Assembly (NCBI RefSeq): GCF_006345805.1
Contig: NC_043002.1
Location: 64,418,001 to 64,482,000 of the forward strand
DNA length: 64,000 nucleotides
Source of the DNA: Octopus sinensis
Taxonomy: Eukaryota
Direction of reading: 5' to 3'
Shown: in pieces, positions 1 to 64,000 of the stretch
Numbering within the stretch: position 1 is the stretch's first letter
Layout of the letters: each line of letters opens with the position of its first letter
The notes under the pieces: generated by a model
Told to the model about the DNA's origin: nothing
What the model saw: the letters and a program-made list of their open reading frames with translations, nothing else
Database searches by the model: none
Translations under genes and position numbers: made by a program

Positions 1-594
1 AATGCATACATTTATTATCTATATGCGCCTACATTCATACTTAACAAGATACACACACTTACACAGTCATACAAACGTATGTATTAACAGACAGAGGAGC
101 ACAAACACGCACACACACACATCCACGGACACATAGTTACACAAATTTATATATGATAACTGAAGCCCAATAACAAGATCGTGATTGGAGAAGAGTGTTC
201 GTAATATTTAAAGATTATCCTCAAAAGTATCATCGTCTTCGTCATCATCTTTGTTGAAGTCGCCATTATCAATATATTTGCCTCGAAAATTATTTTACTT
301 TAACTTTCCGTATCTTCATCACAAATATCGTCATTATTACGAAAATTACACTTATAGAAATGATTACTATGTTTTCATGTGACATTGTTAACATATTGAA
401 CAACTTTACGAAACAGAGAGCAGCTGCTTTCAAATGTTTGTTCGCATATAAGCAAAGAAAACCTTGTATGGAGAATATTTCATTTTGGGTCTGGAAGTGG
501 ATTTCTACCATCAACTAAAATGAATTAATCTCAAGAACGTGGTATACTGCCTTATATATCCTTCATTAGATGTGAAACTGTATAACTACATTAC

Positions 595-625
<31 letters not shown>

Positions 626-690
626 TGTGTGTGCGTGCGTGCGTTTGGAAATGGAAAGAGGAAGATTAGATTTGAGTGTATATATACATA

Positions 691-752
<62 letters not shown>

Positions 753-1060
753 CGTACATACAGGCTTGCATACTTACATACATACAATATATGAATGTAT
801 GTATGTGCGTATTTAGTAGCAAAAAGAGTGACTCAGGGGAACGACTGTTTCGCGCCATGACATGTATGAAATTAATTTCATATCGAAGCATTCGATTAAT
901 ACGCGCACCCCGAAGTTTTGTGTCAATCTGTTACTTCTGCTAAATATTGATAAAACTAAATATATATATACACATATATATATGTGTGCGTGTGTGCGTG
1001 TGTCTTATATATATATATATTATATATATATATATGTATGTATGTATGTGTGTGGTTGTG

Positions 1061-1095
<35 letters not shown>

Positions 1096-1141
1096 ATATA
1101 TATATATATAGATAGATAGATAGATAGATACACAACCACAC

Positions 1142-1172
<31 letters not shown>

Positions 1173-1860
1173 TATATGCATTTATTCCTATGCACACATA
1201 CATATGCTTATCACAGTAAGGTGGTTTTAACACATATCATACTGCATGAACTCAGGGTTGCATAAATTGCCGTTGCATGCTGTACACTACCATAGGTAGA
1301 TGCGAGAATTCCTTTTCTACATTGCATGAGGTAATTGCATTCTAGAAGCCAATTCCTCCCCGCTCCGGTCTATTCTGCCAGTTGAGTGCTCAGATGATTC
1401 TCATTATATATTCGCGAAACCTATATAAATCTCAATTATTCCATGGCGAAATATATCTCACGTTTAGCAAATATGCTCGAGTTTGAGGATGTTGTATTTC
1501 CTACATACAGATTCCTCACCCTTGTAGTTCAATTTCTTTTAATATACAGCAATCGGAAACTAGCGCGATGTCAAAATAAGAATAAGGCATAATATATTTG
1601 ATTGTATATGAAACCAAACTTGTGGCTGAGTGGTTAGAAAGCACGTTTAGGGAGTATATATTGTTGTGTTCAGTCTTAGGTGCAATGCGCGTCATAATGA
1701 TAAATGTGACTTCTACACTCTCACTGAGATTCGTGAGGGAATTTGATTGAGGGAAACTTTGGGTAGCCTGAATAAACTTAACGGTAAATCTAACTCATTT
1801 TCTCGTAGTCATATAATCCAGTGAAACTTTTCAGCTGACATGTATATATATATACATACA

Positions 1861-1935
<75 letters not shown>

Positions 1936-2359
1936 TGTGTGTGTGGTGTGTGTGTGTGTATGTATATATAAATATGCATTTATATATATATATATCTATC
2001 TATATATATATATATACATATGTCTATATTATATATATATGTATAATTTGAGGGAATATAATTCCAAACTTACAGGGAAAAATTCAATTTCGAAATACTA
2101 AAACAAATTTCACAAAGTATGATATATATATAAATTTAAAAAAAACACCTTTAATCAATTCAAAATGAAAATTTAAATTACACCATCTAGAAAATTACAT
2201 ATAATATAAATATTAAATATAAGATTAAAAAAATATCGATGATTAAGTAATGTGCAAAATAATAAATAATACGTATATATTTGGTAGAATAACGACACGT
2301 GTTTCGTGGCTATATTTAAGAAATAATTATAGTAAAAATATTAGTAGTAGTAGTAAAAT

Positions 2360-2410
<51 letters not shown>

Positions 2411-2568
2411 TACAAAATATACATTAAGTGAAAACTAAATACAACACGTTAAACTATATACTTTAAATCAAATTATTAATTAATATATTTATATAATAAA
2501 CATCCAAATACAGTTTATTGCCCATTACGCAAATAATACTAACAACGTTAAAATTAATTAATATACAC

Positions 2569-3856
2569 AATGCCAGTACAAGCCATAAATATTGGAATCA
2601 AAATAAGAAATAGTTCAAATATAGACCCATCCATTAAATCAACTATATAATTTATATATATGTAGTATGTATAGATTTAATATATTACTCAATAATATAG
2701 TTGTCCAAAATATAAACTAATATAAAAACTTATTTACTTAAATGTAATACTACTTGATAAATATTCCACCTAATTATTAAATACTGTATTGTCGAACAAA
2801 ATTATTTCTCAAATTAAATTAAACGTAATACGTTAAACCCTTTTATAAAAATAATAATAATAAAGCATTCTAAATAAATAGATATCATCATTAATAACTA
2901 TCATAACTTATAACTATTAATAAACATAAAAAATAATAATATTTCAACAACAATAATAATAAAAATACTAATAATCAAACCCAATATAATTCAAAAGCCA
3001 AATATTATTTATAAGCAAAATCTGTTACTTAGCTTGTCGATGAAAATAATATGACTGAATGTTAAACATAAAAACTATATAGGTCTTAGTGTTTATAAAA
3101 ATTAAACTTGTAAAGCCTTAGTGTAAACAAGTAGAATATATTATCAATGAAAATGGGAAAACAATTTACTAATCAAAAGTACGAAAAGGTTTAATACATA
3201 ATCACCATAAATTAAAGAAAGCTACGAAAAATAGTTGAACAAATAAACAATACATTCAACTACAACCCACAGTCCACTACAAATCCAGTCAATAACAATA
3301 ATAACAATAACAACAATCAAACTCAATATAATACAAAATCCAAATAATATTGATAAACAAACAACGTTACTAAGCTTATCGATTAAATTAATATAACTGG
3401 GTTTTAAATGTATAAAGGTAGGTCTTAGCCTCTTAATTAATATACCCAATGCTAGTACAAGTCATAAATACTGGAATAAAAAATAGGAAATAGTTCAAAT
3501 ATACACAAATCCACTATTTAAACTAACTATATTATCAATATATATGTAGTATTTATAGATTTAATATTTCACTCATTAATAAAGTTGACCAAAATATAAA
3601 TTAATATAAAAGACTAATTTACTTACGTGATAAAAATACCACATAATTATTAAATAATGTATAGTCTAACAAAACTAATTCCCAAATTAAATTATATATA
3701 ATTTATAAAAATAATACTAAATCATATTTAAAAAATAGATATCATAATTAATAACTATCGTAACTAATAACTATGAAGAAACTATAAATAAAAATAATAA
3801 TATTTCAACAACAATAGTATTATTATTATCATTATTATTATTATTATTATTATTAT

Positions 3857-3903
<47 letters not shown>

Positions 3904-4500
3904 ATAATAATAATAATAATAATAATGATAATAATAATAATAACAATAATAATAATAATAATATCAAACCCATAGCGATTCAAAATCCAAATAATATAGA
4001 TAAGCAAAAAACGTTACTTAGCTTGTCGAAGGAAAAATATAACTGAATTTTAAACGTAAAGAAATAGTTCTTAGCGTTTATAAAATTTAACGCGTGAAGA
4101 CTTTTTGTAAACAAATAGAAGAAATTATCAATGAAAATGGCGAATACTATTTATCAATGAAAAATACCAAAAAACATCTAAGCCTCATGAACTAAAGAAA
4201 GGTGAGAAAAAATACAACAAATGAACAATCTACCATGAAGACACCCAACTACAACTAACAGCTCACTATTAACAATTCAATAACAATAAGAACAACTATT
4301 AATCCCAATACAATACAAAATCCAAACGATATTGATAAACAAACAACGTTTGCTTGAGAATATGATATAACTGGATTTTAAACGTAATTTTTAACCTTTA
4401 TAAGAAATTAAACGCGTTGAGACGTTATGTAAACAAATAGAATAAATTATCAATGAAAATGAGGAAAACTATTTCTTAATGAAAAATATGAAAACTATTT
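2569..4500 (+). repeat. Diverged ~880-bp tandem duplication of A-rich sequence with internal sub-repeats
   Basis: AATGC(C/T)AGTACAAG(C/T)CATAAATA at 2569 and 3448. The AAATCCAAA..ATTGATAAACAAA motif recurs at ~3000, 3335, 3985 and 4320. Confidence 0.7.
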
Positions 4501-5014
4501 ACGCTTCATGAATCAAAGAAAAGTAATAAGAATAGGATAACAAGTATTGCTTTTTCATCAATACAACCCGGATCCTACATCACACTGTAGCCGACTATTA
4601 TTATTATTACCATCACTGCTACTAACCCAATCTATAGCAAACCGCCAACTACCGCCAAATGTATTCACAGCCGACTACCACCTACCTCCCGATCCCTCCC
4701 ACCTCACTCCAACTCATGAAGCTCAAACTCATCTCACACTCTCCATCAACAAATAGTTTTCGTCATTTTGTTTAAAATAGTAATATAACATAAAATATAG
4801 TAAATTATACTCTAATACTATTAAATAATTTCCACAATAAATAAATAACATAAGACTAAATATGGTTTAATACAAACTGAAAAATAAGTTAAATGTAATG
4901 TTTAGGTACATAACATTATTATAGCATTTTGAATATTTCAATTTTATTTAAAATCTCTTTAATAAGATTTGTTTTACCACCTGAGCCCCAAAAGGAACGT
5001 TTAACCATATTATA

Positions 5015-5082
<68 letters not shown>

Positions 5083-5083
5083 T

Positions 5084-5187
5084 TCAGTAGTTTTATTTTT
5101 ATAGCGTGCTTTCACTTCACTACCGAGCGCAGCGCTGTGTGCCTTGGGTATGTGCTGTGATTTGTTGTGATGCTCTGATGGTTATTG

Positions 5188-5188
<1 letters not shown>
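5084..5188 (-). mobile_element. Short 3'-end copy of the same TAA-targeting element
   Basis: Reverse complement of ~35253-35365, embedded in (TTA)n, so it has the same orientation relative to TAA. Confidence 0.65.
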
Positions 5189-5250
<62 letters not shown>

Positions 5251-5791
5251 ATTTATTTGTAATATTATTAAATTTATTATCTTCATTAATTGAAATGAAT
5301 TTTATCTTATTTTCATTTTTATTTTTATTTTTATTTCTATAACTATTTTTATTTTTTATTCTAATATTAAATTTATGATTTACATCATCAAAATTCCTAT
5401 TATTATTAAGACGATTGATACCTAAAGAAGATTTATCATAATTCAGATAATTAGGTTTATCATTATAAAAATGATTAAAACTTTCTCCTTTAAATTATAA
5501 GTTTACAAATATTAAAGAATTTAATACGTTTTATTTATTATTTTGCACATTACATATACTCATCGGTATATTTTTTATCTTATATTTAATATTTCTATTA
5601 TAAGTAATTTTCTAGATGGTGTTATTTAATTTTTTATTTTGAATTGATGAAAGGTGTTTTTTTTCTAATTTAAATATATATATATATATATATGTATATG
5701 CATATATATGTATATTATATATATATGTATATATATTTATATATACACATATATATATAAATATATATGTATATATATATGTATATATATG

Positions 5792-5856
<65 letters not shown>

Positions 5857-5934
5857 ATATGTATATATGTATGCTTATGCATATTATATACATAGAAACG
5901 CATATGTATGCATATATATATAATATATATATAT

Positions 5935-5969
<35 letters not shown>

Positions 5970-6199
5970 CTAATTGCATGTCTATATATATATATGTATG
6001 TGTGTGTGTGTCTGTGCTTGTGTTTTCCCCTCACCCATGCTTGATAACCGGCGTTGGTTTGTTTAATTATCTGTAGCGTTGTGATTTGGTAAAAGGGCGC
6101 CTCACAGTAAGTACTGCGCTGGATTTGTTGGGCTAAAATTGTCAACGCGCTGCCTCAGCATGGCTGCTGTCGTACGACATAAACAAGTAAATGATAAAA

Positions 6200-6720
6200 G
6201 ATATAAGAAAGGAAAATAATCCCAGAAATGATTTATTCGAATGTTCTCAAATATAGAGCATAGTAATGGAGTATGGAATCTCAGTATGGCCTGGTTCGAA
6301 AACAAATGGACAGAGAGGAAGGAAGGAAGTCAGCATGGAAGCAAACTACGGCTCAAAATATTTGGACTAAAATCAGAATCGGATTAGCTGAATTTAGATG
6401 CAATATATATAAAATATCTTAGCGGAAAGGACACACGTTTGTGAAATGTATGCTACAAATCAGCACAAAGTTTGAGTTGATTATTGGCTCTTATCCAGTT
6501 CTTGTGACGATAGATTTTATTCATATGTGTGATCGTTTAGTCAAGTATATTTATTGGGCGTGGTGCCAAATGTTCAACATGAACACTTAGAATAAGATGT
6601 TTAAGTATATATTAAATCTTGTATGTGACAACGATAAAATCGGGACACGTCTTATTTATCAAGATGAAACATAATATTTCAGGTATCATAATCATATACA
6701 GAAATGAATGTATTTGTACT
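6200..6720 (+). mobile_element. Old Dong/R4 3' relic
   Basis: HMCDRLVKYIYWAWCQMFNM resembles RHDRVGQYLHWLISRHYNI of the 33080 element. Confidence 0.5.
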
Positions 6721-7251
6721 CTAAGAGATAACTGGATCATCGTTCACAACATTGAAAGCAGAATTTTGTTTTAAAATTATACAACACGTATTGTACGGTT
6801 TCATCCGCTAATACAATAAACAAATTTAGTATGGCATACGTACAACAGATTTTGCACCTGATAAAATCATTATTTACGCGCAACACATATTTCCATTATT
6901 CATAACGGAAATTTCACGCCCTTTGACAGCATGCTGGGATATCATTTTAATATCTTTTAAATTCCAGTTTACTCTTTTAAAGAAATTCGAATGCATGTGA
7001 AACTATATTATTTGGTATACGTGATAATACGTTGATAATTATTGAAAATATTTCTGTCTCATATCAAATCGATAAGAGCTGACCTGAGGTTCAGGAAGAC
7101 AACAGGAGCAAATATTAGTCACCATATCACATTTAGAATATCCATCCAGTGAGTTAAGTATTTTACGGAAGATGCATTATAATTTAGAAATGAAATGCAT
7201 ATGACACCTTGTATGCGAAATTAGTAACAAAACGGGTCCAGAAAGTAAAGA

Positions 7252-7384
7252 TACAAGCGGTGTATGAAAAGTCTTGAGCCCCCCCCCCCAAAAAAAAAAT
7301 CATGTTACAAGACTTCTGTTGAAGGCACAAGACTTCAAGTCTCAAAGGCCTTGAAGGCTCAAAACTTTTCATACACTCCTCGTA
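7252..7384. mobile_element. Mini mariner-type MITE
   Basis: TIRs GGTGTATGAAAAGTCTTGAGCC / GGCTCAAAACTTTTCATACACTCCTCGTA. Same family as 54065-54153. Confidence 0.65.
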
Positions 7385-8609
7385 TGTTAAGAAAGAAACA
7401 CTATCACATACCACACAAAAAAAAACTCACCATCCCTTTCTCTTTCTTTTCCAGTAGTATTTTTGTTTGCAAAAATGACCATGTTTTCCCATTCATTTTT
7501 CACGCATGACCAAATTTACTTTCGATTCACAGATCGTCTTCCTCCATTTCTGATACTGCTACATGCTATTCACCACACCCCAGACACCATAGTCGGAGAA
7601 ATTCTAATTGAAGCGCTAGCATATAAATAAGAATACTATTTATGAGGTAGATTTCTTTAACCATAATTGCGTTGCTTTTGCAGAATTGTTTTACTGAAAA
7701 ATTACATTATTCTATCCCAAAAATAATTACTGTTTCAGAAAGTAGTGGATTTTTCACACCTCATAAAATGGGCAAGTCCAGCTGATAGAATGGCTTAACA
7801 TGCCTTGTTTCCAACTCATCCGTGCGTCGCTTTTGATATAATTCACTCAACTTAAACACTCAAACAATCTTTGCGAAAGTAAAATTATCGACTAATATAA
7901 ATTTTCCGCGTCTTGTATCTTGCTTCATTCGATTGTTTCTGAACAGGACCTAAATATATTTAGCAAAATTGCCCAAACAAGTATCTGTAATGATTTTCAC
8001 AGTCAACAGAATCTATCAAAACGCTTACAGTTCATAACATATATTTCAAACAGTAGTATTTCTAAAACATAATCTTGTTTTCATCAATATTGTAGCAATG
8101 CTTCAGTCCTTCTTTCATTCAGTCATTCTTTATATTCATTTCTTACTTTCTTTTTATCCTTATTTCTTTCATGGTAACTATCAATACGCAGTGAGTGCCA
8201 TGAGAAAAGTTAGGGGTCAGTTCTACAAATTAAGTTTGAAACTTTCGTTTTTGCTCTTTCCATTCTCAAAACACACTGAAGAATGTTATCAACCTTCTAT
8301 TTCTGTCAGTATTCTAGAAATATTTATAAAGCAACATTCAAATATAGTACACCCATTCCAAATAAAGACGACTGTCAGTAGCATACGTATATTTATATTA
8401 TATAAATAATGTACTCTACTGTTGTTGTCTGGATCGACAAAGCAAGTGCTCCATTTAATAAACGAAATTCAAATGTGAGCCAGTATAATTTAAACGTTTA
8501 CAGAGTAGAAGACGGCTCATTACGCAAAATGCTAGATCAACGAAATATAGCACCATCCGAGCCTGATACCTATTGTCGTGCACATTTAAATTCTATATTT
8601 ATTAAATTA

Positions 8610-8644
<35 letters not shown>

Positions 8645-9070
8645 ACGTATGTATCTATTTATATAATCTATATATCTATCTATATGACGATACATATTTA
8701 TAAACACTCGCACACAGACACAAGCTTATACACAGACAGATCACACATATGTACTTTTGTTTTTCTCTCTATTTTTGTTTGAAAAATTTTGTCTTTAAGT
8801 GGCTAAATATTCGCTGTCTTAGAACAGTCGAAGTGATCTAGCGCTTAATAATATAACTTGGACAACAATAAATTTAACATAATTGGTATCGTATAACATT
8901 TAAAAGAATTTTGTAAAAACATTGCAGGAGCGTTAAATGGAGTTGTCTACTTAAAATTGAACTGTCAATTACACACTAGTTTTAATGGTCTTACCATCAG
9001 TTATCTCCCTCTAGCTGTCAGCCTGTGTATAGACTCGTCTCACTCTCTTATACACAGCTATCTCATCCCA

Positions 9071-9121
<51 letters not shown>

Positions 9122-9139
9122 ATATATATATATATATAC

Positions 9140-9197
<58 letters not shown>

Positions 9198-9691
9198 CAT
9201 ACATATACAGGTATATGAATGTATATACATATACATAGGCATATATATGTGCATGACTATGTCAAAAAAGATTTACATAATAAAGTGATAAATATCATTC
9301 TATATAAACCCATGTATCTATTTAGTTGCCTATATATTTCTCTTTTTTTGGTGGGCTGGTGGGGTGCTTGTCAGGGTGTGTATTTCCATTATTTAAAAAA
9401 AAATATTATTAATTTCATTTATATATATATATATAATAAAATGAAAATCACCGATGGAATAGAAAAAAAGGAAATTTATTGAATTTCGTTACTTTGTGTC
9501 AGTTAAATACGATTAACTACTAATTATTCCGTTTATATATTATTTTAGCCTCCTAGGTGTGACGATATTTTTTTGATAATATTTACTTCTCAATCTAGCA
9601 ATATTTACACTCAGAACGAAATCAAATAGAAATCCAATTAAACGACCGCACTCACACACACACGCACACAAATACACACAGTCACACACAG

Positions 9692-9736
<45 letters not shown>

Positions 9737-10067
9737 AAGACAGAGAAATATATAAAACTACACGTAAATCCACAGATGAACACATGTATTGTTCTGTAGT
9801 TTGTCGGTAGATACAAGATGGCGCAACAATATTTTCTCACGTCAAGACATACAATTTCGAAGACAGGTATGTCGAGTGTTTTTCAGCCACTGTGAGGTAA
9901 ATGTTCTTTTAGGCATATTGACACAAAATTAGATTGGGATGGTCATCAACAGAAGGCTTCAAATGAATAATTGATCTGAAATTACCGGCGGCGAGACATT
10001 AACAACGATTCATATGGACGTCCGCAAATATACACAGTCTCATACACATTGATATATCAATCCATCC

Positions 10068-10129
<62 letters not shown>

Positions 10130-10179
10130 TGTCTGTGTGTCTGTCTGTCTATCTTTCTATCTATCTATCTGCCTGCCTG

Positions 10180-10288
<109 letters not shown>

Positions 10289-10450
10289 ATATCTATCTAT
10301 CTATTTTCTTTTACAGAAAAAACCCGAAAGGTACTTTCCTGCCAACTCAATATATATATTGATAAAAATGGTAAGACGGAAAAAGAATGACAGAGACCCC
10401 GATATTATATAAATAGAGGAATTTATCTGTAAGGAATTTACAGATATGTA

Positions 10451-11924
10451 TTTTTTTTTTCCTAGTTTCAACTCAGAGCTGCGGCCATGCTGATGCACCG
10501 CCGTCTTGTGCTACACTGTTATTACGACGAACCTCGTCTAATATGTGGCACTTGGTGAAGAATGGAGTTTGATATAGCTACTCTCATTTGCACCTCCTGC
10601 CGTGAGGTAGGTTCATCTGGGACTCTTGACAGGAAGATGTCCAGTTTTGATTTAAAAACCGCTACATCCACTTTGTGCAAGTTCCTCAGACTCTTTGGGA
10701 GAATATTAAAAAGCTGTGGGCCCTTGAAACCCAGGCTGTTGCAGAAGCTGGTCCTGAAGCGTGATGGCATTGCTGGGATCTTTGGCACTATGCAGTGTCG
10801 TCCCGTTCTAGCATTGGTGTAGCTTACAATGCCAAAATTTGGCACAATTCCTTCCAGGATCTTCCAGACATATTCTACTGCATACCTCTCCCGTCTTCTC
10901 TCTCCAGGGAGTAGAGTCTTAGCTGTTTTCAAACCTTTCCCAGTAGCTGAGCTGTTTGCAAAGAGATGATCTTCTTTGTGAATCTTCTCGGATTGCTTCA
11001 AGGTCCGCTGTTAATTTTACACTGGTGGGTGACCATAGCTGTGAGCAGTAATTCAGGCGACTGAGGACGAATGTCTGCCAGAGGACCATCATGGTTTCCT
11101 TATCTCTGGTTCTGAATGTTCTTAGGATCCACCCAGCCAGTCGTCTGCACTTTGTCGCCATTCTGGTAATGTGCACTCGGAAAGAGGTATCATCACTCAT
11201 GTCGATACCCAGGCCCCTCACAGACTTAGGCTCTGGGATTGAAATTCCCTGTGGACCGGTGTATCCTGTAAGTTTAATATTCAGTTTTGGATGCTGGTAG
11301 CGCAGGGCCTGGAACTTTTCAGCATTAAACTGCATATTATTATCCTCAGCTCATCTGTAGATTGAGTCCAACTCCTGCTGCAGGTGTGCAACATCGCTGG
11401 GGTTCTGTATTTTCTGCGAGACTTTCGTATCGTCTGCATAGCTGGCCAGAGTGGCTATCCGGGCACTTGAGGGTATATCTAAGAGGGCCACTATAAAAAG
11501 CAGTGGTCCAAAAACAGTACCCTGTGGAACACCGCTCACTATTTGTGTGTTCATAGAGGTGGCTTCATTAACCGCTACTGCCTGACTCCTATCTTTCAGG
11601 AAGTCATGCAACCACACTCCAAGGTTTCCAGCTATGCCGAGGTCACGTAGTTTGTGGCTTATCATACCATGATCCACCTTGTCAAAAGCTTTTGCAAAAT
11701 CAAGGTAGGTTACGTCCACATTTGATTTGTTGAGTAACTGCCTCAACACCCAGTCATAATGCTGTAAGAGCTGGGTCAGTCAGCTCCTACCTGGTCGGAA
11801 ACCATGCTGGGTATTACTCAGCAAGTTATTTTCCTCAAGGAATGCAATTAGTTTCTTTCTGACTATCCGTTCCATGACTTTGCTGATTTTGGCATCTGCT
11901 CTCCTCCCCCTTTATGTATTTGGC

Positions 11925-11927
<3 letters not shown>
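10451..11927 (-). mobile_element. 5'-truncated CR1/L2-clade LINE (RT plus 3' tail), frameshifted
   Basis: YLDFAKAFDKVDH, SGVPQGTVFGPLLF and YADDTK motifs across three broken ORFs. A-tail at 10451-10460. Confidence 0.93.
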
Positions 11928-11970
<43 letters not shown>

Positions 11971-12279
11971 GGTTATCCGTAATAATTAAGGGTGAAATTA
12001 TTAATTTGGAAATATCAATTACACCAGTAAGTCTAATATCTAATCTTAGCTTTCCTTAGAACTTGATTTCGAAACGTACGTCGTGGATACTAAAAATGTA
12101 TGATAGATTGCAGTCAATTCATCTCTCTTACCTGTTTGTGTCTGCCTTCCAATGCTGTTTTACTAGATCTCCCTTTTTTGTAGAAGAAATAGCTATAACC
12201 CTTGACTGCTATTTCTAAATTCGGTATGTGGTAAGGCAACTCGTGCTAAAACCCTTATTGCTAGTATTGCCCTATATAT

Positions 12280-12327
<48 letters not shown>

Positions 12328-12374
12328 CATACATACATATATATAAATATATATATATATTATACAATAATATA

Positions 12375-12410
<36 letters not shown>

Positions 12411-13549
12411 CATATATGTTATATAGTATTACATATATAGAAGTATATATAGACATATATGCATATTATATACATATATATATGCATATATTTACAATAT
12501 ATACATACATACATATATATACACACACATATATACATTGTGTATATATTATAAATATATATACATATTATATATATATATACATATATATATATATACT
12601 ATACATACATATTTACATATATATACACATGTATATATATATACATATATATATACACATGTATATATATATATACATATATATGTATATGTTTTGTATG
12701 TATATGTGTAAAGATATATCAGAATAAATATATATAATAATAATAATCCATACATATATGCATGCGTTTGTGCGTGTACATGTGTGTGCGTGTGTGTGCG
12801 TTTGTAGTTCAACATTAGTGAGGATAAGCTAAAAAGTAGGCAAGGCATAACAAGGGACTTTAATTTCATGTAATTCACTCTAAATATTGCTACATAATAA
12901 ATTGTAAAAAATACTGAAATATAATCTCTGACTGCTGTTTCTGAGATAATCCCCTTCTCTCTGGACTGAATACCCCTCGATATACTGAACGGTATGAAAC
13001 GCTCTTACCTAGCTAATGCGACGCTCTTATCTATCTACCTTTTCTCTTCCCAGAATGTGATATTTATTCCTCCTGTCAGTATTCGCACAACTTAGGAACT
13101 GCTTGCATTAAATTTGCCTCTTGACTGCATAGCCCTCAATATACTGAAGCGTATAAATATAATACAAACCTCACACCTATCTAGCTTTTCCCTCACTGGT
13201 ATGCATGTTTTACTCTTCTTCTGAGTATTTGCGTAATTTGGAACCTTCTGCATGCATTCTGCTCCAATATGGAGCTGTGGAAAACCATTCATTTCATCCA
13301 GCCGACTGAGTAATTTCATGAGGAGTGTATAAGCCATCAAATACCAGCAGGTATCCTAGGCTAATATATTTATTAACCACTTTTTATCTTTAGGATCATG
13401 GCCGATCAGCAGACTTCATTATGTAATAATAATGTCAGTGTATAATGAATTATTCTACATGTTTGCACTTGAATGAATGCTGTGCATTGTACAATGCAGT
13501 TGTACATAGACTATTTATTAGAGATAGAAAGGCGCACCATGGGATCATC

Positions 13550-13930
13550 AGAATATCTTGGTTACACCAATGCTTGAATATGAATTGAGAATCAAAGATA
13601 GAGGAAGATAAGATAACAAAAATAAGCATGGTGTATTAAGTTGTTGATTAGGTAAATTAGAAGAATATTTTAATGTTTCGAGCCAGCGCTCTTCATCAGG
13701 GAGGATTGATGAACAGGGAGAAAAATAGGGAAAAAAGAAATAGGCATGTCTCAGGTAGGAGAACACAGTGTGCGAAATGAAAACAATAGGAAGAAATGGG
13801 CGGCTAGCGTGGATGGAAAGGGGGCCAATGTTGTCCTGGCATATATGTGTGCGTGTAAGTTTGTGAGTGTATGTGTATGTGTGTTTGCATTCGAGCATGG
13901 CGCACTTGCGCAATGTGTACGTTTGTAACT
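13550..13930 (-). mobile_element. PLE terminal-repeat fragment with a minimal hammerhead-like motif
   Basis: Minus strand CCTGATGAAGAGCGCTGGCTCGAAAC at ~13670-13703. Related to 15830-16190 and 61240-61500. Confidence 0.55.
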
Positions 13931-14879
13931 TCTCTTAAACGTTTGGTCCATCATATTCACCAAGCCATTTAAAACTTTTATTCTATTTTCTTATTTGAAT
14001 AGCTATATATTATGAAATATGGGGAAAACAGCGCTATTGCATTTGTATATATGCTAACGTAATTTATATAGTTTACACACAAACACACACTCGCATATGC
14101 ATACACAAACACACACTCCCATATACATACACAAACACATACATATTCACACGAACACACACAGCTTTCTGATTTTGCTGTATAAACAAACTATTGCAGT
14201 TTAATTTTGCATAAGATGGAGCACGTCTGAATAACAGAACAATTTGCTGTCTTTGAATTTCTTTGTTTCTCCAATGTTCTTTAAAAACCTATCAATACAC
14301 CCACAATATGATATATGATTACAAAAAATAAAATCACCAGAATGTTTTAATATAACCTTCCTCAGACATCATCAAATCAAATTTTCTTCAGTTAATGCAT
14401 CTATTTTCGAGTACAGACATTTTGGAATGAATCTAAAAGAAAAAAAATGAGTTAAAACCATGTTATTTCTATTTATAATATAGAATTACCTATTTAGAGC
14501 CCTTAATGCTTTTATTGATTTTCAATGTTTTTCTTTCGTGCTGGTATATTTTTAATGTTTCCTCTATTCGTTCTGCAATATAGGCATAGACTAATATACA
14601 TATTCATACAAGTTTATTCATCGTGTGCGTCTTTATGTATGTGTTAATATACGAAAATGTTCATGTGTATATGTATATACATGGATGTGTTTCTGATCTT
14701 ATGTATATAGGAAATATTTGTCTGTGTCTGTATGATTTTCGACCTCTGATCGTAATTTTAGTCTTTATTTAGCTCAAACCATCTTGACAATGCTAACCCA
14801 TTACAACGAAACGCAAAGATAATTTAATCCTCTTACAATGTCTAGCTTCACTCACTATTTATTATTCACAATATATATA

Positions 14880-14910
<31 letters not shown>

Positions 14911-14915
14911 ATATA

Positions 14916-14961
<46 letters not shown>

Positions 14962-14986
14962 GTATGTATGTATGTATGTATGTATA

Positions 14987-15034
<48 letters not shown>

Positions 15035-15201
15035 ATATACATATGTGTGTATGTATGTATGAACATATATATATATACAAGAGAGGTTAATAGAAAAGAG
15101 CGAGGAGAGGGAGAATATATATCCAGAGAGATAGAGCGATAAGTTGTGTGTGAATGTATATATATATTTGTGTGTATATGTGTGTGTTTTTGTGCATATG
15201 T

Positions 15202-15233
<32 letters not shown>

Positions 15234-15327
15234 GAATATCTTTAAATGTATACGCGAGCGTATGTGCGTATGAGTGCTTCTGGTTCTTTACATATATTCT
15301 GCGTTAGCCAGTATCTCTCCCTCACTC

Positions 15328-15360
<33 letters not shown>

Positions 15361-15617
15361 ATCTCTCTCTCTGCAGCTCCCATCTGTATTATTTCTCTCT
15401 AAATTTCTCCTTTCCTTCTTTTCTTTTCCACCTTTTTACCAGAAGATGCGTATTCCTTTGACCGGCTTCTTCATAGTACCTGTATAAATTTTTGCTCCTA
15501 ATTTCTTCAGAGTATAAAACTCTATTTTAATCTAAAATTTCTTTAATCAATGAACACATCTCATTCAGAATATATGGGATACTACATGACCTCCTAAGAA
15601 AGTGGAATACATGCATA

Positions 15618-15685
<68 letters not shown>

Positions 15686-15766
15686 ATATATATGGTTATA
15701 CATAGATCTATGCATATACTTCTATGTATAACCAGATATACTTGCATATATATATATATATTATAT

Positions 15767-15829
<63 letters not shown>

Positions 15830-15834
<5 letters not shown>

Positions 15835-16190
15835 TCCACAGTGATCCGTATGTAGGAGAGGTGCAGCCGAAAGGTAAATATTCAAACGAGAATCCGTAAA
15901 GGGTAGATAGAGAGTCCAGTGGAGATGTTCGTGTGTGGTAAGAAATGACAGGATCAACATGTGCGAACAAGTGAGCGTGTGATATATAGGGAGGCTTTAC
16001 GAAAAAAACAGAAGACGATGACAGGTGGTGTACAAAACAAACTGATGTATTAGTATATCGCTCAGGAATAGAAAAGTCTTTTACGTTTCGAGCCTACGCT
16101 CTTCTACAGAAAGGGACACAGAAAAAACAAGGAGAGAAAAAAATGTGTGTCGTGGCTAAAGATCTATCATGGCGATACGGAGTTAAACGC
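15830..16190 (-). mobile_element. PLE terminal repeat plus ORF-end fragment with a degenerate mini-hammerhead
   Basis: Minus strand CTGTAGAAGAGCGTAGGCTCGAAACGTAAAAGAC at 16076-16118. Clearly homologous to 61383-61480. Confidence 0.55.
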
Positions 16191-16549
16191 AGGTGTTATT
16201 CCAATTTTTTGCTTCCGAAATATGTTTCGAAGACAGCATTGGTATTATTCCAAAAGCACAGGATAAAGTTTGTTTTTACAGCGTAAGGGAGATAACCATT
16301 TTTAAAACCCTTTTTTCATCCTAAAGTCTTTTAAAGATAATTACACCAACAACAAGGCAACTACTATCAAAACTATTTGCTTGATTATTCCTTATGAGAG
16401 GCAAATTAAATCGAATATTCCTTTCCGTTCAGTGAAGCTATTATTAAGAACTTTCCAAGGAGTTTTAGGTATTACTTGATTATCAACTCGCACACGGGTA
16501 GGATTAGTTTTTCTATCACAAAAAGTTTTTTTTACAAATTATCTCTTCA

Positions 16550-17110
16550 CATTATATTAGTCTGTTAAATAAGCATTCAATTACTGAAAATAATAACAGA
16601 AGCAAAATCTTCGAATTCAATGGTAATTTCATGGTGCAATATCAGGGCTATAGGGTGCATGTGACATCACTTCCCAACCATAACACCAATAATTTTTCAG
16701 GAATTAGCAAAGACGTGTGCTCTAGCGTTGTCATGGTGGAACACGATTCTTTTTTCTGACCATTTTCTTTGATTTCTTCATACAGTTTCATTAGGTGTTG
16801 ACAGTAAACATCTGAATTGATCGTCTGGTTCCTTGGAAGCAGCTCAAAATACACAACTTTGTAATCTCACCACATTGACAGCATGACACTTTTTAATGCA
16901 ATTCAGGTTTCAATGTGTTTTATGCTGGTTCAATTCGCTTGGACCATGATCGTTTTCTATTGTTATTATTCTGGAAAATCCACTTTTCATCACCAGTGAT
17001 GATTTGTTTCAAAAAAAGAAGGTCGATTTCTTTGCGTTTGAGATGGATATGTCAAAATGCGAAACAAGGTGGAAAAATAGTACTCGATTACCAGAGGTAG
17101 AGTAATATGC
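16550..17110 (-). mobile_element. Mariner transposase relic
   Basis: VVYFELLPRNQTINSDVYCQHL, plus frameshifted HDNARPH-like and HPPYSPDIAP-like motifs. Confidence 0.85.
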
Positions 17111-17266
17111 TTTGTTGGAAAGCAGCATATATATGACAAAGATTGTTACCCAGAGTGTCACGCTCCCGGTCGTCGGACAGCTTTGTCTAGATTCGAAACA
17201 AAACTGTCTGACGAACGGGAACGTAAAACTCTGAGTAACAGTATTTTGTGATATATCTGCTGCTTT

Positions 17267-17297
<31 letters not shown>

Positions 17298-17380
17298 GTC
17301 TGACTATCTTTCTAATCTCTCTCTTCTCTCTCACTCACACCCTCTCTTTCTCTCTCTCCTTCTCTTTCTGTCTCTCTCTG

Positions 17381-17438
<58 letters not shown>

Positions 17439-17465
17439 TGTGTGTGGTGTGTGGTGTGTGTGTGT

Positions 17466-17774
17466 GTTAACTGATGGTATTATTAAATTAATATCTAATT
17501 TTTCACCTCATTTATGAATATATATATATATATTATGTAATGTTGTAAACATGTGAGTCGTTTGCGATTTTATTCCATCCATTCGTTTATATTGGACTTT
17601 CCTCTGTCTCCTGTTTCTGAAAAGGATCCTTTCTCGAAAAGTAAAACCACCTATCATTCCTTCCCTGAGAATCTGTTAATTTGGTAATTATTTACATGCA
17701 CACGTCATCGCATTGTTGTTTGCTTTCTTATTCTATATATACATACTACATACGTATATATATATATATATATA

Positions 17775-17845
<71 letters not shown>

Positions 17846-18128
17846 AACTGATGGTATTATTAAATTATATCTAATTTTTCAACCTCATTTATGAATATAT
17901 ATATATATATATGTATGTATGTAAACATGTGAGTCGTTGGCGATTTTATTCCATCCATTCGTTTATATTGACTTTCCTCTGTCTCCTGTTTCTGAAAAGG
18001 ATCCTTTCTCGAAAAGTAAAACCACCTATCATTCCTTCCCTGAGAATCTGTTAATTTGGTAATTATTTACATGCACCACGTCATCGCATTGTTGTTTGCT
18101 TTCTTATTCTATATATACATAAACATAC

Positions 18129-18130
<2 letters not shown>
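17466..18130. repeat. Near-identical tandem duplication of a ~300-bp segment (~375-bp period including microsatellites)
   Basis: 17466-17755 matches 17843-18130 except for small indels. Confidence 0.9.
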
Positions 18131-18204
<74 letters not shown>

Positions 18205-18249
18205 ATGTTTGTTTGTGTGTGTGTGTGTGTGTGTCGGTATATGTATATA

Positions 18250-19080
18250 AGTGAGAACACACTCGTAGACAGACACTGCACAACTTTGCGTATAGATGAT
18301 AGGCTAAACCGTGCAAAAAGAATATATATGAAAATACTAACAGAGGTCAAAATTTACAAGACACTCACTCTAAATATATTACCATATATTTGCACGTACA
18401 ACCCCAGAAACACCAAAGTATATCGCACTGGTATCCTAAACCTTTCAATACTGCATGAGGACCCTAAGCTGTTCGGCAACGGAGACCGATGGAGTAGCGG
18501 TATCGGCAAAGGGAACCGTTAGAGTGAGTAATAAGGTTACAGAAAACAACTCCGGAGGTCTTATATATCTGTGAGTGTGTATATAAATATACTATATAAA
18601 TATGCTAAGCGACTTTCATTCTTGTTTTGAATCTGGCGGTACTAGCATTAGCGAACGTTACATTGAAGGAGTCATTCTAATGTTTTAGTACCTTCGGATT
18701 ATTGCAGAAAATCCATACTGAAGAGGAATGTGGTTAGTAAAGTTCATATTTTTGGATATTCTTTACTTAAATCCTGATTCCGAAACGCGCGTCTATGGAT
18801 AATCGGATATTGATAGATTTTCGTTACGTTACCCTCTGCCTGGATGAATAAGATTCAAGTATTATGGTTTCTCTGGTAGACCCTTTTTTAAGTAGAAGAA
18901 ATGGCTTAGATTTTGGCTGCTATTTCTAAACTTCGGTATGTGGTGAGGCATTTCTTTAGCTGACCCCTCAATATTAGTATTACTAGAATTTACCGTATAA
19001 CGGTCCTGTTTTCATACCGAATTCTACTTGGTGGAATTTATTGATTACTTCGTAATTAATTAGTTTTACCCTTAATTGCT
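18250..19080 (+). mobile_element. Truncated Penelope-like element (RT C-terminal/linker relic plus hammerhead-bearing terminal repeat)
   Basis: Translation ..RLNRAKRIYMKIL..NILPYICTYNPRN..NLSILHEDP resembles ..GVKRAKGIDIQRL..KILPYISTHNPSN..NLPILTAD of the PLE at 62525-63265. It is followed by an intact hammerhead. Confidence 0.75.
18711..18800 (+). ncRNA. Canonical type I hammerhead ribozyme in a Penelope-type terminal repeat
   Basis: ATCCATA-CTGAAGA-GGAAT...ATTCC-GAAA-CGCGCG-TC-TATGGAT. 7-bp stem I, G-C-closed 5-bp stem II extended by AGTAAAG/CTTTACT, palindromic stem III, GUC. Confidence 0.92.
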
Positions 19081-19084
19081 ATTG

Positions 19085-19147
<63 letters not shown>

Positions 19148-19269
19148 GAGACAGTGAGAGACAGAGAGACAAAGAGAGACAAAGATAAATAAATAGATAG
19201 ATCGATAGATATACACATATATATATTTATATATATGTATATATATATATACATATATGTATATATATG

Positions 19270-19289
<20 letters not shown>

Positions 19290-19300
<11 letters not shown>

Positions 19301-19420
19301 CCCATCATCGCTTGACAACCGATGTTGGTGTGTTTACGTTCTCGTCACTTAGTGGTTCGGCCAAAGTTACCGATGGAATAAGTTCTAGTTCGACGTTCCG
19401 ATATGGTCGCAGTCAAATAA
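19290..19420 (+). mobile_element. SINE family 1 tail fragment
   Basis: CCCATCATCGCTTGACAACCGATGTTGGTGTGTTTACG matches 57770-57830. Confidence 0.7.
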
Positions 19421-19452
19421 CTGAAGCAAATAATATAATATATGTATGTATG

Positions 19453-19490
<38 letters not shown>

Positions 19491-20275
19491 TCAATATAGG
19501 GAGGCAAAAAAATTTTGTAGAATTTTTTGCCCCCAGCGGCCTAGTGGGAAAAAATTAAATAGTCATAACCATTTTTGAGTTCAATATCACAATCAAGGAA
19601 CGGCCATAATAGGCCATTCACCACTAGAATAACAGCCAAAAGCTTCAACACAACCGCAAAATAACATTAATTCCGTAAATCAGGAGAAAATTAAAAAATT
19701 AAAAAACATTTACCCTGAAATTCTTATAGACGATGCACCGTTTCTTCTACTGTTTTATGTAAATAACCTGATTAAATTAAATCAAGCCAATCTACTGATG
19801 AATCTAAGGGCCTATGGTAGATTGGCTTGATTTAATTTAATCAGTTTAATTTACCATTAAACAGTAGAAGAAACGGTGCATCGTCTAAGGAATTTCAGGG
19901 TAAATGTTTTTTAATTTTCTCCTGATTTACGGAATTAATGTTATTTTGCGGTTGAAGCTTTTTGGCTGTTATTTCTAGTGGGTGAATGGCCTATTATGGC
20001 CGTTCCTTGATTGTGATATTGAACTTAAAAATGGTTTATGACTATTTAATTTTTTCCCACTAGGCGCTGGGGGCAAAAGAATTCTACAAAATTTTTTTGC
20101 CTCCCTATATTGATTAATTATGAATTTTCTGGTTGGTTCCGTAATGGAATCGGCGGCTTATATTTATTTGCTGCCGATAAATTTGGCGCGAGTGCGACGA
20201 TTTGAAAATTTTAGGTCAGATTTGGCGAGGCATGGACGAGAATGCCTCGTGAAAAAATTCTGTTCCGATTTGGCT

Positions 20276-20381
20276 ATTCCTTACTGATGAATCTAAGGGC
20301 CTATGGTAGATTGGCTTGATTTATTTAATCAGGTTAATTTACCATTAAACAGTAGAAGAAACGGTGCATCGTCTAAGGAAT
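20276..20381 (+). ncRNA. Type I hammerhead ribozyme, array copy 1
   Basis: ATTCCTTA-CTGATGA-[stem II]-GAAA-CGGTGCATCG-TC-TAAGGAAT. Perfect 8-bp stem I, near-palindromic stem III, predicted cleavage after 20373. Confidence 0.85.
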
Positions 20382-20765
20382 TTCAGGGTAAATGTTTTTT
20401 AATTTTCTCCTGATTTACGGAATTAATGTTATTTTGCGGTTGAAGCTTTTTGGCTGTTATTTCTAGTGGGTGAATGGCCTATTATGGCCGTTCCTTGATT
20501 GTGATATTGAACTTAAAAATGGTTTATGACTATTTAATTTTTTCCCACTAGGCCGCTGGGGGCAAAAGAATTCTACAAAATTTTTTTGCCTCCCTATATT
20601 GATTAATTATGAATTTTCTGGTTGGTTCCGTAATGGAATCGGCGGCTTATATTTATTTGCTGTCGATAAATTTGGCGCGAGTGCGACGATTTGAAAATTT
20701 TAGGTCAGATATTGGCGAGGCATGGACGAGAATGCCTCGTGAAAAATATCTGTTCCGATTTGGCT

Positions 20766-20871
20766 ATTCCTTACTGATGAATCTAAGGGCCTATGGTAGA
20801 TTGGCTTGATTTAATTTAATCAGGTTAATTTACCATTAAACAGTAGAAAAACGGTGCATCGTCTAAGGAAT
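20766..20871 (+). ncRNA. Type I hammerhead ribozyme, array copy 2 (variant at GAAA)
   Basis: Same motif, but reads TAGAAAAAC instead of TAGAAGAAAC: one G is missing, either a mutation or a sequencing error. Confidence 0.65.
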
Positions 20872-21254
20872 TTCAGGTAAATGTTTTTTAATTTTCTCCT
20901 GATTTACGGAATTAATGTTATTTTGTCGGTTGAAGCTTTTTGGCTGTTATTTCTAGTGGGTGAATGGCCTATTATGGCCGTTCCTTGATTGTGATATTGA
21001 ACTTAAAAATGGTTTATGACTATTTAATTTTTTCCCACTAGCCGCTGGGGGCAAAGAGAATTCTACAAAATTTTTTTGCCTCCCTATATTGATTAATTAT
21101 GAATTTTCTGGTTGGTTCCGTAATGGATCGGCGGCTTATATTTATTTGCTGCCGATAAATTTGGCGCGAGTGCGACGATTTGAAAATTTTAGGTCAGATA
21201 TTGGCGAGGCATGGACGAGAATGCCTCGTGAAAAATATCTGTTCCGATTTGGCT

Positions 21255-21359
21255 ATTCCTTACTGATGAATCTAAGGGCCTATGGTAGATTGGCTTGTTT
21301 AATTTAATCAGGTTAATTTACCATTAAAAGTAGAAGAAACGGTGCATCGTCTAAGGAAT
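21255..21359 (+). ncRNA. Type I hammerhead ribozyme, array copy 3
   Basis: Core CTGATGA at 21263-21269, GAAAC..GTC ending at 21351, stem I ATTCCTTA/TAAGGAAT. Small indels in stem II. Confidence 0.82.
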
Positions 21360-21745
21360 TTCAGGGTAAATGTTTTTTAATTTTCTCCTGATTTACGGAA
21401 TTAATGTTATTTTGCGGTTGAAGCTTTTTGGCTGTTATTTCTAGTGGGTGAATGGCCTATTATGGCCGTTCCTTGATTGTGATATTGAACTTAAAAATGG
21501 TTTATGACTATTTAATTTTTTCCCACTAGGCCGCTGGGGGCAAAAGAATTCTACAAAATTTTTTTGCCTCCCTATATTGATTAATTTAATGAATTTTCTG
21601 GTTGGTTCCGTAATGGAATCGGCGGCTTATATTTATTTGCTGCCGATAAATTTGGCGCGAGTGCGACGATTTGAAAATTTTAGGTCAGATATTGGCGAGG
21701 CATGGACGAGAATGCCTCGTGAAAAATATCTGTTCCGATTTGGCT

Positions 21746-21852
21746 ATTCCTTACTGATGAATCTAAGGGCCTATGGTAGATTGGCTTGATTTAATTTAAT
21801 CAGGTTAATTTACCATTAAACAGTAGAAGAAACGGTGCATCGTCTAAGGAAT
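21746..21852 (+). ncRNA. Type I hammerhead ribozyme, array copy 4
   Basis: CTGATGA at 21754-21760, GAAA at 21829-21832, GTC ending at 21844. Stem II contains a 19-bp hairpin ATGGTAGATTGGCTTGATT/AATCAGGTTAATTTACCAT. Confidence 0.85.
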
Positions 21853-22237
21853 TTCAGGGTAAATGTTTTTTATTTTCTCCTGATTTACGGAATTAATGTT
21901 ATTTTGCGGTTGAAGCTTTTTGGCTGTTATTTCTAGTGGGTGAATGGCCTATTATGGCCGTTCCTTGATTGTGATATTGAACTTAAAAATGGTTTATGAC
22001 TATTTAATTTTTTCCCACTAGGCCGCTGGGGGCAAAAGAATTCTACAAAATTTTTTTGCCTCCCTATATTGATTAATTATGAATTTTCTGTGGTTCCGTA
22101 ATGGAATCGGCGGCTTATATTTATTTGCTGCCGATAAATTTGGCGCGAGTGCGACGATTTGAAAATTTTAGGTCAGATATTGGCGAGGCATGAGTGGACG
22201 AGAATGCCTCGTGAAAAATATCTGTTCCGATTTGGCT

Positions 22238-22344
22238 ATTCCTTACTGATGAATCTAAGGGCCTATGGTAGATTGGCTTGATTTAATTTAATCAGGTTAA
22301 TTTACCATTAAACAGTAGAAGAAACGGTGCATCGTCTAAGGAAT
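22238..22344 (+). ncRNA. Type I hammerhead ribozyme, array copy 5
   Basis: CTGATGA at 22246-22252, GAAA at 22321-22324, GTC ending at 22336, perfect 8-bp stem I. Confidence 0.85.
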
Positions 22345-22726
22345 TTCAGGGTAAATGTTTTTTAATTTTCTCCTGATTTACGGAATTAATGTTATTTTGC
22401 GGTGAAGCTTTTTGGCTGTTATTTCTAGTGGGTGAATGGCCTATTATGGCCGTTCCTTGATTGTGATATTGAACTTAAAAATGGTTTATGACTATTTAAT
22501 TTTTCCCACTAGGCCGCTGGGGGCAAAAGAATTCTACAAAATTTTTTTGCCTCCCTATATTGATTAATTATGAATTTTCTGGTTGGTTCCGTAATGGAAT
22601 CGGCGGCTTATATTTATTTGCTGCCGATAAATTTGGCGCGAGTGCGACGATTTGAAAATTTTAGGTCAGATATTGGCGAGGCATGGACGAGAATGCCTCG
22701 TGAAAAATATCTGTTCCGATTTGGCT

Positions 22727-22832
22727 ATTCCTTACTGATGAATCTAAGGCCTATGGTAGATTGGCTTGATTTAATTTAATCAGGTTAATTTACCATTAAA
22801 CAGTAGAAGAAACGGTGCATCGTCTAAGGAAT
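22727..22832 (+). ncRNA. Type I hammerhead ribozyme, array copy 6
   Basis: CTGATGA at 22735-22741, GTC ending at 22824, perfect 8-bp stem I. Confidence 0.85.
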
Positions 22833-22951
22833 TTCAGGGTAAATGTTTTTTAATTTTCTCCTGATTTACGGAATTAATGTTATTTTGCGGTTGAAGCTTT
22901 TTGGCTGTTATTTCTAGTGGGTGAATGGCCTATTATGGCCGTTCCTTGATT

Positions 22952-22991
<40 letters not shown>

Positions 22992-23597
22992 TTATTTTAC
23001 TTGTTTCAGTTATATATATAAATACATATATAATAATATTTCTAAGTGTCTCTAAAGGGGAATACAGCAGCGGTACTAGATAGTAAGAGTTATATCTACG
23101 CTAACATGGTACTTGATAGTAGTGACGCCTGCTTGGTTCGGCTGCTCAACATTGTAAGGGACAAGTACCCTGAAACTAGTCTGTAGGTGCCAGACCAGCA
23201 AGGTGAAGCGACTGACCTCCCCTGTTCGGAGGTTAAAATGTGTTACAGTGCTAGCTAGAGACGATGGCCTCTTAGAGCTAATCAACGCCAGCATTCGTCC
23301 TATTTTTCTGGACTGCCATGTTTGCGTGGCGATAACTATATATATAGTTACAGGAGCTTAATACCTCTAAGGGATAACAAAATCCAAAGTCGCTTCTGGT
23401 TATTACCTGGGCAGGCACAGCCTTTTGTAAAGTTGCACGGTAGCAGATGGTTCGGTTGGTAAACCGTAGTTTAGATTATATGGGAGAAGAAAATGGATAT
23501 AATAACAATGGGGTCTCGTGGTTTTCGGTGGTATGACTTTAATACACACACAGACTCACACACACACACACAAATATGTATATGTATATATATATAT

Positions 23598-23702
<105 letters not shown>

Positions 23703-24589
23703 TATATTATATATAAGCGGATGAGTATTTGCGTGCCCATATCACTGTGTATTTCTTTGTCTTCAGGTGCTTCTTTTAATATGTTCTGAACACTATACTT
23801 AGCTGACTCTCAAAATCCGGGACTACCTGCGCTGCAGTTTAATGCTTCTTGCTAATATATTCTCATATATTTTAGAACATATATATATATATCGCGATAA
23901 CAACATATTCAATTTTCCTATTCTATATTTATATATTCAGGGATTCGTTTGTCTTATGTTTTGTTTAATACCTGCATTGAAATTTGGGGAATATCAAATC
24001 TATTTTATGTAACAAATAATTATTATATTTTCATATTTTTCGGGGGGGAGGGTTGTATCATCATTCCAGCATTTCGATTTTATTCTAACGTTCGTTTTAT
24101 TCTATTTTTATTTTGCATTTATTTGCATATCTAACATTGCTAATGAAATCCTGGAATATTTTGACAGTAAACATTGTTTTTGAAAGATTTTCTAAAATTT
24201 CATCTTCAGCGGATATTACGTCTCCATGTGAAATAACGGAATTACTAATGAAAATAAATTTAACTGTAAGAGCCGGAAATGTTTTGAATCAAGGAAAGTA
24301 ATGAGACGAAATGAAACGAAGACATCGCATTTTATAAATCGTACAGGGCTACGGAATAGAAAATGTAACATCACGCGTTATTGTATCTTGATTTCATCGT
24401 AGAAATACTATTTAAATAGTTTTACCGATGACGTTATATCATACAGAGATGTTAAGGAAAGTCAGTCGGAGGTCTAACTAAATTCTGAATCCTTATATTC
24501 TAAAGTCCATAACGATACATTGCTTTGTTTTTCTTGCTGTTTACTTGAAACGTCTCCGTGTGGTTCTTTCTAATACAGCATATACTCAT

Positions 24590-24775
24590 TTACTTGTTTC
24601 AGTCATTTGACTGGGGCCATGCTGGAGCACCGCTTTTAGTCGAGCAAATCGACCCCAGGACTTATTCTTTGTCAGCCTAGTACTTATTTTATCGGTTTCT
24701 TTTGCCGTACCGCTAAGTTACGGGACGTAAACACACACCATTCGGTTGTCAAGCGATGTCGGGGCAGGGGGGGAA
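24590..24775 (-). mobile_element. tRNA-derived SINE family 1, 3' part
   Basis: Reverse complement of the tail in 57720-57930. Also related to 19290-19420 and 5995-6175. Confidence 0.75.
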
Positions 24776-24959
24776 GCACAAACATGTACACACATACATG
24801 CATACGACAACCCATAGTTTCTACCCCTAAGGTATTTTGAAGGGATAATTTACGGATTCAATTGTCTATATAGGTTTAGCCTATGCTCACCGTCTTCCAC
24901 TATTTTGATGTCACCTGGTCAAAGGTGGAGGTAGGCGGCATTTGATAAATCTATGGGAG

Positions 24960-25022
24960 ATTGCGCTGATGAAAGACATGAAATATATTTTCATATTTCT
25001 AATCTAGAAACATGTTCGCAAT
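24960..25022 (+). ncRNA. Type I hammerhead ribozyme (GUU site) in a PLE-type repeat
   Basis: ATTGCG-CTGATGA-[AAGACATGAAA...TTTCAT...TCTA]-GAAA-CATG-TT-CGCAAT. 6-bp stem I, palindromic ACATGT stem III, non-canonical base of stem II. Confidence 0.72.
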
Positions 25023-25224
25023 TAACGGTTAGGCTATGTTTTCGTTATTTATTCCTTCTGTTTTGCATATGGGAATTGCAGGGTTATATCGTATGTGGAG
25101 CCCCACTTGTAGAAAATAGAAATAAACAGTCTCCGACTGCTATTTCTAATTTTTTCGGTATGCGGCTAAGCAGCCTGTGGCCTGTCCCTTCTATTTATAT
25201 ATATATATATATATATACATATAT

Positions 25225-25390
25225 AAGACATGCTTCTTTCAGTTTCCGTCTACCAAATCCACTCACAAGGCTTTGGTTGGCCCGAGGCTATAGTAGAAGA
25301 CATTTTGCCAAAGGTCCGTCGCAGTGTGACTGAACGCGGAACCATGTTGTTGGTAAGCAAAACTTACACAACCACTCCTACGCCTCCCCG
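25225..25390 (-). mobile_element. tRNA-derived SINE family 1, 5' part
   Basis: Reverse complement of the tRNA-like head seen at 45345-45480 and 57605-57700. Confidence 0.75.
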
Positions 25391-25886
25391 AGGCGTAGGA
25401 GTGGCTGTGTAGTGATACACAACTGAAATCGATGTTAATTAAATTAACATCTAATTTCTCACCCTCATTTCAAATTTAAATTAATACGTTCTTTAACCGG
25501 CAAAGGCCGCTGCAGTAAAGTATTATCTGCAACATCAGTTTTTCTGATAAATTTAGCGCGCCGAAACGAGGACATTTGAAATAGTAAACACGAGTGTAAT
25601 TTAGTAGGATTGTTTTACAAGTCTGACTTTGTGCGGACGTCCTGGTATGCAGTCCTGCAAATTATATTCATCTGGACGGTCGCACCGATGATCTACGGAC
25701 ATTTATGTAAGTAAAATCACGTAATATGTTATATCTAATGTATGCGAATAATCCATATTTTTATTGCTTTTTCTTCTGTTTTGCTCGATTACGTTTTGGT
25801 TGTTTCGCTAAACATTTCTTAGTGGTAAGACCATAGCGGATCTATTTCTTGCATAAGTGTGTCCACATAGGGGTTTCCCTCTAATA

Positions 25887-25924
<38 letters not shown>

Positions 25925-25989
25925 TTAAAAACCCGTAAACAAAAACATTTATATCATATTTTTCTCATTCAATTACAAGACGATTCGAG

Positions 25990-26195
25990 GGTGGTGAGCT
26001 GGCAGAATCGTTAGCACGCCATGGCGAATCGCTTAGAGTTATTTATGAGTTTATGTTCTGAGTTGAGTCTTTACGATCTAAGTTCAAATCCCACCGAGGT
26101 CGACTTTGACTTTCAGTCTTTCGGAGTCGATAAATTAAGTACAAGTTGCATACTGGGATCGATCTAATCCACTGGCCCCCTCCCTCAAACTTGTA
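25990..26195 (+). mobile_element. tRNA-derived SINE family 2
   Basis: GAGCTGGCAGAATCGTTAGCACG..AGTTCAAATCCCACCGAGGTCGAC. Other copies at 28330, 53005, 54840-55230 (minus), 57215 (minus) and 60393. Confidence 0.75.
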
Positions 26196-26261
26196 CAATG
26201 AATTACAAATGAATTATATGATGATTTGGCGTTTCTATGCAGTGTTATCAAAGTGGAGGCA

Positions 26262-26620
26262 CAATGGCGCACTAGTTAGGGCAGCGGATTCGAGGTCATA
26301 GGATCGCGGTTTCGATTCCCAGACCGTTTACTGAGCGAAAACTCCTAAATCTCCACGAGGCTCTGGCAGGGAGGGGTGGCGAAGCCTGCTGTATTCTTTT
26401 GCCACTTTCTCCCACTCTTTCTTCCTGTTTGTGTTCTATCCGTATTTCAAAGGGCCAGTCTTGTCACACTCTGTGCACGCTGAATCTCCCCGTGAACTAC
26501 ATTACGGGTATATGTGTCTGTGAATTGATCATCCACTTGCACGTTAATTTCACGAGCTGGCTGTTTCGTTGATCTGATCAACTGGAACCGTCGTCGTCGT
26601 AGCCGACGGAGTTGCACGAT
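26262..26620 (+). mobile_element. tRNA-derived SINE family 3
   Basis: tRNA-like head TGGCGCACTAGTTAGG..GGTTTCGATTCCC followed by a ~300-bp body. Confidence 0.7.
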
Positions 26621-26689
26621 ATTAAAGAAAAGTATTTTGTAGAAAATAGTAATGACATTAATTATGTTTAAAAATATGAATCAGATATA

Positions 26690-27066
26690 CACTACCGTCA
26701 GAAATTAATTAGCACCCTTGATTTGCTCTTCACTCAAGGTATGTGCTGTCACCTAGTGGTCATATCTCGAACTATTGCTTTGTTGCGAGTTCACTGTTGC
26801 ACAGAACGATGACGTAACTTTGTTTGCAGAGCAGTTTGAGAGTCTACAGCCTTATGATGTTGACATAGCAGTGCAACAACTTGGAGTGCGGATGCAGACA
26901 AATCTTCCTTTGTTTAATAGATATAGGTAGCGCCTCGCAAGGACCGAAATCACACCATACTAAGTTTTCTCATCGCGTAAGACGTTTTGAACAGCTTGTA
27001 GGTTAATTGATTTAACGTATTTAATGTAGAAATTTGAGAAGTGCTAATTAATTTCTGACGCAAGTG
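26690..27066. mobile_element. Tc1/mariner-type MITE (~377 bp)
   Basis: 26-bp TIRs CACT..CGTCAGAAATTAATTAGCAC, with TA on both sides. Confidence 0.85.
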
Positions 27067-27310
27067 TAAATATCGATACTGAAATACATGTTTACATATT
27101 TTGCAACATTTATTTTAATATGTTATCAGCGATTTAGGCTTGAAAATATTGAGAATTCTAAAATGATACGAAAATACAAATATAAATGAGGTTATTATGA
27201 ATATTAATAAAATATATGGATTGAATGCGGAAAATCGTATATGTATGTGTGAGAGAGAGAGCGACAGAGTGTGTTTGTGTGCATGGAAATGTATAGATAA
27301 ATTGATAGTT

Positions 27311-27363
<53 letters not shown>

Positions 27364-27397
27364 TAGATAGATAGATAGATGATAGATAGATAGATAG

Positions 27398-27472
<75 letters not shown>

Positions 27473-28600
27473 ATATATAGATATATAAATAGATAGATAG
27501 ATAGATGAATAGATAGATTTCTTGAAAGCAATTGCAATTTTCGAGTGCTTCTGGCTTTTTCTTTTCTTTAAGCTGAATAAAAGCAGTTTTCGAGATATGC
27601 TTTTCATATAATTTGATTTTATTTTCTTTGTTTTTGTTTTTGATTTTTCGTTTATTTTCAATGCCCTCTTATCCAATGTTTAAAATTTCTCTTTGTTTGA
27701 AATATTAGGAAGCGTAATAACTCTTACTGTTTGCATTCTGAAAATGGCGGCTGTCATATACATATCTTTCCATGTACTGAATAAATGCGTTCTGCATTTT
27801 TGATTCCTTAATTTGCTAATTTGAGCCGCTTTTGTGAAGATTTTTAAGTAAATGAACCTAGAAAATTTTTTGCTTGCGATCATTCTCAGTGTCTAGGGGA
27901 CTAGCTTTCCTTGCGAGTTTTAAGTTTCATAGTAACGCCTCCGAATTAAGCAACAAGCACCGATGAGGAAAAGTGGGGTTGGGGGAGGGGGTTGACAGAG
28001 TAAAATGCCTGAGCATTCGGATGAATCGACAACGACAACGCGTAATATTTGCTCCCCGACACTTGTAATTTGAAGGTATTGACAATGCTTCAAATTTTAA
28101 ATAACATCATTGAACTATTATGAATAAGCACAGGAACTTTGTAAACGGATCTAAGAATCAGATGGGGCTTACTTGTAAATGTCGAAATAGAACGTTGAAC
28201 CTTGGTGGGGACGGTCGACTCTACAATTTGTAATTGCTTTAAATTTCTCCACCGAAAATAAAGAAAATTAAAAACTGGTGATAAAGTAAATAAGGGCCAG
28301 GTTGCAATTAGGTATTTGCTATTCATTGTGAAAGCGGTGAGCTGGAAAATTCGTTATCACCTCGGACACAAATGCTTAGCGTTATTTCTTGTGGCTCTTT
28401 AGATTTTGAATTCAACTCCCGTGGATGTCAGCTTTCCCTTACCTCACTTCAGATGCGATCAAATTTTATATTCGTCAACTCGACTTGTCCCTTCCCCTCA
28501 AATCGTTGACTTTTAATACTCCGTATGCTGTGTCTTGCTCAGTTATACGCCATGTAATGGGCCTTATGACCAAACTTTCATAGATGGCTTTGTCATCCAG

Positions 28601-28646
<46 letters not shown>

Positions 28647-28680
28647 TATTATATATATATATATATATATAATATATATA

Positions 28681-28727
<47 letters not shown>

Positions 28728-29827
28728 GAGTTGAAGCTCATTGATATTGATATTGAAAAAAGAGTAATAAGGATGACCGCAGTCTGACTGAAACAGGTGA
28801 AATAGGAAAACTACGTAAGTTTGTATGTATGTTTGTATTATGTATGAATTTTAGACTATGCGCACTCGTATGCGTGCATGTTCTTGTGCGTATCGATATG
28901 TTTATGTTTGTATAGTTAAAGTTACACATCCACACATGTACTTCTTTCGAATTACTTTTCCATTAATGACAAAATCTGTTTGCACATATTACTGATACAC
29001 TAAAAAGATATTTCCCATATTCATTTCCCATATTCAAGCTATTCACATATGCTCATGAATTACATGGCGTCCTCCTCTCAACATATTTAATAATGTGAGA
29101 AAATTGCATTAGACAGGAGCAACTTCTAAATATATGGAGAGTTAAGGAAAAACTATTTCATATAAACAAGTACCATACTCCCCATTATATTCTAGACAAT
29201 ATCGTTCCAGACATATATAATTTTATATCGCCGTTCATTTTGAAGATGAAGCTGATCATTAATGCTTCTCACATTTATCACGAAACACATCACAACTTAT
29301 ACTTTACTGCAGGTCATGTAATAATATCTTATAAGTGCAAACTGTAGAAGAAATATATCTTATAAAATAGAGAAGAAATATCAGTTACCAGACACATGTT
29401 AACATTTTTACGCTTCCTCTTTTCGGTCACATCACATGTATACTATAATAACAGAGCACTTGCGTTTTGTGATATTTTGCATTTTGTAGTTCACAGCGGT
29501 TAATTTCTTTTACAAATTATTAGAATAACTTCACAGCATTTCCGCCCACACTGAAATATATATATGCATATACAAACGTAGACATACGCGCGAGCACTCA
29601 CACACATATGTATATATATACGTATATGTTGTGACCGGCTCTCCCAGGCGAGAATTGGGCTGGTCCACAACTAACAAATAGTGGACTGACACAGTCAGTA
29701 GAGTCGGTCGGCGATGGCACGCCGTTGAGACCAGTCCCGTAGAGACGATGAAATAGGTTGGTCATCACGGGAAGTATCAGTGGCGACGAGGCATCGGACA
29801 ATATCACCACACGGGGGATATCAATAT

Positions 29828-29834
29828 GTATGTT

Positions 29835-29933
<99 letters not shown>

Positions 29934-30107
29934 GTATGTATGTATATATGTATATATATATATATGTATATATATACATACATGTATATATATGTATATA
30001 TATATATATATGTATATATATATGTATATATGTATATATATGCATATATATACATATATATATATGTATATATATATATATTATATATATATATATTATA
30101 TATATAT

Positions 30108-30187
<80 letters not shown>

Positions 30188-30190
30188 GTA
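29828..30190. repeat. Long imperfect (TA)n microsatellite, representative of dozens of TA/CA/GATA/GA arrays
   Basis: Direct inspection. GATA/TCTA arrays at 10070-10300, 27360-27515 and 49375-49465. Confidence 0.95.
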
Positions 30191-30797
30191 TGTATATGTA
30201 CATGCATATATGGGTACAGGACATCAAAAAACGTTGAACACAATGAGAAACTAAAACATAAAAACTAAAGCATAGAAACGAACTTTTTTCTAACAACGAA
30301 AAAAACAAACATAAAAACGAGACATAAAACATAAAGAATATTCCTCTTCTTCAGTTGTCCCTGTATCATCTACTCCGCCAATTCGAAGGCAAGGACATGA
30401 CGCGACTTCGTTGAAACAGTCCTTCACGCAAAGCAAATTTAATAAAATTTGGGAATTTTTGCGGAGCTGTGAAAGTGTTAACAAGAACAGGAAAGTAAGA
30501 ACAAAACAATACAAAGAACAGGACAGTGAGAATAAAACAGTAAAAACAAATGGTGATGGCACTTAAACCTTGACGATAGAAAAATTATTCTGATACGTAT
30601 GTACCTATGTATGTATATGTTTAAAAGACACACACATCACGTAATGATTCTACGCTGTTGCTTGGGCAGGCAAGCCACCGTTTCCCTTGATCGCATGCCT
30701 AGTCCATCTTAGATTTATCCAATTACAGCTGAGTGGACTAGAACAACTAGAAATGAAGTGTTCTACTTAAGAATTCAACACTTGCATGTGAGTATGG

Positions 30798-30828
<31 letters not shown>

Positions 30829-32964
30829 TGTATGTATGTATGTATGTATGTATGTATGTGTTGTATTTCGAGATGGTCATTTTGCAAAATATACACAGGC
30901 GCTATATGTTCGTTCTTCTCTTCAGCTTTATTATTGTTCTTGTTTTTGTGTCATTTGTCTGAAATCTTTCGTCGCCTATCCTGTGACCTCTTCACATCTT
31001 GAGGAGAGACGTGGCATGGAGAGTCGCTGGAGAATTGTAGAGGTCACAAGATGAGTGACGAAAGATTTCAGACGAGGGATGCTAAAATAAGAAAAATAAT
31101 AAAGCCGAAGTCAAGAACGGATACATTGTGTCTGTTTATATTTGACAAAAACAAAAATAACCATCCCGAAATATAAAAATACCTGGTTTGACAGGTATCT
31201 TCACAGCAACAATTTTGCAAAACGAATGTACAAACTTTATATATATACACACAAAAGGAAAATTAGTTAATATTCAAGTAGCTTTTGGTGATTTATTGAT
31301 ATTCTGAGATTACTCTCCGTTGATTAGTTCCATGTCTTACGAGCCTTCTCACTTATTCATCAAATGCTGTATTCATCAAATGCAACATTTAAGAACGTTT
31401 GTATGAGCTACGGAAATATTTGAGCTGCGTTTCAAATCAACCAAGGCGTATTCTGGTACCATATGCCAAAATATTCTCTAAGGAACCAAGAATCAACGTA
31501 ATGACATTTGAGGAATATATTTTTAAAATTTTTAAATGCTTGGGATTCTTCATAATAATACCAAGAGGATTAATGTAGGTATAGTGTATAACATAACTAT
31601 ATGATTTAGAAATATTTTTTATCTGTTATTGTATTTAAAAAATTTATGAAGTTCTTAAGGCATGGAATATGTATTTATATGTTGTCATATGATTAATTAT
31701 CTCCATGTCATATAGACACATTCATACAGCATATATGGCTATAAAGTTTTATGTGTTTAGATGTATATGTGTAATGTGTATACCTGTATATGTGTGCATG
31801 TGATGTGTGCGTATAGAGATAGATAGATACATAGATAAATAGGTACGTATGCATGCGTGTATGGGTGTATGTGAACGTGTGTTGCTGGGGTCCTTCTATG
31901 TGTGATATTTTGCAAACTTAATTCCAAAAACATGCTTCTATAATTACAGCTATGAATATAAACTTTGGGAGAACAATTTAAATATCTATGCATATGTACG
32001 TGAGCTGTTAATTCCCTTTGAGAAGCTATAATGCGCTAGCTTAAACGTTTATAAATGCATGCATGTATACAAGTGTGCACATATATATGATGTATAAGTT
32101 TTGATGCCTATACTACTGTATATGCAATTTGTTGCTGAAAGTTTGTATGTCTAGGAAAGCAGAACACGCTTAGCGACTTCAATCAATGAATACTTTTTTA
32201 AATGAAAACGTACATAGCAAAATTTTATCAATATAATATCTCCCATTTTATTAAATGCCAATCAATACAAACGTATCAAAATAGGAAAGCAAAAATATTA
32301 GATCAAGATATGTTGTCTATTAACTGATGATGTTTAACGGAGGAAAAAATTCAATAATGACATGATAAATATCTTTTAAAAAAATACTTCATATTAATTT
32401 ACTTCTAAAACATGCTATTTGGAAGCTTTTACACGACATTTCTAGCTTTGTATTGTAAGTGGTTACAGTTGTGACATACGGATATTAAAGGAAATCGGAA
32501 GTTGAGTCTCTTGAAATTAGAAAAAATAAAATTTATCATCTGAAATATGTGAATTAATTATTTATATGAATATGTGTCCTGGTTTTCAACTTTGTTTCTC
32601 TATTGGTTTTATTTTGCATGGATAATGGCGTAAATATCTTTAAATATATGTTTAGTTTTTCTTGTAAATTTTCTGAACTACAGTAAACGTCGCTGAATAT
32701 TCTATAAATATCAGGTAAATCACTAACTCATCAAAGAAGATCACATCTAATAATAGGTTGTTCGATTCAGTATAACGAAAGTGAAATCGGAATTGCCATG
32801 CACGTCCCAATTTTCTTTTCATGAGTATGCTCCTTCATACATTATATGCACAAAAATGAAGTCAACAACAAAATTATAGCTAAACTGAATACAGGATTAT
32901 CCTCATCATAACGTCGCCAAAATGTAACAACTACAATACTTGAATAAACGTTAAAAATTAAATA

Positions 32965-33006
32965 ACTATAATAATAATAATGATGATAATAATAATAATA
33001 ATAATA

Positions 33007-33059
<53 letters not shown>

Positions 33060-33075
33060 TAATAATAATAATAAA
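32965..33075. repeat. (TAA)n microsatellite, representative of many
   Basis: Direct inspection. Others at 3830-3960, 5010-5250, 35177-35610, 38215-38375 and 46826-46910. Confidence 0.95.
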
Positions 33076-33079
33076 ATAA

Positions 33080-35176
33080 CGAAACCAAACTTCCAAAACT
33101 CTATCGGCCTATAACCTGTTTATCCACCACGTATAAAATCCTAGCATCTATCCTGGCGGAGAAAATATATGTATTCATGGAGAAGAACGATATTTTCCCC
33201 ATTGAACAAAAAGGGTGCCGCCGAGGCTCATACGGATGCAAAGACCAACTGCTAATTAATCGTATGGTCCTTGAGAACTGTCACAACAAGCGCAGAGATC
33301 TCAGCTCCGCATGGATTGATTATAAAAAGGCCTTCGACAATATACCGCATCCATGGATCTTGAGATCACTGGACATCTTCAAAATTTCCCCTGTGATTTC
33401 AAGCTTCCTGAAGCATAATATGTCGTTGTGGAATACGAATCTCCAATTATACCACTCTAATGGAGTACTTGCCTCAGAAAATATAAACATCAACTGTGGC
33501 ATTTTTCAAGGTGACTCACTTTCACCTTTAATATTCTGCATAGCCCTAATACCCCTTACAGTGAATTAAACAGTACAGGGTATGGGTATAAAATTGTCAA
33601 TAAGAAAAATAAGCCATCTATTTTATATGGATGTCTTAAAACTCTATGGTAAAGACGATAATGAACTTGAAGGCCTATTGCGCACTGTGAAAGCATTCAG
33701 TGATGACATCGGGATGGAGTTTGGGCTTGAGAAGTGTGCCAAGGTCACTTTCCAGAAAGGGAAAGTGAAGACTACAAATTCAGTCGTGTTAGATGCTGAC
33801 ACAGTCATAAGAGAGCTTGAGCAAGAACAAACCTACAAATATTTAGGAATAAATGAAGGTTCTGGTATTCAGCATGCAACCATGAAAGAGAAGATCAGGA
33901 AGGAATGTTATAGGAGAGATCGAGCAATCCTGAAATCTGAACTAAATGCACGTAACAAGGTATTAGCTATAAATTCCTTAGCATTTCCAGATGTTACTTA
34001 TAGCTACAATGTGTTGAACTGGAATATGAGTGAAGTAAAGAAAATAGATAGAAAAATACGCAACTGTTGAGTTGTAATAGGATGCAACACCCAGAGGCAG
34101 ACGTAGGTCGCCTTTACTTCCCCAGAGCCCAAGAAGGTCGGGACCTGATACAATTTGAACTAGCTTACAAAACAACCACAATTGGACTGGCCAAATATCT
34201 TGAAATAACGAATGACTGGATGCTAAAGCTCGTGGAAAATCGCGAGAGACGAAAGAAGCTTCATTCTATCATAAAGGACAGCAAATGATTTGCTATTGAT
34301 CTCGTGCAGGATACCCAAACTGAACAACCCGAGGGAAGTACGGCAACTATTGTTGCAAAGAAGGTGAAAATAATGGCAACGAAAAAAGCGCCCGAGCAAT
34401 TGGCTGATAGGTGGGAGGAGAAACATCTGCACGGCAAATATGTAGCCCGTAACAAACAACCTGATGTTGACCAGAAGCAAACCCATCAGTGGCTAAGGAG
34501 CTCAAGGCTAAAAGCAGAGAGCGAAGGTTTCATCCTGGCTGCTCAAGATCAAAGCCTATTAACCCGGAACTACCAGGCCAATGTGATGAAAAATGGAGCA
34601 GACCCAAAATGCCGATTCTGCAACGACATGATTGAAACAGTGGACCACCTAATCTCTGGATGTAAAGTCTTAGCACCAGTGGAGTATAAATTAAGGCATG
34701 ACAGAGTTGGCCAATATCTACACTGGCTAATAAGTCGGCATTACAATATCAAAACTGCCGACAAGTGGTATAATCACCACCCTGAAGCTGTAACTGAAAG
34801 AGAAAATGTAACGATTCTGTGGGACTTTCCAGTACATACAGACCGAACCATCAAAGCCAATAAACCGGATATTGTTGTGAAAGACCAAAATAATAAAGTC
34901 TGCTTATTGATCGACATGAGCAAGAATTGCAAAAGATTGTCTTAACTGGTACATCACACGTATTGAGAAGAGCATTGTCGATGTGAGAACTATCACTATC
35001 CATGTATTTTAATTTAACTTTATTTCTATAAAAAAAAAAATTTTTTTCTGAAGGAACTAGTGAGTTTAGTTTAATGGCCTACCAATGATTACTATGAGTT
35101 TCTTTGCTCTAGGAGTCGGGAAGACACTCGGCAAGAAATGGAAGCAAATTTGAAAGAAGAAGAAAAACCCATGATG
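33080..35176 (+). mobile_element. Dong/R4-clade non-LTR retrotransposon (RT, CCHC, RLE), 5'-truncated, with an internal deletion in the endonuclease
   Basis: YRPITCL, EQKG, WIDYKKAFD, GIFQGDSLSP, YMDVLKLY, CRFC..HLISGC, RHDRV and KPDIVV motifs. The frame jumps from LIDMS to QELQKIVLTGTSHVLRRALSM*. (TAA)n on both flanks. Confidence 0.93.
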
Positions 35177-35230
<54 letters not shown>

Positions 35231-35232
<2 letters not shown>

Positions 35233-35361
35233 GAATGTACAGAACACTTTCCATACAATAACCATCAGAGCATCACAACAAATCACAGCACATACCCAAG
35301 GCACACAGAGCTGCGCTCGGTAGTGAAGTGAAAGCACGCTATAAAAATAAAAATAAAACTA

Positions 35362-35365
<4 letters not shown>
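35231..35365 (+). mobile_element. Very short 3'-end copy of a TAA-targeting (Dong/R4-like) element
   Basis: Non-coding tail between TAA arrays, near-identical to 5084-5188 (minus). Confidence 0.65.
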
Positions 35366-35401
<36 letters not shown>

Positions 35402-35431
35402 GTAAGAATAATAATAATAATAATAATAATA

Positions 35432-35476
<45 letters not shown>

Positions 35477-35499
35477 GAATAATAATAATAATAATAATA

Positions 35500-35563
<64 letters not shown>

Positions 35564-35610
35564 TATAATAATAATAATAATAATAAAATAATAATAATAA
35601 TAATAATAAT

Positions 35611-38207
35611 GGGAGTGACAGAAGAAAAAGTGGAAAAGAAGAATACAGACGGGGATAAATTATGCTCTCGAAGGACATTTCCGTTTTAGACCGAAAAGAA
35701 AAGGAGAAGCTTAATAACGAAGAAAAATACAGCGAACTGGAAGTATGATATTGAAGGAAAGGGCCTGAAATTGGTAATCGAGGAAGTAAAACGGCGCCTC
35801 CTTGCAAAGAAAGCAAAGATGGTTAGACACGACCAAAGACTGAAGGGATATCAACAGAATACTTTATTCAGAGTAGATCAGAAGAGTTTCTGTAAAGAAA
35901 GAAATTGAATGTGTACAAATGAAAAGTTGATGCCAGATGACATTGAAAGTCAAAGATTTTGGAGTAACATCTGGAGCAAAGTAAAGGGTCACAAGAAGTA
36001 TGCTGTATGGTTGCAAGAACTGAAACAAACAGTGGTCTGTCCAAAACAGGCAGAGCTAGTTATTTCAGTTAGGGAAGTGAAGGAAATCAGCAAAGAAATG
36101 AGCAAATGGAAGGCCTCGGGACCAGATGGAGTTCAAGGCTACTGGATCAAAAGGTTTGGGGAATGTCATGCACGAATAGTTGCACAACTAAACACCTTGT
36201 TAAATGCTGACCAAGTAACACCGCAGTGATTGACAATTGGCAGGACAGTCCTCTGCTTGAAAGACATCGAAAAATGCAATACGGTAGACAATTAAAGACC
36301 CATACTCTGCTTTTCATTTAATTAGAAATTATTGACTGGAATTATTGACAGAGTGTACGGACATCCGGAAAAAAAAGGATTCCTACCACATGAGCGGAAA
36401 AGTAGCAAGCGTAAGTGCAGTGGTACGAAGATAGATCTCCTGGTAAACAAAACAGTACTTAGAGACTGCAAGAAGAGGACAGCTATCTAAATCATACCCT
36501 GGATCGATTATCGTAAGGTGTACGAGATAATCCAACATTCTTGGATTACGGAATATATGAACTTAGTTTGTATTGCATCAAATGTCGAGCAATTGCTTGG
36601 AAAAAGTATGGCGAAGTGGCGGATGGAACTGGCAGCATATGGAAGAAATTTAGGGACAATAGAAATCAGGAGAGGCATCTTGCAAGGGAACTACCTGTAC
36701 TCACTGATCTTTGTACTGCGCATGGTACCATTAACCATGATTCTGAGGAAAGCAAAGGCTGGGTATGTATTCAAGAGCCGCCAACAAAAATATAACCACT
36801 TGTTATTAATTGATGACCTCAAAAATAATAGTAAAGATGAAACGGTGTATACTTTCAGAACTGATATCAGAATGGAGTTCAGACTGGTAGAGTGTGGTGT
36901 GTTACTCTTGAAAAGAGACAAAATCAAATATATCGGCTGACTAGCGATATCGTCGAGGTTGTTATGAAACAGATAGAAGAGACAGATTCTAGTGGATACT
37001 GGAAATGGATAAATTGATGGAGAAAGAAATGACAGAAAAAATTAAGCTGGAGTATTTGCGCAGACTGAGACAGAAACTAAATTCGAAATTAAACGGACAA
37101 AATAATATTGAAACTATCAACACCTGGGCGTTTTCACTAATTAGATATGGAGCAAGGATAATCGCATGGACAGTAGACGAACTAAACAGCTTAGACACAA
37201 AGACAAATTGACACAGAAAGACAAGAAAAAGATGGGGAAGAGGACTGACTGGATTCGAACACAGCATAACAGCAGAAGAAAACAACATAGTATGGTACGT
37301 AGAAATGCCACAGAACCACTATTATTGAAATAAGGTAAGACTTGCGTAGGATAGAAAACTGCAAAGATTAAGCACTATACAAGTACTTGAGAATGAATGG
37401 AACTGAAAATAGATGGATAAAAAAAAGAATGCATGGACAATTGAAGATATGATAGACAGAGAAAAAGTGATTTATAACCGGACACGGAGACTCTTATTTA
37501 TGCTGCCCAAGAGAAAGCGTTAAGAACGAATTACATCAAATTTAGAATAGGCAACACATCAGAAAGTGATAAATGCAGAATTTGTGGACGAAATGGTGAG
37601 ACCGTAACGCATATAACCAGTCAATATACGCTAGTAGCCCAGAAAGAATATAAGAAAAGTCATGACAATATAGCAAGAATTGTTCATTGGACACTTAGCA
37701 ACAAGTATGAACTTGACAGAGCAAAAAAGTGATAGGAGCATAAACCCGAAGGAATCATCGGAAAGCTTAAGGCAAAGATCTTATGGCATTTTATGATTCA
37801 GTGCGACCCTGAGTTAGGGAATAGGAAGTCAGAGATACTGTTAATTGAGAACGAAAGCAAACGATGCTGGATCATAGATATAGAATATCCAGCTGATAAC
37901 AAGGTATGCGATAAGGAAGAAAATAAAGTCGATAGATATGATAGGTTAGCTTGGGAGGTTAAGCAGTTGTGGTCACTGATAAAGATGGTAGTAGTACCAA
38001 TAATTGTCGGAGCACTGGGAACAGTGAGTAAAATCTAGACTAGTACATGGAACAAATAGGGGCTGCAATAAGGATGGAGCACTTGCAGAAAACTGCACTG
38101 CTTGGAACTGTTCGAAAACTCCGAAAATTAAGGGGTGTTACCTTAGTTCACAGGTAGGGAATATCTGGCGCCTTAGTACATCTCCAGCGTTCGAAGCTGT
38201 GCAAAGA
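35611..38207 (+). mobile_element. Degenerate Dong/R4 element (second subfamily)
   Basis: KASGPDGVQGYWIK, GILQG, CRIC, SEILL..CWIIDIEYPAD and VVVPIIVGALGT motifs, with many stops and frameshifts. TAA/GAT repeats on the flanks. Confidence 0.9.
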
Positions 38208-38244
38208 TAATGAATAATGATAACGATGATGATGATGATGATGA

Positions 38245-38297
<53 letters not shown>

Positions 38298-38331
38298 ACT
38301 ACTACTACTACTAATAATAATAATAATAATA

Positions 38332-38364
<33 letters not shown>

Positions 38365-38375
38365 TAATAATAATA

Positions 38376-38527
38376 TACCGAGAAGAGCATTATCGCTGTG
38401 AAAACAACATCCATTCATGAATTTATTTATTTATTAAATTTTTACATACATATTTTACCTGTGCCCTAGGTGTACGAAAAACACTCAGCTAGAAACGGAA
38501 GAAACTTTGAAGAAAGAAGGAAAAGAT
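38376..38527 (+). mobile_element. ~150-bp Dong/R4 3' end (ORF terminus RRALSL* plus 3' UTR)
   Basis: Homologous to 34956-35176. TAA upstream. Confidence 0.65.
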
Positions 38528-38545
38528 AATAATAAAAGTTCTTCA

Positions 38546-39280
38546 AAACGGTTCTGACCCTAAATGCAGATTCTGCGTCACATTTGAGGAAACAATAGAC
38601 CATCTTCTTCCGAGATGACTGGTGCTGACACAATTCGAATACAAAAATTGCCACGATAGTGAAGGACTGTATTTACATTGGAAACTTGGTAAACACTATA
38701 AAATCAGTACTCCTACTTACTGGTACGAACACCATCCCCACCTAGACGTTCAAGGTAAAAATGTCACTACCGTCTGGGATTTTCCAGTCAACACTGGCAG
38801 AACGATCTAGGCTATTCGACTAGATATAATGATTAAAGACAGGGAAGAAAATAAATATACACTAATAAATGTAAGTGTTCTTACTAATAAAATTATATCT
38901 GTCAAGGAATGTGGCAAACTAAGTAAATAAAAGGACCAAGAAATTGAAATATAAGAGATGTGACATCTCAAAACGAGGGCTGTTCCTCTTATTTCAGGTA
39001 CCCTAGATGTGCTAAAAAATGGATGTCAGAAAAATCTAGATAAAATCCCAAGAGAACCGTAGCTCATATAAATCAAAAATATTGAACTGACAACTACTGC
39101 CCACATCCTTAATAAAACCCTATCCATTTAAGAATCTGTTTTGTATTACATGAACATATTTCACTACCTCCCCTCTCCAAGCTTTTAGTCATATTGTAAC
39201 ATCTCTTCTCCTTCACTCGCCCCCAGGACGTCGGGTGTGCCTCGGTAAGGGACTGTAACAAAGATGCCGATTAAAAGTAA
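38546..39280 (+). mobile_element. Degenerate Dong/R4 3' fragment (CCHC plus RLE)
   Basis: DPKCRFC..DHL, WYEHHP, VWDFPVNT and IRLDIMIK motifs. Ends in (TAA)n. Confidence 0.85.
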
Positions 39281-39801
39281 AAATAATAATAATAAAAACA
39301 AATGAACAAAGTTAACTGAATCAAGAAAAATTCAAAGGCGCCCATATTAGAATAATACGCAAAACACATTCAATGATGTAGTTTGCATGGGTCAAATATT
39401 ATGCAGAATTTTTTGGAATAAAACTAAAATTGACATGTTTCGTTGTATGTATTAAATGAGACGAAACTAAAATCTCTTCGATAAAATTTTATTATTTCTG
39501 ATTTGAAATGTACTCGATTCTCTCAACGAACAAATTTGAAATTTCTACAGAAACCAAAACAAAATTAATTTGATGCTACTAACTAACTCAATAGCCTGGA
39601 GTATTGAGACGTGGAACGTAATGAGTTTCGGCGATGACTTAACCGATCTGGAATCGATCTATTTAATTATCTTAGCACACATCAGATAACACATGAGCTA
39701 CTAAAAGACTCTTAGGAAGCACCGGCACATTTAAAACAACTGACAAATTAACCTGCCAGCACGATTCTCCTAATATATATAAATTTATATATATATACAC
39801 G

Positions 39802-39841
<40 letters not shown>

Positions 39842-39956
39842 ATACAATAATAATAATAATAATAATAATAATAAAGGGGTAAAAAATTAATTAATTTTAC
39901 CGAGTATTGTTCAGTATGTAAAAATACCATTTACGGTATATTTGAAACATTACGTT

Positions 39957-40211
<255 letters not shown>

Positions 40212-40398
40212 CATACAAAATTAGAAAATGGAGAAACATACTTAAATATATCAAACATCAACCAACAGATGATACCCAATCAATACTTTATTACACCATT
40301 ACATAACAGTAAAGGCATTATACAAAATATATTGTAAATATAATTAGACAAGGAAATATAAATATAAAATATAAAATATAATATGTAATTATATCATA

Positions 40399-40509
40399 TC
40401 TGACAGCTGTTTCGGCAGTAAGGGCAATCATGCCTCATTTAACCTATAAGCCATATAAGGCAGGTATAAATGAGACATTAACAAGGATGCCCCACGGCCT
40501 CTTCAGAGA
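40399..40509 (-). ncRNA. Type I hammerhead ribozyme in a PLE-type repeat
   Basis: Minus strand TCT-CTGAAGA-GGC...GCC-GAAA-CAGCTG-TC-AGA. Long extended stem II containing CTCATTTA/TAAATGAG. Stem I is only 3 bp. Confidence 0.78.
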
Positions 40510-41669
40510 ATTTAATAAATTATAATTGTGAAAATTTTTTTTTCCATATACATATCAATATAAAAATGTAAAATATAAAAATGCGTGCATAGACACCATA
40601 ATACTACACATATATATATATATTCATTAATACAATAATACAAGATACACAAAACAAAATAAAACAAAATATATATCAATATATATTAATAAGCTCAGTT
40701 ATTCTACATATTGAGTTAATAGTTCTAAAAACTACCACACAAGAAGATATATGCACACTCACATTTAAATTAAAATCAGACTTATACATGAAAAGTAATA
40801 AAAAACCACAATTCAGTTCATAAAATTATAAACCTGTAAAAGTCAATAATAATTACTATTAATATTAATAATAATAATAATGATAGATACAGTTATGTCT
40901 GCACCAAGTACATCCATCGGATATCTACATATCTAAGTGTCTGGTTATTCTGTCCGCTTGATATTGATTATTCTAGATTAATTCGATTGGCTTATAGTTT
41001 AAAATTTGAATCACAAAATAAATTTTACGGTTAGTTAGTCAAGAAACGCACAAACGCACACGCACATCCACAGATCAATCGCACATACATACATAATTAT
41101 ATGTATACACACACACATAGACTCATACACATACATATCCACAAATCAAGTCCAAAATAAATAAATAAATAAATAATAAAAGAGGTATAATCTTATCCAT
41201 GCAGGTATTGAGCTTCTCAAAACTAAAAACATGCCACAAAATAACAAAATAGATCCACTCATATATTTCCATAAAATATTTGTTTTAAAGATACATATAT
41301 TTATATATCACGACATCGAATGTTATTTTCGCAGGGTATACGCAGTATGTGAACACCGGTTTTTTCCGTAGTCAACATAACGATTACTGATTACATGGTA
41401 ATTTGTTATAATCGCATGTACGCTAAGTTATAAATTATAGATTGATTTTTTATAGTAAATATATATCTTTTCAACGTAATAAATCCAGTGCCATTATAAT
41501 ATTAATATGTAACCAACAAGGAACCTAACCTTCGAGCTAATAGAATAACACTCAGATATACATACTCTTGTGTATCACCAGATATAAACAAACGCACCGG
41601 GGACTAACTAATACAGTTAAATATAAGTAAATAACAGAAATTAAAGTAATTATAAGTTAATAAATTGTA

Positions 41670-41791
41670 AATACTTAAGTTAAAAATGTGATAAAATAAA
41701 AAAAGAAGAAATAATTAAAAATTACATACATAATATAAGTACAAACCAGTATACATGTATCCATATATTAATTATTAAAATAAAAAATTGA

Positions 41792-41855
<64 letters not shown>

Positions 41856-41979
41856 TATCAATTTTTTATTTTAATAATTAATATATGGATACATGTATAC
41901 TGGTTTGTACTTATATTATGTATGTAATTTTTAATTATTTCTTCTTTTTTTATTTTATCACATTTTTAACTTAAGTATT
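41670..41979. repeat. Perfect inverted repeat, ~130-bp arms around a (TA)n spacer
   Basis: 41670-41800 is the reverse complement of 41850-41979. Confidence 0.93.
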
Positions 41980-42009
41980 AAATGCTGGTTCCTTTACATC
42001 TATAACTTT

Positions 42010-42050
<41 letters not shown>

Positions 42051-42054
42051 CACG

Positions 42055-42089
<35 letters not shown>

Positions 42090-42097
42090 GTATATGT

Positions 42098-42179
<82 letters not shown>

Positions 42180-42243
42180 CGGTATGTATATATATATATA
42201 TATGTGTGTGTAAAGTTATAGATGTAAAGGAACCAGCATTTAA
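41978..42243. repeat. Inverted repeat, ~45-bp unique arms around TA/CA microsatellites
   Basis: TTAAATGCTGGTTCCTTTACATCTATAACTTTACACACAC and its exact reverse complement. Confidence 0.9.
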
Positions 42244-42798
42244 TTGCGCATCATGATTATATATATATATATACCTTAAAAAGACTAACAAAAGAGTTTT
42301 CAAACCGAAATTACTCAGTATTTTTTAATAAAACATACATCATTCTGAAAAAAAATGTTATATATACATCATTGTGCCTTGCAATAGAAACAATCCCATA
42401 CACAATGAGATATTGAAAACAGAAAATGAAAAAAACTGGCCAAATTTTATGTCAAATTTAACACCTAAACAAATAAGGATTATGTAGCGATGAGCTACAA
42501 TAACAAAAATAACAAGAACCACATCATCAATGAAAAAAATAACAACAAAATCAGTAGAGACAGCGGTTACACGACACGTCATGTTAGAATAAGAACATAC
42601 AATTAGTGTGCGCAATGCATTACGAGACACTCCTTGAAAGCTTATCATTTAATGCAAGCAAAGAAGCAAGCAGAAAAACGAGAAACCTAAACGGAAATAG
42701 GAGAACCTTAAAACTTATTACCCAGACAAAACCACTTGCATACATAAAAACAATTCTAGAAATTCAATACACATCATATATATACATACATATATATA

Positions 42799-42844
<46 letters not shown>

Positions 42845-42858
<14 letters not shown>

Positions 42859-43626
42859 GGCAGTTTGTCTGTCAGGTTGTACCCTCACCCTGACCACGGC
42901 TTTCAACTGATTCTGATGAAACTTGATACACACATAGCCCAATGTCATAATTAAAAACTAACGCAGCGAAAATTTTGAAAAGTTCCCCCAGTTCTGAAAA
43001 AAATCGATAATTTGACATGGGTCGAGAATCTAAGCTTTTTATATGCAACACATTTTTTACAGACCGTCTAGGGGACGCAACTCGACCTTTTTAACTCTCA
43101 GAACACGTGGGGTAAGTATCCCAAAATGTATAAAAATGTACAAAAACGGCAAAAAAGCAGGCAGCAATGTGAGTGACAACAATGAAAAAGTCAAAAGTGA
43201 CCAAACTGAACAAACGAATGAAAATGTTTTTTTGGTGCACACGACAAAAGCGGTTTATAATAAACCAAGAGTTTGCAAGTAGCGTCCGAGGACCCTTAGG
43301 GTACGTCAAAAATTTAAGGTAAAACGTTTCGGATGGTAGTTATAAAGAAAGCGTAAACAAAAAAAGTATTCGAATAACTTGAGGCTGCAACAGCTATTAG
43401 CAGAAGTGGCGGTGTTGGGGGTAAAGTCTCGAATGTAATTTCTTCGTGTTAGGAATTGGTTGGGTTGAATTATCGATAGCTGTTTGATAGTTATTTGGGA
43501 GTGAAGAGAAGAAATTGCAACCTACACATGCGTCTTCGTTCCCTAGAGGGAAAGGACTAGATTGGAATTAGTCGTTGCCTACTAGGGGCTCTTACATACC
43601 CGGGCAACGCCGGGCTATGCTGCTAG
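42845..43626 (+). mobile_element. Non-autonomous Helitron
   Basis: 3' hairpin CCCGGGCAACGCCGGG (43599-43614) followed by CTAG (43623-43626) and T. The 5' end is buried in (TA)n. Confidence 0.8.
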
Positions 43627-43933
43627 TTATGTATATAATTTAGAGAAAGACCCCTATTAAACAATTCAATAAAGTAAGATATTATTAACACCATATAGAA
43701 AACATATACTATAAAAAAAACCTAATTTTAAATCAGTAAAATACAACAAATAGTAAATAGTAGTGAAAAGACTACGCACGTTTTATGGCTATATTTTCTT
43801 TATTGAATTGTTTAATGGTGTTTTTTCTCTAAATTATATATATATATATATATATATTATATATTAGGAAATTGATTTAAAGTTGTTAAATTGAATTTTT
43901 ATCTGTAAGTTTTGGAATAATGTTCCCTAATAT

Positions 43934-43999
<66 letters not shown>

Positions 44000-45169
44000 T
44001 ATATACATATCTATTATATAAAATTCGTTCTATCTGTGTGTGTTTGTGTGTGTCTTCTAGGTTCTCGGGCATCCTCCATCCGATTGCGTTCAAATTTGAT
44101 ATGTTGATATCGACGGTATCAGCGCGCGTATAAGTCTTGAAAAAATTACAAAAGTCGATTCCAGGTGAGAATGCGATCGATAAAAGCGTGGGAATGTTCA
44201 TTGTACGCGCAAGTACATCAGCTGTTGCGAACGATACTACTTCTTCCGTCAACCTATACATAGCTGCACATTCCATTTTTTTTTTGTTTTTGTACTGCTT
44301 AAAGGCACGTTTCTTTCCTCCCAAGCTTACTGTTTAAACCATGCTTGTGTTCTCCCAGTCAACAGCCTTATCATTACTGGTACTTTGAACTCTTCGGTTG
44401 CATATTTGTGTGAATAAAATAGTTTTTCTTTGGAATAGAAAAAGGTCAATCTCTATTTCTTCTTTTGCTGGTGTCTCAAATTTAGGTTAAATCTCTCCAA
44501 GGGGAGTCCTATGGACAGTCGGACATGTTGTTTTGAAAATATTTGGTTTAAATGTTTGACAACTCAGCAACGTCCATTGTAAGGTGGGGGGTATGTTTTC
44601 TTGTATATGTATATATTTACACACACACAGTGGAACAATATTAAGGAATTAAGTAAAAAATGAAAGTAAGGAAATAGGTAAATATCCGTCAAAAAGCAGA
44701 ATGCTATTGATATTAAATGCCTGTTTTCGACGGGTACTCATATTTAATGTTGTAAAATCGAGCTGCTTGACGGGTCCAGGAATCGAACATAGGGAATTAA
44801 TTTAGTGACGGACATTCGAACACGTAAACCTAGCAGCGACAGGAAAAGTATCAGTGATTGTATATCAACATGTATATATGGATGTGAATATATACGTGTG
44901 TACATGCATTCAAAGGAATGATAGTAGCTGAAATTGTTCGGATTTGTGTTATAGGAAATCATCGTTAATTCTTTTATTGCTATATCACTAACGTTTAGCA
45001 CCGGATCGTCTGACAGTGGATCAAAGCAAATTTAATCTATACCGATTTAATTACGTTCTTTGAGATTTGCAGATAGCTGTAATTAATCACGTGAGATACA
45101 ACTGAATGATTCCACCTAATTCGTTACTGATTACTTCTATGTATACTTACATCATGCATGCATACATAC

Positions 45170-45200
<31 letters not shown>

Positions 45201-45342
45201 CATACATACATACATACATACATTCATACTCAAATCCATGTGTACGCGTGTGTATGTATATTTCTATACATTTAAATACACAGACATTTATATACATACA
45301 TATATCTGTGTATATGTGTGTGTGTATATGATATATATGTAT

Positions 45343-45480
45343 TGGAGTGGCTGTGTGGTACGTAGCTTGCTTACCAACCACGTGGTTCAAGGTTCAGTCT
45401 CACTGCGTGGCACCTTGGTCAAGTGTCTTCTACTATAGCCTTGGGCAGGCAAAGTCCTTGTGAGTGGACTTGGTAGCGTG
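45343..45480 (+). mobile_element. tRNA-derived SINE family 1, head
   Basis: A-box-like GTGGCTGTGTGG and B-box-like GGTTCAGTCTC. Confidence 0.75.
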
Positions 45481-46019
45481 TCCCTATATCAATACATATT
45501 CATGCATACACACACAAACACACACACACGCACACTTTTTAAAAAATTGATTTGTGTGTTTCCGTGAAACAAACTTAAAAAAATCTTTGAAAATACTTGG
45601 CCGAAGCGTCATGCAAGGGGTCTGAACCCAGTTCCATATGGATGTGAATCAAGTTTTTACCACATACCATCACCCGGTTCTAAAACTGCTTAATTTTATA
45701 ACAATACATGCATTACAAAACATGAATTATTACATTCACGTATCAGCTTGTGTTACTGTTTATTATATGCACTGCATTGGAACATTGTTGCTTATCTTAT
45801 GCATTTATATGAATCTCAGGCAGTGTTTGAGCCTATAAAAATATAAGGCAATGCTTTGACCCTGGTTCAGTTTTAAGGGTATTTCGGAATTGAGAGAGGA
45901 CGTGATTGAGAAACGTTAAACAGGGACACTTGCGTCGACAATGTCAAAGGTTAAAAAATGATGTTAAAGCAGGTTAAATTTAAGTCGAATTAGGCAAGTT
46001 ATTTTCCACCCGGTTTTTC

Positions 46020-46345
46020 AAATAGTCATGGTGATTATGATGACGACAACACTGACGACGACGGGAAAAGTGGTCTTCTTCTTGGTGGTGGTGGTGGTGA
46101 TGGTCTTTGTGGTGGCGGTGAAAGTGTTGGTCGTGTCTATGCTTTTGGCAGCAGTGTTCACGCTTGTGGGGGTGATGATGAAAATCATTCTGATGATGGT
46201 GAGGATGAAAACGAGGATAATCATGATGATGATGCTGAAGCTAGTGCTGGTATTGTTATTGTTGTTGCTCCAATTCATGTTGGCGATAGTGGTGATGATA
46301 ATGGTGGTCGTGGTGGTGGTGATGACAACGAAGTTCAAGAGGTGA
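46020..46345. repeat. Degenerate (GGT/GAT/GTT) trinucleotide low-complexity tract
   Basis: Strong 3-nt periodicity giving low-complexity ORFs on both strands. Confidence 0.8.
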
Positions 46346-46822
46346 ACGACATAGTATTTCTAAGTTTGATAAATATTTCGCGGACGGATATATTTTGATC
46401 AAAGCTACATAACTTCATTGGCTCAAACCAACTTTGAGCGAACTGTAATTTGCATTTGCTAAGAGCTCAGAGATGGTAGACAAAAAGCTGCCCACACACT
46501 TTGAATTCAGAAGATAAATAGGAAAAAATCATAATACAGCGAATGTTTGCACAACTTTAACAAATCTCTGCTCCGCTACCTTTGCCACACCAAGACCATA
46601 GCGTTACTCTGTCAGTTTATATTTGATTAAATCGACTTTATATTTCAATGAACTACTACGGGTTCTTTCACTGAGGTCTAGCAAAGCATTTCTAAGTCCG
46701 CATTTGTGCCATGTGAAATTTAATTATGAAATAACTTAAATGCATCATTGCAAATAATTTCCTTTCGAAACCTGCATGACTTTTTTTTTCATCCCCACTA
46801 TTGCAGCTATAATGCTCTCTAC

Positions 46823-46890
<68 letters not shown>

Positions 46891-48066
46891 TAATAATAAT
46901 AATAATAATATTTTATTGGACAGAGGGTAAAGACATCCAGGTCAATATAAAAGGATGAAATAAAAGAAACGGTGAGGTGGTTTATATCGATCAAAACGAA
47001 ATCAACCAAAATAAATTATATTATAATAGAAAATTCAAAGCAGAGAAAAATTCAATTCCAACAAAAATTTCAACAAGAACTATATTCAAATACTGGGGCT
47101 GTCTACCTATGGTAATGCGGTCGAAACCATAATAAAAAGCGACATTTGTCTGCCATCAGCAAGGCATTACAGTACTCCATTTCCATTTTTTCTCCTCCTC
47201 CTCAGAAATGTTTCCTCAGGGTAGGTTCACATAACATCCTCAGGCATGCTACTCTCAGCCGCCATTCGAAGGCAGCACCTTCCCGTCTTCTTTCACTACT
47301 CTTTTCTGGGTTATTTATGTATTTCTTGAAGAAGTTGGCCACCTGGTCAGATTGGAAAGAAACAGTCTTTAAACATTTCATAGGTGTTTTAATTCGCAAC
47401 TTACCTTTTCCAGAGTGAACAATTCGAGAAATAGTTGCCTCCCTTGCCTGCAAAAAGAGGATAGAACATCGATCTTCACAATAGACTCGGCGTGCAACCG
47501 AATTCTTCTTACACGATAAAATAACTGTTCAATACAAGATTATGAGTCATTGATGCATGGATACTGAAGAATAATGTTCAGAAGGATTTCCTTCCTGTGC
47601 ACTCATCAGAGATATCTTCATCTTGTGATGTTTCCATACATAAAGAACTTGTCTTGGACAAGTAATAATCCGCAATATCACGAGCAATCAAGATATTGAA
47701 ATTGACCTTTCTTTCCAGTCTAAAAGTCCTCCAAAACTTTATTCTCCTCAGATTGTTCTCCTCGTCCTTAAAGTGGATCTCAGATCAGCGTTCACACACC
47801 CAAATATATCTCTATAAAAATCTATACATGTTTAAAGAAAATGACCTTATCTGGGTAGTATATTTCTGTGTGCCAGATTTATTTCTTGATGTCAAACGCA
47901 CAGACAGTATTGAAAACAGAAATTGTAAAGGAATGTGAGCTATGGCTAGGATGAGGGCAACTATTTCAAACATATCCGTTTATGATACAACGTACAAGTA
48001 ATTTTGACTTGTCCACTAATATAAGTATTTCACAGACTTCGTACATGTAAGAAGATATATACATAT

Positions 48067-48124
<58 letters not shown>

Positions 48125-49384
48125 CAGAGAGAGAGACAGAGAGACAGAGAGATACTTACATATATATATATACGTATATATATTTCGGAGAGAGTGCAAA
48201 GAAAGTGATGAATGTATTAGCATCAATGTGAACAAATGCCGAGAAATGTTTTAACTCAAAATGCCTTCTGATTATGTAGCAACCGAATTTAAAAATCTCT
48301 TTTCCCAAGAGAATGTTTCCAGGTTCCTCAGAATAGATCGCCGGGTGACACATCTGTGTGTGTGTGCTGTGTGTGTGTATGTCACTGTCTGTATCCGTGT
48401 GTGTGCGTATGTGCAGGTGAATGTCTCTATGTGTGTGTCCATGTGTTTGTGTAGGCCTTTGTGTTTGTGTTTGTCCATCATAGCAGCTTCACAAATGATT
48501 TTTGTGTTTACATCCTCCTCATCTAGCGGTTCAGCAAGAGAAAATGATAGAATAAGTGGCGGGTTTAAGAAAATATCTACTAGGGTTCGATTCGTTACAC
48601 TAAAATCCTTCAAGGAAGGGCTACAGCATGGCCACAGTGTAATGAATGTAACAAGTAAAAGAGAGAAAGTTAAAAGCTACGCATATATCGCGCCCTACGC
48701 ACATATATTTTTCAGTTACCAAACTCTACCTCATCTCTATAGACATACGCATTTACTGCAGTTGCCTTTTGACTATACTTCGTTAATAAATTCTATTCGG
48801 CTGGAATTATATCCATAGTAGTCATCATAATGCTAGAGATCAGACTGATAACAAAGTAAATTCTACATTTAATTAAATTTGATTAATTAAAAAAAATCGA
48901 ATTCCTACACTCACCCGCCCCCATTTTTTTCTTCTGTCTTTCGTTTTTACTTCAACTATGCATTTTGAATATGCAGGTTCGTAACCCTAATGGCTTAGTT
49001 TAATTAATTAAAGTTTCTGAATGCATTTTATCAAGTACGTAGGCGACAGTTATATAAAACAAAAAAGGAATGATTGATAGATTTATAAATTGTTATAGAG
49101 ACACAAAACTTTAGGAGTAGTCTCACACTCACAGACACAAGTATCATCAGAAACGAACTTCCCTGATTTTATTTTACGTTAAGAAATACACGCTGGTAAA
49201 TATTCAAACGATAACCACTGAAATCTTAAAGGGATTGTTTTCCTATTTCCTTCAGACTTCATATCTATCTGCACAATTCAAACATGCATAACTTCTCTCT
49301 CTAGCCTTTCCCATTCTTCTGTTGTAATTAAGTTTCTATATATCCAACTACCTAAACCTCGCTGTCTATTTTTCTATCTATCTG

Positions 49385-49466
<82 letters not shown>

Positions 49467-49476
49467 GATCGATCAG

Positions 49477-49699
49477 CAGGGTGCGGCAGAACTAACGCTC
49501 TTTTATATTTAAAAACACGTATTGAATCATGTTGTTTTCATGAAACAATACTCAATAAATTTCCTGAATCTTCTGCGATTTTTTTCATTAGCTTAGTATT
49601 CGTTTCTATTAGTAATGCAATAAAAAAATTACTTAATAAACATTTCTATACTATAAAAATTATTAAATTCCAAAACGGAGTTACTTCTGCCGCACCCTA
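49477..49699. mobile_element. Tc1/mariner-type MITE (~220 bp)
   Basis: TIRs (C/T)AGGGTGCGGCAGAA(C/G)TAAC. Confidence 0.8.
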
Positions 49700-49726
49700 C
49701 ATAAATATAATATATATATATATATA

Positions 49727-50916
49727 TTGTGCGTTGGCAACTAAGTTCCCGCGTTTTTTTTTATATTTTGGAATTTATTGCGTTTTTAAATTTTGGAATC
49801 TATTTTCTTCTAGAATTATATTTTTGAATTATTTTGGATTCTATTTTTTTAAAGTTAATTTTAGTTAATTTTTTTTTTATTTTCTAATCATTAAAATAGA
49901 ATGTCAAGTTAAGAAAAATGAGGCATTTTCGACACCGCCTTCTTTTTGCTTTAATCAAGGTTCAAATGCCGCTAAAGCTACTCGCGACATTTGTGTTGTG
50001 TATGGAGAGGGTGCCATAGCTGAAATAACCGCACATGATTGGTATGCCAAGTTAAAAAAATAGAAATTTTAACCTCAATGTCGCACCTCGTTCTGGCCGT
50101 ACAGTTGAGTGCGATGAAGAGCGATTAAACAAAATTTTGCACGAAAATTCTCGTCAAACAAGAGAAATATCAGAGAAAATAAAATGCTCCCACACTGTTA
50201 TAGAGAAGCATTTTCACTCGATGGGAAAGGTTCAGAAGTATGGAGCATGGGTTCCGGATGCTTTAGGTAACAACAACAAAAATCAACGAGTTACAATCTC
50301 CGCTAGTTTGCTTGCTCGTCACCGCTCAACTCATGGACACAAGCAATGATTTCTTTACCGAATAGTTACTTGCTTAGCCCCGGTGAGCAAGCGACTCCGC
50401 GCATGAAAACAGATATTCATCCGCGTAAAACGATGTTGTGTATATGGTGGAACTGGGAAGGGAATTATCCATTACGAATTGCTTGAACGGAACCAAACGG
50501 TCAACGCGGAACTCTATGTTCAACAGATGGAACCACTCAACACGGCTATTCAAGAGAAAAGACCTAATCGGCAGCACTGATTTCTTCTCCTGCACGACAA
50601 CGCCCGCCCTCATGTCGGCAATATGACCAACGAAACCATTCAAACGCATGGCTGGGAATTGCTACCACATCCGCCGTACTCTCCTGATTTGGCACCAACG
50701 GATTTCCACCTCTATTGATCTTTTTCAAATGCTATGCGCGGAGTTTCGAGTTGAAATCAGGTGATTTCTACCAACTAGTTATTGAAAATCTTGTTGGAGC
50801 TTGGGAAGAAGTTGTAAACAACAATGGTGAGTAGATTATTGTTTAATTAGTTATTTTTATTAAACCTTTCAAACATGAATTTGTTTCAAATGGCGGGAAC
50901 TAAGTTGCCAATCCAA
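49727..50916 (+). mobile_element. Defective mariner element with both TIRs
   Basis: TIR TTG(TG)CGTTGGCAACTAAGTTCCCGC and its inverted copy, flanked by TA. WVP, WWNW, LLHDNARPH and HPPYSPDLAP motifs, with stops and internal deletions. Confidence 0.93.
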
Positions 50917-50985
50917 TATATATATTCATATATATATATATATATATATAATATACATACACACAACACACACACACACACACAC

Positions 50986-51057
<72 letters not shown>

Positions 51058-51080
51058 CATACATGCATACCTATATATTT

Positions 51081-51146
<66 letters not shown>

Positions 51147-51169
51147 TATATATATTATGATATGTAGAA

Positions 51170-51960
51170 AAATACAAACTGAGACAAGAACGCATAAGAA
51201 CTTAGAAGACGATACAACAAACACAGACAGGACATTCGAAGCCCTCAGTCTTCAGTCAAGAACCGGATCATCGTAGTAATTTCGGCTGATTAATCTTGAG
51301 ATTACTAGAACCAGCCCTCTAGGCCAGCCCTCCAGGAGAAACTAAGCAACGAGCATTAGAAAAACTAAGCTAGGAGCGTAGATTTCCTGGAAGAAGGATC
51401 GAATGCATACGAACACAAAGACAGCAAAAAGGACGGTGCCACACGAATATAAAAAACAAAAAACAATAATGAAATACAAAAACGTGGAATACAAAAGCAA
51501 TAACGGTAAAAACAGCAAGTGTCTTACGACTAATAACAGTGCAAACAGGTCTGATATATATATATATATTAATATATATATAAATATAAACTGGGACAAG
51601 AACGCAAAACATCCAGAAAGACGATACAAAAAACACGGATGGGTCATTCGAAGCCTTTATTCTTCAGTCAAGAACCAGATAATCCTCGAAATTTCGGCTG
51701 ATTATTCTTGAGATTGCTCCAATCTGGCCAACCTCAAGGAAAAACTAAGCTATGAGCATTAAATTCCTTGGAATATGCAACGAATGTATAGGAAAAAAGG
51801 ACGGAAAAACTGACGATGTTACACGAATATAGATACAAAATACTATATAAATACAAAAATAATACAAAAAAACAATGATAATAATAAAACATATACATAT
51901 ATATAACACCGAATATATAGTGCGTGTGTTTTTATTGGCTAAACTGTCAAAATGACCATT
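51170..51960 (-). mobile_element. Two diverged tandem copies (~410-bp offset) of a PLE-type terminal repeat
   Basis: GACAAGAACGCA..TCTTCAGTCAAGAACC..TTTCGGCTGATT..GGAAAACTAAGCT occurs at 51183 and 51595. Confidence 0.55.
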
Positions 51961-52216
51961 CCGAAATATAACAATATCTGTTTCAACACACGACTTCACA
52001 TACAAAATCTTGCACAACAAATATATAAACGTATATATATATATATATATAAACAAAGATAAATGCGATACAATAAAATTAATTATAATCGCCGGTGTAC
52101 CAGTACACGCCATATATTATACATATATTATTACATTCAAGGCGAAGAGTGCACTAGATACACAATAGCTGGATAAATTTAGTGAGATGAAAATTAAAAA
52201 CTTTTACATATATATT

Positions 52217-52256
<40 letters not shown>

Positions 52257-52499
52257 TGTGTATGTATACATACATACATACATACATATGTATATATACA
52301 TATACATATATATGTAGATAGATAAATTGATAGATATAGGTATGCATGTATGAATTTATATTAATCGAAGTTTTACAGTGTAATATGCCCATCACATTCG
52401 ATCTTACTATTCACTTTCAGACTAGGTGTTCGACAGAGTGTTAGGTAATAGTACGATTATGTGACTCCACGTTCTTCACAGGTAGCCGTCATGATGCCT

Positions 52500-52842
52500 G
52501 TCTGTTTCTCAACCAGCCTATCTACTTTTCTATTGGTCTATATGTGGGCGCGTGTGTGCATTTGTATGCGTGCGCACGCGGTGGGCGTTCCTCGAAAACG
52601 AACGTGATCCTGAACATTATAATCGCTATTGACCTTCGTCACACGACAACAGCTTCTCATAATGAATGCCTGTTGCTAACACATTCTATTCGCTTGCAAA
52701 AGTATTCTCAAACACCCGATGTTCTGATTGTGAATTCATGGATGATTTCTATTACTTCAACATAAATAACAAATAGTTTGCTGATGCGAAAGAATAACTG
52801 CCAAACGATATTCAATCACCATGGAGACAGTGAGAGGTGAGA
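52500..52842 (+). promoter_or_regulatory. Candidate host promoter/5' UTR and 16-nt first coding exon
   Basis: Reverse CCAAT (ATTGG, ~52532), a CpG-rich patch with NRF1-like TGCGTGCGCA, Kozak CACCATGG (ATG 52821) and donor GAG|GTGAGA at 52836/52837. Motif evidence only. Confidence 0.25.
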
Positions 52843-53002
52843 AGCAAAACAGTGTCCTGTATATTTTCCCTTATTTTCTGTGACAGACTTGAACATAAAT
52901 ATGCTAATCACTGTTGTTTTTGTCACATTGGAACAAAAGAACAACAACTACTTCACGATGCATACGTTCATAACTTAGTCGGTGGTTTGTTAATATAAAC
53001 AA

Positions 53003-53385
53003 ATATGGAGCTGATAGAAACGTTAGCACGCCGGGTGAAATGCTTAGCGGTATTTCGTCTGCCGTTACGTTCTGAGTTCAAATTCCGCCGTGGTTGACTT
53101 TGCCTTTCATCATTTCGGGGTCGATTAAATAAGTACCAGTTACGCACTGGAGTCTATATAATCGACTTAATCCGTTTGTCTGTCCTTGTTTGTCTTCTAT
53201 GAGTTTAGGCCCTTGTGGGTAGTAAAAATAGGTATTTCGTCTATCTTTACATTCTGAATTCAAATTCCTCCATTTCATCCTTTCGGGGTCGACAAATTAA
53301 GTACCAATTGTGTACTGGAGTGGATCCAATCGACCGGCGCCCTCCCCCAAAATGTCAGGCCTTGTGCCTAGAATAGAAACGAATA
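53003..53385 (+). mobile_element. Two fused SINE family 2 copies
   Basis: TTTCGGGGTCGA..AAGTACCA body occurs twice. Confidence 0.75.
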
Positions 53386-53823
53386 CAAACAGATATGTAT
53401 ATACAAACAAACAAACATGCACACATCTATGTATATAAATATATATTCTCAAATACACGTACACACGAGTGTACGCACAAACGAATATATACAAACAAAT
53501 ATATAACACGTCATCAAATTATACAGATCACTTACGACTATGGCAATTATACATAAATATATATTCAAAGTGCAAATATAATTTTTTTCATCATAAAATA
53601 AATCATTTTATTGCTGGTTTAGTTAAAACTCTATTTAGCACTTCAATATGCTGTATTTCATCTGCACTTTAAATTTAACGAATTAGTATCTGATGTGTTG
53701 AAAACAGATATATCCCCCCACACACACACTGACCCTATCTTAATACCAATTCTGTCGAATAATTTCTCTTACGTTCTGCCTATATACATATACATACATG
53801 TATTCACAAACCACAGAGATAGG

Positions 53824-53866
<43 letters not shown>

Positions 53867-53987
53867 CTGTGTGTGTGTGTGTGTGTTTGTGTGTGTATGT
53901 GGATTTATGTATATGTATATCTGTATAACCATGAGTTCATTTTGCATCAAAATATCAGAGTACACATCTGCATATATAAAGTATGCA

Positions 53988-54018
<31 letters not shown>

Positions 54019-54023
54019 CGCAC

Positions 54024-54064
<41 letters not shown>

Positions 54065-54067
<3 letters not shown>

Positions 54068-54153
54068 GACGGGTGTAAAAAAGTTTTGAGCCTTTAAGTC
54101 TTGTACCATGTTTTGTTATTTTGAGGCTCAAGACTTTCCATAGACCCCTCGTA
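54065..54153. mobile_element. Mini mariner-type MITE
   Basis: TACGACGGGTGTAAAAAAGTTTTGAGCCT and inverted AGGCTCAAGACTTTCCATAGACCCCTCGTA. Confidence 0.65.
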
Positions 54154-54837
54154 AATGAGCGTGTTTGTGCGAGGGGGGCGGTGTACACACACACACACAC
54201 TAAGACATAGATATGTGTGTAAATGTTATAATATATGCGTATATGTACCTGAATGTTTTTTCTTAATGCATGCGCAGCGGCCAGTCACCAGCTGGAATGC
54301 CTGTAGTCACAAGTAAGAATTACAAATGATATTATTTAAATTTACATTTCCGTTCAACAATTATATATTTCTTTATATGATATTTAACGAACAATTTTGT
54401 GTGTGTGTGCGTGCGTTTATAAAGTATACATTTTGTATATATTTTCCTCATATATAATTACGATATGACTTTGATGTTTCAATATACCACGAAATTTGCA
54501 TTAGCTATACGACTGATCCAACCATTATAAAAATTACTTGGCACTGTTTGTATCTCATTTGTTTAATTGATTAATGCACTCCAGCTTAAGGATTTACTTT
54601 AGTATTGCGGAGACATACTAAAACCAGGAAACATTTTTTTGAATGCATGCTTACTAATAAATATTTATTTAGCGTCACATTCTTTACTTTTGCTACCAAT
54701 CTCAATAGAATTCAAGCGATGTGACACTTATTTGGGATAAGATAACATATTCATCATATTTCGAAGCAAATTTGTTAAATCAAGACGGAAATTTAGAAAT
54801 ATTTATCGTATGATGTAGATCTTCTATGCCTAATTTC

Positions 54838-55575
54838 ATATTGGTTTCACAATTTGGCACAGGACTGTCATTTTCGTAATTGAGGGCGTAAGTCGATTAC
54901 ATCGACATCAGTGCTCAAGTGGTACTTACTTTATGGACCTCCAATGAATGAAAGGCTAAATCGACCTCGGCTGAATTTGAACTGAGAATGCAAAGACGGA
55001 TGATATGTTCTAATCACTTTCCTCGGCGCGCTGACGATTCTGTCAGCTAACCGCCTAATGCTTTCTTACATAGTGGTTTCAAACTTTGGCACAAGTCCTG
55101 CATGTTCGGGTGAGAGAGGGATTTAAGGCATATTCGATCTCGGCGGAATTTGAACCCGGAACTTAATGACGGACGAAATAGTGCTAAGTATTTTGCCCGT
55201 CATGCTAACAATTCTGCCAGCTCACCACTGTCGATCGTTCTTTCGGTTTTAATGCTTATAATAACTAGCACTCCGTTGATTACGACGACGAGCGTTGCAG
55301 TTGATCCGCTCGGCAGAAGAGTCTACTCAGGAATTTAATGTGAAAGTGGTTGAGCACTCCACCGACACGCGAACTCTTCACGTGGTTCTCAGCGTGACAC
55401 AGAATTTGACAAGGCTGATCCCTCTCAATTACAGGTAAAACTAAGCGTTTCCAGTTGAATGAAATGGAGCAGCACGAAATAAAGCGTTTTCTTGAAAGAC
55501 TCAACACACGGCTAGGTATCGAGCTCACAACCCTACGAGATTGAGCCAAGTACCCTAACCACTCAGCCACGCATC
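54838..55575 (-). mobile_element. Cluster of three minus-strand SINEs
   Basis: Two family 2 copies (54838-55060, 55075-55230) and one further tRNA-headed SINE (55270-55575). Confidence 0.7.
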
Positions 55576-55595
55576 TTTCAACATATTTATATATA

Positions 55596-56509
55596 TTGGG
55601 TCATCTCATAAATAATACGGTTTTTTATACTTCTTTTATTTTTCAAAATGAAGATATACAAATTTCTTTTTAATCTAAAATATACTCCCCGTAATTTTCG
55701 AGAATGCTCTCTTCCATCTATCTAGTTGACTTGCAAGGCCCGTCTTCCAAAATTCACTTGTCCGTGACAAAAAATACTCCTCCAATTCTGTTCTATCCTC
55801 GTCTACAGAATTCATATTTTTCTCTGTCCAAATGATTTTGAAGACTGCGGAATAAATGATAATCAGATGGGGCAATACCCGTCGAATATTGTGGGTGGGT
55901 CATCGTTTGCCATTCAAACTACCCCAGCCTTTGGAATGTCCTTTTCGCTGTATGTGGCCTGATGGAAGAACACGTTTTGTCTTGAAGCCAACAATGGTCT
56001 TGTTTCTTCTAGCGTAGGTGTCGATGAATGACTAACTGGCCAAATCAAAGCTTATCTGCTAGTTCCTAAACAATTATTATGGGATTTCGTTCCACCAGGG
56101 TTTGCAGGACGTCCTCGTCGAGCGGTTCAGATATTCCAGGTCGAGACTCGTCTTCTAGGTTGTAGTATCCGGTTCGGAATTTATGGAACTACCGTTGATA
56201 CTTACTTCCGCTTATTGCCCGATCCTCATCTATTGCATTAATACTCCTCACGTTTTGTGTTCCGTTGTTGCCTTTATTGAACTCATAAAGCTAAATATGT
56301 TGAATATGCTTGTTTGTCACTTCCATTGTAGCTTTGAAAATATAACTGTTAAACTCGAACTTCACTCTTCAAAACTTACACTAAGAATGAAGGCAAGGTG
56401 AAATTTCTACCTGACTTTATACCAAGTTGATGCATTTGCTTATCGCGTACTTGTCCGACTTTTAGTTCATGCAATTCAACAAAACCACATTATGTATACG
56501 ATAATCCAA
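55596..56509 (-). mobile_element. Degenerate mariner element
   Basis: Minus strand PYSTGIAPSDYHLFRSLQNHL. Diverged TTGG.. termini flanked by TA. Confidence 0.8.
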
Positions 56510-57153
56510 TATATCAAGGGGATATATTTCAGATATCCTTATTTATGTTACGCAATAGCAGAAGACACGATATAATACTATATATGCATGTAATTATTGT
56601 CTAAAATACAATCAGGATCTTTGGTAGGCAGAAATTGCCAGCTTTAGTGGTATCTATTTCAAAATCGACCAAATTTTTGCAGACAAAAGAAAAATACTAA
56701 CAACCCTGAGATACTATTAATATTAAGCTATTCTAGTGTAAAACCAAAGATATTCAGCTATAAACTTTCAGTTAGACCAGCCGTTCTAAACAAGAATCGT
56801 TCAGCAGCTTTGCTAATAGATTGAAACTATCAAAAAGTGATGGGAGACTGTTTAATGTGTATAATAAAAGCAAGATGTGATTTGTACCATTTACTCTTTG
56901 CGCAAGTTTCGCCATTGTGACTTGTGTAGTTTCTACAGTCGGTATCCCTGGTGCAATTAGAAACAGATTATCAAGGATCCATCAAGGAAACATATTTTTT
57001 TAGATTTTGCTGACGGTGATCAAGTGTAAGTTATTAAATACACGAACAGCAATCGTATTTCTAACTGCACGCGGACGAAATGCTATATGTGAAGCTATAT
57101 ACATATATAAATACACACATACACACGCGCATATATATGTGTATGTGTGTGTA

Positions 57154-57213
<60 letters not shown>

Positions 57214-57604
57214 TCTTTTCCACTCTAGACACAAGGCTTGACATTTTTGAGGAGGCGAACAGTCGATAAATCGACCCCAGTACACAACTAGTAATTAATT
57301 TCTCGACCCCGAAAAGATGAAAGGCAAACCTCGACCTCGGTGGAATATGAACTTAGGACGTAATATAATAATAATATTAACACGAGATGGATTCGGTTTC
57401 AAACTCGGTATTAAATCAAGTTTGAAACCGAATCCATCTTCTGTTAACATTATTACCCTAACTGCCACTGCAAATTTCCCGAAGTAAATCTAACGGAAGT
57501 GTACCACGTCTGACGATGACAACAGGTAACGGAAACTGTGTCGGTGTGCTACTCGACATTTAAACACATTAATCGACTTATACTTCTTATTTGTCCAAAT
57601 TGAG

Positions 57605-57935
57605 TCGCTGTGTGGTTAGTAGCTTGCTTACCAACCACATGGTTCCGGGTTCATTCCCACCAAAGCCTTGTGAGTGGATTTGGTAGACAGAAACTGAAAG
57701 AAGTTCGTCTTATACATGTATATATTTATGTATGTGTGTGTATATGTTTGTGTGTCTGTGTTTGTACCCCCAACATCGCTTGACCACTGATGCTGAGTGT
57801 GTTTACGTACCCGTAACTTAGCGGTTCGGCAAGAGAGACCGATAGAGTAAGTACTAGGCTTACAAAGAAAAAGTCCGTGGGTCGATTTTCTCGACTAAAG
57901 GTGGTGCTCCAGCATGACCACAGTGAAATGACCGA
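57605..57935 (+). mobile_element. tRNA-derived SINE family 1, near full length with an internal deletion
   Basis: Head GCTGTGTGGTTAG..GGTTCATTCCC, internal microsatellite, and the family tail. Confidence 0.8.
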
Positions 57936-57936
57936 A

Positions 57937-58022
<86 letters not shown>

Positions 58023-59324
58023 TATATATATATAAAATCATGCATATATACGCACATACATATATACGTACATACATATTTACACATATCAATCTCTCGC
58101 CTTTTATTAGATACCCATCCACTTAGCAGTAAATTCATACACCTAAATCATATTGTGTAAACATTAAATAGATCATTCATATCGTTTGTACCAAGAACAA
58201 GAGTGGTGATTTAATGTTAAAGTAATTTATGCAGACAATATTAAGGTAAAAGTAATAAAAGCTAAAAAAATATTTATATGCATCAGGATGTTCATAATAA
58301 GCGTTATATTGTCCATTTATTGGTATTTGAGCTTCTCTTTGCATAGCGGCATTAATCATGGTGGCCACAATGCTGTCGTAGAATTGGTCGAATCGTTAAA
58401 AACAAAAATTCCTTTCGGTATCGTAAGGTTATGTGTTTGTTCCGCTTAAGCAGAATATCATGAAATGCTTCGAATCAACCAATACTGCAAGTGAAATTTG
58501 GTCGATGTATATTTTGCGAAATTAGTCGAATGATTGCTCACAGTAATTCAAAGGCTGAGTCTTGTGATAAAAAATGGATTAGCATAATCGTTAGTGTCAG
58601 GTAAAACATCATGCGACATCACTTTGCAGACTTTTACACTCTTAATTCAAACATCCTTATGGTTACTTGTTACTTTCATCTTTCCGATATCAATAAAGTA
58701 TAAAATACGGTCAAGTGCTCGCGCACTGACTCTGTTTCAATAAACTCTAACACCTCCATAATATTTTAAGATTAGTGTCTATGTTAAAAATCAATATCGG
58801 TTTAATTTTTTGTTATGCAATAAATGGAGTTCACTCGAGGACGCTGCTAACTTATTCTGAAATCATTAGCATAGTATTACCTCCACCCTAGTTGCTGCAA
58901 TATAGATTAGAGAATCAGTAAGCAATTGTAGAATATGTTATATTTGTTGATGTAGTAAAACGGTATTGTTTAGCAACTTATCAATTCAGAGACGCCATCC
59001 ACTTAAAAACCGCCATTTAATATAACGTTAACATTGTGAAGACATGTCTGTTGCTGTTGTCTTTCATATGGGCAAGTTACATAATAATAGAAACATTATT
59101 CCTTCATTAATATCGATTCTTTCACTTGCCGAATATTCATTTCTGGTTATATTTTTAGTGCTCAATAAAAGATAACCTATAATTTAGCATAACAAAATGC
59201 AACTAGCAAGTTAAAATAAAAAGGAAAACATAGCAACACATTAAAAACAAAGTAGAAAATGAAGCGAAAGAAATGTGTGACAAACTGGAAGACGGCGAGA
59301 GAAAGAGAGAGAGAGAGAGAGAGG

Positions 59325-59356
<32 letters not shown>

Positions 59357-60100
59357 TGAAAGAGTGACACAGTAGGGTAAAGTAAAGTAAATGAGTGAAA
59401 ATTTTAGTAGGAAATAAATCGTAAACAACACCATTGCTTAAGGAGCGTGAGACACAAAGGATAGTTTCTCTACAGTAACTTTACATTCAAGAAAATACGC
59501 TCATGTCTCAGAAATGTGCTTTCTCTGGCTTATGTTTTTGTTTTTGTTTATTTCTTTACTGTTTTTATTATTATTATTTTTATTTATTTATTTACTTATT
59601 TATTTTAGCTGATACAAATTATTCCTACGTACGATGTCTGAAAACAACGAATAGTCATATGGGAAGCTTCTACTCAATTAGGGACAAACATCAATTTTTA
59701 TTTATTTAACATTTTTTTTTTTTTTTGAGAAACTAATTTTGATCAGATACAAAAATATGCTGGGAAATGCTGTAGTATATCTTTTGATATTTCCTACATG
59801 ATTTTGCCCAGGATTTTTTCCTCAAATAAGGAGCTGAATGGTAACTATACCGATGTTTAACACATGTATGTTTTTGTACGTCATTTTACTTCGTTCCTGA
59901 ATAACACTACTTTTAACTTATAACGTATGTAACCTGTTTCAGCTGTTGGGCTGAGGCCAATCTAGGCACTGTTTAGAAGGGTTTTGTCCAAGAATTCGAT
60001 TCTAGTAATTATTTATATATACGATCACACCTTTTGACGCAGATTTCAAGAAACCAACAGCGGTTGTCACGCATTGATGGGGAAACACACACACACACGC

Positions 60101-60159
<59 letters not shown>

Positions 60160-60392
60160 TATATATATATCATTGCAGCATGGAAGGTGTTTATAAGCCA
60201 TTTAAGAAACACACAGAAACACACAATTTAAATTTAATTTGCCAAAATATTTTCGTCGCTTTGAGACCGCGACCGGTTCACGGACAAAATTCCGTGCTGC
60301 ATGGTGAATGGCTGTATGCAAAGAGATGCAGCACAGAATTTTGTCAGTGAACAGGTCGCGGTCTCAAAGCGACGAAAATATTTTGGCAAATT

Positions 60393-60533
60393 AAGGGAGC
60401 GAGCTGGCAGAAACGTTAGCATGAGGGCGAAGTACAAGTTACGCACTGGAGTCAACTTAATCGACTTAATCCCTTTGTCTGCCCTTGTTTTTCCCCTCTA
60501 TGTTTAGTCCCTTTAGGGTAACAAAGAAAATAT
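60393..60533 (+). mobile_element. Internally deleted SINE family 2 copy with a 19-bp TSD
   Basis: Identical GAAAATATTTTGGCAAATT at 60374-60392 and 60534-60552. Confidence 0.85.
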
Positions 60534-60689
60534 GAAAATATTTTGGCAAATTGAATTTAAATTTTGAAGTGAATTATCGATTTTTGCGTGTTTCTTAAAT
60601 AGCTTATAAACACGTTCCACGTTGCAATTGTTTTCGTTCCAGCACACGATCTCAGAACAGGTCACTTGCTATGCAAGTACATCTCCGTA

Positions 60690-60748
<59 letters not shown>

Positions 60749-61019
60749 CGTATGTGTGTGTACGTGTGTGTGTGTATGCGTGTCTGTGTATAGAGGTAAG
60801 TTCCAAGGATCAAGGTGTAGCAAGTAATTGAGTGTCAAGGGGTCCGAATAAGGTATAAAATATAATGCCCAAGAACAATAATGGTTTACTGACGTGGAAG
60901 TTTGAAACTTTTGCCCATATTGAAAGTCGGTGAGTTGCAAAATAGTTATCTCATAGTTTACGATTAGCAGTTGGGACTGCTCTATATGCAAACGCAATTC
61001 CAAATTAATGAAAGAAACA

Positions 61020-61500
61020 TACGTAACCTGGGTTTCATCTACTCCATTCCACCATCACATCAAACCACACAACACTACACCTTACACCACCAAAGCACAC
61101 AACACATCACATCAGAACACACCACCACGCACACATAAGCACTGACCACTTCCCAGACCCACATTTTCACACCCACGCACACGTCAAGTTCACCAGCCTT
61201 CTTCCACACGCACATAAAGCTATCTTATACACACGCAAGCGAACCTTTGTTTTGGGATCACCACCACTTTGTTATCTCCTCTTCTCCCTACCACCCCTGT
61301 GTTACCCTTTTGTCCGGCTAAGGGCATGGTAGATCGCTAGCCACTACACATTCTTTATTTTCTCTCAGTGTTTCTTTCTGTGTTCCTTTCTGTGGAAGAG
61401 CGTAGGATCGAAACATTAAAGACTTTTTCCTTCCTGAGCGTTATACTAATACATCTGTTTGTTGTCTACACCACCTGTCTTCATATTTTGTTTTTATTTT
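61020..61500 (+). mobile_element. PLE 3' fragment with a degenerate mini-hammerhead
   Basis: CTGTGGAAGAGCGTAGGATCGAAAC at 61390-61414. Flanks align with the 15985-16190 minus-strand copy. Confidence 0.55.
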
Positions 61501-61539
61501 TTCTGATTATCCCCTATATATATATATGTGTGTGTATAT

Positions 61540-61583
<44 letters not shown>

Positions 61584-61639
61584 ATATATTATATATATAT
61601 ATATATGTATATGTATATGTATATATATGTATTTATATA

Positions 61640-61644
61640 ACTTA

Positions 61645-61675
<31 letters not shown>

Positions 61676-63327
61676 GTAGAAATATTTTTGAAAAAAATAT
61701 TAATACACGTGCAAATGTAAGGTTAAAATATAAAAAATCAACGAAAATGCATATTGTAGATATAAAAAGGCTATTTATGACAGGTAGTGACAAATATATA
61801 CATTTAGACTATTACTAGTCAAAAAGGTCATTGTTATTGATGATTATAAGAAGTTAATAATAATAATAATAATAAGGTAGGATACTGAAACGAACCAATT
61901 GGTTATCGCGTTAGCTATTCATCGTTTGAACAACACCGGTTAGTAAACGGTGTCAGGTCTAATAGTTCCTGAGAAAAGAGATTATTTGTAAGGGAGGTAA
62001 GTAGTTCTGGATTATATGCATAAGGGAGGCAAGTAGTTCAGGAATTAGAAATGTGAGTGATGAAGAAAGTGTATAGAGTTTAGTGGTTTAAATTGAAGAG
62101 TTAGTGGTGTTCTGTATTGAGTTGTGTGTTCACATTTAGTTGGGGGAGAAATTTGCTGATGAAAAATGACTTTTGTTGCATTGTGGTGTTCTGTGAGCAT
62201 TGGTAAAAGGGATATATTTGGAAATTGGGATTAAGATTCCTGGCACATCTTTCTATGTGTTCACTCACCCTTAACTGTCTGTATTGTGGGTGGCGGATTT
62301 GCTCTTTGTGAATGGTGATTCTTTGACGGAGTGAAATTCCTGTTTGTCCGATATATAGTTTACCGCATCCTATGCATGTCATGACATACATTACATTTGC
62401 CGAGGTGCAGGTGAAATTTGATTTGATCTTAAATATTTCTCCTTGTTTGAATTGGAATTCTGAACCCTCCAGAAGGTGGGGGCATGTTCCACAGTTGGAA
62501 CGTCCACATTTTGTCACTTTTGGCTCAGTAGTTAGTGGCTAAAGTCCAGCGCTGGTTAGTATTCTTTTCAGTGACTTCGGTTGTTTTTTTGCTTTTTATA
62601 ATGTTATATGAGCTTAAAATTTCGTTCATTGTTTTGTCTGCTGTGAGGATGGGGAGGTTTTGGGTGATGATGTTGAATGCTTCGTTATTGCTGGGGTTAT
62701 GTGTGGAGATGTACGGGAGTATTTTTAAGTCTTGTTTAGTATTACGGCTAGTTTTCCTTAATCTTTGTATATCTATTCCCTTAGCTCTTTTGACGCCTTC
62801 ATTTACTAATGAGATTGGGTAGTGTCTTTTAGTTAGTGTAGATCTAAGTTCAAGGAGTCTATGTTCACGAGTGTATGTATCGTAAACTATGGTGCAGATT
62901 CGTTTTGTTAGGTTAAAGGGTATGTTGATTTTTATGTGTTTGGGGTGGCAGGAGTTAAATAATAGGTATTGTTTAGAGTATGTGGGTTTATAAAAGATGT
63001 CTGTTTCTATATGGTTGTTAACTATTCTAATTAAGATGTCTAGAAAAGGTAGTTGCTTACTGTTGTGTTCCATAGTGAATTGTATATTGCTGCGTATGTT
63101 GTTGAGCATTCTTTTAAAATGAAGGAATTGATCCATGCTATCTTGACAAAGTATGAAGCAATCATCTAAATATCTCTTCCAGTTCTCCTTTAAGTAGTAA
63201 TTGAAAGAGGCGCCATATTTTTCTAGTGATGATTGGTATAACTTAAGTTCGTGGTAACCCTGCAATAACTGGAGCAGCTCTCAGGAACTATTATACCTGA
63301 CACCGTTTACTAACCGGCGTTGTTCAA
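61640..63327 (-). mobile_element. Penelope-like retroelement, 5'-truncated: RT (YLDD motif) plus GIY-YIG endonuclease, frameshifted
   Basis: ORF 62525-63265 has WKRYLDDCF and TDIFYKPT. ORF 62101-62517 has CGRSNCGTC and VMYVMTCIGCGKLYIGQT (GIY-YIG). A 49-bp inverted copy of 61926-61974 lies at 63279-63327. Confidence 0.93.
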
Positions 63328-63795
63328 TGTTGGAATCCGTGGAAATCTTCTACACTGGATTAAGTATTTCCTAGCGAATAGAACACAACATGTTGTAGTC
63401 GATGGAGTCCACTCAAACCCAGCAAAAGTCACCAGCGGGGTCAACCAGGGGACTGCCTTGGGCCCGCTCCTCTTTATAATTTACATAAACGACCTTTCCA
63501 GTGTTGTACATCAATGCAAAGTAAAAATATTTGGTGATGATACTAAGCTCCAGCAAATAATCAATGAAGAAGCAGACCGAGCTCAATTCCAGTCTGATCT
63601 ATATGTTGCGAGTCAATGGGCAGATAAAAACAAAATACAACTGAACGAGGGAAAATTTGATCTGATGCATTTTGGAAGAAAGTCCACACTAAAACAGCCA
63701 TTAACTCTTTCTCCAGGGGAACCGCTCACAGCCTCTAACAATATCAGAGACCTGGGCGTAATTGTTGATGACAATCTCAGTTGGAGTGCCCACAT

Positions 63796-63800
<5 letters not shown>
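63320..63800 (+). mobile_element. CR1/L2-like LINE reverse transcriptase fragment
   Basis: SGVNQGTALGPLLFIIYINDL and KIFGDDTKL motifs. Truncated on both sides and ends in (TA)n. Confidence 0.88.
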
Positions 63801-63858
<58 letters not shown>

Positions 63859-64000
63859 AGAGAGATAGATAGATCGATAGATATAATGTATTGTTCTGCG
63901 ATGGTTGTTCAACAAAAAAGTACTATATCTGGTGAGAAATAAATATTGTTTATAGACACAATCTATGTTTTTACGTGGTACTAATATTCTCTTGTGCTGA

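What the first reader, a model, noticed from the sequence alone, without database searches (positions are those of the whole stretch)
19484..22958. Hammerhead-ribozyme tandem array: candidate non-LTR retrozyme / circular RNA locus
Seen: a ~490-bp unit in ~6.5 direct copies. Each full copy has ATTCCTTA-CTGATGA-[long hairpin]-GAAA-CGGTGCATCG-TC-TAAGGAAT (copy 2 lacks the G of GAAA), a type I hammerhead with a perfect 8-bp stem I exactly flanking the core. Known: tandem type I hammerhead repeats in animals (non-LTR retrozymes, newt and cricket satellites) self-cleave into monomers that can circularise, and near-palindromic stem III works through dimeric hammerheads. Inference: a transcript would be cut about every 490 nt into monomers starting UAAGGAAU and ending ..CAUCGUC, giving a small non-coding self-cleaving mobile RNA. 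As I recall it, the unit is longer than typical animal non-LTR retrozymes. I cannot verify whether this family is already described in cephalopods.
Basis: partly seen in the sequence, partly recalled or inferred. Interest (0 to 1): 0.93.

Follow-up and report, generated by a model that had tools for sequence, protein, structure and literature searches.

The report
Hammerhead ribozyme tandem repeat, octopus-type genome
A 491-bp non-coding DNA unit, repeated about 6.5 times, carries a hammerhead self-cleaving RNA motif in each copy; it fits a known class of ribozyme-bearing mobile repeats ("non-LTR retrozymes") that depend on Penelope-like retrotransposons, so it is a good new example of a known class.

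Summary
A 488-493 bp unit is repeated 6.5 times at 19793-22958, 98% alike. Five of the six complete copies carry an intact type I hammerhead (HHR): 8-bp helix I, CUGAUGA, 68-nt helix II, GAAA, near-palindromic helix III, cut after C17. A descriptor for this architecture expects 0.02 chance hits per window.

- 19483-19795 is an inverted, 5'-truncated copy joined head-to-head inside helix II.
- The whole insert sits inside an (AT)n microsatellite. Together with the inverted copy and the tandem copies, this is the known integration signature of Penelope-like elements (PLEs).
- The 10.1/11.1 position is A·A rather than G-C, and no Rfam hammerhead model scores it.
- The window holds three more solo HHR elements and one truncated copy. 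All share a 14-nt box with the array unit, and their three helices differ by compensatory changes. One solo copy scores below threshold on Rfam Hammerhead_1.
- Relatives occur in Octopus vulgaris and O. sinensis loci, and a PLE RT/GIY-YIG remnant lies in the window.

Best reading: a PLE-dependent non-autonomous retrozyme array whose transcripts cleave through dimeric hammerheads. Cleavage and circular RNA are inferred, not shown. It is a new member of a known kind, and interest is moderate.

The parts
19433..19485 (.). (AT)n microsatellite, left flank of the insertion (target)
   Evidence: TRF; sequence
19483..19795 (-). Inverted, 5'-truncated copy of the unit (unit positions about 240 down to 1, plus the 3' half of the HHR). 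Its outer end ...GATTAATTAT abuts the (AT)n.
   Evidence: Inverted repeats; blastn 92% identity; alignment
19795..19885 (+). First direct partial unit: HHR core, helix II and helix III without the 5' strand of helix I. 19796-19815 is the 20-nt spacer of the large palindrome.
19886..22824 (+). Six full monomers defined by the predicted cut sites, starting at 19886, 20374, 20864, 21352, 21845 and 22337
22825..22958 (+). Last partial monomer (unit positions 1-134), ending ...GTGATAT at the (AT)n
20276..20381 (+). Hammerhead 1, intact; predicted cut after 20373
20766..20871 (+). Hammerhead 2, with AAAA in place of GAAA (G12 missing; possibly an assembly error)
21255..21359 (+). Hammerhead 3, intact core, two 1-nt deletions in helix II; cut after 21351
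21746..21852 (+). Hammerhead 4, identical to the consensus (107 nt); cut after 21844. MFE -35.7 kcal/mol, z = -4.85.
22238..22344 (+). Hammerhead 5, identical to the consensus; cut after 22336
22727..22832 (+). Hammerhead 6, intact core, 1-nt deletion in helix II; cut after 22824
20452..20465 (+). Conserved box GGCTGTTATTTCTA (unit positions 79-92), present in every direct copy and in all sister elements in the window
   Evidence: 11 matches against 0.13 expected; alignment
22955..22992 (.). (AT)n microsatellite, right flank
18711..19084 (+). Sister element e18. HHR at 18711-18800: ATCCATA CTGAAGA GGAAT..ATTCC GAAA CGCGCG TC|TATGGAT. 3' part runs to the (AT)n and contains the box at 18915-18928.
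   Evidence: Rfam Hammerhead_1 23.4 bits, E = 8e-4
24959..25023 (+). Sister HHR e24: GATTGCG CTGATGA a AGA..TCT a GAAA CATG TT|CGCAATT, with the same A/A offset as the array. Box at 25135-25148.
40399..40509 (-). Sister HHR e40: TCT CTGAAGA GGC..(86-nt helix II)..GCC GAAA CAGCTG TC|AGA. Box at 40007-40020, 3' end near 39875.
11971..12272 (+). 5'-truncated sister copy e12 (...ATTTC GAAA CGTACG TC|GTGGATA), lying between two microsatellites. About 40 nt at its 5' side look like an inverted copy of the element's 3' end.
62101..63265 (-). Remnant of a Penelope-like element: C-terminal part of the RT (YLDD) and a CCHH + GIY-YIG endonuclease. This is the kind of autonomous partner such repeats would need.
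   Evidence: (PF01541, E = 1.3e-5)

Best explanation
The locus is one insertion of a non-autonomous, non-coding retroelement of the hammerhead-bearing, Penelope-like-element (PLE)-dependent kind, called a 'non-LTR retrozyme' in animals. It sits in an (AT)n microsatellite of an octopod-type genome.

Shown here:
- A 491-bp unit in 6.5 head-to-tail copies, preceded by an inverted 5'-truncated copy.
- Each complete unit encodes, on the + strand only, a type I hammerhead with all core nucleotides: CUGAUGA, GAAA, A15.1-U16.1 and C17.
- That hammerhead has an 8-bp helix I, a long helix II, and a helix III that is stable only as a 12-bp duplex between two hammerheads.
- The + strand RNA is far more structured than shuffled sequence.
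- Sister elements with compensatory helix changes, and a PLE remnant, lie in the same window.

Inferred:
- A read-through + strand transcript pairs neighbouring hammerheads through helix III.
- It then cuts after ...CAUCGUC, releasing 488-493-nt monomers with 5'-OH and 2',3'-cyclic phosphate ends.
- Helix I (UAAGGAAU pairing with AUUCCUUA) holds the ends together for ligation by a host RtcB-type ligase.
- The circle resists re-cleavage because a single helix III is unstable.
- A PLE reverse transcriptase / GIY-YIG endonuclease copies the multimeric or circular RNA into nicked microsatellite DNA, producing tandem and inverted copies.
For: - Tandem array. Monomer boundaries and 98-100% identity.
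- HHR motif: 5 hits against 0.02 expected. With a second descriptor, 0 of 200 shuffles gave a hit with helix I of at least 3 bp.
- Fold: the HHR-constrained fold is -32.7 against an MFE of -35.7 kcal/mol. Helix III is -0.9 as a hairpin and -17.5 to -18.9 kcal/mol as a dimer. HHR z = -4.85.
- Whole monomer: circular + strand -156 kcal/mol, z = -7.4; minus strand -108 kcal/mol. GC 36.7%.
- Non-coding: no ORF longer than 72 aa, and frames are broken between copies. A six-frame protein query found nothing.
- Integration signature: inverted truncated copy plus microsatellite flanks, matching the PLE signature described in PMC8557442.
- Sister elements: four other HHR loci in the window have covarying helices I, II and III and share the box GRCTGYTATTTCTA. 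One of them matches Rfam Hammerhead_1 across the full model (23.4 bits).
- Related PLEs: pLTR HHRs of PLEs in Argonauta hians and two ENA assemblies have palindromic helix III, and two of the three have a 1x1 mismatch next to the core.
- Cross-species: family copies in O. vulgaris (79% over 280 nt) and an HHR in O. sinensis.
- Autonomous partner: a PLE GIY-YIG/RT remnant in the window.
- Literature: the class is described in PMC7229834 and preprint 10.64898/2026.07.22.740005.
Against: - Positions 10.1/11.1 are A·A instead of the highly conserved G-C pair (PMC4209133).
- No Rfam hammerhead model scores the array motif even at E <= 10.
- Helix I is an unbroken 8-bp helix with no loop or bulge for the loop-loop contacts that make natural type I HHRs fast, so activity could be very low. 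PLE hammerheads cleave poorly in vitro (PMC4209133).
- One of the six hammerheads lacks G12.
- No transcript, promoter or circular RNA evidence is available.
- No second genomic locus of this exact 491-bp family was found in about 150 kb of octopod DNA sampled.
- No sequence homology of the unit to a PLE pLTR was found; only the architecture matches.
- The inverted copy is more diverged (about 12 events in 313 nt) than the direct copies are from each other, which a single integration event does not explain.
Confidence: 0.72

Rival explanations
1. Dead relic or satellite. The unit descends from a hammerhead-bearing PLE-type element, but its ribozyme no longer cleaves (A·A at 10.1/11.1, oversized helix II). 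The array grew by unequal crossing-over or replication slippage, with no RNA-based function or mobility.
For: No Rfam hammerhead hit. Non-canonical 10.1/11.1. The direct copies are far more alike than the inverted copy is to them, as expected from local DNA-level homogenisation. No other locus of the exact family was found. The satellite-expansion model for such repeats is discussed in preprint 10.64898/2026.07.22.740005.
Against: All 11 core nucleotides, the perfect 8-bp helix I and the 12-bp dimeric helix III are intact in 5 of 6 copies. The same A/A arrangement recurs in an independent element (e24). U/U occurs in HHRs flanking or next to PLE ORFs in L002 and L001, and A/G in an O. sinensis HHR. 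This suggests the mismatch is tolerated. Hammerheads with no helix II at all (minizymes) can still cleave (PMC544870). RNA structure is strand-specific, relying on G·U pairs (z = -7.4 on +), which argues for recent selection at the RNA level.
Confidence: 0.2
2. Internally deleted PLE. The repeats are simply tandem pseudo-LTRs of a Penelope-like element that lost its ORF, produced by the ordinary PLE integration mechanism (template jumps). No circular RNA stage is involved and it is not a separate retrozyme lineage.
For: Partial tandems, an inverted 5'-truncated upstream copy and a microsatellite target are general PLE features (PMC8557442). Sister elements have a common 3' end (...TTTTACCCTTAATTG...) about 190-410 nt past the cut site, and variable 5' truncation. 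That suggests linear RNA templates with a defined 3' end rather than HHR-cut monomers.
Against: 6.5 copies is more than the usual 1.x tandem of a PLE. No similarity of the unit to the PLE remnant in the window or to five sampled PLE loci. In the literature, retrozymes are themselves regarded as pLTR derivatives, so this rival differs from the best explanation only in the circular RNA step.
Confidence: 0.06
3. Assembly artefact or chance motif. The copy number is inflated by misassembly, or the hammerhead-like pattern is coincidental.
For: Differences between copies are mostly 1-nt indels typical of long-read error. PLE tandem/inverted structures are known to trouble assemblies (PMC8557442).
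Against: The chance expectation for the motif is 0.02 per window. Copies carry distinct indels and are bounded by unique junctions (inverted copy on the left, (AT)n on both sides). Four related HHR elements elsewhere in the window argue against coincidence.
Confidence: 0.02

Closest known systems
Animal non-LTR retrozymes (Cervera & de la Pena 2020, PMC7229834; Li, Clavereau & Pollet 2026 preprint 10.64898/2026.07.22.740005)
   Same: Head-to-tail repeats of a few hundred bp. One type I hammerhead per unit. Low GC (36.7%). Non-coding. RNA predicted to be highly self-paired. Short palindromic helix III implying dimeric cleavage, as in axolotl. Co-occurrence with PLEs.
   Different: Helix II is 68 nt, against about 4 bp in canonical metazoan HHRs. 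10.1/11.1 is A·A. No loop 1 / loop 2 contacts are possible. At 491 bp the unit is above the 150-450 bp range first reported, though inside the 51-972 bp range of the 2026 survey. An inverted truncated copy caps the array. No expression data. I found no description of the class in cephalopods in the searched literature.
Hammerheads in pseudo-LTRs of Penelope-like elements (Cervera & de la Pena 2014, PMC4209133; Craig et al. 2021, PMC8557442)
   Same: Type I, palindromic helix III, an extra nucleotide after A9, longer helix II, and a tandem/inverted insertion structure with a microsatellite target. Relatives of the window's PLE in L001, L002 and L005 have HHRs within 75-1400 nt of the ORF end.
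   Different: No RT/EN ORF between the repeats. Helix I is much longer (8 bp against 3-5). The published min-HHRs keep G10.1-C11.1. No nucleotide homology between the unit and any sampled pLTR.
Hammerhead satellites: newt satellite 2, Schistosoma Sm-alpha SINE-like elements, Dolichopoda pDo500 (about 500 bp; PMC2837043)
   Same: Tandem or dispersed non-coding repeats with a type I HHR that works as a dimer. pDo500 has nearly the same unit length. The solo sister copies here, with a shared 3' end and variable 5' truncation, behave like SINEs, as Sm-alpha does.
   Different: No sequence similarity. No tRNA-like Pol III promoter was detected. Helix II is enlarged.
Rfam RF00163 Hammerhead_1
   Same: The neighbouring element e18 aligns to the full model: AUCCA-CUGAAGAG...CGAAACGCGCGUC-UGGAU, 23.4 bits, E = 8e-4.
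   Different: The array motif itself gets no score at E <= 10. e18 is below the 34-bit gathering threshold because of a 55-nt insertion in helix II.

Membership tests
Hammerhead ribozyme, type I | Conserved core C3-U4-G5-A6-N7-G8-A9, G12-A13-A14, A15.1-U16.1, and H17 at the cut site | tested here: met
   CUGAUGA ... GAAA ... U-C present in 5 of 6 complete copies; copy 2 lacks G12.
Hammerhead ribozyme, type I | Three helices around the core, with helix I open (5' and 3' ends in helix I) | tested here: met
   Helix I is 8 bp perfect. Helix II is 4 bp, then an internal loop, then a 19-bp hairpin. Helix III is 4 bp as a hairpin or 12 bp as a dimer. The constrained fold is -32.7 against an MFE of -35.7 kcal/mol. 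Helices covary among five loci in the window.
Hammerhead ribozyme, type I | G10.1-C11.1 pair closing helix II | tested here: not met
   A·A in the array and in e24. G-C in e18 and e40. U/U in the L001 and L002 HHRs, and A/G in the O. sinensis HHR.
Hammerhead ribozyme, type I | Score at or above the Rfam gathering threshold for a hammerhead model | tested here: not met
   No hammerhead hit at gathering threshold or at E <= 10 for the array. Sister e18 scores 23.4 bits against a 34-bit gathering threshold.
Hammerhead ribozyme, type I | Site-specific self-cleavage | not testable with these tools
   Needs in vitro transcription of monomer and dimer constructs.
Animal non-LTR retrozyme | Tandem repeat detected by TRF, with at least two consecutive units holding a complete type I HHR of MFE below -5 kcal/mol (operational definition in preprint 10.64898/2026.07.22.740005) | tested here: met
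   TRF 6.5 copies. Consecutive complete HHRs at 21255-22832. MFE -35.7 kcal/mol. Caveat: whether the authors' RNAbob descriptors accept A·A at 10.1/11.1 is unknown.
Animal non-LTR retrozyme | Non-coding, low GC, no LTRs | tested here: met
   Longest ORF is 72 aa and not conserved between copies. No protein homologues of any frame. GC 36.7%. PBS/PPT motifs were not searched formally.
Animal non-LTR retrozyme | Monomer RNA highly self-paired | tested here: met
   Circular fold -156 kcal/mol, z = -7.4, 59% paired.
Animal non-LTR retrozyme | Expressed as linear and circular monomer RNA | not testable with these tools
   No transcriptome data available.
Animal non-LTR retrozyme | Multiple copies or loci in the genome (mobility) | tested here: inconclusive
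   This exact unit occurs only in this array within the window, and is absent from about 150 kb of octopod loci, one metagenome scan and one viral-contig scan. Related families are dispersed: four loci in the window, plus one O. vulgaris and one O. sinensis locus.
Penelope-like element (as non-autonomous derivative) | PLE-type insertion structure: tandem copies, inverted 5'-truncated upstream copy, microsatellite target | tested here: met
   criteria from PMC8557442.
Penelope-like element (as non-autonomous derivative) | Nucleotide homology of the unit to the pLTR of an autonomous PLE of the same genome | tested here: inconclusive
   No similarity to the PLE remnant at 61.9-63.3 kb or to PLE loci L001, L002 and L004-L008. 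Only architecture and a loosely similar 3'-terminal motif match. The genome itself could not be searched.
Penelope-like element (autonomous) | RT + GIY-YIG ORF between the repeats | tested here: not met
   No such ORF in the unit. A separate PLE remnant lies at 62101-63265.

The most novel reading that the evidence does not exclude
Octopods may carry a lineage-specific superfamily of hammerhead elements. Its features would be a greatly enlarged helix II (34-86 nt), often a non-Watson-Crick 1x1 pair at 10.1/11.1, and a shared 14-nt box. Standard hammerhead models (Rfam) largely miss these elements. This array would be an active member producing abundant 490-nt circular RNAs through dimeric cleavage. 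If so, hammerhead and retrozyme content in cephalopod genomes is underestimated. The G10.1-C11.1 rule would be dispensable in vivo. The long, G·U-rich hairpins and the 300-bp inverted repeat would be candidate double-stranded RNA substrates in a clade known for heavy RNA editing; that last link is my speculation.
Probability: 0.3. Interest if true: 0.55.

Novelty: new member of a known kind. Interest (0 to 1): 0.4.

Why it matters
Non-LTR retrozymes have been characterised experimentally in a coral, a mussel and an axolotl, and surveyed mainly in vertebrates. In the searched literature, cephalopods appear only as a count of 235 Rfam Hammerhead_1 hits in the giant squid genome (PMC6962438).

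This locus gives three things:
- A clean, young, testable array from an octopod-type genome.
- Evidence that related elements cluster in microsatellite-rich DNA next to PLE remnants, with the PLE integration signature. This supports the proposal that retrozymes are non-autonomous PLE derivatives, and extends it outside vertebrates.
- Natural hammerheads that lack the G10.1-C11.1 pair and carry very large helix II insertions. These are invisible to Rfam at its thresholds, and they offer a direct test of how much of helix II the ribozyme needs in vivo.

It does not open a new category.

Tried and rejected
- Rfam. The whole window at gathering threshold gave nothing. The array at E <= 10 gave only weak miRNA/sRNA hits, caused by the big palindrome centre and the helix II hairpin. 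I reject these as artefacts, since the scores are far below the gathering thresholds.
- Coding potential. ORFs in the unit are at most 72 aa and frame-broken. The 66-aa ORF and the GIY-YIG ORF are not on record as called genes. A 987-aa six-frame query of the unit found no protein.
- Other copies of the unit. The metagenome scan with a 20-mer returned one GC-rich bacterial contig (L003) that shares only the 20-mer, which is a chance match. The viral-contig scan with a 24-mer found nothing. blastn against eight fetched loci found nothing for the array unit.
- Species identification. A LINE ORF hit only about 60-67% relatives in many marine invertebrates, which is uninformative. The octopod assignment rests on two things: PLE protein best hits (Octopus, Argonauta; 49-78%), and a SINE plus a family-B element shared with an O. 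vulgaris locus.
- tRNA-like promoter. ARAGORN found nothing in 11-26 kb.
- Alternative core registers that would restore a G-C at 10.1/11.1. None exists in the sequence.
- Second hammerhead on the minus strand of the unit (viroid-like). None found.
- Lünse et al. 2017 (PMC5785218), which may describe similar variants, is not held in the library.


Full report
OBSERVATION

Tandem Repeats Finder reports one array at 19793-22958 with period 488, 6.5 copies, 98% matches and score 6127.
- Cutting at the predicted hammerhead site (...CATCGTC|TAAGGAAT) gives six full monomers of 488-493 bp, starting at 19886, 20374, 20864, 21352, 21845 and 22337, plus a 134-bp partial copy ending at 22958.
- The majority consensus is 491 bp. 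Each copy differs from it by 2-7 events, almost all of them 1-nt indels. That pattern looks like long-read assembly noise rather than divergence.
- Six complete motifs ATTCCTTA-CTGATGA-(68 nt)-GAAA-CGGTGCATCG-TC-TAAGGAAT are present.

The first 310 bp of its interval (19483-19795) is an inverted, 5'-truncated copy of the unit. It is about 92% identical to the direct copies and is joined head-to-head to the first direct copy inside helix II of the ribozyme, leaving a 20-nt spacer.

IS THE HAMMERHEAD MORE THAN CHANCE?

I wrote a generic type I descriptor: CTGATGA; a perfect helix I of at least 5 bp immediately flanking; GAAA; helix III of at least 3 bp closed by A15.1-U16.1; then H17.
- It finds the five intact array copies and one further site at 24966, against 0.02 hits per dinucleotide-shuffled window on both strands.
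- A second descriptor modelled on PLE "minimal" hammerheads used CTGANGA, helix II of at least 3 bp with 0 or 1 unpaired nucleotides next to the core, GAAA, a 2-10-nt palindrome and U-H. It finds four independent loci in the window: 18718(+), the array, 24966(+) and 40506(-).
- Shuffles give 0.075 hits per window for this second descriptor, and none in 200 shuffles once helix I of at least 3 bp is required.

ANATOMY OF THE ARRAY RIBOZYME

- Helix I is 8 perfect base pairs.
- The core has CUGAUGA, GAAA, A15.1-U16.1 and C17.
- Helix II is 68 nt: UCUA/UAGA, an internal loop, then a 19-bp hairpin rich in G·U pairs.
- Helix III is ACGG-UGCA-UCGU.
- As a hairpin helix III is worth only -0.9 kcal/mol. 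Two copies form a 12-bp duplex of -17.5 to -18.9 kcal/mol. This is the classical dimeric arrangement of newt, axolotl, Schistosoma and PLE hammerheads (PMC4209133, PMC7229834).
- The fold constrained to the hammerhead shape is within 3 kcal/mol of the MFE (-32.7 against -35.7; z = -4.85).

Two features are non-canonical.
- The pair next to the core (10.1/11.1) is A·A instead of the highly conserved G-C.
- Helix I has no loop or bulge that could contact loop 2.

No Rfam hammerhead model scores the motif, at gathering threshold or at E <= 10, even when only 141 nt are searched.

THE REST OF THE UNIT

- It has no ORF longer than 72 aa. Frames are broken between copies, and a six-frame query finds no protein in 5.8 billion.
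- GC content is 36.7%.
- The circular + strand monomer folds to -156 kcal/mol (z = -7.4, 59% paired). The minus strand reaches only -108 kcal/mol.
- This difference comes from G·U pairs, which indicates that the + strand RNA is the selected molecule.

SURROUNDINGS

The insert is bounded on both sides by (AT)n (19433-19485 and 22955-22992). Tandem copies, an inverted 5'-truncated copy at the upstream side and a microsatellite target together are the integration signature described for Penelope-like elements (PMC8557442).

The window also contains a 5'-truncated PLE on the minus strand at 62101-63265. It has an RT C-terminal part with YLDD and a CCHH + GIY-YIG endonuclease (Pfam PF01541, E = 1.3e-5). 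Its best named relatives are Octopus vulgaris, Argonauta hians, O. bimaculoides and O. sinensis proteins, at 49-78% identity.

SISTER ELEMENTS IN THE WINDOW

- e18 (HHR 18711-18800): ATCCATA CUGAAGA GGAAU...AUUCC GAAA CGCGCG UC|UAUGGAU.
- e24 (24959-25023): GAUUGCG CUGAUGA a AGA...UCU a GAAA CAUG UU|CGCAAUU.
- e40 (40509-40399, minus strand): UCU CUGAAGA GGC...GCC GAAA CAGCUG UC|AGA.
- e12 (11971-12272): a 5'-truncated copy keeping ...AUUUC GAAA CGUACG UC|GUGGAUA.

All three helices differ between loci by compensatory changes, while the core is constant. All have large helix II insertions (34-86 nt) and palindromic helix III.

e18 aligns to Rfam Hammerhead_1 over the whole model (23.4 bits, E = 8e-4). 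It falls below the 34-bit threshold because of a 55-nt insertion.

e24 has the same A/A arrangement as the array.

All four, and every direct copy of the array unit, carry the box GRCTGYTATTTCTA on the hammerhead strand, downstream of the cut site. That is 11 matches against 0.13 expected.

e12, e18 and e40 abut microsatellites on both sides; for e24 only a (TA)n run 3' of the cut site was noted. e12, e18 and e40 have similar 3' termini (...TTTTACCCTTAATTG...) with variable 5' truncation.

OUTSIDE THE WINDOW

Loci fetched through the PLE protein hits show the following.
- Hammerheads lie 75-1400 nt downstream of PLE ORFs in Argonauta hians (L001) and two ENA assemblies (L002, L005).
- In L002 the HHR is repeated 3.7 kb upstream, as expected for pseudo-LTRs.
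- All three have 4-nt palindromic helix III, and L001 and L002 have a U/U 1x1 mismatch at 10.1/11.1.
- An O. sinensis locus (L006) has CGUCU CUGAUGA a GGGAU...AUCCC g GAAA CAGCUG UA|AGACG, with an inverted copy of the motif about 130 nt upstream.
- An O. vulgaris locus (L004) has a 5'-truncated family-B copy (79% over 280 nt to e40, E = 1e-57) between two (AT)n tracts, with the same 3' end. Next to it lies the same SINE that occurs in the window.

The superfamily is therefore shared among octopods, and the mismatch next to the core is recurrent rather than a lesion private to this array.

The exact 491-bp unit was not found anywhere else. Sources searched were about 150 kb of octopod loci, one metagenome scan whose single hit was a chance 20-mer in a bacterial contig, and one viral-contig scan. 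No cephalopod genome could be searched as a whole.

MECHANISM

Shown: the sequence anatomy, the strand-specific structure, the dimer-only stability of helix III, the PLE-type insertion structure, and the family relationships.

Inferred from the published behaviour of the class (PMC7229834, PMC4209133, PMC6765202):
- Read-through + strand transcripts pair adjacent hammerheads through helix III.
- They cut after C17, releasing monomers of about 490 nt.
- The monomer ends are held together by helix I and joined by an RtcB-type ligase.
- The circle is protected from re-cleavage because a lone helix III is unstable.
- A PLE RT/EN copies multimeric or circular RNA into nicked microsatellite DNA.

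The main reasons for doubt are the A·A at 10.1/11.1, the absence of tertiary loop contacts, and the generally poor in vitro activity of PLE-type hammerheads. Against a strict requirement for helix II, minizymes lacking it altogether still cleave (PMC544870).

One fact remains unexplained: the inverted copy carries about 12 events in 313 nt, including 8-nt and 4-nt insertions, whereas the direct copies are nearly identical to each other. Possible causes are post-insertion homogenisation or expansion of the direct copies, a second template RNA, or two separate events.

COMPARISON AND NOVELTY

The locus meets the operational definition of an "active non-LTR retrozyme": a TRF tandem repeat with at least two consecutive units holding a complete type I HHR of MFE below -5 kcal/mol (preprint 10.64898/2026.07.22.740005). 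It also meets the descriptive features in PMC7229834.

Its length is unremarkable. The reported range is 51-972 bp, and the cricket pDo500 satellite is about 500 bp (PMC2837043).

It fails two hammerhead family criteria, the G10.1-C11.1 pair and an Rfam score, so I file it as a hammerhead variant by architecture and by kinship with e18, not by model score.

In the searched literature I found no description of retrozymes or PLE hammerheads in cephalopods. The only mention is a count of 235 Rfam Hammerhead_1 loci in the giant squid (PMC6962438).

Verdict: a new member of a known kind, real and well preserved, moderately interesting (0.4). If cleavage and circles are demonstrated, it has modest added value as a natural test of the helix II rules.

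Noticed in passing
window 18711-19084 (+): Solo hammerhead element e18, only about 400 bp upstream of the array. It matches Rfam Hammerhead_1 over the full model (23.4 bits, below the 34-bit threshold) with a 55-nt insertion in helix II. Its 3' part ends at an (AT)n tract.
   Followed up: yes
window 24959-25023 (+): Solo hammerhead e24 with the same A/A offset next to the core as the array motif, helix III ACAUGU and U17. Rfam does not score it as a hammerhead.
   Followed up: yes
window 39875-40509 (-): Element e40: a hammerhead with an 86-nt helix II. Downstream lies a long hairpin (about 40100-39985) whose 3' arm contains the conserved box. An (AT)n microsatellite has expanded inside the element (40102-40215).
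   Followed up: partly
window 11971-12272 (+): 5'-truncated sister copy e12, between two microsatellites. Its first 40 nt or so look like an inverted copy of the element's own 3' end, reminiscent of the 30-40-bp 'tail' described for PLE insertions.
   Followed up: partly
window 61880-61930 (-): Just 3' of the PLE GIY-YIG ORF there is a decayed hammerhead-like motif: aCGATGA a TAGC..GCGA, GATA in place of GAAA, a 10-nt perfect palindrome ACCAATTGGT, then TC. It is followed by a 3' end ...CCTACCTTATTATT that loosely resembles the 3' ends of the solo elements.
   Followed up: partly
window 13699 (-): CTGATGA a GAGC gctg GCTC GAAA c... This is a possible minimal PLE-type hammerhead with G10.1-C11.1 and the bulged nucleotide, but without a recognisable helix I or palindromic helix III. 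It may be chance.
   Followed up: no
window 10522-11749 (-), 33177-34945 (+), 63320-63859 (+): Fragments of non-LTR (LINE) reverse transcriptase ORFs (Pfam RVT_1, zf-RVT). The 34304-34945 ORF has 60-67% relatives in many marine invertebrates (Clytia, Penaeus).
   Followed up: partly
window 19300-19430 and 24700-24760; L004 2740-2900: Fragments of one SINE-like repeat in opposite orientations on either side of the array. The same repeat occurs in the Octopus vulgaris locus L004, supporting an octopod origin for the window.
   Followed up: partly
window 17381-18220: A 375-bp unit in 2.2 copies (94%), made of (TA)n(TG)n plus about 250 bp of unique sequence. It has no hammerhead core (CTGATGG) and its nature is unknown.
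   Followed up: no
window 19483-20125: The inverted copy and the first direct copy form an imperfect palindrome of about 310 bp per arm with a 20-nt spacer. A transcript through it would form a long double-stranded hairpin. The weak Rfam miRNA hits at 19771-19841 are by-products of this.
   Followed up: partly
L006 18160-18370 (-), Octopus sinensis: A hammerhead with an A/G offset at 10.1/11.1 and helix III CAGCUG (the same as e40), plus a diverged inverted copy of the motif about 130 nt upstream. This is the same head-to-head pattern as at the array's left end.
   Followed up: partly
L001 6205 (-) and 12487 (+), Argonauta hians: The PLE locus contains the same hammerhead-bearing segment twice, in inverted orientation around the ORF. 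This is another example of the complex inverted PLE insertion structure.
   Followed up: no
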